Positions 1-64,000 of a DNA stretch of 64,000 nt are shown in pieces. Numbering within the stretch: position 1 is the stretch's first letter; every line of letters begins with the position of its first letter. This DNA is from the human T2T-CHM13v2.0 reference genome, Homo sapiens. The notes beneath the pieces were generated by a model, which saw only the letters and a list, made by a program, of their open reading frames with translations, made no database searches and was not told where the DNA came from. The stretch lies in NCBI RefSeq assembly GCF_009914755.1, contig NC_060928.1; one strand, written 5' to 3'. The position numbers and the translations under genes are program-made.

Positions 1-8
1 TCTTCATT
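1..8 (-). CDS. APBB2: APBB2 coding exon, 5' end only (N-E-E..., PTB2), runs off the window edge
   Basis: Minus strand reads TGTCTCTTGCAG|AATGAAGA. It is phase 0 and continues ...ISEK from exon 1717-1602, matching the recalled APBB2 sequence ISEKNEEEVL. Confidence 0.85.
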
Positions 9-1059
9 CTGCAAGAGACATTATGCGGCATCCAATCAGGAGATCCCAGGATCAAGCTTAAGAGTGGCAGCACATAGGAACTGGCATTCAGAAAGTATAG
101 CCAGGCCGAATTCAGAAAGGACCTGTGTTTTTCTCGAAAGGCGGAACCTTGCCCAAATGTCTGAAGAGGCCATCACTGCATGGCTACCCTGTTCTGGAGG
201 TCATTCTTGCTCTGAACTACACTGCTGTCATGGGGTGTGATGTGGGTCCCATTCTCCATTATGCTACGTGGCTGTGAGTTCACTGTGGGGAGGGACAGTG
301 CCGTCCATACTTCTTACATCTAGCCCAAATACAGGACACCTGGTGGCCCAAAACCCATTTGGCCAAGTAAACCCCCAGAGCACCAGAAAAAAGGGATTCA
401 CGGTATCTTTCTTCGTCCAGTGATTCTTACCCAAACTAAACAGCACACTGAATCACATTTCCATCTAAAACCATATAAAACAAAAAGCTGCCAAATCAAC
501 AAAAAGTTGTCAAATTGTTTTTTTCTTTTCTCTCTTGCAAACTGGTGTCCATCTGGGATCCACATGAGGCAGCGTAAAGAAATGTTCAGAATTCTTTCTC
601 ATAGGGATGAACACCACATCCTTTGCAAGAACCATATGCAAGTTTTGAATTAATAAACACATCCAAAATGTTGACTTTTGGATCATTAACATCTTGACTA
701 ATTAAATATTCACTCTAGTGCCTTGGGAGTGTTTAATGAGCAAAGTACACTAGTGTGAGAGGTCGGGAAGTTTTCTCAGGAGGAAGGAGGCTGTGGTGGT
801 GATCTGGGTAAGGGTCGGGTAGGCAGAGGGTGGAGCATGGAGGGTGCAGTGCTTGCGATGATGCTGGTGTGGGGAAGGGCGGGACCTACTTGAAGAGGTG
901 AGGAGAGCTCAGTGTGGCCAGCTGGAGGCAGGCAGTGAGCACCCTGCTCCTCTCTCCAGGGTGAACCGGGCAGCTGTGGGGCAGGCTGATGACTGGTGGT
1001 CTTTCCCTGGCAGGTGCTTCACAGAGGCAGAATAGAAAAGTGGGCACAAGTCTGGGCCA

Positions 1060-1165
1060 GGTTGCCTGGATTTAAGTCCTGATTCCATTGCTTCCAACTG
1101 TGTGATGCTGGGCAAATGACTTAGCCTCTCTGTGCTTCAATTTCTTCAACCACGAAACTGAGATA
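1060..1165 (+). mobile_element. MIR fragment
   Basis: MIR core: TGTGTGATGCTGGGCAAATGACTTAGCCTCTCTGTGCTTCAATTTCTTCA. Confidence 0.7.
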
Positions 1166-1601
1166 ATTTGGGCTGAGGCTAATGTGGCCTCTTCTCAAGA
1201 CAACCAATAGCTCCTTCTGCTACTGATAGTCACAGGACTCTCCCAAATGGAAGCATCTTCTGCTTTTCATCCCCAGATCACACAGCCCAGGCAATACTGG
1301 CGCCCTGAGAGTGAGCGACTACTAGCGTCACACACTCACCTCTAGCAAACAATTTCTCTCTGGGGCACATGAGGAAGACAGAATCAGAAGCACCAGAAGA
1401 GAAGTTTCTCAGGCCACAGGAAAACAGAGGTATGCACAGATTTAGACCCAGACAAAGGGCCAAATCTTTCAAATGTAGGCCATCTTAATCACAAGGATGC
1501 ACAACTCCGGCCTTGACTATGTTCCTAAGTTCCACAGAAAACCACTGTATCTTATACTCACTGTATAAGACACACCAATGTCATCGAAGATTCCTTCTCA
1601 C

Positions 1602-1717
1602 CTTTTCACTGATGACAGTCACAGTGGCATCAGCCACGTTCATGTTCACTGACAGCCAGTCCTCCTTGTTGGATGAGGTCATAAGATTTTCTATGGCACT
1701 GTTCAAAATATCCATTC
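1602..1717 (-). CDS. APBB2: APBB2 coding exon, 116 nt, (G)MDILNSAIENLMTSSNKEDWLSVNMNVADATVTVISEK, PTB2
   Basis: Acceptor CCTTTTCTGTCCCCAG|GA and donor AAG|GTGAGA. Open frame, and phases (1 in, 0 out) match the neighbouring exons. Confidence 0.96.
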
Positions 1718-1877
1718 CTGGGGACAGAAAAGGATAATTTAAAGTGTCCTAAAGCCACTTCCACACTCAAATGTGGGCCCAAATCACCAATAACAGCTAC
1801 GCCCAGACTGATCTTTTTTTAATAGACAGGACACTTCATTCTCATGTTTGCTCAACAGGAATGAAATACCAGCTTCT

Positions 1878-2141
1878 GGCCGGGCGTAGTGGCTCACGCC
1901 TGTAATCTCAGCACTTTGGGAGGCTGAGCCAGGATCATTTGAGGTCAGGAGTTCGAGACCAGCCTGGCCAACACGGTGAAACCCTGTCTCTACTAAAAAT
2001 ACAAAAATTAGCTGGACATGCTTGCTTGAACCCAGGAGGCGGAGGCTGCAGTGAGCTGAGATCGCACCACTGCACTCCAGCCTGGGCAAGTATCAGTGAG
2101 ACTCTGTCTCAAAAAACAAAAAAAGAAAAAGAAAAAAAAGA
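1878..2141 (+). mobile_element. AluS with an internal deletion in the right arm
   Basis: GGCCGGGCGTAGTGGCTCACGCC start, A-tail, and TSD-like GAAATA(C/A)CAGC. Confidence 0.95.
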
Positions 2142-2351
2142 AATAACAGCCTTTTCAGTAGGAGAGGAGAGTCAGGAGAAGCTCCGGGGACCTGGTGCCT
2201 TAGACGCTGTCTACCTATGCAGACCATGGCCCTTCAGCCTCTCTCCACCCTCACTGTCTCTTGATGGCACCTTTACAGTGGATCCCCTCATTGAGTAGGG
2301 CCCTTTTGCCAGCTGTTTCCACAGTTTTTCTGGGGGATAGGGGTGGGAGTG

Positions 2352-3330
<979 letters not shown>

Positions 3331-3843
3331 CCTGGTGAAGGCTTCATCTCCCAGTCTCTTTTTGGCTTGGTATAGCCCAGCAACTACACTCTGCCCCTGG
3401 CATGTGAGCTGAATGCTGTGTGTGCCACTACTGTGTCACTCCTTGACAGCATGAAGCCTCCACAGTCCTTTCTCCTGGCCCGCCAGCTGACAAGACACGA
3501 AGCAGGTGCCCTGGCCTCAGAGATGGAGGCCTCGTTTCAGAGCAGCGGAGCTCTTCCACGGCCCTGAGTCACACAGCTCTGGACTACTGGGTAAACAAGA
3601 AATCCACGTCTGTATTGCTAAAGTCCTGCATGCTGGGGATGACAGGTCAAAGCAGCGGGGCCTGTCCCTCTACTCATCTTTTGATCAGGACCGTTTATGT
3701 TCTCTGGCAGGTGACAGTGTGACAGTTTGATTCAAGACAAGGCGTGAGAGTAAACAGCAGACCTCACCCTCCTCGGAGGGCGAACGCCTCCTGTGAGCTC
3801 CCGCACACTTGCAAAGTGGAAAGACAATAAACATTTCACATAC

Positions 3844-3927
3844 CGACTGGTTTGTCTACAGGTAACATGCCCAAGTACTGCACGTGGAACTTCTGGACCA
3901 GCTCAGTCTTTGGTGTTGGAAAATCTA
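3844..3927 (-). CDS. APBB2: APBB2 coding exon, 84 nt, (V)DFPTPKTELVQKFHVQYLGMLPVDKPV(G), start of PTB2
   Basis: Acceptor TTTTGTTCCCTGTAG|TAG (tandem) and donor TCG|GTATGT. Contains the PTB-type F-x-V-x-YLG motif. Phase 1/1. Confidence 0.96.
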
Positions 3928-4307
3928 CTACAGGGAACAAAAGCAACACATCTTTCTCAGTGGTTCCAACACACATGTACACAACAGCCGTGGCTCTGCA
4001 TCATCTGAATGCTCAGGACACGCCCTGTGCCATAACGCCCTATGTTTCTGGATGTAAATGTAACAACTATTCTACAAGAGCAGCATTACTCCAGATATTG
4101 GGGCTCTGTTAAAATCCTGTTCAACTTTCAAGATAGGAATGCATGTGAAAGCAGGAAGTGGCATCTATGTGTTAAAGCTGCTACTGTCTCTTTGATGTAT
4201 ATTAAGTAAAGTAGCAGCTTTTGGTGTCCTATTTAATTAGGTGTGGTTGATGCCCAGAGAAAATGTAACCTCAAAGGGCACAATCAGAGACATAGGAAGA
4301 TAACTGA

Positions 4308-4722
<415 letters not shown>

Positions 4723-5088
4723 CAACCCACGTGTTTTTAAACCAGCCAGGGTCCTTATCCCAGGTTGTACATGAATTATAATATGAAGACAGTATTCTTA
4801 AAGAACATAAAATACAAAACAAAATGAAAACGAAGGCAAAAACTAAAGACAATATTCTTTAATCTTGTCCAATAACAACAAAACTCATCCTGGCTTTATG
4901 CCTAACCCTAGTGATGCAAAATCAACTCTGTGCCTCTGTGAGACCCAGCGTGCAGGCTCAACTTGTGCTTACTGAGTTGAGTGTGCTCTTTAAGGAGACT
5001 TGAAATACCAGAGAACCATCTGAGAGCCTTCAGTCCTGGACCAGGAGGGACAGGGCCATAATGAAGACATGAGGTGCCACTGACTTAC

Positions 5089-5176
5089 CTTGCAAAGGGA
5101 CATCGAGGTTCACATTGGCCCTTTCCTGTAAGGAGCTGCAGGCCAGCGCTTTGGCATTCTTCCGTTCAGCCATAAT
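5089..5176 (-). CDS. APBB2: APBB2 coding exon, 88 nt, IMAERKNAKALACSSLQERANVNLDVPLQ, PTB1 C-terminal helix and linker
   Basis: Acceptor TTTTTCCCCCTTAG|ATT and donor AAG|GTAAGT. Phase 0 in, 1 out. Confidence 0.96.
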
Positions 5177-5559
5177 CTAAGGGGGAAAAAGTGCAGCTTT
5201 GGAGCGTGGGTTCAAGCCCCCATGTCTTCAGCTATTCCAGCCTGTAAAGTGTCTAGGTTGACTTCACTTCCAAGTTAGATCAGCTTTAGTCTATTGCCTG
5301 AAGTCCCACCCCTGCATCTCTGGGGCTACATATTTTGTTGAGGAATTCCACTCATTTTCTCTGGGGATGATAGGTGAAAAACTATTCCTCAGAGTAGCAG
5401 TCTCCTGATTGCTTGGAATGGACTTCTTCCATTCACCAGGCTCCCACCTCTACTAGAAACAACTCAAACAAGTCTCCCTGGTCTTGCATGGACCCTGCCG
5501 GCCCACAGTGGCCAGCGGCAGCCACAGCAGTGGCTTCTTCCAGTGCTTCCAAATGCCAC

Positions 5560-5770
5560 CCTTTGAAGACAGACAACATGGGTTCAAACTGCACCTCTGC
5601 CACTTACTAGCTGTGTGACCTTGACCTTGGGCAAGTGACCTGATCTCCTGTGTCTCCACTGCACACGGAGGTGGTTAACAGTATTTGTCTCAGATGGTAG
5701 TTCTGAGGATCACATGAGTGAGTGTGTCACGCATAGGGAAGGCCTAGACAGCATTAAGTGCTCAGAAATG
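5560..5770 (+). mobile_element. MIR
   Basis: GGGTTCAAA...CTGCCACTTACTAGCTGTGTGACCTTG core. Confidence 0.75.
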
Positions 5771-5778
5771 TCCCCTGC

Positions 5779-6140
5779 TGACATGCTTTGGCTGTGTCCT
5801 CACCCAAATCTCGTCGTGAATTGTAGCTCCCTTAATTCCGATGTGTTATGGGAGGGACCTGGTGGAGATAACTGAATCACAGGGGCAGTTTTCCCCCATA
5901 CTGTTCTCGTGGTGGTGAGTAAGTCCCACAAGAGCTGATGGTTTGACAAGGGGTTTCCCCTTTTGCTTGGCTCTGATTCTCTCTTGCCTGCTGCCATGTA
6001 AGACGTGCCTTTCACCTTCCACCATGATTGTGAGGCCTCACCAGCCACATGGAACTGTGAGTTCATTAAACTTCTTTTTCTTTATAAATTACCCAGTCTT
6101 GGGTATGTCTTTATTAGCAGCGTGAAAGCCGACTAATACA
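5779..6140 (+). mobile_element. THE1-type MaLR solo LTR, 362 bp
   Basis: TGACATGCTTTGGCTGTGTCC...GACTAATACA termini, with a perfect 5-bp TSD CCTGC (5774-5778 and 6141-6145). Confidence 0.93.
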
Positions 6141-6999
6141 CCTGCCATTTTTGCTGTTATCCTCAAACTGCTCTAAATTGCTTCTCTTCTGTAAGGGACA
6201 CTGATGTCTGCTTTACTTAAGAGTAAAGCACTTTATACTCCTGTTCTCCACCAGTTACATACAGTGCTGTGGGTTTAGGGACTGAAAGAAGCCCACCCTT
6301 TAGTGACCCCAAAAGTAACTCGGATCTTCATTCCCAGACTAAGTTTTCCATTCCAAGTGGAGTGAAAGTCATTTCCATCGCAGACCTCTACTCTGCCTAT
6401 CTCCAGATCTGTGCCCAGGGCAGCGAGCAAGAGGGCTGCCGACAAGAATAAAATCAAGCGTTTCCTGCATACTTATTCTGTGCCAGGCCATGTTCTGAGG
6501 GCTTTATGCCAGAATATAAGCTCCATAAGGGCAAGGACTTTTTTTTTTCTGTTTTGGTCATTGCCCTCTCCCCAGTGCCTTTGATAGTGCCTGGCACATA
6601 AATGGCATTCCATTCTATGTGTTGCATGAATGAATGAGAAATGAAATCCAGGGAGCAGGCCGCAATGCTGCAAATGGCAGCAACACCCCCGTCTCATCAA
6701 TGCAAGAATGTGAACATGGGCGGGAATAAACGTGGTGATCTCAAGACCAGTGCCCATCCTGCACGTCCCCATCGTGGGATTCAGAGCAGCAGACGGGGGC
6801 ACTCTTTCATTCTGAGGCTGGGGACAGCTCCCTGCCCCTGTCCCTCCCTCAGGCACCATGGCTTGGACCTCCTGCTCGGTTAACAGGCTGGGCCAACTCC
6901 TGGCCTGGGTTGGGTCTTGACGGCTCAGGAAGAATTGTGGGAGTGAGGCTGGGTTATGATGTCAGCCTGAATCAGAAAGGTGACATTCAACAGAGGGGA

Positions 7000-7720
7000 T
7001 GGCAAAATTCTGCATCTAAATTCAAGAAATTAACCAAGTCTGGGGCATGGAAAGGGCTGGCTAAAAGAAGCTTGTGCCAGTGTGTTGGGGGTTCAGCTGC
7101 CACCATGTGAAGAGAAATCAGGGGGTGATGTGGTTGCCAAGAACATCGAGCACCACAATAGTGTGTCCTTGGCGGTCAAAGGACAGAGCAGCCCCTGGCC
7201 CTGGTCTGCTCTCTGCTCACTTTTGGAATACTGTGTTCATCTGGGGGATCCAACCAGAGAGTGCCCAGAAGACAATGGTTAGGGACTGGAATAGCCATGT
7301 GACCCAAAAGTGGCTGCAGAGACGGGGGTGGTGGATCTGGAGAGGGAGGAAGTCAGGGGCAAGAAGACTCAATGATAGATGCTTGTCCAGCGCCTCTAAA
7401 ACACATAACACATGGTGAAACACAGCAAGGCTTCAAGTGTCTGAGGAGCTGGCCACCAAAGAGAATGGGGGGACCTTTCTCTGCTGCTACAGATGGCAGA
7501 TCTCCAGTCAGTACCTGGAAGTTCCAAGAGGAAGATTTCGGGTCAACATAAAGAAGAAATCTGTAACAGCCAGAGCTGCTTGGTAATAGAAACTCCTCCT
7601 GAAAAGCAAGAGACTCCATCTGTGGGAGTCCATGGGTGTGTAGGGCAGAGGGTGGGGGGATGTCTGCAAGGGGGCTGTTATGCTGGTGGGAGGCGGAGGC
7701 TAGGCTGGTGACGCCAGACT
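7000..7720 (+). mobile_element. Probable ancient CR1/L3 fragment
   Basis: Degenerate similarity to the L3 3' region (TGGAATACTGTGTTCA..., CTTCAAGTGTCTGAGGAGCTG...), judged by eye. Confidence 0.45.
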
Positions 7721-8041
7721 GTTTGTTCTCATTTTGAGGCTGTGACTCTGGTTAAGGAAGTCTCACTAGCATGAGACCACAGTCTTGCCTCCCAGCTGGA
7801 CAGGGAGCTTCTACGAGCCACTGTGTGTCCTCAGGAAGTTGGTGTGTGTTAACGGCAATCCCCAGCTCCCTGCATTTGCAGAAACCCTGGATGGTTTCTT
7901 GCCACCTCCTTTCCTGTAGCCTTTTTCTCTACCCACATTCACTCTCAGGTCAGATGGCCCTGCCCCTGGAAAATCCGCTTTGACTCCTTTTCCCAGTTTT
8001 CTGGGGTGTACGTATCTCTGCCATTGTTTTGCCTACCTGAG

Positions 8042-8296
8042 ATATATACATTTCTAGGCTGCGGGAGGGACTATGGTTCTATTCATTTTGTGTAGATGGA
8101 GTGCTACTTAGAGCAATGCCTGCCCTGCAGCAAAAATACTTTAATGACTTGGCTGAACACACACACACACATATATATATATATGTTTCCAGGCGGCGGG
8201 AGGGACTATGGTTCTATTCATTTTGTGTAGATGGAGTGCTACTCAAGAGTGATGCCTGGCCCGCAGCAAGAATACTTTAATGACTCTGGCTGAACA
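8042..8296. repeat. Local tandem duplication, two ~120-bp copies separated by a (CA)n(TA)n microsatellite
   Basis: GCGGGAGGGACTATGGTTCTATTCATTTTGTGTAGATGGAGTGCTACT occurs twice, about 135 bp apart. Confidence 0.95.
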
Positions 8297-8419
8297 ATCT
8301 GCCTACTTCTCCCTGAGCTCAACTGCAGGTTGATGTGCCCACTCCCCCGCCCTTCCACATCCTTTTATGCAGCAAGAAAAAAAGAGAGAGGCGGCCCATA
8401 CTGCCCTGACCCACCTTAC

Positions 8420-8534
8420 CTTGGAGCAGATCTCGTGGAGACTTGTGGCAATGGCTTTTGCTGGTGTGTCACATCGAAATACATGACATTTCAAAATTCT
8501 TGTATCTTTATCTCTTGCTACATAAGCAAAATCC
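8420..8534 (-). CDS. APBB2: APBB2 coding exon, 115 nt, (R)[41 protein letters not shown]1
   Basis: Lies within ORF 8303..8542(-) and carries the FE65-family PTB1 motif DFAYVARD...CHVFRC. Acceptor TTTTGCTTGCACAG|G and donor AAG|GTAAGG. Phase 2 in, 0 out. Confidence 0.97.
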
Positions 8535-8743
8535 CTGTGCAAGCAAAATGTATCAGTCCATTAGTAAGAGAAGCTGATTACCAACACATACTTTAGTTAT
8601 GAAGTTAACTGAGCTAGCAGCCAGCGTGTCAATGGTAAACAATGTATGCAATGATTAAAAGAAAAATTAAATTACAATAGCTTCCTAACATATAGTTTTA
8701 TGACAATTAGAAATTCATTTCTGAGTAAAATACCTACGATGTG

Positions 8744-9417
<674 letters not shown>

Positions 9418-9938
9418 CTAACAACCCTTAGTGAAAACTGAATTTCACAGAACCCTTCTATCTAGTGTAATAACCAGTGTTATGATTAGAAAACAGAAAG
9501 GCTTGAGGAGCGCATGAATCGCAAGATGATATAATGACACAGACAGTGGCGCAGCGGAAGCAAACAATAGGCTCTGATGTATAAACATGTGCACAAACAA
9601 TGGACCAGCCCACAGCTGACTGAGAAAGTTGAAGGGCAATCACAGGGAATGTCAGAACACAAAGAGACACCATGGACTGCAGTCCTATCAAAGGCCTTTG
9701 ACTGTTTTAAACACGTCTCAGACTCCAGATCTCAGAGCGACGGCAGCGGCGGCACATCATTTATTGCTTGCTGAGACACCTTGGTGAGCATGCAGCCGAC
9801 GTTGGGTGTTCGCATTTTTTCTACTGATAAAAAGGATACTGACTGTGACATTACTTGGCTTCAAAAGAACCATGCGATACGACTGTATTTCTCCATGTTA
9901 ACATTGGAAGACAGCAGTTCAAAGATGAAAGTGTTTTT

Positions 9939-9964
9939 ACACACACACATATTTATATATTTAT

Positions 9965-10017
<53 letters not shown>
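9939..10017. repeat. (CA)n/(TA)n microsatellite
   Basis: Direct reading of the sequence. Confidence 0.95.
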
Positions 10018-10018
<1 letters not shown>

Positions 10019-12489
10019 CAAGCTTTACCCATCTAGGAATGGATCACAGTGATTTATTTGCATCTGATGCTAAGCCAGGATACTGTCTGGAGATATAACT
10101 ACAGAGGAATTTTTAAATTATTTCTCTTAAGGTAAGACCTGGCAGCCTTTTCATAGACTATGATGGATACTTTCCCCAAGAAAGCCTTGGTGGCCTTGGG
10201 AAGGGACAGGGATTTACTATAGCAGGCAACTGGCCATCGTGAAGGTCTGGCCGGAAAACCCTGCCTCGCAACCTCACCTCGCCATGCCCCAGGCAGCCCT
10301 GCAGTGGGGCTCCCTAAGCCCAGGCTCCAGCTCAGCAGCACCTCACCTGGCTGCCCCATGACGCTTTAATCACCGGCAATCCACACATGACCCCAACATT
10401 TCTCCTCCCAACCTACTCCTGCTTCCTCACGTTCTAGCTCAGTGTCCTCCATGCTAGAACCGGACTCCCCCTGCCTCACGTGCCACACCCAATCCCCACA
10501 TTCGTCCTGTTTCACCTCCTGGAAATTTCTGGCATCCATCCCTCCATTTCCAGCCCCCTCACCACGCAGCCATTCTAAGCTGCTCTTTGCCTCCCTGCCT
10601 GTGCTCAGGCCATCTCCATCCCCTTGCCAGGACTCAGCTGAAGATGGGTGAGAGCCTGGAAGGTTCCTCGCACACACAGTACATACACGGGGGCACAGCA
10701 AGTGTCTGAGTGTGTCTTCCCCTCAACACTCTGCAGCTCCATGAAGACGACTGTGCCTAACTCATCCCAGCGTCTAGTTCAGGCCTGGCGTATCACCGGT
10801 ACTAATACATGTTTGCGGGCTGAGTACAAGTGTGGGCCTGTGGCACACATCCCTCCTTCCTGTTGGGAAAGTCGGTCCTTGCTCAGTACTGAATGGGTTC
10901 CACGACTGGGCTCGGGGGTGGGTTGGGGCAAGTCACTGGGCCGAGACTTTGAGGGGTGAGCACAGTCTTCTCCACACTGTGGCCTTCCCATCCAGCCTCA
11001 ACCACCATCAAGGCAACACATAAGAAATGGACAGAAGACATCCCTTTTGGAGATCACACTCAAGGGATGCCTTGCTTCTGGTTCTCCTCCCTAGAGGGTC
11101 CTTCAGAAATACACCACGTCTCCCGGCACACAACTCCAATCCTTCCAACTTCCATGTGCAGCCACCATCTTCCTGAGGCCAAATCTCCCCAAAGCTCCCT
11201 GTGGTCAACCACACAAAGTCCAAAAACCTCTGGGTGGATTTTAAGAGTTCCAAAATTTGTCCCACCAACTTTCCAGCATGTTCCTCCCACTGCACGGCAC
11301 TCCCCGCTGCTCCAGAAGAGGTGGGACTTGGTGTCCGCTCGTAGTGGTGTCTTCCCTCACGTGGTGGCCAGTGGCCCTCCCCACACTGTCCAGCACACGC
11401 CCATCTACTCAGCCTAGCCCAGCTCAACGGTCCGCCTGGTCCTCTGGCCCCAGGACCCTGCTTGTATCAAAATGCCCACGGTATTTACATTCTGTGCTAC
11501 AAAGAAGAGGTCGTTATATCATAACTTTTTGTAGTTACTGTTACAGGTGTCACCTGTGTCTGTCCTCTAAGAGACAGCAGCAGCCAGAAGGGCCAGGCAT
11601 TGAGATTCTGGCCACCCACATTCGAGTCTCAGCCCTGCTTCCACTTAGCTATACAACCCTGGGCATGGAATTTCACCTCATCTTTAAGTGAAGGGGTTGA
11701 AAAACATGATTTCCAAGTCCCTCCCCGGCTCTGACATTCTCTGATAGAAGCCTCCAAGATCCATCAGCCTCTCCATGGTGGCTGGCAGGCCCCAGCGTGC
11801 AACATCCCAAGGTTACCGACACGGCGGATGAACAGGTCCTGGTCAATAAGCAATGGATTATTCCTATCGAACTTCGGCTTTGTGCCCTCTGTGCCTCAGT
11901 TCTTTCATAGGCAGCCTTTTAGGCTTAACTTTAAAAAATTATGATTATTAATCTTCATTTTCCTCTGGCGCAGAGCAAGGTGACTGATGCCTTAAGGGCA
12001 ACCATCTGGAACCCACAGCTTCCCCAGGGAGAAACTCAGCAGCCTCAGGCTTTTTTGGGAGGAATTCTCACTTTTTTTTTTTTTACAGCCTTATCTTTTG
12101 TTGTTTCCTCCAAGGTAGAGGCTAATAGATTAGGGAGGCAGCAATCTGTCAGTCCATGACGGTGGGTGAGTCCGGTAACTAACCCTCCAGAGGTTTCATC
12201 ACTTCCCAGGATAAAACAGGTGTCTTCTCCTCACTGTAGAGGTCAAGAGATTTGTGCATTTCCCATTTCACTCTCATGTAACATATCCCGAGTCCCTAAA
12301 TATGGAGATCTGTAAGAGGCAGTGAGGCCTTTCTTTCAGGCCTAGAGCACAGACCAGTGGAGCGACTTCATCTATGGACAATGAAACATACAAGCGATCG
12401 AATTTCATTGATTTAAGACGAAATCCAAGCATCACTTGCCTGTGTGAAAAGCCTGCCTTTTTGGCACCTGACTTCTGAAAAGGGCTGCT

Positions 12490-12890
12490 GCGGGAGAGTC
12501 ATGATCCCTCCCCACATCCCAGGAACCTGTGGCTATGTTCCCTTACATGCCAACAGGGGCTTGGCGGATGTGATCAACAAAGGATCCTGAGATGGGGATG
12601 TTACTCTGGACTATCTAGGTGGGCCCCGCAAATTCACAAGGGAAGGCGGGAGGCACTTTCTTCCTAAGGGAAAGAACAGGAGGCAGGGGCCAAGGAATGC
12701 AGGCAGCCTCAAGAAGCTGGAAAAGGCAAGAAAACGGATTCTCCCCGAGAGCCCCTGGAAGAAACACAGCCCAGCCAACACTGGGATTTGACATTTCTGA
12801 CCTCCAGAAACAGAAAAGAATCAAGTGGCGTGGCGTTAGGCCACTCGGTTTGTGGCCATTTGTTACAGCAACAATAGGAAATGAATGCAA
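12490..12890 (+). mobile_element. MLT1 (MLT1C/D-like) MaLR LTR
   Basis: GGAACCTGTGGCTATGTT...GCAAGAAAACGGATTCTCCCCGAGAGCC...TTTGTTACAGCAACAATAGGAAATGAATGCA. Confidence 0.8.
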
Positions 12891-12955
12891 CTGCCGTTTG
12901 GATTTTATGGTGTGGTATTAAAGACTGATATTTTTTAAAATATTCAATTCATTAA

Positions 12956-14140
<1,185 letters not shown>

Positions 14141-14153
14141 AAAAGACAAAGCT

Positions 14154-14472
<319 letters not shown>

Positions 14473-16081
14473 CATGTCAAACCAAGGCCTGGCGACTGGG
14501 GAAGAAAGACATTTAGAGGCCTTGTTTGAGGCAGGAGGTCCAATGAGAAGGTGGGAAAAAAATTGCTGGGGAAGAGGGCAGGAGAAGCCCAGGAGAGGCT
14601 GGTCCCAAAGATATCAAAGAAAGGGGGTTGAGGGAAAGGGGTAGAGAGCTTTCCAGAACAGTGGGAGACAGGCCAGGTGGTCTCAGCCACAGGGAGGTCT
14701 GCAGTGACCTTGGCCTCCTGGACCCTTACCTGGGAGAAGGAGTTTGGGGCCCAGCCTGAGGAGTACAGGAGTTAAAAGAACAGAGTTCATCCATCTCTCT
14801 CCTTTCTGTTTTTTACTCTTCTCCTTCTGGAACTTTCCAAACACACATAAAAATTGAGAAGATAGTAAACAAACTCTATATCCCATCAGCTGGCTTCCAC
14901 AGTGATCAAAATGTCACCCATTAGTTTTTTACACAGCTGGGTTTTTCCCCAATCCCAGTGTCATGATGCTAAAGGCCACTGTGGTCATACGTAAGAGCAA
15001 CAGGGTAGGTCCTTGATTTTCTTGTATTCTGAGGGGGAGAAGAAATTGCTTTGTAGTAAACACACCTCCACACTCAGAGTGTTCCTGACAGACTGTGCAA
15101 ACCTAAACTGGTGCGATCAGCTCAGGCCGAGCATGTGGGCTGGGGAGGAAAGAGTGTGTCGGGTGCCACATGGCCATCAGGCGTCAGGCAGCCAAGCAGG
15201 CAGGGCCCGTAGCCAGCTCTGTTGCTGCATGGGACACGGGGGCTGGCTGGTCCACTGCAGGCACCTTTGAGGAGCCTTCAGGTTGGGAGCCCTTGAGGGC
15301 TATCCTTCCGTTAGCACTTCCGGCTTCCAGAGCACCAGGAGGGTCCCATCTCAGACAGGCTGGGAGCCATACTCATTAACCGGGCGCCTCACACAGCCAC
15401 GCAGGGTCCAGGCTTCAGCATCTCGTCTGTAAAACCACACAGCTGGCCCAAAAGATCTCCAAGGGCCAGAAAGCACATCACTCCCAGTTTTTCCAACAGC
15501 TTCTAGATTCCCAGGAACCTGTGGTTATCTGAAATTCTACCACCTGTGATCATCAGACACGATCTGTCTGACACTTGGCAGCAAGACCCGTTTCTGCTCT
15601 CTGCTCCAGCTCATGCCATACCCTAGCCATTTACAAGGCTAGGCCAGGAGCCATCTGCTGCCCATACATGGAGTCTCACTCCATTTAACGCCTGCAGTCA
15701 TGAGAATCATTGCGTTTTCTTTTATAAGCCAGGAAGTGGAAGGGTTATAGCTATAGTTTCTTGTGTCTCTTCTTTAAATGGTGACAGAAGCTAGTACCAG
15801 GAATCAAGTACCTGTTGCCACCTGCTTACTGAGCCCTGGTGTTTCCAACTCTTTTCATTCCTGTCTTTTTGGCTGTCTTCCTCAGTAATTACTCTCCCAG
15901 AGGACCAAGATAGAGTTTTGCTGGAGAAAAATGACAGTGTTAATACATCTTATCTGACAGCCTCAAATTTCTTAATTAAAAAAATATAAAGGACCAAAGA
16001 TTGCTTTTATATATTCTCAGTTATATAGCATTCTAATCACTCAATAGGGGCTTAATCCATCTTTATGGAATGAATAAATGA

Positions 16082-16748
<667 letters not shown>

Positions 16749-17000
16749 TAAAAAATAGCCAGAACTACTTATTCTCTCCCTAAATCTCTCCTGTGCAACT
16801 CTCGTAGTGTAAGTGGAATTTGCTTATGTGTTTACCTCTCTTCCAAAAGGCATCTACAGACCTCTTAGCTGTGACTCAGGCTAACTTTTCAAAGTCCCTT
16901 TCACAGCAGCACCAGCAGGTGGTACCTAGAGTATTTCCATGATAGGACATCTCGTTTCTTTAATAAATCAGCCTGTTCTGTTGGTGGAAAGCTCCAGTGA

Positions 17001-17222
<222 letters not shown>

Positions 17223-17595
17223 TAAATGATGAACGCAACCTTGCCTCCCTGTAACTTCTGCTTGTAGGATCTAGTTTTGCTTTCTGGAGTGGCACAGAAA
17301 AAGTTGACCTTGTCAGCTGCACCAGAGCCCATGTAACTGGCAGGAACTCACCTGTCCTTTTCTGTTAAGAGTCACATTACACTCAATCTCTCACCAATTC
17401 TCTGTTGTTGGGATTCCTTACCAAGTATCCACAATTTGATAACATCTTTCACATCAATCACAGTTGCTCAGGTCAAATACATGGCATGTTTTATTGAGGG
17501 AATTTGTGAAGGCTGGCACATGATAGGCATTCAATAAATGGTAGGTACCATATTATAAATGAGGAAAAAGAAGTCAAACAAAAAGCCTACTTTGA

Positions 17596-17928
<333 letters not shown>

Positions 17929-19634
17929 CCACGAGGGGTGTTTTTTAATAAATATTTGCACTCATATGAATTATACTAAGACTTGCTAAAATGTACCCAG
18001 CGACCCTTCCCTCCCAGCTTATCTTTCTATTGATGCTATTGCAAAGGGCAGGTCCCATCTGCAAATAAGGATAAGACAGCAGCAAACGGATTGGATCCAA
18101 ACATCGCACTTCTGGCACTTTAGGACAAAGGGCTTTCTCTCCTCTTTGTTTCACCTGTGCAGGGCCTAGCATGAGATCCAAAATAGAATTCAAAAGGTAA
18201 GCCCACATGAGAACACGGTGTAATTATAGGGTTCCTGGGCTATACAAAAATGTGGGTTGTTGACAGTCTGTACAAGGTCTGGAGGAAGAATGAGTCCTGT
18301 TTTCAAGACTGGACGCTTTTATTTTCTGACTGCACTTTGAAAAAATCTTGTTTTGAGAGTGGGAGGAATCAGGAAGCGAAAGTACGTAAGAAACTTCATC
18401 TTTCCAGATGGCCAATCCAGAATGACCCCCCGCAAAACACACACATGTAAGACTCTGGTTTTCTGTTCTTTTTAACCCAATGTCACATGTATCACATGCA
18501 GGCATCACTAATTTCACAAAGTTCAGGCTCTCGCTTGGTAAGCTTAACTTACTTTCTCCTTCTTTGCAAGCTTAAAAAGATGCTAAGTTTTTTAGCCTCC
18601 GAAAGGAGTATCCCAGGTACTCGTCACCTGGGTAAACACACAGGCTTAGCAGGGAATTCTTCACCAGGCACGCTCATGAGACACAGTGTGTAAATAGCAG
18701 ATCTGAAATTCTACCACCTGCAATTATCGAGGTGGCTTGGGCAAACTAGAATCTGTAGCCCTCTCTAGAACAGGGTCCTGGTGTTAATATTCAGAGCAAC
18801 TGCCTCCCAGCGAGGACACTCACATAAACAAGGAGAATAGGAACTAGCGAACACCTGAAAATGTCCTCCCCATTGACTCTGATGGGACTGGCTGTTATTT
18901 TACATGAAGGAGCTCACATCCACATGCACAGCCCTCATCCTCCAGAACTTTCCACCACCTGCCCCCGCCAGGGTCTCCTCAAAGTGATTTAAAAAGTCAG
19001 TGAAACCTGCAAATTCTCCTAATCACACTCTCTGGAAGACCAGCCCTGCAGGTGTCACCGCCCACTCTATGCTGTCTCTCCCTCTTAACCACTGGACTAT
19101 GACAGCAGCACATCACAGGGGAAAACAGCCACCAGCAGAGGGCAGTCACAACACCAGTGTGGCAGGAAATACCAGCTGAGGACTCATCACTTCCAGCTCC
19201 CAACCAGGCAGGGAGGTTACATGACACCAACTCCGACACAAAGAGGAGATCTGCCTTCGTGTCTCTCTGCTTTGCCCAGCAGGAACCACCATCATTCATT
19301 CAAGGAGAATTATCTCCAAATTCCCTTATTCCATCAAAAGTGGAGTTTTTATTAAGTGGTAGAGCTATGGAATCATGGAGCTTAAAGTCCCCAATCAATC
19401 AAACGGGCAGGCGGACATGCAGAGCATTGGAAAAACACAACTGAGGTCAAAATCTCTTGTTTCATAGGTATGTCTTTTCTGTGGTTCTATCCTTCTTGTG
19501 GTGGAGAGGGAGGACCATATATTTTGGCTAATAATTGACACTGAAACTGAATCAGTGCTTCTGGCTAGGCTAGTAGCCTAGTGCCAACCCTTACCAATCA
19601 AATTCTAGAGAATATGTAATATAAGCACTAATAT

Positions 19635-19944
<310 letters not shown>

Positions 19945-20333
19945 TGATATTAATTTTTCCAGAAGCATGAAAAGCCTCCTTCTACAACATGGCACATAAC
20001 CTATTTCCATCACATTCACTCCCTGCCACACTGATGAGATTTTTCTCAGTCGTTAGTGAGTGACCACATTGGTGTTAGACTTAATCACTCAGCCCATCAC
20101 CTTCCACAACCAGGGTCAAACACAGTAGAGAATGAGGAACGCAGACGCAATTCCAGACTCTGTTTTAAATGCTGGTGATAAGAGGCGAAACAAAACAAAA
20201 CAAAACAAAAGTTCTGCCTTTCAAAGACAAGGATGGTTGTGAGGATGGCAATGCGACATGAAGAAAGCAAGTGAGCTTTGCCAGACACGTTAAGACACCA
20301 CGAAGGGGGGAGAAGTGAAAATCGGCCGGTTAC

Positions 20334-20339
20334 CTCTCT
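20334..20339 (-). CDS. APBB2: 6-nt microexon AGAGAG; adds two residues (R-D becomes R-E-R-D) in PTB1
   Basis: Minus strand reads TGCTAAC (branch point), an AG-free pyrimidine tract, then GGATTCAG|AGAGAG|GTAACC. Same sequence and intron position as the known APBB1 neuronal microexon. Confidence 0.88.
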
Positions 20340-23300
20340 CTGAATCCGGGAAGGCGTGAGGGAACAGAGCAGAAACAACACGTTAGCATTCACACGGCAT
20401 CCCGCCAATAACACAGCCCCGTTAACAGCGAGTCTGAGCACTGACAGCTCATCTAATTTCCCAACTCTGCAGCAATTAATAGGCTTTCCGTGCTTATTTT
20501 AGGTCAACTGTATCACCCAGAAGTGTGTATTTTGAGCCACATTATGATGAAGCCAAGAGATGCCAGCTGAATTTACAGAGGCAACATATCAACTGGGGGA
20601 GGTAATCAAGCTTAAAATATCACAGTCAAATACAGGAAACTGTTTGCAGTAAACACTGGCAGAGGACGTGTCTTCATTTTCCAGTTCCACCTGCTCCCAA
20701 TAAAAAACATACAGAAACAACGGCATGGACATAGCCTTACCTGTTTTACCGACATTCCTGACACTCTATTAACAGAGCCACATCACTGGAATCCAGGCAC
20801 TTTTCCTGAGATGCATCCTTACAGGGCAACAGGGAGGGAGGGAGGCAGCACAGGTCAAGGGCGGGTGGGAAGTGGGAGAGACAGGAGATGACAGCTCAAT
20901 GGGGGAGAGATCAGAGACGTCCCAGGAAAGAGAGGAATGGAACGGAGAGAGGAACACAGTGCAAGTCTGGTTGGGGCCACACTCTTGGAGTTCCCTCCCT
21001 GAGCTACCCAGAGCTGTCCTGAGCTGCCTGGGACCCTAATGAAGTCACTTAATCCCCTGACCCATGGTGCTCACACCATTCCTTTCTGGCATTGTCACAG
21101 CCGATTTGCATGCACCGTACACAGAGCAACTAGACCAAAGAGCATGGAGCACTGGATAGATAACGAGGAGGAAAGGAAGAAACCCAATGTTTACAGAAAC
21201 CCGTTCTCTCGGGCACTCTATGGCCAGGGTCATGGAGCGGCCAGCAGGGCCCTGCAGGGATGGAGCTAAAATCATGGCATGAAACACCAAGTGCACCAGA
21301 CAGTGAACCACAAAGTCATTAAGTGGAAAGGAAGAGCTGCTCACCCTGAGGCGGAACAATGACCATGGCACACTAGTAAGTGGAGCAAAAACAAAGCCAA
21401 GCTGTAAATGCATGGTCTTATAAAAACAACAAAATGTTTGCATGTGTATTTTAATATATACACAGTAAAAAACTTGGAATATAATACCCGAACTGTCAAC
21501 TGTAATATGGAAAGAGGATTATGGAGGATTTTACTTTATCTCTTTGAAAATTATACAATAAGCACATTTGACTTTTGTGATAAAATATGCAAATATCTAC
21601 CTCAGTACTGAAGGAAAGCCATTGTGATCAGCATGCCCCAGGGCAGTTAACAGGACTAATATTAATGATTACAGTAACACCAGCCACCAATTACCCTTTA
21701 TTGAGCTCTGTTTGGCCCCTAACAGTAACTGGACAAGGTCAGTATTACTGTTCTGACAGATGAGGAAACAAGTTCAGAGAGGCTAAGACACTTGGCCAAG
21801 GTCACACAGCTACTACATGGGGAAGAGAGTTTGACAGTAGGCTGCAGGACTCGAATTCTAGTCTTAGATGCACCCATGATGGGTACTCCACCCTTCTACA
21901 CAGTCCTGCAGAGCCCCCTAATGGTTTGTCTCCTAAATGGCAAACACAGTCCCTAGGCACAGGTATTCAAGGTAGGGCCAAAGGGTTTGGCCAAGAACCT
22001 AGGGTTTTAGAGGAACAGGGAACATTCCTCTCTTTTGGTGAACTTTTGTAGGGAAAGAGGTGGCTAAAAATTCCTAAGAGGATCTTTGGGCTGAAGAGGC
22101 AGACACAGCTGTGCTCAAATCCAGATGGGTAGCCACATTCCTTCAAGTACACTGCTTACCTTCTCTTTATTTACCCAACATAGATTTCCAGGGCCCCTCT
22201 GTGTGCCAGGCACACTGTGTTACATGGTATGCCCCACAAAACCTGTTTCCTCATCATTGAAGAGGGGATAAGGACACCTGCTCATGCTCATAATGCTCAG
22301 GGGCATTATAAGCATGAAGTTAAATGGGACGACACGTGTATGGGAGTGCTGGGCATGTAACAAAGCTGCAATAACCTGCAACGTTAACAGCTATTATCAC
22401 TGTGTCATCCAATAGCTTCATCTCTTCGGCTGGGTTGTGCTGGGCAGCATTTGAGATGGACTGTCTCCCACGGAAGGACAGTCACCTGGGGGAGTGGCAG
22501 GGGCCCTCTGCTCAGGTTTGCTGGACCCCAGCTGATACAGGATGCTGGAGAGTCACCCCTTGGCTCAGGTCCCTCTGTGCTACTCGGTTCCACCTATCAA
22601 AGCCAGGCTTGGGTAGCAATTTACAAGATCAGCAAAGGACCCAGAGACCTGGATGCTGGTCCCAGTCTGAATCCACAGCTGGGTAACATTATGCAAGTCA
22701 CACAACCTCCCTAATTCTTGGGTTCCTAATCTCAGAATGGATGTGCTAGGAACTTCTTAGTGCTCAGATTTTTATCAGAAAAGGATATGTTAGTGCTTTG
22801 ACTTGCTTTTAATTACACCAAATGTTTTCAATTTCTTATTTTTAATAAAAAGCCTATCTGTAGTGTGTGACAAAAACTTTAAAAATCTAACAATCTGAGA
22901 ATACAACCTGTTTCTTTTGTGTATAATTATTATTGTAGTCTTGGATATTTTAAATCAGATCCACTGCTAGTGATTCACTTAAAAACATACCATCAAGATG
23001 TAGCTACTGTGTTTTTCCCTGAAAGCAGACTTGGAAAAAATGCTACTGCAAACTTTTAACACAGTTAATTCATTTGGAGTTAATAAACACTGCTTGATTT
23101 AAGTATCAAAGTGAAAACCAGCCATAAATAAGACACCGCAGAGTGATATTTGAAATGTCATTCAGAAACCCAGAAGAGTCACAGACAGTGCCAGCAGCTC
23201 CACCAATTCAGCACCTTGTAAATTTGCTGGGAAGAAAACATCAGTCCAAAGCTGGGCTTCTGCACAAGACAAACCAGTCTGAGAGTGGAGAAGGCTAAAT

Positions 23301-23543
23301 TTAGTGCCAGGCGTAAGTCTACTCCCTTCTCGCTGTACAAGATGCCAGTGGGAAGAATTAAACCCCAAGATTAATTCCACATGAGCCGCACATCCCAAGG
23401 CTGCCTGATCAGCATGCTCTCCGTGGCTGTTCCTTGGGAAAATAAATGCCGGAGTAATTGGCAATGTTTTCATTAATATAAGCCTGAAATAACAGAAGTA
23501 CCTGGCATGTGTAACTGGAATCCAAATGAAAAGGAAATTCCTC

Positions 23544-23574
<31 letters not shown>

Positions 23575-23924
23575 AGCACACCAGAATGACAATGTCTATT
23601 CCAGCTTTTTGGAAGAGGACGCCATCTCCTGTTCCCTGGCACAGCCACCTACTTCTCATGCTGCGCACAACTGTCCACTTTTCACAAACTGAGCACGCGA
23701 GGCAAGGACTTGCCAGTAGACTTCTCACTCCATTTTTGCAGAAGTCTCTGTTGCATGCTTCTTTTTGATGTTTGTCTTTCATCACTGGCCATCTCTCTAG
23801 CCTTTTGAGCACACATCACACCATTATCCACAGGACAATGAAGTAAACACTGCAAAACTTTACATCATGAAAATTCTTGCACCAGCTCCTGAGTCTGACA
23901 GTTTATTTTTTCCCTCCAGCTTCA

Positions 23925-23992
23925 GGGGTGGGTAGGTGGGTGTGGGTGGGTGGGTGGGTGGGTGTGAGTGGGGTGTGTGTGTGTGTGTGTGT
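23925..23992. repeat. (GGGT)n followed by (GT)n simple repeat
   Basis: Direct reading of the sequence. Confidence 0.95.
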
Positions 23993-25125
23993 CATTTATC
24001 AGCTGTCTGCCCTTGGTCAGGGCCCTTAGCCTCTTTGTTTTTCAGTTTCTTCATCTGTGAAATGGGAATCATAGAGGCCTTCAGGTCCTGAGAGTGCCAT
24101 AAAATTCCATTATTTAATCCATATAAAGCTCCTACAGGATGGCGGCTTGAGTATGGCCTTACAGTGCAGGCCAGGCCAATCACTATGTGAGAGAGGGAAG
24201 GGGAGCTCCACGAGGAGAAAGGAAAGGTTCCTGACCTGTTTTGGATCAAGGCCCTCGGATGAAAACACTCCAAAAAAAAAAAAAAAAAAAAAAAGTGCAC
24301 AGACTCACAATTTTATACACAATTTTGGAAGGGGGCAGAGCTGGAACAGTTCAGTGATTCTTGAAACTCAATCCCAGGTCCCTTTAGAATCTACATGCCG
24401 CAGGTGAAAGGCCTCTGAACTGAAATGAATACTGAATTTATGCAAATTTACCATCTGATTTCTGGCTGATATTTAGAGAATTCATCTCAGGGAAAGGTTC
24501 TATCCTTCCCAGGATCAACCGGTGACATGAACAACCGTCTCTGACCAAGTGTGCCTTCCTTTCCAAAGCAAGCTCCCCTCCCACCTCACTGTCCTGCCCA
24601 GCAGCGCCATGATGGGAAAGTTAGACTTCCAGCACTTAGAAGTGTAAAGCCAGGAGTTAAAGTGGTTGAGGTTATTGAAATTCAAGGCACATTATTCTAA
24701 ACAAAGGACTTTCTCATGCCATTGGAGGGAAGACACAATAGTTACCAGCCTGCTTACTAATGAGGAGGAGGGAAAAAGGATATTTAAAAGCAACCAGGAA
24801 ACGAGTATTTTTAAAAGTCCATCTTTGAAGACTTTAAGCAAGAATTAACGAGCTTCAGCTTTCATCTGTGCTATATCACAGATTAAAAAAAAAACAAAAA
24901 ACCAAATGCAAAAATCTTGCATCTCTGAATATCTGAGAGAAGAATACACACACAAATTATAGTTAGTTATTAAGTGAGAGATAATTTACACCATGTTCCA
25001 GTTTCAACTTTAAAGTTTAGGGTATAATGAAAGGATAACGTTATATAAATTCTACCTGAACTGTGAAACCATGGGTTAGCTTCCTTTCTGAAAGCCAAGA
25101 TGGTAAAACAAAAATAAAAAATACC

Positions 25126-25420
25126 AGGTCAGGCATGGTGGCTCACACTTGTAATCCCAGCACTTTGGGAGGTTGAGGCAGGTGGATTACTTGAGGCCAG
25201 GAGTTCAAGACCAGCCTGCCAACATGACGAAACCCTGTCTCTACTAAAAATACAAAAATTAGCCAGGCATGGTGGCGCACACCTGTAGTCCCAGCTACTC
25301 AGGAGGCTGAGACGTGAGAATCACTGCAACCCGGGAGGTGGAGGTTGCAGTGAGCTGAGATCGTGCCTCTGCACTCCTGCCTGGGTGACAGAGCAAGACC
25401 GTCTCAAAAAAATAAAACAA
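25126..25420 (+). mobile_element. AluS
   Basis: Dimeric Alu. Confidence 0.95.
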
Positions 25421-25754
25421 CACGAAACACCTTGACACCAGAAGGCTCCTATCTGACAAAGCACAGGAACGCATAAGGATTTAGAACTGATTCTGAGCAG
25501 GGAAAATGACAGCACAGTGGTTTCCATGCCAGAATGCCATCAGGGTACAAACTCCTGGCAAGGTGCAGACAAGCCTCCTACTTAAAACCACGGTGAGCAC
25601 CCAGCCACATGGAGGACCTCTTGTGGATATGGTGAATCACTTTCTGAATTTTCAAGGGGCTTTCTTTGTGCCAGTTCAAAGGAGTACTAGGGTAGATAAC
25701 ATGGAAAGCCAATACATATGGCCTTCATTTGAATTGTTTGTTGTTTTTGCTTGC

Positions 25755-26053
25755 TTTTTTTTTTTTTTAAGAGATGGGATCTCGCTCTGTTGCCCAGGCA
25801 GGAGTCCAGTAGCACGATCATAGCTTACTGCATCCTCAAACTACTTGGCTCAAGCAATCCTCCGGCCTCAACCTCCCAAGTAGCGGGGGCTATAGGTGTT
25901 TGCCATCATACCCGGCTAATTTTTTATTTGTTGTAGAAATGAGGTCTCACTATGTTGCAAAGGTTGGTCTCAAACTTTTGGGCTCAAGCAATCCACCCAC
26001 CTCAGCTTCTCAAAAAAGTATTTGGATTACAGGCATGAGCCACTATGCCCAGT
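25755..26053 (-). mobile_element. AluJ
   Basis: Diverged reverse Alu. Confidence 0.92.
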
Positions 26054-27627
26054 CCTGAATTTTGTTAACTTCCATCTAGATACAAGTATTTCTGGTATAA
26101 TGTAAACTCAATAATATCTAAAGAAAAGCAGACACCAACCCTAGGAAGGCTGATTACCACTAACCAAGTAACAGTAGCGGCTCCTGGCTATGATTGCTTC
26201 TGTCTAGCCAGGCTCTATTCTTGCTGCGCACTGTCGCCAAGCCACACAATAACCTTGCAGGGGGAAGCATCACGACTCATTTTACAAATGAGGAATTGAA
26301 GGGTCAGAGAGTTTAAGTTGACTTGCTCCAAAGCCCACAGCTAGCAGGTGGTAGATCTGCAAACAGAACACAGGCCTGCTGGCTGGGCTCTTTCCTGCCG
26401 TGTAGCTCTGGGGCACCTAGCACCTGAGCCTGGCTCCCTCCCAGTTAATTGGCTCTGCTCAGGACCCCATCCCTCACTGGAGGTAGCCTCTGCTCTGCCT
26501 TTCTCTCTCTGTCCCCATTGGACTTTTGGTTCCACCACTGCTGGAGCTCGTGATGGTAATTAAGTGCTGTGTTTGGTTTAAATTACCTTCCTTTCATCAT
26601 CTGCTCAGTAGCCACTTATTCCATGACTCCTCTGCTTACAATTCCCAACCCCCACCCGCCCCACCGCCGCAAACTCCCTGCCTCCAGCCACACTGGGACC
26701 GTTTTGCTCCGAAACATACAAGCCCGCCCCTGCCTGGGCTTGCTGATCGGCTGCTTGGTCTGCTTTTCCCCCAGGTCCTCCCCTCATCATCCTGATCATC
26801 ACTGCCTCCAAAAGAACCCTGAGGATCCCCCAGTCATTGTCAACATTCACAGCCATCTGAAGCTACCCTATTTCCCTCTCTCCACCAAGAAAGTAAAGCT
26901 CATGCGAGCAAGAACCTTTCTGCCTGTTCACTTACCACTGTCTGGCACATAGTAGGCAATCAATCAATATTCTTGAACATGTGAATAAATACCTAAGTAG
27001 GGGAAAGAGTGAACTCCCTTCTTCCTGATCAGGTTGGTAAGAAGCTAAGGGAAGGATGCCACAAACAGTAGGGAGTTGGCTGGATTCCTTTTTCTCCTGC
27101 TATTGCTCATCACAGACAGCGCTTTTAAAATGACTTTGGTTCATATCCTGTTTTCATGTCAGCTGAAACAATGTTAATAAAACATATATTTCATCTGAAC
27201 AGGCAGGAGGCAAGTTCTGAGAAGATTATTAATCTCTTATGACTCTATTTAAAAGCCAAGCGAATCTATACTCTGATCATCTCCAGCAGAAACAACAACA
27301 ATGTTGCCAGAGCTCCTAACTAGATTCCTTCCTTGGAACATTTGTCTAAATGAGAAATAGCTCCTCTGCTCCTGAAGAAATCAATATATAAATTTCCCTC
27401 GTATATTGATTTCTATCAAGATTTATCCCCAGATAATTTTCTTTATATTTGTACTCTTAAGAGAAATAAACCTCTGCTTATCATTTAGGGAAAAGACCCA
27501 AGACAACACATTCCCATACCTGCTGAGGCAGTTATGGACTGAAAAGCTGCCCTTTGGGGAGCCCACAAAGCATTCCTCCCACCCCCTCAGAGGTACTAGT
27601 GTATAATGGCAGGAGTTAACTTCTTGA

Positions 27628-28054
<427 letters not shown>

Positions 28055-28096
28055 TAAAAAACGAAAACCACAACGCCACTGCTGTAACATCCTGCT

Positions 28097-28222
28097 TTGT
28101 TTTTGTTAAGACACGGAGTCTTAGATGCTGTCCTGGCTGGACACAAACTCCTTGACTCAAGTGATTTGCCCACCTCAGGCTCCAGAACAGCTGGGACTAC
28201 AGGTGGGGACCACTGTGCCCGG
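28097..28222 (-). mobile_element. Alu monomer (FLAM-like)
   Basis: Single diverged Alu arm. Confidence 0.75.
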
Positions 28223-28488
28223 CTTTGTAACACCCTATTATTATTATTTGAGTTTGGCTTCCTGTTATTGTCCATATTTGACAACTATAACAAGTATGTC
28301 ATCTTAAAAAAGAAAGAGGCTCAAGTGTAGAAATACCCCAAAGACCCTGACCTTCTGCAGGAATTCTCTTTGGGGGCTAATTTTCAACACAACACAAAGC
28401 TGGCCAAAGATGACTGAACCTTCTTACTTCCAAGTGACGAAATCCCTATTTGAATTGTCATTAAAGGTTCTGTGCAGGTCCTTCAGAT

Positions 28489-28951
28489 CAGGGATCAGCA
28501 AATTATGATCCCCCCAAATCTCAGACTGTTTTGTGAATGAAGAGTATTGGACCACGGCCACACTCATTCACTTAGGCAGAGGCTACAGCAACTTTTGTGC
28601 CACAGCTGCAGAGCTGAGTAGTTGCAACAGAGGCCACATGGCTCCAAAAGCCTCAAATATTTAATATGTGGCCAGTGCCCGGGAGTTCGAGGTCAGCATG
28701 GACAACACAGTGAGACCTCAGCTCTACAAAAAATTTTTTTAAATAGCCAGGTGTGGTGGTGTGTAAAGTGTGAGTCTCAGCTATTCAGGAGGCTGAGGCA
28801 GGAGAACTGCTTGAGCCCAGGAGGTCAAGGCTGCAGTGAGCCGTGATCACACCACTTGCACTCCAGCCTGGGTAACTGAGTGAGACCCCATCTCAAAAAA
28901 AAAATTTTTTTTTAAAACTGGCCTTTTACAGGAAAAATCTGCCAACCCCTG
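28489..28951 (+). mobile_element. MER58-like hAT element interrupted by a 5'-truncated Alu (~28670-28915)
   Basis: TIR-like ends CAGGGATCAGCAAA and TCTGCCAACCCCTG. Confidence 0.75.
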
Positions 28952-29671
28952 CTCTAGAGGACAATCTGTTTCAAGGGTGCAACATACGATGTGGACAGCA
29001 CTGGCTAAACACTTCGTGGAGCCCAGTGCAAAATGAAAATGCAAGGCTGTCAAAAAAAACAATGAACATTTTCAAGATGTTAACAGCAGAGTGTAAACCA
29101 ATTGAGGGACTCTGCAACTGGCTGAGATGGTAGAATAATTCTCGTTACAGGTGACAAACTCCCAGGGCTGGCTAGAAACTGTTCCACCAAGATGCAAGAG
29201 TAAGAGCATTTACAACCTGCAAGTGCTTTAGAACCAAACAACCTTTTGCTCAATTTAAATCTTACACGGATGCCCAACATGTGAAGCGGCAGCCATGTGG
29301 ACGTCTGCCCCAGCCATTTTATTTCTAAAAGGTCACTAGCAGATGATGGCTCTTACAGTGTTTTAAAAGGGAGGGCGATGAAAAACAAAACACACCAGAA
29401 TCCTCGAAAACAGCATTTTCAGGTAACCTGGCAAACAGATGCATGCTCTGATACGACAGAATCAGGCCAACTTGGCCCCATTGTCAATTGTACTCTCGGC
29501 TGCTGCTTGTCCTCTATCATAATTATTCCAACTGCTATAATTTATTCATCCCCAGACAAGCTTCCATGTTATAAGGTACCCAGATTGAAATGGCTGGAAG
29601 CTCAAGTCACTCCTGCCCTTTCCCATCTGCTGAAAATACTGACTGCAGAAGGAATATTTTCTATGCATATA

Positions 29672-29704
<33 letters not shown>

Positions 29705-30023
29705 CAAAACCAAACCAAAGTTATCTCAAAACTCAAGTTCTCTGACAAACATGTTGTTAAGCTTTCAAGTTCACAATTCTGCAGCTGGAAGAAGGGGGCA
29801 GAGAATCCTATCAGAAACTCAGTATTTAGTTCTACTTTACAGCTATAAGGAAATGGCTTCTCTAGCTCTCAAAATGCTCAGTGAATTTCCTGCAAAGTTA
29901 CTAAGAAAGTTACCCTCTTTGAATTGAAATACATATGGAACAAATTTTATATTTATGAGAGAGTATCAATTGTTGGAACTACAGAGGATGCTGCATGTGA
30001 AGTAACTTCAAATGTAATTACGG

Positions 30024-30320
<297 letters not shown>

Positions 30321-30377
30321 TTATGAATGGATTCTTATAAACTGGGAACAAAGGTAGAATAATTCCATATAAATTAA

Positions 30378-30902
<525 letters not shown>

Positions 30903-31375
30903 TGATACAACATAAATGTAAAGGGAGTTGTTCCATGGCTTAATAACTTTGTCCTCGAACAGTTATTACTTCTATTAGCATGTATTTTCTACAGACATAA
31001 ACAACGCATCAAAGAAATCAGGTATGGTCCTAGATCACACCCCTTCCTGCATCTTCTACAGTCAACTTGGCGAGTTCAACCTCCACATTTCCCCCACCCA
31101 CCTGCTTCTCTTCATGCCCTCTGCCATGTCACTGATCTCTCCTGGACTAGGGCTAGCCAACTGGTCCCTCGTTTTCCACTCCTGTTCCCAATATCTATTC
31201 CCTGAGATCTTTCTGTATGAAATAAACTAGATCATGGCATTCCCCTGGTTAACCCTCTTCACGGGCACCTCATGGCAAACCTTTAAGCACTGCCCACAAG
31301 CCCTAAAGGATCCTGTCCCCACCCACCTCTTCCAGCACAAACCACTGGCCTCCTCTTCATCCTCAGGCACGTTGA

Positions 31376-31701
<326 letters not shown>

Positions 31702-32450
31702 TGTTCCTCAGTGCTTTCTATTCACTCCCTACATGGCTGGCTTCTTCTCAGCCTTCAAGCCCAGCTCAAATGTTGCCTCCTAGGACAGGCTGCCTCCTGA
31801 TGGCCCCTTTCCCCTCTGAGCTACTCTGTTGCATCACGCTGTTGATGGTCTTCAAGACACTCGGCATAACCTGTATCATCTTGCTTCCTGAATTGTTTTT
31901 CCGGCTTATCTCCTGCCTCTTCAAACAGGGACCTCATCTGTCTCAGTCCTTCATGCTGCCTCACAAGGTGCCTGACACATGGATGCTCCTTATCTGCCGA
32001 ACAGCATATTAACCATTAGACTATAAATATTAAGCACATGGATGGTCAAAATTAAACCCTAAAAGTAGACAATGAAGTATTTTCATCTACATTCATTCAT
32101 CTGCCCATTAATCAACTGGGTTATTTATGGAGGGCATCCTATACTAGGTACTATGTTAGGGCCCGAGGAATCCAAAAGTCTAAGAACTCCTCAAATATGT
32201 CATATTCTGTGTTCAACACAAGCTCTTTAAAAAGACAAGTTACACTACTACTTAGTATGTTTTTCTGTGATCCTAGAGATTTGTGAAAACCTAGATAAGA
32301 GGTTATATGCCATCAGTTTACTCCCAAAAACCCATGAAACGTATATGGAGAGTAAATAGGGACACAGTTAAGTCATCTCTTAACACTCGGGAGCCTGGAC
32401 AGATGTAAAGCTTTGCTCAGCCAGTGGTACAGAATGAAATTCATTTCCTA

Positions 32451-32868
<418 letters not shown>

Positions 32869-33391
32869 TCAACAATGCCAATGTTCAAACTCTTTAGAAC
32901 TCAGCTCTGCCCCTCCTTGCAGCTGCAGGCTCCTTTGAGATCAAAGTAAGCAAGTTCAAGATGACCGACTTTAGTGCCCAATGGCCCACTGGTGTGATTA
33001 ATACTTCCACCCTTGGAGTGCAGATGACCTGAGGCCCCTCGTTGTTTGCGCCTACTGCCACATGCTCAGCTGACCTCCAAGGCGGCCATCAGCAGCAGTA
33101 TCTTCTTGTCTCACCTCGGTGTCATCCACAGTGCTTCCCAGGGATGCTCCAGTGCAGAGAACCTGCAATGGGCCCCACGCCAGCATAGTGTGAGCTCCAA
33201 GAAAGGAAGAAGACACCTGTTGTATTTATTATGCCACTTAATCACCAGCACCAATGCCCAGCACATGGCAAGTGTCCAATAAATACTTATTAAATAAATT
33301 ATCCCCATTGCAGAAAAGCTAGAACTAAACAACGTGGCGGCTGTTAGAAAAGTGTGTTTCTCACATCTGCAAAGTGAGAATGATAAAATGA

Positions 33392-33695
33392 GGCCAGGCA
33401 TGGTGGCTCATGCCTGTAATCCCAGCACTTTGGGAGAACCGAGGCAGGTGGATCACCCAAGGTCAGCAGTTCGAGACCAGCCTGGCCAACATGGTGAAAT
33501 CCCGTCTCTACTCAAAAAAACAGAAATTAGCCGGGTGTGGTGGTGTGCACTTATAGTCCCAGCTACTCAGGAGGCTGAGGCAGGAGAATCACTTGAACCT
33601 GGGAGGCAGAGGTTGCAGTGAGCCGAGATTGTGCCACTGCACTACAGGCTGGGTGACAGAGAGGGACTCTGTCTCAAAAAAAAACAAAAAAAAGG
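33392..33695 (+). mobile_element. AluS
   Basis: Dimeric Alu. Confidence 0.95.
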
Positions 33696-34729
33696 AAGCA
33701 AAACGGAAAGTAGGGTTCTTACTGAGCTACAAACCATGACACCTTCTTTGATAATACTGGCTGATGCTTTATGGAAAGTCTTTCCCCTCTTAAGCATTTC
33801 ATTCACACTCCCTTTTACTTATAACTTTTACAAAATTACAGACCACATTTACAAACACATTCTGCTTCTAACTTCTTAGGAAAGGCCTCAGGACACTTAA
33901 TAATTCCTTTCTGAACTCAACTAACTAAAAGGCAGCAGCAAGGATCTGAACTTTAGAGAGAATCTTACAAACTACTCTTGTGTAAGAGCTCGGCTGGAGG
34001 AAGGGCCAACTGCTCAATGGCCTAAGAAAACCTAAAAGAGAACAGCATGAGGAAAGCAGGCAGAACCCCCATTCATGATACAAGTCAAAGCCAGGCTGCA
34101 GCTGCAGTTATAAAAAGAAAGAAAAAGACTAATGGGATTGCCCCCTCCTTCCGCCTTCTCCCACCCAAGGCAGTAATGAAGATTCACAGCTACACATTAA
34201 TTAGGAATCCATAGACGTGCCTGGTTACAATATTGGTATAGGGAAACAGATAATAGAAAAGGCACAGATTCCCCCACAAGCTAATAGAGTGTTGTAAGCA
34301 ATATTTAAATCTTCACGCCTTTCTTTTCAAAAACACTACTTCTTTCTCAATGCCAAGAGCTGGCTGCGTTTCTACATTTGGGGAATTTGAGATATTTTCT
34401 CGCATGGAAGTCACACCAATATCCTAAATCGTGTAACTAAAATCATTTGGAAATGCACAGTTTTTCTACACGAAAGGATATTGCTTTTAATCCAAATACT
34501 GGATTACCAAAACCCTGAAATATCTTTCAGTCCTAATGTAGACAGGAAGACAGAAATGTGGCCTCACCAGGGGGCACGTGAGGCGAAGGCAGTCACTGCC
34601 TCAATCATAGAACGCTGTCCACGGCAGAAATGCCCCGTGCAGACCCCATCAATGAATAGCCCACCCCGAACAGTCCTGCTGCACTGGCGAATTGGGGGTC
34701 CAAGGACGCCTCCCCCCCATTTCATACAA

Positions 34730-35290
34730 GCCTCACTCCTTCTTCCCACCGGCGGGGCAGAAAGCCCCCTCTTCAGCCCTTCCAGCCGTCCAGGACCAGG
34801 CAACTCGCTAAGCGCTGACTCGGGGAAGGGAGGGCGCAGCCTTTGTCCCGCAGGTCTCCCGCGCCCGCCTCGCTGTCCCCGCGAGCGAGCTTGGGCTCGA
34901 CCCCCGTTCCCCCTGAACGCACCTGCAAACAAAGGAGAGCCGTTCCTTCGCCAACTTCCTCACCTTTGCCTCCCGGTCCTTCCGAAGTCGGGCGGGGATG
35001 CCGCCCCAGGTGCTACGACAAGCCCCAGGGTGCCGGCACCAGCCAGCGGTGCCGTCGCTCAAGCAGCCGCGCGGACTGCCCCGGGCTCAAGTTGAAGAGA
35101 GCGGCGCCCGCGCCTCCCTGCGCCCTCCCTGCCCCGCCCGCCGCGGCCGCCCATTGGCTGCTGGGGAGGCGCGTGGCCCCGCCCCACCCGGCCGCACTCC
35201 CGTGAAGTGCTCCCGCTAGGTGCTCCCGCCAGATGCTCCAGCTGCTAGGGGACTGGCTCAGGGCCGGCAAGGAGGATCCCCCACCCCAAC
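34730..35290 (-). promoter_or_regulatory. APBB2: Intragenic CpG island and probable internal APBB2 promoter with a non-coding first exon
   Basis: Only strongly CpG/GC-rich non-Alu block in the window. GC boxes at 35131-35139 and 35175-35185, CCAAT box (minus CAGCCAATGG) at 35151-35160, and downstream donors AAG|GTGAGG (34964/34963) and CAG|GTGCGT (34923/34922). Confidence 0.8.
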
Positions 35291-35382
35291 ATACTCCCTT
35301 CCTGTAACGAACGTTTCCTTTTTGGACTCTCAAGACTTAGAAACTTCATTCAAACCCACTGAACCTCTTTAGAAAAAGTTGA

Positions 35383-35707
<325 letters not shown>

Positions 35708-36256
35708 GGGTTTCTACGATCCTGATTGTGGGGCGAGTGGGGGAAATGGGGGGCGGGGAGGGGTGGTTGGGGAAGGGAGGTATTGCAGCCCACAGCCAGA
35801 AAGCCTTTGGGCAGAAAGACAGAAACCAAATTGTAGTTTTATAAATCTGAATAATCAGATTTCAAGAGGCAGAAAATTCTGAATCGAGCTGGAAAGTGTT
35901 TACAGATCATCTGCCAATTTACACAAAGCACTTAGCAGTACACCCCTACACCCTTTTGTAATCCCTACCTCTTTTAAGACACCTTTTGTTTATAGCTGAC
36001 TTGAAGCCAAGATCCCACAGGCACCCCAACATTGTCATCTCTAGCTGAGCGCCCCTCCCCCCATATACATGGAAGCAGAAAATGTCCAATTGGCTAAGTG
36101 ACAGCACTTTCAGCACTTTAAGTAAGAGTCCTGGCTAGCCACTAGTCATATAAATATATGAGTTGGAAAGGAAAATCCAAGGTCTCTCACTGACTGTATT
36201 CTGTGAGCACTGAAAGTACTTCCTCTTTCTAATTGTTTCTGGGCAAGCGTAAGTTA

Positions 36257-36436
<180 letters not shown>

Positions 36437-37224
36437 TTAGCCATGTTTTTGGCTATATTCAAAGTCTCATACACTCCTTTTACAAAGAAAGGAACAGAAA
36501 ATAGGAAATACACATGGAAAATCAAGGGAGTATTTAACTATAGGTCTTGTTTGGGTTTGGTAAAACACACCACAGGTGTACAGACAACTTTAATGTTCAT
36601 GTTTAAATGAGGATCAGGTGTTTTCTCATTTGTTCAACATTTACTAAGCTCCTCCTAAGTACCAGGTTCTGTGCAGAAAATTTTATATTATGCTTTTCTA
36701 GTTAACAGTTGTCTTTCTAGGGAGGGCAAGATTTAACTCATGCTGTTTCTGAATCTACGATCAGTAACACTTCAATTATTTGGAAGAGTTATTGACAGTA
36801 AACTGCTTTGGCAACCACAACTGTCTGGAACACAACACAAACTGCAAGTGAGGCTAGAAGAGGGTTTAAGACTTGGGGTTCAGCAGCCAGAACAGACAGC
36901 AGCAAGCTCAGAGATATGAAACAAGTTAACAGGATTGTACCTGTCACCCCTTCAAAGGCTGCCTCTCCTTCCTTACACATCATTCCAGTGAGTTTGGTTG
37001 TCTGATTCTCTGTCTATAGCAGGGCAGAAGCAACAAATAGATGGGTCTGCCAGATGTCCACAGGGTACGTCAAGTGTGACAGCTGAGGGTCTGCTGGCAG
37101 GAAGTCATGTGTGACAAGTCCTGCCAACTCTGCCTCCTCCTGCTCTCTCCAACTTGCCCCCTTCTCTCAACTCCATGCTGCCACCCTAGTTCCAGCCAAC
37201 ATCTCATCAGGAGGGCTGATGTCA

Positions 37225-37441
37225 TTTTTTTTTTTTTTTTGAGACAGTGTCTCACTAGTGCAGTGGCCGCTATCTTGGCTCACTGCAACCTCCTCCTCTT
37301 GGGTTCAAGTGATCCTCATGCTTCAGAGATGGGGTTTTGCCATGTTGGCCAGGCTGGTCTTGAATTCCTGGCCTCAAGTAATCTGCCCACCTCAGCCTCC
37401 CAAAGTGCTGGGATTAGAGGCATGAGCCACCGCACCCGGCC
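37225..37441 (-). mobile_element. Alu with internal deletions
   Basis: Reverse Alu lacking the linker region. Confidence 0.9.
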
Positions 37442-38084
37442 TGCAGTAGTGTTTTAACAGTGTCCTTGCCTCCACTCATCTCTAACAAGCTGTTCTCACA
37501 GGAGCCACACCTGTCCCTTCAAAACAAAAACAAAAATCACAAATGCGAGTCACTTCAAAAACGAAAATCACAAATATGAGTATCCATGCTCGAACCTTAA
37601 AACCACACAGTGGCTTCCCACTGCAATGCAGATAAAGTCTATAATCGCTTTCAGGGTCTCACAGGCCGCCTGGGATCAGGTCCCTGCTTCTATCTCCAAT
37701 GCTGCAACCACATTCCCTCCTCTTTGTCTCTGCTCCAGTCCCCTTTTCTTCTTCCAGTTCCTGGAACACGCCCAGCTACTTCCCACCTCAGAGCCTTTGC
37801 ACTGACTGTGACCCTCCTAGAATGCTCTTCCCTGCACTGCTCACCTGATGAATCCCTCTCATCTTCTAGGAATCTCAGCCCAAAAGTTGATTACTTTGGA
37901 AGATGTTCCTGACAGGCAGTGTCCTCCCTGACAGCATCCCAGGCTTTTCCTTCGTACTCCTGCTGCAGCTTGGTGTTAAATATTTGGAAAATCATCCATT
38001 TATTATTCATCTCCTTCACTTTACAGTGAGCTTTATAAACTTACAGAGTCTGGTTTTGTTTCTGTACAGTGAAGAATTCAACCT

Positions 38085-38620
38085 TGGCTGAAGAGAGCCT
38101 CTGCCTTCAGCTTCTGGGAGGTAAACTCTAACACCTTGGAATGTTGTGCCTGACTGGGGTGTTTCTGTTTGCCTAGTGGCCTTGGGATACACTAGAGGGT
38201 CTAATAGGGTGATCTGGGGTGGGCGCTTGGCCCATGCAGTATCAGCTCCACCTCTGGGGGGACTCGAGACTGAGATTAGCCCTGGACCAGTTGTCTATGC
38301 CTTTGGGGTGGAGCCTCAATAAAAATCCTGGACACCAAGGCTTGGATGAACTTCCCTGGTTGACAATACTCTGTGCTATTGTCACACGGCAACACCAGGG
38401 AAGTTATGCTGCCCAGGACACCGTGGGGAGAGGACAACTGAAGGCTCAGAACTTCCCTGGACTCTGTCCTATGTGTGTCTTCCTTGGGCTGATTTTAATC
38501 AGAATCCTTTCCCTGTGACAAACCACAACCATGAGCATAATCACAGCCCTCAGTGAGCTCTATGAGTCCTTCTAGCAAATTATCAAACCTGAGGGTGGTC
38601 TCATTGACTATTCTCTAACT
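38085..38620. mobile_element. ERV LTR, MER21-like
   Basis: CAGCTTCTGGGAGGTAAACTCTAA...AATAAAAATCCTGGACACC...GAGTCCTTCTAGCAAATTATCAAACCTGAGGGTGGTC resembles MER21. Confidence 0.6.
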
Positions 38621-38950
38621 TGGCAGTTTCCCGTTGTATTTTCGGCAGTAAGCACATTTCCTGACATACAGTAAGTGCTTAATACATCCACTATTGATTA
38701 AATTTAATGTTACTATTTTTTAACCGATTTTTTTATATGACCAGGTAATCAGAATATAATGCTTTTATGATTTAAATAACAAATTTCCATTTTGCAAATG
38801 CCTACTTATGAGTTAAGGTCCAGATCAAACAAATGCCATCTCTCCCATGAGGCCTTTCCCTACTTCCCGAGGGCTCGTCACCCTTGCCTTTGTGTTCTCT
38901 GGCCCATCACTTTGCTTTCGAAGCATTAAGTAGTAATAAAACGTATTTCT

Positions 38951-39616
<666 letters not shown>

Positions 39617-40508
39617 TTAAAAACAGGTCTGGTTCATAGAAAGACAGGTTCAATTATGTGTGAAATTCTGGTACATATTACAGCTAATTCTCTGATAAAT
39701 ATGGTAGCTGTTACTGTAGTAACTGAGTATTATGAAGGTGTTCTATTGTTTTCTTTCTAAAAATAAAAATGTTACTCAGGATTATGATACACTTTAAAAA
39801 GCCAGACATGCTTTAAATAAAAATATGGAAACTGATCACCCAACTTTTAAAAGGCATCTGACTTCCTAATTAGAATGAAATATCCCAGTTTATTTACAAA
39901 ATACTGTGAAAGAAAAAAAATTCAACAAACCTAACCACTCATCTTTCTTTCATAGAAACCTAACTGAAAATTCAACCAGCATACCAATAACCTATGATGT
40001 CCCCAAGTAGCGTAGAAAAATCAATTTTACTTCCTTCAGACCTGCATTTAAACTGGATAATAACTGATATAACGTGCAACAGCCATAATCCAATTTCAAT
40101 TTGTTTGATTACATGAGTATAAACATTAAACAAGAAAGTCACAGGACTGTTAGGACAATGTTCACGCTATTAACTCATTATAGAACAAAGCATTATAATT
40201 TGCTCCTAGAGAACATGCTACTAAAATACATAGATATGAATTTGAACTATCCTTAAATACCATCCACAAAGATCCTTATATTGCCTCAGCCAAAGATAAA
40301 AGCAGCTCTGAATGTGGAAGCCACTTCAAAATCTCCTGAATTGAGGATAAGGGAATCCCTGAAGGATTCCTTAAATATTTGAGACTATTTTAACATCCAT
40401 TTGTATGACACTTGCATAATCAGAGGATTTCAAAGCAGCACCCAGGTTAGTGGTCTCAAACTATAACGTGCATCATAACAGTTAAAATGATGGTGCCGGG
40501 CGGGTCCT

Positions 40509-40802
<294 letters not shown>

Positions 40803-41277
40803 GCGCCACAATCTCAGAGGGTGTAACTCAGTAGGTCTCAAACAGACTCCTCGCTTTTTTTACATAAGCACCGTCCCTTCTGACCCAAATGATTTGGAGG
40901 CAGGTGTTCAGTGGGCTGTACATTGAGGATTCAAAACTGTTTCCAGAGAAGGGGACTGGTACTTTGTGTCAGAGGAGAAAGTCAGATGACAGATAAAGAC
41001 ACTGGAGGATGGGATGCTGCAGCTCTTTCTGTGTCCCGCACTGCATTCTGAGCTCCTTGAAGGCAGCAACCATGCTTTACTTGTTTTTGTATCTTTTGTG
41101 CCCAGCTCAGCACTAAGCACTTAATAATGAAGTACATTCGGGACAAAGTGGCATGCATCTATACTCACAGCTATGTGGATGTCAGAAGCATTCACCATGG
41201 GTACATTTCTGAGGGTCATATCACAACAAGGTTATCAACAGAGCAGGCGGGATGTTTTGGCAGGACCTTAAGGTAGA

Positions 41278-41445
41278 TCAATGCCTTTCAAACTTCAATG
41301 TGCAAATGCATTGTCTGAGGACTTGTTCTGATTCAGTGGGTCTGCAGGTTCTGATTCAGTGGGTCTGGGTAGGGCCCTGTCGTTCTAAAAACTACATCCC
41401 AGGTGATGCCCAAGTTCTTATTCAGAGGCTCCACTTTGAATAGCA
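41278..41445. mobile_element. MER5A-like element with an internal 23-bp tandem duplication
   Basis: TTCTGATTCAGTGGGTCTG occurs twice; CCCAGGTGATGC...CCACTTTGA. Confidence 0.7.
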
Positions 41446-41538
41446 AGAATCCATACGTGAATCATCTAAACCATGATCACACGGACAAATGAGCAGCAAA
41501 AAAGATTTTCAATGAGCTTGGACAATGAAAGCCAGGGA

Positions 41539-42255
<717 letters not shown>

Positions 42256-42779
42256 CTATAACGTATATTTGTAAAAGAAAGACCCCACTGCCCCACAAGA
42301 CATCAGTCACAGCAGACGCTTAGCTTGCACTCACGTAAGGATGTGCCCTTTATCTAAAAGGGATTGCCACAGTATCTCTTTAACTCAACTCTAACAAAAA
42401 TTTTGGAAAAAAAACAAAAGAAATTCTCCTGCCCAATGGCCTGGAGTCTTCCTGTTCTGCCCTGTAAAATGCAAAGGCTATTTATAATAAATGTGTATAA
42501 CAAGAATCTTTGTTAAGTGGAAGAGATTCCGAAGCCCTAGGCAGGCAGCATAGCTCATTTTCTTTATGCAATATTCAGCAGAAAAAACCTCCCACTACTC
42601 CAAAGACTGCGGGCCATTCCCTGGCCTTCACTGTACTATAAAGAGATTTGACTTATCTTCCCACCACCCACCACCCACCAGATCTCTTCTTCCTAACTGC
42701 TGCAGGGTGTAGCGAGGGTGAGCATAAATTGTTATCCTCCATGGTTCAGAATCCTAAGGGAGTCAGCACAACGTTTGAT

Positions 42780-43244
<465 letters not shown>

Positions 43245-43389
43245 TGAGAAAATCACATTTGTGTTTCTGCATCAGAAACTCAAGCTGAAACAGATACTAA
43301 ACCCATGGCTGGGAAGGTAGGGTTAGGAGAGTAAGACAGTAAGGGCTAAGGAGTGAAGACAAGAGAAGTTCTTTAAAAATAAGTAAGAA

Positions 43390-44108
43390 TTTTCCCTCAC
43401 TGCCAGTCCACCAATGATCTGATTTCTGTCCCTGCAGTTTTGCCTTTTCCAAAATGTCATAAAAAGGGGGTCCTGTAATACCTAGCTTTCTGAACCTTGC
43501 TTCCTTCACTTAGCATAATTGTTGAGTGTATCAACAGTGCATTCCTTTTTATTGCTGAGAATTCCTTTGCATGGATGTACAAGAGTTTGTGTATCCATCT
43601 ACCAGTTGATAGGTATTTTACTCTTTCCAGTTTTGGCAACTATGAATAAAGTCGATAATAAGAAAACAAACAACACAATTTTTTAAATGGGCAATAACAT
43701 CTGAACAGATATGTCACCAAAGAAGATAAATGTTTTTCACAAGCACATGAAACATGCTCAACATCATTTGTTTGGAAAATGCGGATTAAAACCACAATGA
43801 ATCACCACTTCACACATTTTAGAATGCTAAAATAACCACCACCACCCTCAAACAAACAAACCAAAAAATCCTGGCAATGCCAACTGCTGGTGAGGATGCG
43901 GAGCAACTGAACTTTCTTACTTTGCTGTTGCGAATGCAAAACGGCGCACCTCCTCAGAAAGCGGGCTGGCAGTTTCTCATAAACTTAAGCGTGCTGTCAC
44001 CCTACAACCCAGTGATCCCACTCTTACGTATTTACCCAAGATGAGTGAACACTTCTGTTCACACAAAAACCTGTATGTGAATGATTACAGCGGCTTTATT
44101 CATGGTTC
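43390..44108. mobile_element. Old L1M with a 5' inversion: minus piece 43390-43651, plus piece 43655-44108
   Basis: The two oppositely oriented pieces are contiguous in L1 sequence at CTTTATTCAT. Confidence 0.8.
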
Positions 44109-44639
44109 ATGATTAACTTGCCTTTTAAGATGGATGGGCAACTGTCTCTTGATGGGTTTACCTCAGTTTTCCATGTTCACAGGCCTGGACACCATCAGTC
44201 ATCTTTAAAAATTCACTAGGAGATTACAAAATAGAAGCACTTTACTTTCTTGGTGGTCACGAAACTCCATGCTCAGGAGCTTACTGTTGAGGCTGAATCC
44301 CAGAGGAGGGTTTAAGCAGGAGCTTACCCGATGATCGTTACTTCCAGTGGCAAGAAGCATAAAAAGAAACAAGCTGCTATTTTCACCCTCAACTGTTCTT
44401 AATCTTGCCTCCCTCTTCCTCCTCACTTTGCTTTTCCTATTCCACCTATGTGCCCTCATGCCCTAAAGAGATATCAGCTACATTAGAAGGCCACAGAAAC
44501 TGAGGCCGATATAATTTTGATCCTTCAGTGTTGAGTTTAAATAAAAACATCATATATGGTTGCTGTTATTTGTTTTATCTTCGGATTCAATTGGAAGTTC
44601 CTAATTTGAAGGGACTTTTATTATTTTATAGTGTCCTTT

Positions 44640-44992
<353 letters not shown>

Positions 44993-45019
44993 TAGATCAA
45001 TTTTAGTGTATCACCATTT

Positions 45020-45180
45020 TTGTACCTGCTTTTACAAATAAAAGCTTTATTGGAACACAGCCATGCACATTCATTTATATCGTGTCTGTAGGTGCTTTTG
45101 CCTACCATGGCAGAGACAGCATGACCTACAAAGCCTATTTACTGTCTGGTCTTTTGCAGAAAAAGTCGACTGACTCCTTC
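45020..45180 (+). mobile_element. MER58-like fragment
   Basis: AAATAAAAGCTTTATTGGAACACAGCCATGC...TTTACTGTCTGGTCTTTTGCAGAAAAAG. Confidence 0.7.
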
Positions 45181-45904
45181 TCCAGCAGAATGACCTTTTA
45201 GTCATTCTATTAATATAAACGATGAGTATACTATTTGTTAGCTTTGTATAGCTACTAACATCTGTGCAGCATTTTCTATCTTCAGAGCATTTTTCATATC
45301 TATCATTTCACTATAGCACCCCATTAGCCCTATTAAATTAGCTATTATTATTATCAACCCCCTTTTTGTAAACAAAATAGGCTCAGAGGGAATGAGTGAA
45401 CTCAATTATAAGAGGTGAAGCCAAAATTTGAACCTGTCTCATTCTCCAAATTGTCTGATCTTGTCACAAATAAATTGATACATCACACATAGCAAGCTGA
45501 TCATTTAGTAGGTGAGTGAAGATCAACTTGAATTTTCATCCGCCTAAATTCTCCATTGAGCTCATTCAATTAAAGTTCCACACAAAGTTCACATATGGGG
45601 CTCCTGTTCTCTGAGATGACGTTCCCATGTACTCTCATTCCTGGGACTTAGAGACTGCTTAGCCTACAAAAAACTTCTCTTGCTTACAGTCTGTATTCCT
45701 TTCATATATATTAGTTAATTATATTGATCAATTATCAGGGAGCTGATCTAGGTTTTGTGGGACCTAAAGCTTAGACAATTTCTGGGGCTTTTTTTTTTTT
45801 TTTAAGAATACAAAATTTATCTTCCTTTTGCAAAATCATTTTATATAAACCATGTGATCTAATTGCTAGCCCTCCTCCTAGGGTCTTGAAAGGGGCTCTA
45901 AATT

Positions 45905-46265
45905 TTCAGCCTCCTGAGTAGTTAGGTCTACAGGTATACCGTGCCTGGCTATTTTTTTTTTTTAGAGATGGGGTCTTGCTATGCTGCCCAGGCTGGTCTT
46001 GAAATTCTGGCCTCAAGCAATCCTCCCATGTCAGCCTCCCCAAGTGTTGGCATTACAGGGTGAGCCACCACACCCAGCTGGTTTTTAAAGTATGGTCCAC
46101 AGACAGAATTAGTGTCACTTGGGAACTTAGTAGAAATGCAAATTCTCAGGCTCCACCCCAGACCTACTGAATTAATCAGAACCACTGAGGCTGGGGCAAA
46201 GCCAGCTTTGTTTGAAAAAGACCCACAGTGGATTCTGACATGCACTTGGATTTGAGCATCACTGC
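45905..46265. mobile_element. Partial reverse AluJ (45905-46080) followed by MER5A (46085-46265)
   Basis: AGAAATGCAAATTCTCAGGCTCCACCCCAGACCTACTGAAT is the MER5A core. Confidence 0.8.
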
Positions 46266-46792
46266 TTTACTGGACCATAGATTCTGCTTTCTTCTCTCAT
46301 ATAGAAAATTTTTTGAGGAAAAGAGGGGAAACTGCATCATTGAAGCGAGCTGTATAATTTTTCTTTAGGAACACAATGATCCAGTAACCAATCTGAACCA
46401 TTAGCAATCTCAGCTTCAGAATTTCAGGAATCCATGACATGTGAAATGTGTCAGGATTAGCCAGAAGTAAAGGCTGGCAACTCAGTCTACTTTGATGGTT
46501 TCTGATTGCACTGATGATAAATTAACTGAACTCATGACTTATTAATTGAATTGAAAATGTATATTTAAAGACTCCTGATACAGTCAGAAGACTAAATCAG
46601 TAATTCCAAACTCTGAATCATCTTAGAAGTCAAAGAACTTTCCACAAAGGAACTAAATTACTTACCTCAAGCAAAATTCCTTTTTATTTAAAGAGTTGAG
46701 ATTGGACCAAATTGGTCCTTTTAACCACCAAAGAGCCATTTTATTATTTTTGCCATCAAGGACCTCTTATTTTAATAACTTTTTTCTTTCAC

Positions 46793-47533
<741 letters not shown>

Positions 47534-48369
47534 CTAAAAATAAGGCAAATGTCTAAAGGGACCGCTCTATAAACAAAGTGGGCCAGAATTTTAGATTCTG
47601 AAGGCAGACAAGGAATATACGTGAAATGAAAAAAAATTCTAAGAATAAAAGACTTTGATATTTCTTGGTTTAGATCTTTGTATTAATTTCTTTGCCAATT
47701 ATATAATTGCTTACTTTTCTTAACAGGCTTATTACCTAGGAAGGCTTGTGGTATTTATTACTAAATACCTAGTATTTAGTAAATATTCTATATATTCCTG
47801 TAGAAATAGGAAAATATGAGGTCAAAGCAGGCCCCAGTCACCCCATTCTGCTTGTGGGTATCTCCTGAAATGAACAGAGTATGAATGAATATGGACTACA
47901 TTTCACAACCTTCAAGTTTAAATGGAAGAGAGAAAAAACATTCAAGTGTCTAAAAACTTAGGTACCAAATCACGTTATACATCATTTTGGGGGAAGACAT
48001 CATTCTCTGGCAATAAACCGCTCACCCATGAAATGAAATAATCCTTCTAGGAAAGAATGATTCATTATTTAATAAACATTTGTCTGTTTTTGACTTCACT
48101 AAGAAAAATAAATGGGAGGAAATGCTCCAGGAATCTCAACAAGCAGCCTCCTCTGCCTCCAGCCCACTGTGCCCACCACTGCCAGTGCAGATGAGGGAGG
48201 GCAGAGTGAGGGGCAGCGCAGAGGGAGGGACAACATTCTCTTCTGAGTGCTCACCAGGGGACAGGGACCCGTGCCAAGCCCTCTCCCATTTAATATCTTA
48301 CAACCAAGCTGCATCGGGGTTCCAAAGCTTCCATCTCTACACAAGAGGGCCCTGGGGCACAGTGTGTAA

Positions 48370-49402
<1,033 letters not shown>

Positions 49403-49940
49403 TCATGTGGGCCTCTGCACAAGGTAATTGGAGTGTCCATATTAACAGCTAAAAGGAGTAGGAACACTGACCCATTAATTTAGAATTCATGGTTTCAGAC
49501 ACGGTTCAGCCATATTTTTGTATAAAACTGATTAAGTCGTGTAAAAGTTCTAGGTCTCAGTTTCCTCATCTGTAAAAGGGACATAATGCTACACCCTGTA
49601 GTCCTGAAAGGACTAATGGAGATAGACCCTCAGTAAACCATAAAGCATTGTGTCAAAACATGCACAGAGTTCTGATTATTCTCCCCTCATTCTCCCCTTC
49701 AGATAATCAAAAGTACTTTTAAGCATCTAATATAAGGATAACATCATGTTGAAGCACACACAAGGAAATCTAAGATATGGTGATGGCTGTCAAGGAATTC
49801 ACAGTCTAACCAGGGAGACACACATCTGTGACATTAGTGACAACCCGAGGTTGAAGAGATCTAGTACAATGAATATATGCATGACTACAGAGCTGAAAGA
49901 CAGCACAGGGCATGGTGTGCTGTGAAGATTCACTCCCATT

Positions 49941-50250
49941 TGTAGGGGTGGCGTATATTTCCCCAACCCTTGAAGTGAGGCGCAGTTACGCATCTTGCTT
50001 TGCCAATGAAATGTGAGCAAAAGCGCTAAGCATCATTTCCAGCAGAAATGTTCAGTCAGCGCATCTTTTCCTTCTGCCACCATTGTTGCCAATATTGTAG
50101 TCTAGATTGTGACTTTATCATCAGCTTTAGACAGAGAATGAGGACAATGACAAAGGAAGCCGTGTCTTCAGCCAACCCACCATGGACTTTTAGCAGAAAG
50201 AATTGTTATAAGCCACTGAGATTTTTGGTTGTTATTACAGTCTAACCTAG
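49941..50250 (+). mobile_element. Old MLT1-type LTR
   Basis: CTTGCTTTGCCAATGAAATGTGAGCA...TAAGCCACTGAGATTTTTGGTTGTTATTACAGTCTAACCTAGCCT. Confidence 0.65.
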
Positions 50251-50727
50251 CCTGTGCTGAAGGACACGAACGGTGACAGAAAGGCTAACAGAACAGGTGG
50301 GACCTGCACTAAGTCCTAAGGATAGGGATGTCACATAACACTGGCATAGGGCTTGACGGTCATGTTAGAAAGTGCTTCATGGGACTCATGAGCCCATGTC
50401 ATTACCTGTCTGTTCCTCTTAGTACATCCCATGAGGGCAAGAACCATGGCGTTCTCATTCATGGCTACATCCTTGGTGCCAAGCATGGTGGCAGACACAT
50501 GCTAGGGACTTAACACATGGGTATCCAATAAATCCCCAGAAAGCTAGATGGGATCAATAGAGGAAGAAGGAGGGAGAAAAGGAATTCTACGGCTTGACAT
50601 CTCAAGTTAGGAATGAGGATGATGTGGCCTTGGACATGAAGAAAGCCAACTTTACAGATCACTGTAAGATACACAGGAAGAAATCTGGTTAAATTATAAT
50701 GATAAAGGTTAAAAAAAAAAAAGATGG

Positions 50728-51062
<335 letters not shown>

Positions 51063-53304
51063 CTATCCTCCTGCCCTGGTTAGCATACTTCTGTGGTATA
51101 ATCTGCTCTACCAGTTCTGGGGCCTAAGAGAATGACTGACAATGTTATGATTAGAAGTGACCCAAGATTTGACAACTTAAGATCTATATCTCCTCTCTTT
51201 TTTAAGAAGCACTCTAATTTGTACAGTGTAGACATATTTAAACCTTATCTTTTATTTAAAAAAAATTTTCCCTCTTAATTTTCAATCCTTGACTTAGTGA
51301 ATTTAATTAATAGTATCAGGTTTTATCTTTCTTAATAAATAACTTCTACAGCTTCTCTTACGTCAATGAAGAAGACAAAGCAACTCTTAAGCTCAACGCT
51401 GTACAGAGATGAATCAGAACATTTCCTTTAGGCAAGAAGGAGCTGAGACAATTATGCTAGACCACTGAGTTTGTGGGGGAAATATATTAAGAAATTTCAC
51501 ACCGTCCACTAGCTAAAATGCTTTTAGGAATTGCTGCTACTCTTCGCAATGAGATCGCTGGTGGTGGAGGAAACTGGTTTGGCAAGCAAGTATCTTTAGG
51601 GCTGAGGTGGTTCTGTGCACTATTATTCTCTGATTAATGGGGAAGGCCACGGGTGTCATTTGGATAGGTCAATAAATATTAATTGGCTGTAGGGATAGAT
51701 TTTTAACTTTGTGTTCTTTTAGTTGCTTAGGGATTTTACAGGGGGAAAAAACCCGCAAAATACTCCTGTTTTAGAATGCATAGCATTTCCCAATTATTGA
51801 ATAATAGAGAAGTCAGAGAAAAAATCTGTATTTTATACACTCATTGGTTAATGGGGCATTACAATTGAACTCTGTTTATTTATCAAAATTTATATCCTAT
51901 TTCCTTCCCAAAAGAATTAAGTGGCTTACAATAAAAGGCACACACAGTCTATTATGTTCTAAATTTAGAAAAGTAAAATTTAAAGCCAAATATAAGGAAG
52001 AGAAAGTAATTCTATAAATTAACGAGGCGAAATATTAGTTGGAACCACATTCAACCATTTCTGATCCACAAAAACAGCAATGTTATATGATTCTATCTGA
52101 TTTAATTACTGCAATTGCAGGTTTAATTTAACTTGAAACTTCCTAGCAAAAAGGGAAACATGATAAACTATACTATTTTCCCTGTTAACTAAATTCTTAC
52201 ATGCATATCCTTTGAGAGACAATATTTTCTAGATACTGAAATCTAAAAGAAATCTGCATTTCAGTTTTTTATCCAAGGGCAATTTAACAATACAAAGGAC
52301 GTCTTCAGGGATGATATTACCAAAGAAGTAGAGATTTCCTTCCTGGGATCATCACTTACAACTGTATTGACTGAATGCAATGGAAGTGCTGTTCGTAAGA
52401 ACACAACACTTTTCAGAGAAGGCACAGGAGGCGGGGGCAGGGCCGGGGGTGGAGATAAGTAAATGAAAGTCTGAAACTCTAGCTTTGTTATCCTGTCCCC
52501 TGATACAATGTTATCATTCAGAATCCCTAGAACAGTGTTTTCTGACCTGGTGGGTCCCAGAACTGCTGGCCCTCTGAAGGTTCGCCGTTAATGAAGCCAA
52601 TAATATGTCTTCTGCTCATCTAGTGTTGACTGCGGGACAGCTCAGACCCTTCAACAGCTGAGGGTGTGTTTTAGGGGCTTTCTCTGAGAATAGAACATTG
52701 CATACAGTGTTTCCCAAAATTATGTGAGTGTGGAATCTCTTTTTCTTTAAACACCAGTTACTAAGCTGGTAGAGTGCTCAGCTCAAAAACTTCTTAGAAA
52801 ATTTGACTGAGATCAGTATTATTCAAACTATGACCAATCAGTGGTCACAAACAGCGTTTTAAAAGTTAAAAGAGTAGTAAAGAAAAAAAATCAAAAAGCA
52901 GGGCACACAGTGCAAGTCAGAGCTGTTGTGTGACATTTTTGGTAGTTAAGTGTGTGAAGGCACAGTCCGGTGCAGCTGGGTAAGTGCCTGGCTCAGCTGT
53001 GCTGCCTGGGATGGGGGCAGGCAGGGGTGAGACCTGACATGTCACATCGTGGGGTTTGGCTCCATCCTGAGCAGCAGGGAACATGTCATGTCTTTTTACC
53101 CATCAGAAAAATCACTTGGGTTGCTGATTGTCAAGGACACAGACAGAGATGGGAGTTAAAGATCAGGGGTGGACAAACAGGTATAAGAAGTAGTTAAGAA
53201 AAATTAACCAACACTTGGAAATAAGACAAAAGGAGGACAGTGTGTCTTTCAATGTCACAGTAGAGCAACACTTAATGGACCCTCCTAAGGATTACTTACT
53301 TCAC

Positions 53305-53610
53305 TAGGGGAGTCCCGTTCAACAGAAATACAATGCAAGCCACATTAAGTAATTTACAATTTTCTAGTAGCCACATTAAACAACTGGAAAATGGAAGTGA
53401 AATTAATTTCAATATTTTATTTAAGCTAATATGTCCAAAATACTATCATTTCAATGTGTAATCAATATGAAATTGTTATGAGACATTTTACATCTTTTTA
53501 ATACAATGTTTGTGAATTCTGGCATGTATTTTACACTTTACAGCACATTTCAATTCAGACCAGCTACATTTCAAGTGCTCAAGGCCATCACCGAAATGAA
53601 CAGCCCAGCT
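53305..53610. mobile_element. MER33-like hAT-Charlie element
   Basis: AATTTTCTAGTAGCCACATTAAA...CTACATTTCAAGTGCTCAA. Confidence 0.75.
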
Positions 53611-54104
53611 CTAGGGAAATGTATTTTTATCTGACTTTGCTAGTGATTAGGGCTCAGACTCTGGGAGAGTAGTTGTTAATTTGTAGAACATTAATATGTT
53701 ACAAGTAATGTTTGCAACTTTCTGCTAAGAAAAAAAAAAATAACCCCAAAGGTGAGGATTTCATTGCCAGTAGAACATTAACCAGTTTTGTATCCACCTT
53801 AGTCATCTATTCTAGTATTTTCTCTTTTCCTCTAGCTGCTGTTATGATCTGTGTTATGCCTTTGGTTTCAACTGTTTTATTAGGCTGTGTCTAGGCAGCA
53901 GTACATGTGTGTTTGTGTATGTGTGTGATTCTTCCTGGCTTGAGGTTTTTTGAAACCTTTTCAAATTCTTGAAAGCACAAGTGCTTCCTGGTGGCTTGGT
54001 TATCAGGTTTAGAAGATTCTCAGCCTTTCTTAGGTTCCTTTGAACTGGTGTTGGTAGCCAGCTCATGAGTTAAATAAATCTTTGGCATGCACTCACTGCA
54101 TATT

Positions 54105-54850
54105 TTAAAACTTTTATTTTAAGCAACCTTATTGAGTATAATTGATACACAATAAACTGCATATATTTAAAATATCCAATTTGATAAGTTTTGACAATAT
54201 GTACCTGTGAAACTATTACCACCATCAACATAATGAGTATATCTGTAACTCTCAAAGATTCTTCCTGCCTCGTTATAATCCCTGCCTTCTGTCCTTTCCC
54301 AGGTAATCACTGAACTGCCTTCTGTCACTACAAATTAGTTTACCTTGCATTTATAGAATTTTACATAAATGCAATCACACACTACCTTTTTTTCTGGTCT
54401 GGCTTCTTTCACTCAGCACAATTATTGTGAGATTCAGCACGTTGCTGTATATACCGTTGTCGCTTGGTGTCTGCAGGGAATTAGTTCCAGGACCCCCAAC
54501 GATGCTCAAGCCTCTTATATAAAATGGGACAGTATTTGCATATAACCTATGCACATCTTCCTGTATACTTTAATCTCTAGATTACTTATAATACGTAATA
54601 CAATGCAAAACTATGTAGATAATTGTTATATTATTTTTAAAAACTTGTATTATTTTTCATTGTTGTATTTTTTTCCAAATATTTCCCATCTGCAGTTGGT
54701 TGAATGTGTCGATGTAAAAAATCTGCAGATATAGAGGGCCGACTGTATCAACAGCTGGTTCCTTTTCACTGCTGTGTGGATATCTGTTATACAATATACC
54801 ATGGTCTGTTTATCTATTTACCTGCTGATGGATATTTGAATCATTACCCA
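54105..54850 (-). mobile_element. L1M 3' end interrupted by MER2
   Basis: Reverse L1M 3' UTR motifs on both sides of the MER2. Confidence 0.75.
54454..54745 (+). mobile_element. MER2 (TcMar-Tigger) element
   Basis: GTTCCAGGACCCCC...GATGCTCAAGCCTCTTATATAAAATGG...GAGGGCCGACTG, with TA flanks. Confidence 0.85.
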
Positions 54851-55989
54851 CTGTCAATATGACAGCCTGTTTTTAACTCTGACCTAGGTATTAAGGAGGT
54901 AGACTCTTTAGGGCTGACCACCACTATGGGTGGGGAGGACCCACAGGAGCAGGGTCGGGGGCTCCCACACTGCTGACCTGTGTACTACATGGCAGAGCCA
55001 TTAACCACAGTGGCTCAGCATAAGTCCAGTGGATGAACACATGCCGAAATGAGTGAATGTATGAATGCAGAACACGGGAGAATAAATAGAAAGAACAGCT
55101 TTGAAAATGGGGTCAGGAGTCTGTCTTGGCCAACGTGGAGTATAACAGATTTGCCTTGGCATCCCAGCAGAAAGCTGTTACCCATCTGAGAGCAAAGGTG
55201 GCCTAGCCTAGGTTAGCCAAGGTTGGGCCATACCCACTATTTACACCCTCGTGGCACGTGGTTAGGAAAGAGACTTCTCTCAAAAGACAACTCAATTCTT
55301 TGGAGCTCAGATGCTGTTTATGGACTTAGGGGATGACGTGTGCCCTCTCATCCTTGTTCCCATCCTCATTCCAGGTCTGTATAAAGGCAGGTCATGTAGG
55401 GGTGGGGTGCTGAGGGCCAGGGTCAGAGGGGATCAGATACTTTCAATCTGAACTAAATCTCTATTTCACAGATTTGGTAATCAAAGAAGGGTCAACTCTT
55501 TGAAAAATGGCATTAATGCCTTAATCGGTGCTATATATAAAATTCCTGCAAACTCATCCTGCTGTGCCCTGTTTAGTTCACCTGCTGGGACAGACCTGGT
55601 TTTAGGACCTCACAGGAACATTTGATTCTGTGAGTTGAAGATTGAGACTTGCAGTTTTCTAGTGTTGCTTCCAACAAATTCACTCAGGAGCTCTCCTTTA
55701 GGGAGGAGGCAAGAAGGATTTAGGGATCAGGGAGGTAGGAGCCACGTGTCATGAACTATTGTCCAGTGGCAAAGTGACTCTTAACTCTATCATGACCTGC
55801 CACACCCCGGGCAGAGCAGCTCAGGGTACAGGGCATGGGGCTCGTGAGCCCTGCCTGAAGATGGCTCTCCAGTGGGCAGGGTGCTTGGTGCAGAGAAAAA
55901 GCAGCCCTTGAAAATGCAGCTGGAGCATTTTCCTAAAGGGGCAGACTTGGCAAGACAGGGTGGGTGGCTGAGCATTAGAGAAGCAATCA

Positions 55990-56312
55990 GGCCGGACTCG
56001 GTGGCTCACGCCTGTAATCCCAGCACTTTGGGAGGCTGAGGAAGGCGGATCACTTGAGGCTAGGAGTTCAACACCAGCTTGGCCAACATGGCAAAACCCC
56101 ATCTCTACTAAAAATACAAAAATTAGACGGGTGTGGTGGCACATGTCTGTAATTCCAGCTACTCAGGAGGCTGAGGCATGAGAATCACTTGAACCCGGGA
56201 GGCTGAGGTGAGTTGACATCTTGCCACTGCACTCCACCCTGGACGACAGAGTGAGACTCCATTCCAAAAATACCAAACCAAACCAAAACAAAACAAAAAA
56301 AACAAAATAAAA
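55990..56312 (+). mobile_element. AluS
   Basis: Dimeric Alu with TSD AGAGAAGCAATCA. Confidence 0.95.
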
Positions 56313-57609
56313 GAGAAGCAATCAGAAGCTTATCTAATGCACTGCCCGCAGAGAGAAAGGCACCTGTGTCTGCTTGGCTTTGTCCTCCCCATCACGTTAC
56401 CTGCCTGTTTGCCATGTCAGCATCCATCTTCATCCACTGTGTCCCTGCCATGCCCCCTGTCCGGATCTCCCTCAGAGACTGTAACTGTGCCCCCTAACTC
56501 ATCCTCTCCCGCCTCAGGACTTTCAAATGTTTCTTCCTCTTTGGAGTATTTCTGGTATAAAATTTCTGACTGAATGAGAACATTTTCTGGGTTTTATTTT
56601 TCTTAGTCTCCCCTCCCCCATCACACTCTTCTAGATGAGTGAATGGTGTCAGAGCCCGTCTGTCACCCACTCTGTGTTCCTTTATTTATAGCCTTGATGA
56701 TTCTTCCAGGGTTTGGAGAGGTTTATTCTTTCCATTTTAAGTCAACTCTCTGGCTCCCTTCTTTTTCTTTGGCCCCACGTCTGATCTGGCATTTCCGTCC
56801 TCTGGCTGCCATGACCGCGCCTGCATGATTCTGTTCCCAAGAGCTTTTTACTCTTGGAAATTGGGTTCTTGCTTGAGGACTCTGGGTTCAATTTCCTAAT
56901 TCTTGTCTTTGATTTCCTTTCCTGTCTTCCCTTTTCAAACAAGCACATCCCTAGGCCACTTTTTGGGGAATAGCCTAGAAGAACAGAATTCCCAGTTGAA
57001 GTTATAACAAAGAAACATGAGACCCAGTGCCTGAGCCCAAAGTGTGGGTGCTGCTCCGAGGGACTGCAGGGAACATAACTCTACTGTCTTCTTATCTTAA
57101 GAGAGAGCAGTGTGCAGGAGGAGACTAGAACGTGGGACCTGGAAGGAAACTGGTGCAGCCTCACATGGACTCACAGAAGCAGGAACTCTTGGCTCCCAAG
57201 TGAACAAGACTTTTTCAGTCCACCCAAAGGCTCAAGGCTAGCTGAAAATTCATGACACGATAATTCTCCTACATTCTCATTTTTCTCTGTTAAAATATAA
57301 CTCCTCTGAACACAAGCCATTCCAAAGCTTGAGTTCACAGCTCTGATACTTAAACACCAATTCTGACTTCATAAGAGGGTTAGAAAAATACAAAGCCATT
57401 TTGGGGGGCTCTGAACAACAATTTTAGCCTTTGAAGGGCAGCATCAAATAGCTCTAGGGAACTCTATGAAGAGTCACCAACTCGTTAGTTGAGACTCACT
57501 ATGAACTAGAGATAATTTCTAGATATTAAAAAGACAGAATAATACTAAGCTCTCATGTTAAATTTCTCCTTATTTTTAATAATATGTTACGGTTGACCCA
57601 GGACAATAT

Positions 57610-57915
<306 letters not shown>

Positions 57916-59360
57916 AGACCCAGGACAATATTTCAAGGAAATATTACTATGTTAATAAAAAGAGTGTCACTGGGAGCGATGGCACTTATGACCCTTGCAT
58001 GAAAGGACCTCCATATTTCAGCTACGTCAGTGATGATCTCCAGTGCGGATGGAGACAGTGGCACACAGAGCGCCCCTAACATCAGTGCAAAGGAAGAGGC
58101 ACAATTACATTGCAAATGGTGAGATTCCTACTCCAGTGTTCCTTCTCTTGACCTACTCTAGCTCTCAAAAACTCGACACAATGAGACTCCTTGAGTTCCA
58201 CCTGATGTTCTCAAATTCTTCTTTCCCAGTGACGAACTGTGCTGCACTAAATTCATAGTCACTGGACTCCCCAGGAAACCAAAAATCTCAGGATGATGAC
58301 ATTTGAGTAAAAAGGTTCCAGGTGACAACTCGTGTATGAAAAGTGGTGACTGCACCTTCCTTTGCAACAAGAGGCTTTTAGCAATTCTTCAAGCACCAAA
58401 CCATGCACTGAACATCTGCATAAGTTCTGGGTTATCATGGTTATGACTTCCTCTGTTCTCAAAGACATTCATCCATGTTTACATGGGTTGTTAGGCTATT
58501 TCTTTACTCAAATGACTCTTCTTTTCCTGGGATGCTCCAAGTATTCAAAGAAGATCACGGCACTTTGAGGATGGACACAGAGAATCAAACATGATAGATC
58601 TCCCTCGCTCTGCATCCAGAAAGGCCCATCCTTTGTCTGGCTCAGGACTCAGGGGAAGTGCGAGATGGAAGCTGTTCGAAGATCATCATCAGACTTTTCT
58701 GCTCTCTCTTGACACAACAGCCTCAAGCCCCCACACGTCACTGGCTGCTACTGAAACATGCTCACAAGAAATCCTGAACCATGCTTTGAGCCAGAGTTAC
58801 CAAAATGGACGAGGTATTTCTCAGGAGAAACTGTCGCCTTCATAGATTCATGAACAGGGACAGGACCGCCATGAACGATCTGTCTGAAAATGCCCTCCCA
58901 CTTTCCTCTAAGGGAAACTGTTCTTGGACAATCACTTACGATGTCTTTCCTTAAAGGTTATTCTGTGCTGAAAGTATTGCAAGCATCCCATCATGATTAA
59001 TGGAAGGCAGAGAAGCCACTTTTAAAGAGATAAAATAGAACCACAGTGTAAGTCAGCAAAACGGTCAAGTAAATCGTGATGCCTCTGCTTATCATGGAGC
59101 TGCATTAAAGAGAAATTAACTCCAGAGGTCAAGACAATACTATAGTGTAGGGAGAGAATTATTGTTCCTTCCTGAAGACTTTTCTCCCTGAGGCAAGACA
59201 GCACATACCATAGATTAAACTTTCATCAGCAGATCTTGGAATTCCATCAGTCTTTCATTACTGACTGGCTCAGAGAATCCCCTACTAGATGTCATCAGGA
59301 AACTCTACTTCTTCCAGACTGAGACCCCACCTAATCACTCCTAGGGAAAAAAAACAATGA

Positions 59361-59822
<462 letters not shown>

Positions 59823-61145
59823 TAATAATTTAGAAAGGAAGTCTCCTTGGCACAACGGCTGCAGTGTCACCTGCAGTGTGGTGTAAACACAAAGAAGAGC
59901 CACACTGGCTTGCTCAGAAAAGCTTTCCTGACTGCCCTCCATATGGTGGACAGACTGCGCTGTGTGAGTGGCTGTCTCCTTCAGTCAGCGCTAATTCAAT
60001 CTTAAAGGTCAACCAGGGAGGGGACAGGCAGGACCAGGCAGGAGACAGAAACCACACCAGTCATTTGAACGGAGAATAGCACATAGGATTTTAACTAATA
60101 ACTACAATGGCAAAAGGGGATCCTGAGAAAGCTCCCATGGAGGCTGCAACTGTTAAGAGGGGGGCTCTGACCTGCAGGGTTGAGGGAACAGAGGAGAGAG
60201 GTTGCAATAATTAAAACATAGAAGCTTCACGGAGGAGCCTCCTGGAGCAAAACCTCGGACTGCAGAGGAAGAGACATTGTTGGCTGCTGATGGTGTCCCT
60301 AGGCTTGAAGGAGGGACCCCAGGGCCAGGACCTAGACTTAAAAAGAGGGCTTGCCTGCTAGCTGTGCTGGAATCTCTGAAGAAGCCGTGTGATGAAGCCA
60401 GTTCTGCATTTCTGTGAAGTTGGAAAAACTGCAAACTGGATTCAGAACTGATGCAACTGGGATAAAGCTGTGTTTCTAGGATGGTGCTCAGAGAAACAGG
60501 AAGCAAAGGAGGGAGCAAGTTCCTCCTTCCTCCTCCACCTGGCAGTTCTCCTTCGAGTGGGGCACAGTCACCAGAGTCTAACAGGTAGCAGACGAGAGAA
60601 GCAGGAGCGTAGTTTGCGGAGTCCCAGCCCCAGCATCACAAAGCTGAGCGGGGAAGTGTGGGTTTGGAGCTGAGGGGACAGCTGCTTAATGACACTAGTA
60701 CGGGAAGCAACAGGCCGTGGGGGTGAGAAACTTGAGGTGACTGGTTTTCACACTGCGTCGGAACGTTAGCTGTTAAACTTCTTTGGTGATTGAGTTTTAA
60801 CTTGGCAAATGTCTGTGCAACTAGAGACTCTAGTTCCGAGTCCTTTGCAGCTGAGTGTGGCCAGTGGGGTGTGAACGGAATGTGAGTGTACCTGAGGTAC
60901 GCAAGTTCCAGGTGTGTTTAACTTGGAGACAAGTCACTTGGTCTGGTGAGGCCAGGACGGCAACTGAGGGATGGCAGAGCAACAATCTGGAAGGAGCCTG
61001 AACCCCTGAGTGGCACAGAGCTGTTCTTCCAGGTGGCAGTGCCCACTGCAGCTGCGGCATGAGAACTAACCTCTGGCACTGAAGCCAGTGGACTGCAGAG
61101 TACTTGTGGCAGCAGCCTGCCCTATACCCTTTTATAATACACAGA

Positions 61146-61526
<381 letters not shown>

Positions 61527-62419
61527 CTTACTCAAGCTTAACTCTACGGAACAGTAGCAAGGCTAAGCCGTGCTTTCAGGGACCCCCGAATGCTGCTAGT
61601 AGAAGACATGGCTAGGAAGGGAGATAGAGACTGCCAAAAAAAAAAAAAAAAATGGGCCCTTTCCACAACGACTTTCTATATACAGCAGCTACAAAGATCG
61701 CCTCGTTCCATTCTGAGTATGTTATTACTCAAATGTTCCTTCTATGAAGAGCTGGGCTGTGCTGAGTTCCCATATCTGGGTCCCCCGTTCTTTTTCTTAA
61801 TGCTTTGAAAATGTGGAAACTATTCTCAGCTCATGGACCCACAAAAACGAGGCTCAGGAACATGGTGTGTCCACCTTTGCTTTCCATTCACTCATGTGGT
61901 CTTATCTCTTCAATGAAGAAGCCAGACTGTAAGGACAGGGACCATGCCATAGCCTTCTGTGTCCTGCTGCTGCCTAACATAGTATTTAGGACGTATCTGA
62001 CCCAGCCTCTCCTCCCCTGCCAACCCCGGGACATTTAGACCATTCGCCATCTCTTGTCAAGATGAACAGAGTAGCTTCCCATTTGGGCTGGCAAAAATAC
62101 CTGGGGTGTGTTTTTTGCTCTGCCACAAACTACATGGGTCACCTAAGGTAATCACACTCTTCTGTCTTCAGTTTCCTAACCTCTAAAATAAAGAGACTGA
62201 AAGACACTAATACTAAAGCACCTTTTAAATCTAAAAACCTATGAGTCAAAGTTTTGCATATTCTAAATAATTAATCCCAATATTCCTCAGGATCCCTGAA
62301 CTCCTCCACAAAATTAAGCAGTGTTTTCAAAAGAAGTCAAAACAAAGCAGCAGAACAGCACTGGCATGAAAACAAGAACATAAAGTACATGTGACAAAGG
62401 CCTTTTTTAAAACATCCTA

Positions 62420-62710
62420 ACCAGGCACAGGGGCTCGCACCTGCTATCCCAGCACTTTGGGAGGCCGAAGTGGGAGGACTGCTTGAAGCCTGGAGTTCAA
62501 GACCAGCATGGGCAACAAAGTGAGACCCCGTATCTACAAAAATAAAAATAAAAAAAACACCTGTAGTCCCAGCTAACTCAGGATGCTGAGGCAGGAGGAT
62601 CGCTTGAGCCCAGGAATTTGGAGGCTGCAGTGAGTGATGATCAAGCCACTGTACTCCAGCCTGGGCAACAGAGCAAGACCCTGTCTCTAAAAATAAAAAG
62701 AAATAAAACA
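62420..62710 (+). mobile_element. AluJ
   Basis: Diverged dimeric Alu. Confidence 0.92.
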
Positions 62711-63070
62711 ACTTGGGCCAGGGTCTTGGTGGATAAATACAGCTGGGAATACCTTAGAAGAGAATATGAAAAAAAATTCGGTACAGTGGACACTATATTC
62801 TTTAGACAAAAGTTCCTGAGATCATAATCAGATAGAACAATCAAGTCAAAGATAACCTCATTTGGAAATTTATGAATAATCTATGACACAGAAAGATTTT
62901 ATTAAAAGTTGTTCATCAAAACCAGAAAAGAAAGGTATTAAACACCTTCAAGGAAGAGAAGTTTGGCTACACAATCTGTAAGCATAAGCAACATCACAGG
63001 GTAAACACTGAACCTGAATAAGAGAGCACTGTTTAAAAAGCACTGCACACATCATGACTGTTGATGGTTG

Positions 63071-63528
63071 TGTGAGAAAACATTTTAAATGGTCCATTTT
63101 CAAGGCATGATAAATCTAAGTCCTGGCAGCCAGGCTGCAAATGTAACAAACCACATGGCTCATGCACCTAGAAAGTCACAATAAGCTAACAGAATGTAGA
63201 GGAGGGGTCAGCCCATTAAAGGGAAGAAAGTTTTCTTATTGGGAAATGAAAATTAAGCGGGGAAGGGAATGAGGTATAACCTTATAAGGGGGATAATGAA
63301 ACTTAGGTAATGTCCAGGAAGATTGTAGCCCCATAGTACTCGGCCAGTGAGGAATTGGGGGAGGGACTGGCGTGCTAGGAGATAAATTACCTGTTGTGAC
63401 TGTCCCAGGTGTGCCTGCCCACCAGATACCCGATCTCGCAAGACTGTTATTAAAAAGTCTCACTTTCACTGTTCTTCGTGCCTCTAAGTCCATTCTTGGG
63501 GTTTGGATGGGTGAGTGTGTTTCTCATA
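63071..63528 (+). mobile_element. ERV solo LTR, 458 bp, family not assigned
   Basis: Inverted termini TGTGAGAA...TTCTCATA, 4-bp TSD GTTG, GATAAA TATA-like element, and ATTAAA near 63449. Confidence 0.8.
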
Positions 63529-64000
63529 GTTGCCATTCATTATGAAGAAATTTTATCTTCATTAGAGCAGGCCCAATGGGGTCTCCACTTATAATATTCA
63601 TTAAAAGTAATTCCAATTTTTCTTAATAATCAAAAATAGCAGTTTAGTGTTGCCACGAATTTAAATGAATGAGTTTACTAACGACAGCAATATTTCCTGA
63701 AGTGTGTTCCATGTGATTGTGTTTCCACCGAGGAAACGGTCCAGCCAAGCCTGGGAAACGCTTTCTTGCAGAGTCCTAGTGCATCTCAGCGTAGGAAAAC
63801 CTCTGAGAGGGCCCAGTGTACTTGGTTTAACTCAGTTTCCCAAGTGACTATAGAATCTTTTTTTTTTTCTCAAGGGAAAACCGTGGATTAATCACTGATA
63901 GGGAAGCCTCTTGGAAACATCCCATTTACGGGGTCTGAAACCCTCTGACAATATCCATTTTCCTTTCTTGTGGGAAATGGCTGAGATGAGCAGACTATAG

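What the first reader, a model, noticed from the sequence alone, without database searches (positions are those of the whole stretch)
20334..20390. Hidden 6-nt microexon AGAGAG in APBB2 PTB1
Seen in the sequence: branch point TGCTAAC (20388-20382), an AG-free pyrimidine tract with a UGC about 30 nt upstream, then CAG|AGAGAG|GTAACC. It sits in a locally CpG-retaining, repeat-free patch 11.8 kb upstream of the DFAYVARD exon. The intron is phase 2, so inclusion keeps the frame and inserts E-R before DFAYVARD. Established: paralog APBB1/FE65 has a neuron-specific AGAGAG exon at this PTB1 position that modulates partner binding (KAT5/Tip60), and neural microexons are generally SRRM4/SRRM3-driven. 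Inference: this is the APBB2 counterpart. It is probably in microexon catalogues but is easily missed by standard annotation and is invisible to ORF finding.
Basis: partly seen in the sequence, partly recalled or inferred. Interest (0 to 1): 0.8.

Follow-up and report, generated by a model that had tools for sequence, protein, structure and literature searches.

The report
Known 6-nt neural microexon of APBB2
The six-base exon AGAGAG is real and adds two amino acids (Glu-Arg) to the first PTB domain of APBB2, but it is already annotated, published and shown to be switched on by the splicing factor SRRM4, so it is not a discovery.

Summary
On the minus strand: TGCTAAC at 20388-20382, a 92-nt AG-free zone, UGC at -32, then CAG|AGAGAG(20339-20334)|GTAACC.

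I found the upstream constitutive exon outside the window. It ends ...GGC CG|gt. Skipping therefore gives CGG (Arg), and inclusion gives CGA-GAG-AGG (Arg-Glu-Arg). The frame is kept and the net gain is Glu-Arg before DFAYVARD.

In the same genome APBB1 carries an identical AGAGAG exon in the homologous phase-2 intron. APBB3 has a candidate TGACAG there.

The exon is not hidden:
- RefSeq lists it in other APBB2 transcripts (hub table).
- Li et al. 2015 describe 6-nt PTB1 micro-exons in all three APBB genes, spliced both ways from fish to mammals.
- Head et al. 2021, S4 Data, give a 6-nt APBB2 exon with PSI 0 under GFP and 91.7 under SRRM4 in HEK293.
- Ciampi et al. 2022 list the zebrafish apbb2b 6-nt exon as reduced in srrm3 mutants.

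Only the effect of Glu-Arg on APBB2 itself remains untested. Verdict: real, ordinary, already known; low interest.

The parts
20334..20339 (-). 6-nt cassette microexon AGAGAG of APBB2. It adds Glu-Arg to PTB1: Arg alone becomes Arg-Glu-Arg.
   Evidence: Sequence. RefSeq exon of other transcripts (hub table). Frame worked out. 6-nt APBB2 VastDB event.
20340..20342 (-). 3' splice site CAG
20343..20381 (-). AG-free, pyrimidine-rich stretch between branch point and 3' splice site (75% pyrimidine from -35 to -4), with UGC at 20371-20369 (-32). This is the likely SRRM4/SRRM3 enhancer region.
   Evidence: That UGC/UC-rich elements act as the SRRM4 site is taken from the literature and was not tested for this exon.
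20382..20388 (-). Branch-point consensus TGCTAAC, branch A at 20383 (-44).
   Evidence: The distance fits the 45-nt median predicted for human neural microexons. Actual use as a branch point is not shown.
20421..20427 (-). Second, distal branch-like motif TGTTAAC (A at 20422, -83), inside the same 92-nt AG-free zone.
   Evidence: Use not shown.
20328..20333 (-). 5' splice site GTAACC after exon end GAG. It matches 6 of 9 positions of CAG|GTAAGT and lacks G at +5.
   Evidence: The consensus is recalled.
20315..20326 (-). Downstream intronic 12-mer GCCGATTTTCAC (+8 to +19). 10 of 12 bases are shared, in register, with the APBB1 microexon intron. Possible splicing enhancer.
   Evidence: Best anchored 12-nt window P about 0.002 against random pairs; noticed post hoc.
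20251..20450 (.). CpG-retaining, single-copy patch around the microexon.
   Evidence: 12 CpG, o/e 0.85 against 0.28. (one genomic match, itself).
8420..8534 (-). Downstream constitutive PTB1 exon. It starts G|GAT TTT and encodes [38 protein letters not shown].
   Evidence: Matches the FE65 PTB1 structure 3d8d at E 5e-17.

Best explanation
Window 20334-20339 (minus strand) is the known alternative 6-nt microexon of APBB2 (FE65L1).

It lies in a roughly 59.8-kb phase-2 intron between two exons. The upstream exon ends ...RVWGVGRDNG + CG, outside the window at about window 68288-68415. The downstream exon begins G + DFAYVARD at 8534.

When the microexon is skipped, the split codon is CGG (Arg). 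When it is included, the reading is CGA GAG AGG (Arg-Glu-Arg). Two charged residues are thus added to a loop of the first PTB domain and the frame is unchanged.

Inclusion is driven by the eMIC-domain splicing activators SRRM4 and SRRM3. They most likely act through the UGC-containing, AG-free pyrimidine stretch between the distant branch point (-44) and the 3' splice site. This compensates for an exon too short for ordinary exon definition and for a middling 5' splice site.

The exon is one of three paralogous PTB1 microexons (APBB1, APBB2, APBB3) that date from before the vertebrate gene duplications.

Shown here or in published tables: the sequence anatomy, the frame, the paralogy, the response to SRRM4, the dependence on Srrm3 in zebrafish, and splicing in both forms across vertebrates.

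Inferred: which nucleotides SRRM4 uses here, and that Glu-Arg tunes partner binding of APBB2 PTB1 as it does for APBB1 with KAT5/Tip60.
For: Sequence anatomy.

Frame: the upstream exon was found by searching the genome with the APBB1 exon translation. It ends GGC CG|gtgagt. The downstream exon starts G GAT TTT.

Paralogy:
- APBB1 on contig 11 has ...tgtgctgctggacccag|AGAGAG|gtacta about 290 nt upstream of its DFAYVARD exon, and its upstream exon ends GGA AG|gt.
- APBB3 has a candidate ...cttccggaacag|TGACAG|gtgagt about 140 nt upstream of its DFAFVASD exon, and its upstream exon ends CG|gt.

Domain: the exon matches the FE65 PTB1 structures 3d8d/3d8e/3d8f at E 5e-17. In that chain, three residues separate the two exon-encoded segments (chain positions 95 and 99), which is the spacing of the microexon-included form.

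Annotation: RefSeq lists exon 20334-20339 in other APBB2 transcripts (hub table).

Papers:
- Li et al. 2015, PMC4317164, passages read: all three APBB genes have 6-nt micro-exons in PTB1 at paralogous positions, with both isoforms in mammals, chicken and fish.
- Head et al. 2021, PMC7935315, S4 Data row: APBB2 HsaEX0005072, 6 nt, PSI 0 with GFP and 91.72 with SRRM4 in HEK293.
- Ciampi et al. 2022, PMC9303857, supplement row: zebrafish apbb2b 6-nt exon, dPSI -29.2 in srrm3-mutant eyes at 5 dpf.
- Randazza et al. preprint, PMC12871342: an APBB2 neural microexon rises sharply between chick brain stages HH15 and HH27. The median predicted branch-point distance for human neural microexons is 45 nt.
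- APBB1 precedent: a 6-bp mini-exon gives E462/R463 in PTB1, the including form is neuronal, and inclusion enhances Kat5/Tip60 binding (review passages).
Against: - The VastDB coordinates (chr4:40842370-40842375) belong to another assembly and I could not lift them over. That the event is this exon rests on gene, length and the single 6-nt PTB1 exon described in print.
- The passages I saw in the Randazza preprint do not state the length of their APBB2 microexon.
- Inclusion is not strictly neuronal. Mean PSI was 16.1 in normal breast and 10.3 in normal lung (5.0 and 3.4 in tumours) in TCGA.
- The nearest UGC here is at -32, farther than in APBB1 (-12, -15) or APBB3 (-14, -24). The exact SRRM4 site is therefore unproven.
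- No functional test of Glu-Arg in APBB2 was found. Randazza Table 1 lists the microexon's function as 'unknown'.
Confidence: 0.93

Rival explanations
1. The exon is controlled mainly by RBFOX activation and PTBP1 repression, the regulators stressed by Li et al. 2015 for brain micro-exons, and not by SRRM4/SRRM3.
For: Li et al. 2015 present the APBB micro-exons in a paper whose general model is RBFOX/PTBP1 control. The upstream tract is pyrimidine-rich.
Against: There is no GCAUG within 300 nt on either side of the APBB2 exon. There is no UCUU or CUCUCU within 100 nt upstream. SRRM4 alone moves PSI from 0 to 91.7 in HEK293. The APBB2 gene name was not found in the 5 of 6 Li et al. supplementary files that could be searched.
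Confidence: 0.08
2. The match is a chance splice-like decoy, or it is spliced only as low-level noise with no selected function.
For: AG|N6|GT is common: 275 sites on the gene strand in this window. A loose consensus is not rare by chance. Human average PSI is low, 14.8% in Randazza Table 1.
Against: It is annotated by RefSeq. It is identical to the APBB1 exon in the homologous phase-2 intron. A 6-nt exon is present and regulated in zebrafish apbb2b. Both isoforms are reported from fish to mammals. The response to SRRM4 is switch-like. The flanks retain CpG.
Confidence: 0.02
3. The CpG-retaining, single-copy patch is conserved mainly as a transcriptional enhancer or other DNA-level element, and the microexon merely sits inside it.
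For: CpG o/e is 0.85 against 0.28. RefSeq functional enhancers lie 0.9-1.8 kb away at 18553-19415 (hub table).
Against: No RefSeq functional element overlaps 20200-20520 (hub table). Strong conservation of intron flanks is a general trait of neural microexons (abstract and sections of PMC12871342). The two readings do not exclude each other.
Confidence: 0.1

Closest known systems
APBB1/FE65 mini-exon 9 (6 nt; E462-R463 in PTB1; the including form is neuronal)
   Same: The exon sequence is identical, AGAGAG. The intron is the homologous phase-2 intron between the ...VWGVGRDxG exon and the DFAYVARD exon. The outcome is the same, Arg to Arg-Glu-Arg. Both have a branch-like CTAAC about 40-44 nt upstream and UGC in the tract. 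Both are induced by SRRM4 in HEK293.
   Different: The APBB2 introns are huge, about 48 kb upstream and 11.8 kb downstream, against a few hundred nt in APBB1. The split codon is CG|N, not AG|N. The nearest UGC is at -32 instead of -12/-15. There is no CUCUCU upstream and no GCAUG nearby. The effect on Kat5/Tip60 binding is reported for APBB1 only.
APBB3/FE65L2 6-nt PTB1 microexon
   Same: The intron position and phase are the same. The upstream exon ends CG| as in APBB2. An acidic residue plus Arg is inserted. Li et al. 2015 report a 6-nt exon in APBB3.
   Different: The candidate exon is TGACAG (Asp-Arg) with a strong GTGAGT donor. I identified it from sequence only and did not check it against annotation.
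SRRM4/SRRM3 (eMIC)-dependent neural microexon programme (VastDB 'MIC' events)
   Same: It is 3-27 nt long, frame-preserving and lies within a protein-interaction domain. The branch-point to 3' splice-site distance is extended and contains UGC. It is activated by SRRM4, depends on Srrm3 in fish and is conserved across vertebrates.
   Different: Nothing categorical. The UGC is rather distal, and inclusion in normal breast and lung is measurable.

Membership tests
APBB-family PTB1 6-nt microexon (paralogy group) | Lies in the phase-2 intron between the exon ending ...VWGVG(R/S)xxG and the exon starting DFA(Y/F)VA | tested here: met
   Upstream exons of all three genes were found in the genome and end with two bases of an Arg codon. 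The downstream exons start with G plus GAT/GAC.
APBB-family PTB1 6-nt microexon (paralogy group) | 6 nt, flanked by AG and GT, inserting an acidic residue and Arg without a frame change | tested here: met
   CAG|AGAGAG|GT, giving CGA GAG AGG = R-E-R. Identical to the APBB1 exon.
APBB-family PTB1 6-nt microexon (paralogy group) | Encoded segment belongs to PTB1, not PTB2 | tested here: met
   The adjacent exon matches FE65 PTB1 structure 3d8d at E 5e-17. It matches the APBB2 chains 1wgu/2roz only at E 0.97.
APBB-family PTB1 6-nt microexon (paralogy group) | Actually spliced into mRNA, in both forms | tested here: met
   Look-up only, no reads analysed here. RefSeq alternative transcripts (hub table). 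Li et al. 2015 passages. PSI values in Head et al. 2021 tables.
SRRM4/SRRM3-dependent neural microexon | Length 3-27 nt and a multiple of 3 | tested here: met
   6 nt.
SRRM4/SRRM3-dependent neural microexon | UGC-containing UC-rich element between an extended branch point and the 3' splice site | tested here: met
   UGC at -32, branch A at -44, 92-nt AG-free zone, 75% pyrimidine. Binding itself was not tested.
SRRM4/SRRM3-dependent neural microexon | Inclusion rises on SRRM4 expression, or falls on SRRM3/4 loss | tested here: met
   Published tables looked up. PSI 0 to 91.72 in HEK293. Zebrafish apbb2b dPSI -29.2 in srrm3 mutants. Equating the assembly coordinates with this exon is inferred.
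SRRM4/SRRM3-dependent neural microexon | Neural-enriched inclusion | tested here: inconclusive
   Randazza et al. class an APBB2 microexon as neural, and it rises in chick brain, but I did not see its length. Normal breast and lung show PSI 16 and 10. I analysed no tissue RNA-seq.
SRRM4/SRRM3-dependent neural microexon | Conservation of exon and flanks across vertebrates | tested here: inconclusive
   No vertebrate genome alignment is available here. Indirect support: identity with the paralog exon, the zebrafish 6-nt apbb2b exon, cDNA evidence in Li et al., and CpG retention.

The most novel reading that the evidence does not exclude
The untested part is what Glu-Arg does in APBB2 itself. The most novel reading still open has two parts.

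First, the insertion may switch the partner set of APBB2 PTB1 in neurons in a way that differs from APBB1, rather than merely strengthening Kat5/Tip60 binding.

Second, recognition of this exon across a 48-kb upstream intron may rely on an extra intronic element shared with APBB1. This is GCCNAUUUUC at +8 to +17, 10 of 12 bases in register over +8 to +19. It would act in addition to the rather distal UGC.
Probability: 0.25. Interest if true: 0.35.

Novelty: already known. Interest (0 to 1): 0.12.

Why it matters
The exon is a good textbook case: six bases that ORF finding cannot see, kept for more than 400 million years in three paralogs, altering a protein-interaction domain of an APP-binding adaptor. 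But it adds nothing new. The only open question of some value is the biochemical effect of Glu-Arg on APBB2 PTB1. One 2026 preprint still lists that function as unknown.

Tried and rejected
- Assembly offset check. I fetched contig 4:40908000-40910000 and looked for the 63-nt APBB2 exon HsaEX0005074, which is listed in the same table. I examined 5 AG|N63|GT candidates and none looked coding. The check is inconclusive and was dropped.
- RNA structure. The 156 nt around the exon fold no better than shuffles: z +0.28, and 117 of 200 shuffles fold at least as well. There is no special structure, which agrees with the 'accessible' picture but is not evidence for it.
- Rfam on 19500-21200. The 6 matches listed (E up to 1) were all below gathering score. 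They were SRP, miRNA and sRNA-family matches, all within 19570-19944 in and beside an Alu; none lay at the microexon.
- ORFs of 40 aa or more overlapping 20100-20600. One was found, 47 aa at 20589-20732, unrelated.
- Supplement searches that found no Apbb2 row: Li 2015 (5 files searched, 1 not), Quesnel-Vallieres 2015 (6 searched, 1 not), MicroExonator 2021 (8 files).
- The main text of the zebrafish microexon-deletion paper PMC12626420 holds no 'apbb'.
- Full-text search for 'HsaEX0005072': 0 papers.
- Irimia et al. 2014 and Guenette et al. 1996 could not be read; the ids I recalled are not held. What I say about Kat5 comes from review passages.
- The supplement of the Randazza preprint could not be read. 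It may state the exon length.
- No structure prediction of APBB2 PTB1 with and without Glu-Arg was attempted, because the domain spans several exons and would need a joined sequence.
Full report
**Observation**

On the minus strand the window reads ...aaTGCTAACgtgttgtttcTGCtctgttccctcacgccttcccggattCAG|AGAGAG|GTAACCggccgattttcac.... The coordinates are:

| Feature | Window position | Position relative to exon base 1 |
|---|---|---|
| TGCTAAC | 20388-20382 | branch A at 20383 = -44 |
| UGC | 20371-20369 | -32 |
| 3' splice-site AG | 20341-20340 | |
| Exon AGAGAG | 20339-20334 | |
| GTAACC | 20333-20328 | |

- The previous AG is at 20435-20434, so the AG-free zone is 92 nt. It also holds a second branch-like TGTTAAC at 20427-20421.
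- The exact 13-mer around the exon is unique in the window. The expected count is 0.01, and 1 of 100 shuffles matched.
- A looser consensus with one mismatch is not improbable. The expected count is 0.39, and 29 of 100 shuffles matched.
- The gene strand between 8535 and 64000 holds 275 AG|N6|GT sites, 252 of them without an in-frame stop. Only this one reaches its own values of AG-free zone, pyrimidine content, donor match and branch motif. Those thresholds were set from the site itself.
- Sequence signals alone would therefore be suggestive, not decisive. Paralogy and outside data decide the matter.

**Frame**

- The downstream exon (8534-8420) starts G|GAT TTT GCT and encodes [38 protein letters not shown].
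- The upstream constitutive exon is not in the window. I found it by translating the homologous APBB1 exon from the same genome and searching the genome with it.
- It lies at contig 4:40864288-40864415, about window 68288-68415. It encodes GKDMYLILENDMLSLVDPMDRSVLHSQPIVSIRVWGVGRDNG and ends GGC CG|gtgagt.
- Skipping gives CG|G = Arg. Inclusion gives CG|A GAG AG|G = Arg-Glu-Arg.
- The intron is phase 2 and the frame is kept.
- The introns on either side of the microexon are about 47.9 kb and 11.8 kb.

**Paralogs in the same genome**

The DFAYVARD exon translation finds three places in the genome: APBB2 itself, contig 11 (84% identity, APBB1) and contig 5 (70% identity, APBB3).

- In APBB1, about 290 nt upstream of that exon, the sequence is ...ctctaactctgttatttgcctctcttgtgctgctggacccag|AGAGAG|gtactatgcc.
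- The APBB1 upstream exon ends GGA AG|gt, again giving Arg or Arg-Glu-Arg.
- In APBB3 the best candidate is ...ttctgtgctcccacatgcttccggaacag|TGACAG|gtgagt, about 140 nt upstream of DFAFVASD. Its upstream exon ends CG|gt, giving Arg-Asp-Arg. This one is my reading of the sequence only.
- Anchored at the exon, the APBB1 and APBB2 flanks share 18 of 48 bases upstream and 19 of 48 downstream. The background mean is 11.9, with P 0.04 and 0.02.
- The same comparison shows a 12-mer at +8 to +19 with 10 of 12 identical bases (P about 0.002, noticed post hoc).

**Domain**

- The downstream exon matches the solved FE65 PTB1 domain (3d8d, 3d8e, 3d8f) at E 5e-17, chain residues 99-136.
- The APBB1 upstream exon matches chain residues 54-95.
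- Three residues lie between the two segments. This is the spacing of the microexon-included form, so the paralog's solved structure appears to contain the inserted residues.
- The APBB2 chains in the PDB (1wgu, 2roz) match the exon only at E 0.97. They therefore do not contain PTB1.

**Surroundings**

- The 200 nt around the exon hold 12 CpG, observed/expected 0.85. The window as a whole has 0.28. Only 0.9% of 200-nt windows have as many CpG, and most of those are in the CpG island at about 34.7-35.2 kb.
- The stretch 20200-20520 matched only itself in the 3.1-Gb assembly.
- An Alu lies just below, at about 19659-19942.
- Nothing else was found on either strand: no Rfam match at the site, no relevant ORF and no unusual RNA fold, z +0.28.

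**What is already known**

- The hub's RefSeq table lists exon 20334-20339 among the exons of other APBB2 transcripts. The selected transcript NM_004307.2 skips it.
- Li et al. 2015 (PMC4317164, passages read) state that APBB1, APBB2 and APBB3 all possess 6-nt micro-exons. These encode two residues in the first PTB domain, at paralogous positions. Both isoforms occur in mammals, chicken and fishes.
- Head et al. 2021 (PMC7935315) S4 Data is the list of 314 exons with dPSI of 25 or more on SRRM4 over-expression in HEK293. It has the row APBB2, HsaEX0005072, chr4:40842370-40842375, 6 nt, PSI 0 (GFP) and 91.72 (SRRM4). An APBB1 row goes from 0.38 to 98.64.
- Their TCGA table gives PSI 16.1 against 5.0 (breast, normal against tumour) and 10.3 against 3.4 (lung).
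- Ciampi et al. 2022 (PMC9303857, supplement row) list the zebrafish apbb2b 6-nt exon DreEX0013859 among microexons reduced in srrm3-mutant eyes (78.0 to 48.8 at 5 dpf), together with apbb1.
- Randazza et al. (preprint PMC12871342) include an APBB2 microexon among conserved neural microexons that rise sharply in chick brain between HH15 and HH27. They list its function as unknown. They report a median predicted branch-point distance of 45 nt for human neural microexons. The 44 nt seen here fits that value. I did not see the length of their APBB2 exon, and their supplement could not be read.
- For APBB1, review passages say the 6-bp mini-exon gives E462/R463 in PTB1. They say the including form is neuronal and that inclusion enhances binding to Kat5/Tip60.
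- I could not read Irimia et al. 2014 itself.

**Mechanism**

- The best-supported account is a vertebrate-wide, SRRM4/SRRM3-activated cassette microexon.
- Its short length and middling donor are offset by an extended, AG-free, UGC-bearing region between branch point and acceptor. The donor is GAG|GTAACC, matching 6 of 9 positions of a recalled consensus.
- A mainly RBFOX/PTBP1 mechanism is less likely. There is no GCAUG within 300 nt on either side, and no UCUU or CUCUCU within 100 nt upstream. SRRM4 alone suffices in HEK293.
- The protein consequence is two charged residues in a PTB1 loop. This is shown at the sequence level.
- That the insertion tunes partner binding of APBB2 is inferred from APBB1 and is untested.

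**Caveats**

- The link between the VastDB event and window 20334-20339 rests on gene, length and the single 6-nt PTB1 exon described in print. I had no liftover, and my attempt to calibrate the offset with another exon failed.
- Vertebrate conservation of the flanks was not measured here.
- Neural specificity is taken from others' classifications, and non-neural normal tissues show some inclusion.

**Verdict**

The finding is already known. Interest is low.

Noticed in passing
window 8420-8534; PDB chains 1wgu/2roz and 3d8d: Li et al. 2015 say they mapped the two microexon residues onto PDB 2ROZ and inferred contact with the APP tail. The PTB1 exon next to the microexon matches 2roz/1wgu only at E 0.97, but matches FE65 PTB1 (3d8d) at 5e-17. 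2ROZ is therefore not the domain that carries the microexon, and that structural inference rests on a different PTB domain.
   Followed up: partly
PDB 3d8d/3d8e/3d8f (FE65 PTB1), chain positions 95-99: Three residues separate the segments encoded by the two flanking exons. This is the spacing of the microexon-included form, so a solved structure that includes the paralogous Glu-Arg seems to exist already.
   Followed up: partly
L003:1755-1760 (-), contig 5 (APBB3): Candidate APBB3 6-nt microexon TGACAG, with UGC at -24 and -14 and a strong GTGAGT donor. It would give Arg-Asp-Arg. Read from sequence only.
   Followed up: partly
window 20315-20326 (-) and L002 (APBB1), intron +8 to +19: The 12-mer GCCGATTTTCAC in APBB2 and GCCTATTTTCCC in APBB1 are in register downstream of the two AGAGAG exons, 10 of 12 identical (P about 0.002, post hoc). 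APBB3 has no counterpart. Possible shared intronic enhancer.
   Followed up: partly
window about 34650-35250: This is the strongest CpG island of the window: up to 25 CpG per 200 nt, GC 0.74-0.78. It coincides with exons of other APBB2 transcripts (34923-35093, 34964-35130) and a RefSeq 'silencer' (hub table). It is probably an internal alternative promoter.
   Followed up: no
Head et al. 2021 tables; L002:1904-1909: The VastDB event for APBB1 (HsaEX0005055) is listed as 4 nt, while the genome shows a 6-nt AGAGAG between AG and GT. Another paper lists 6 nt. This is probably an annotation quirk caused by the AG repeats at the junctions.
   Followed up: no
PMC8627023 Table 3: That paper lists the literature-reported APBB2 microexon as 21 nt, at an hg19 position about 20 kb from the 6-nt exon, while giving 6 nt for APBB1 and APBB3. 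No 21-nt exon is in the hub's table for this window. Unexplained.
   Followed up: no
window 19659-19942 (-): Two sub-threshold Metazoa_SRP matches and mir-1268-like matches. This is an Alu element about 400 nt from the microexon, inside the masked stretch 19626-19962.
   Followed up: no
reference lists seen: Penna et al. 2013 report an snRNA-like transcript that perturbs APBB2 alternative splicing. The window also holds an annotated U13 snoRNA-like gene at 46787-46893 (-) in the same intron (hub table). I did not examine whether the two are related.
   Followed up: no
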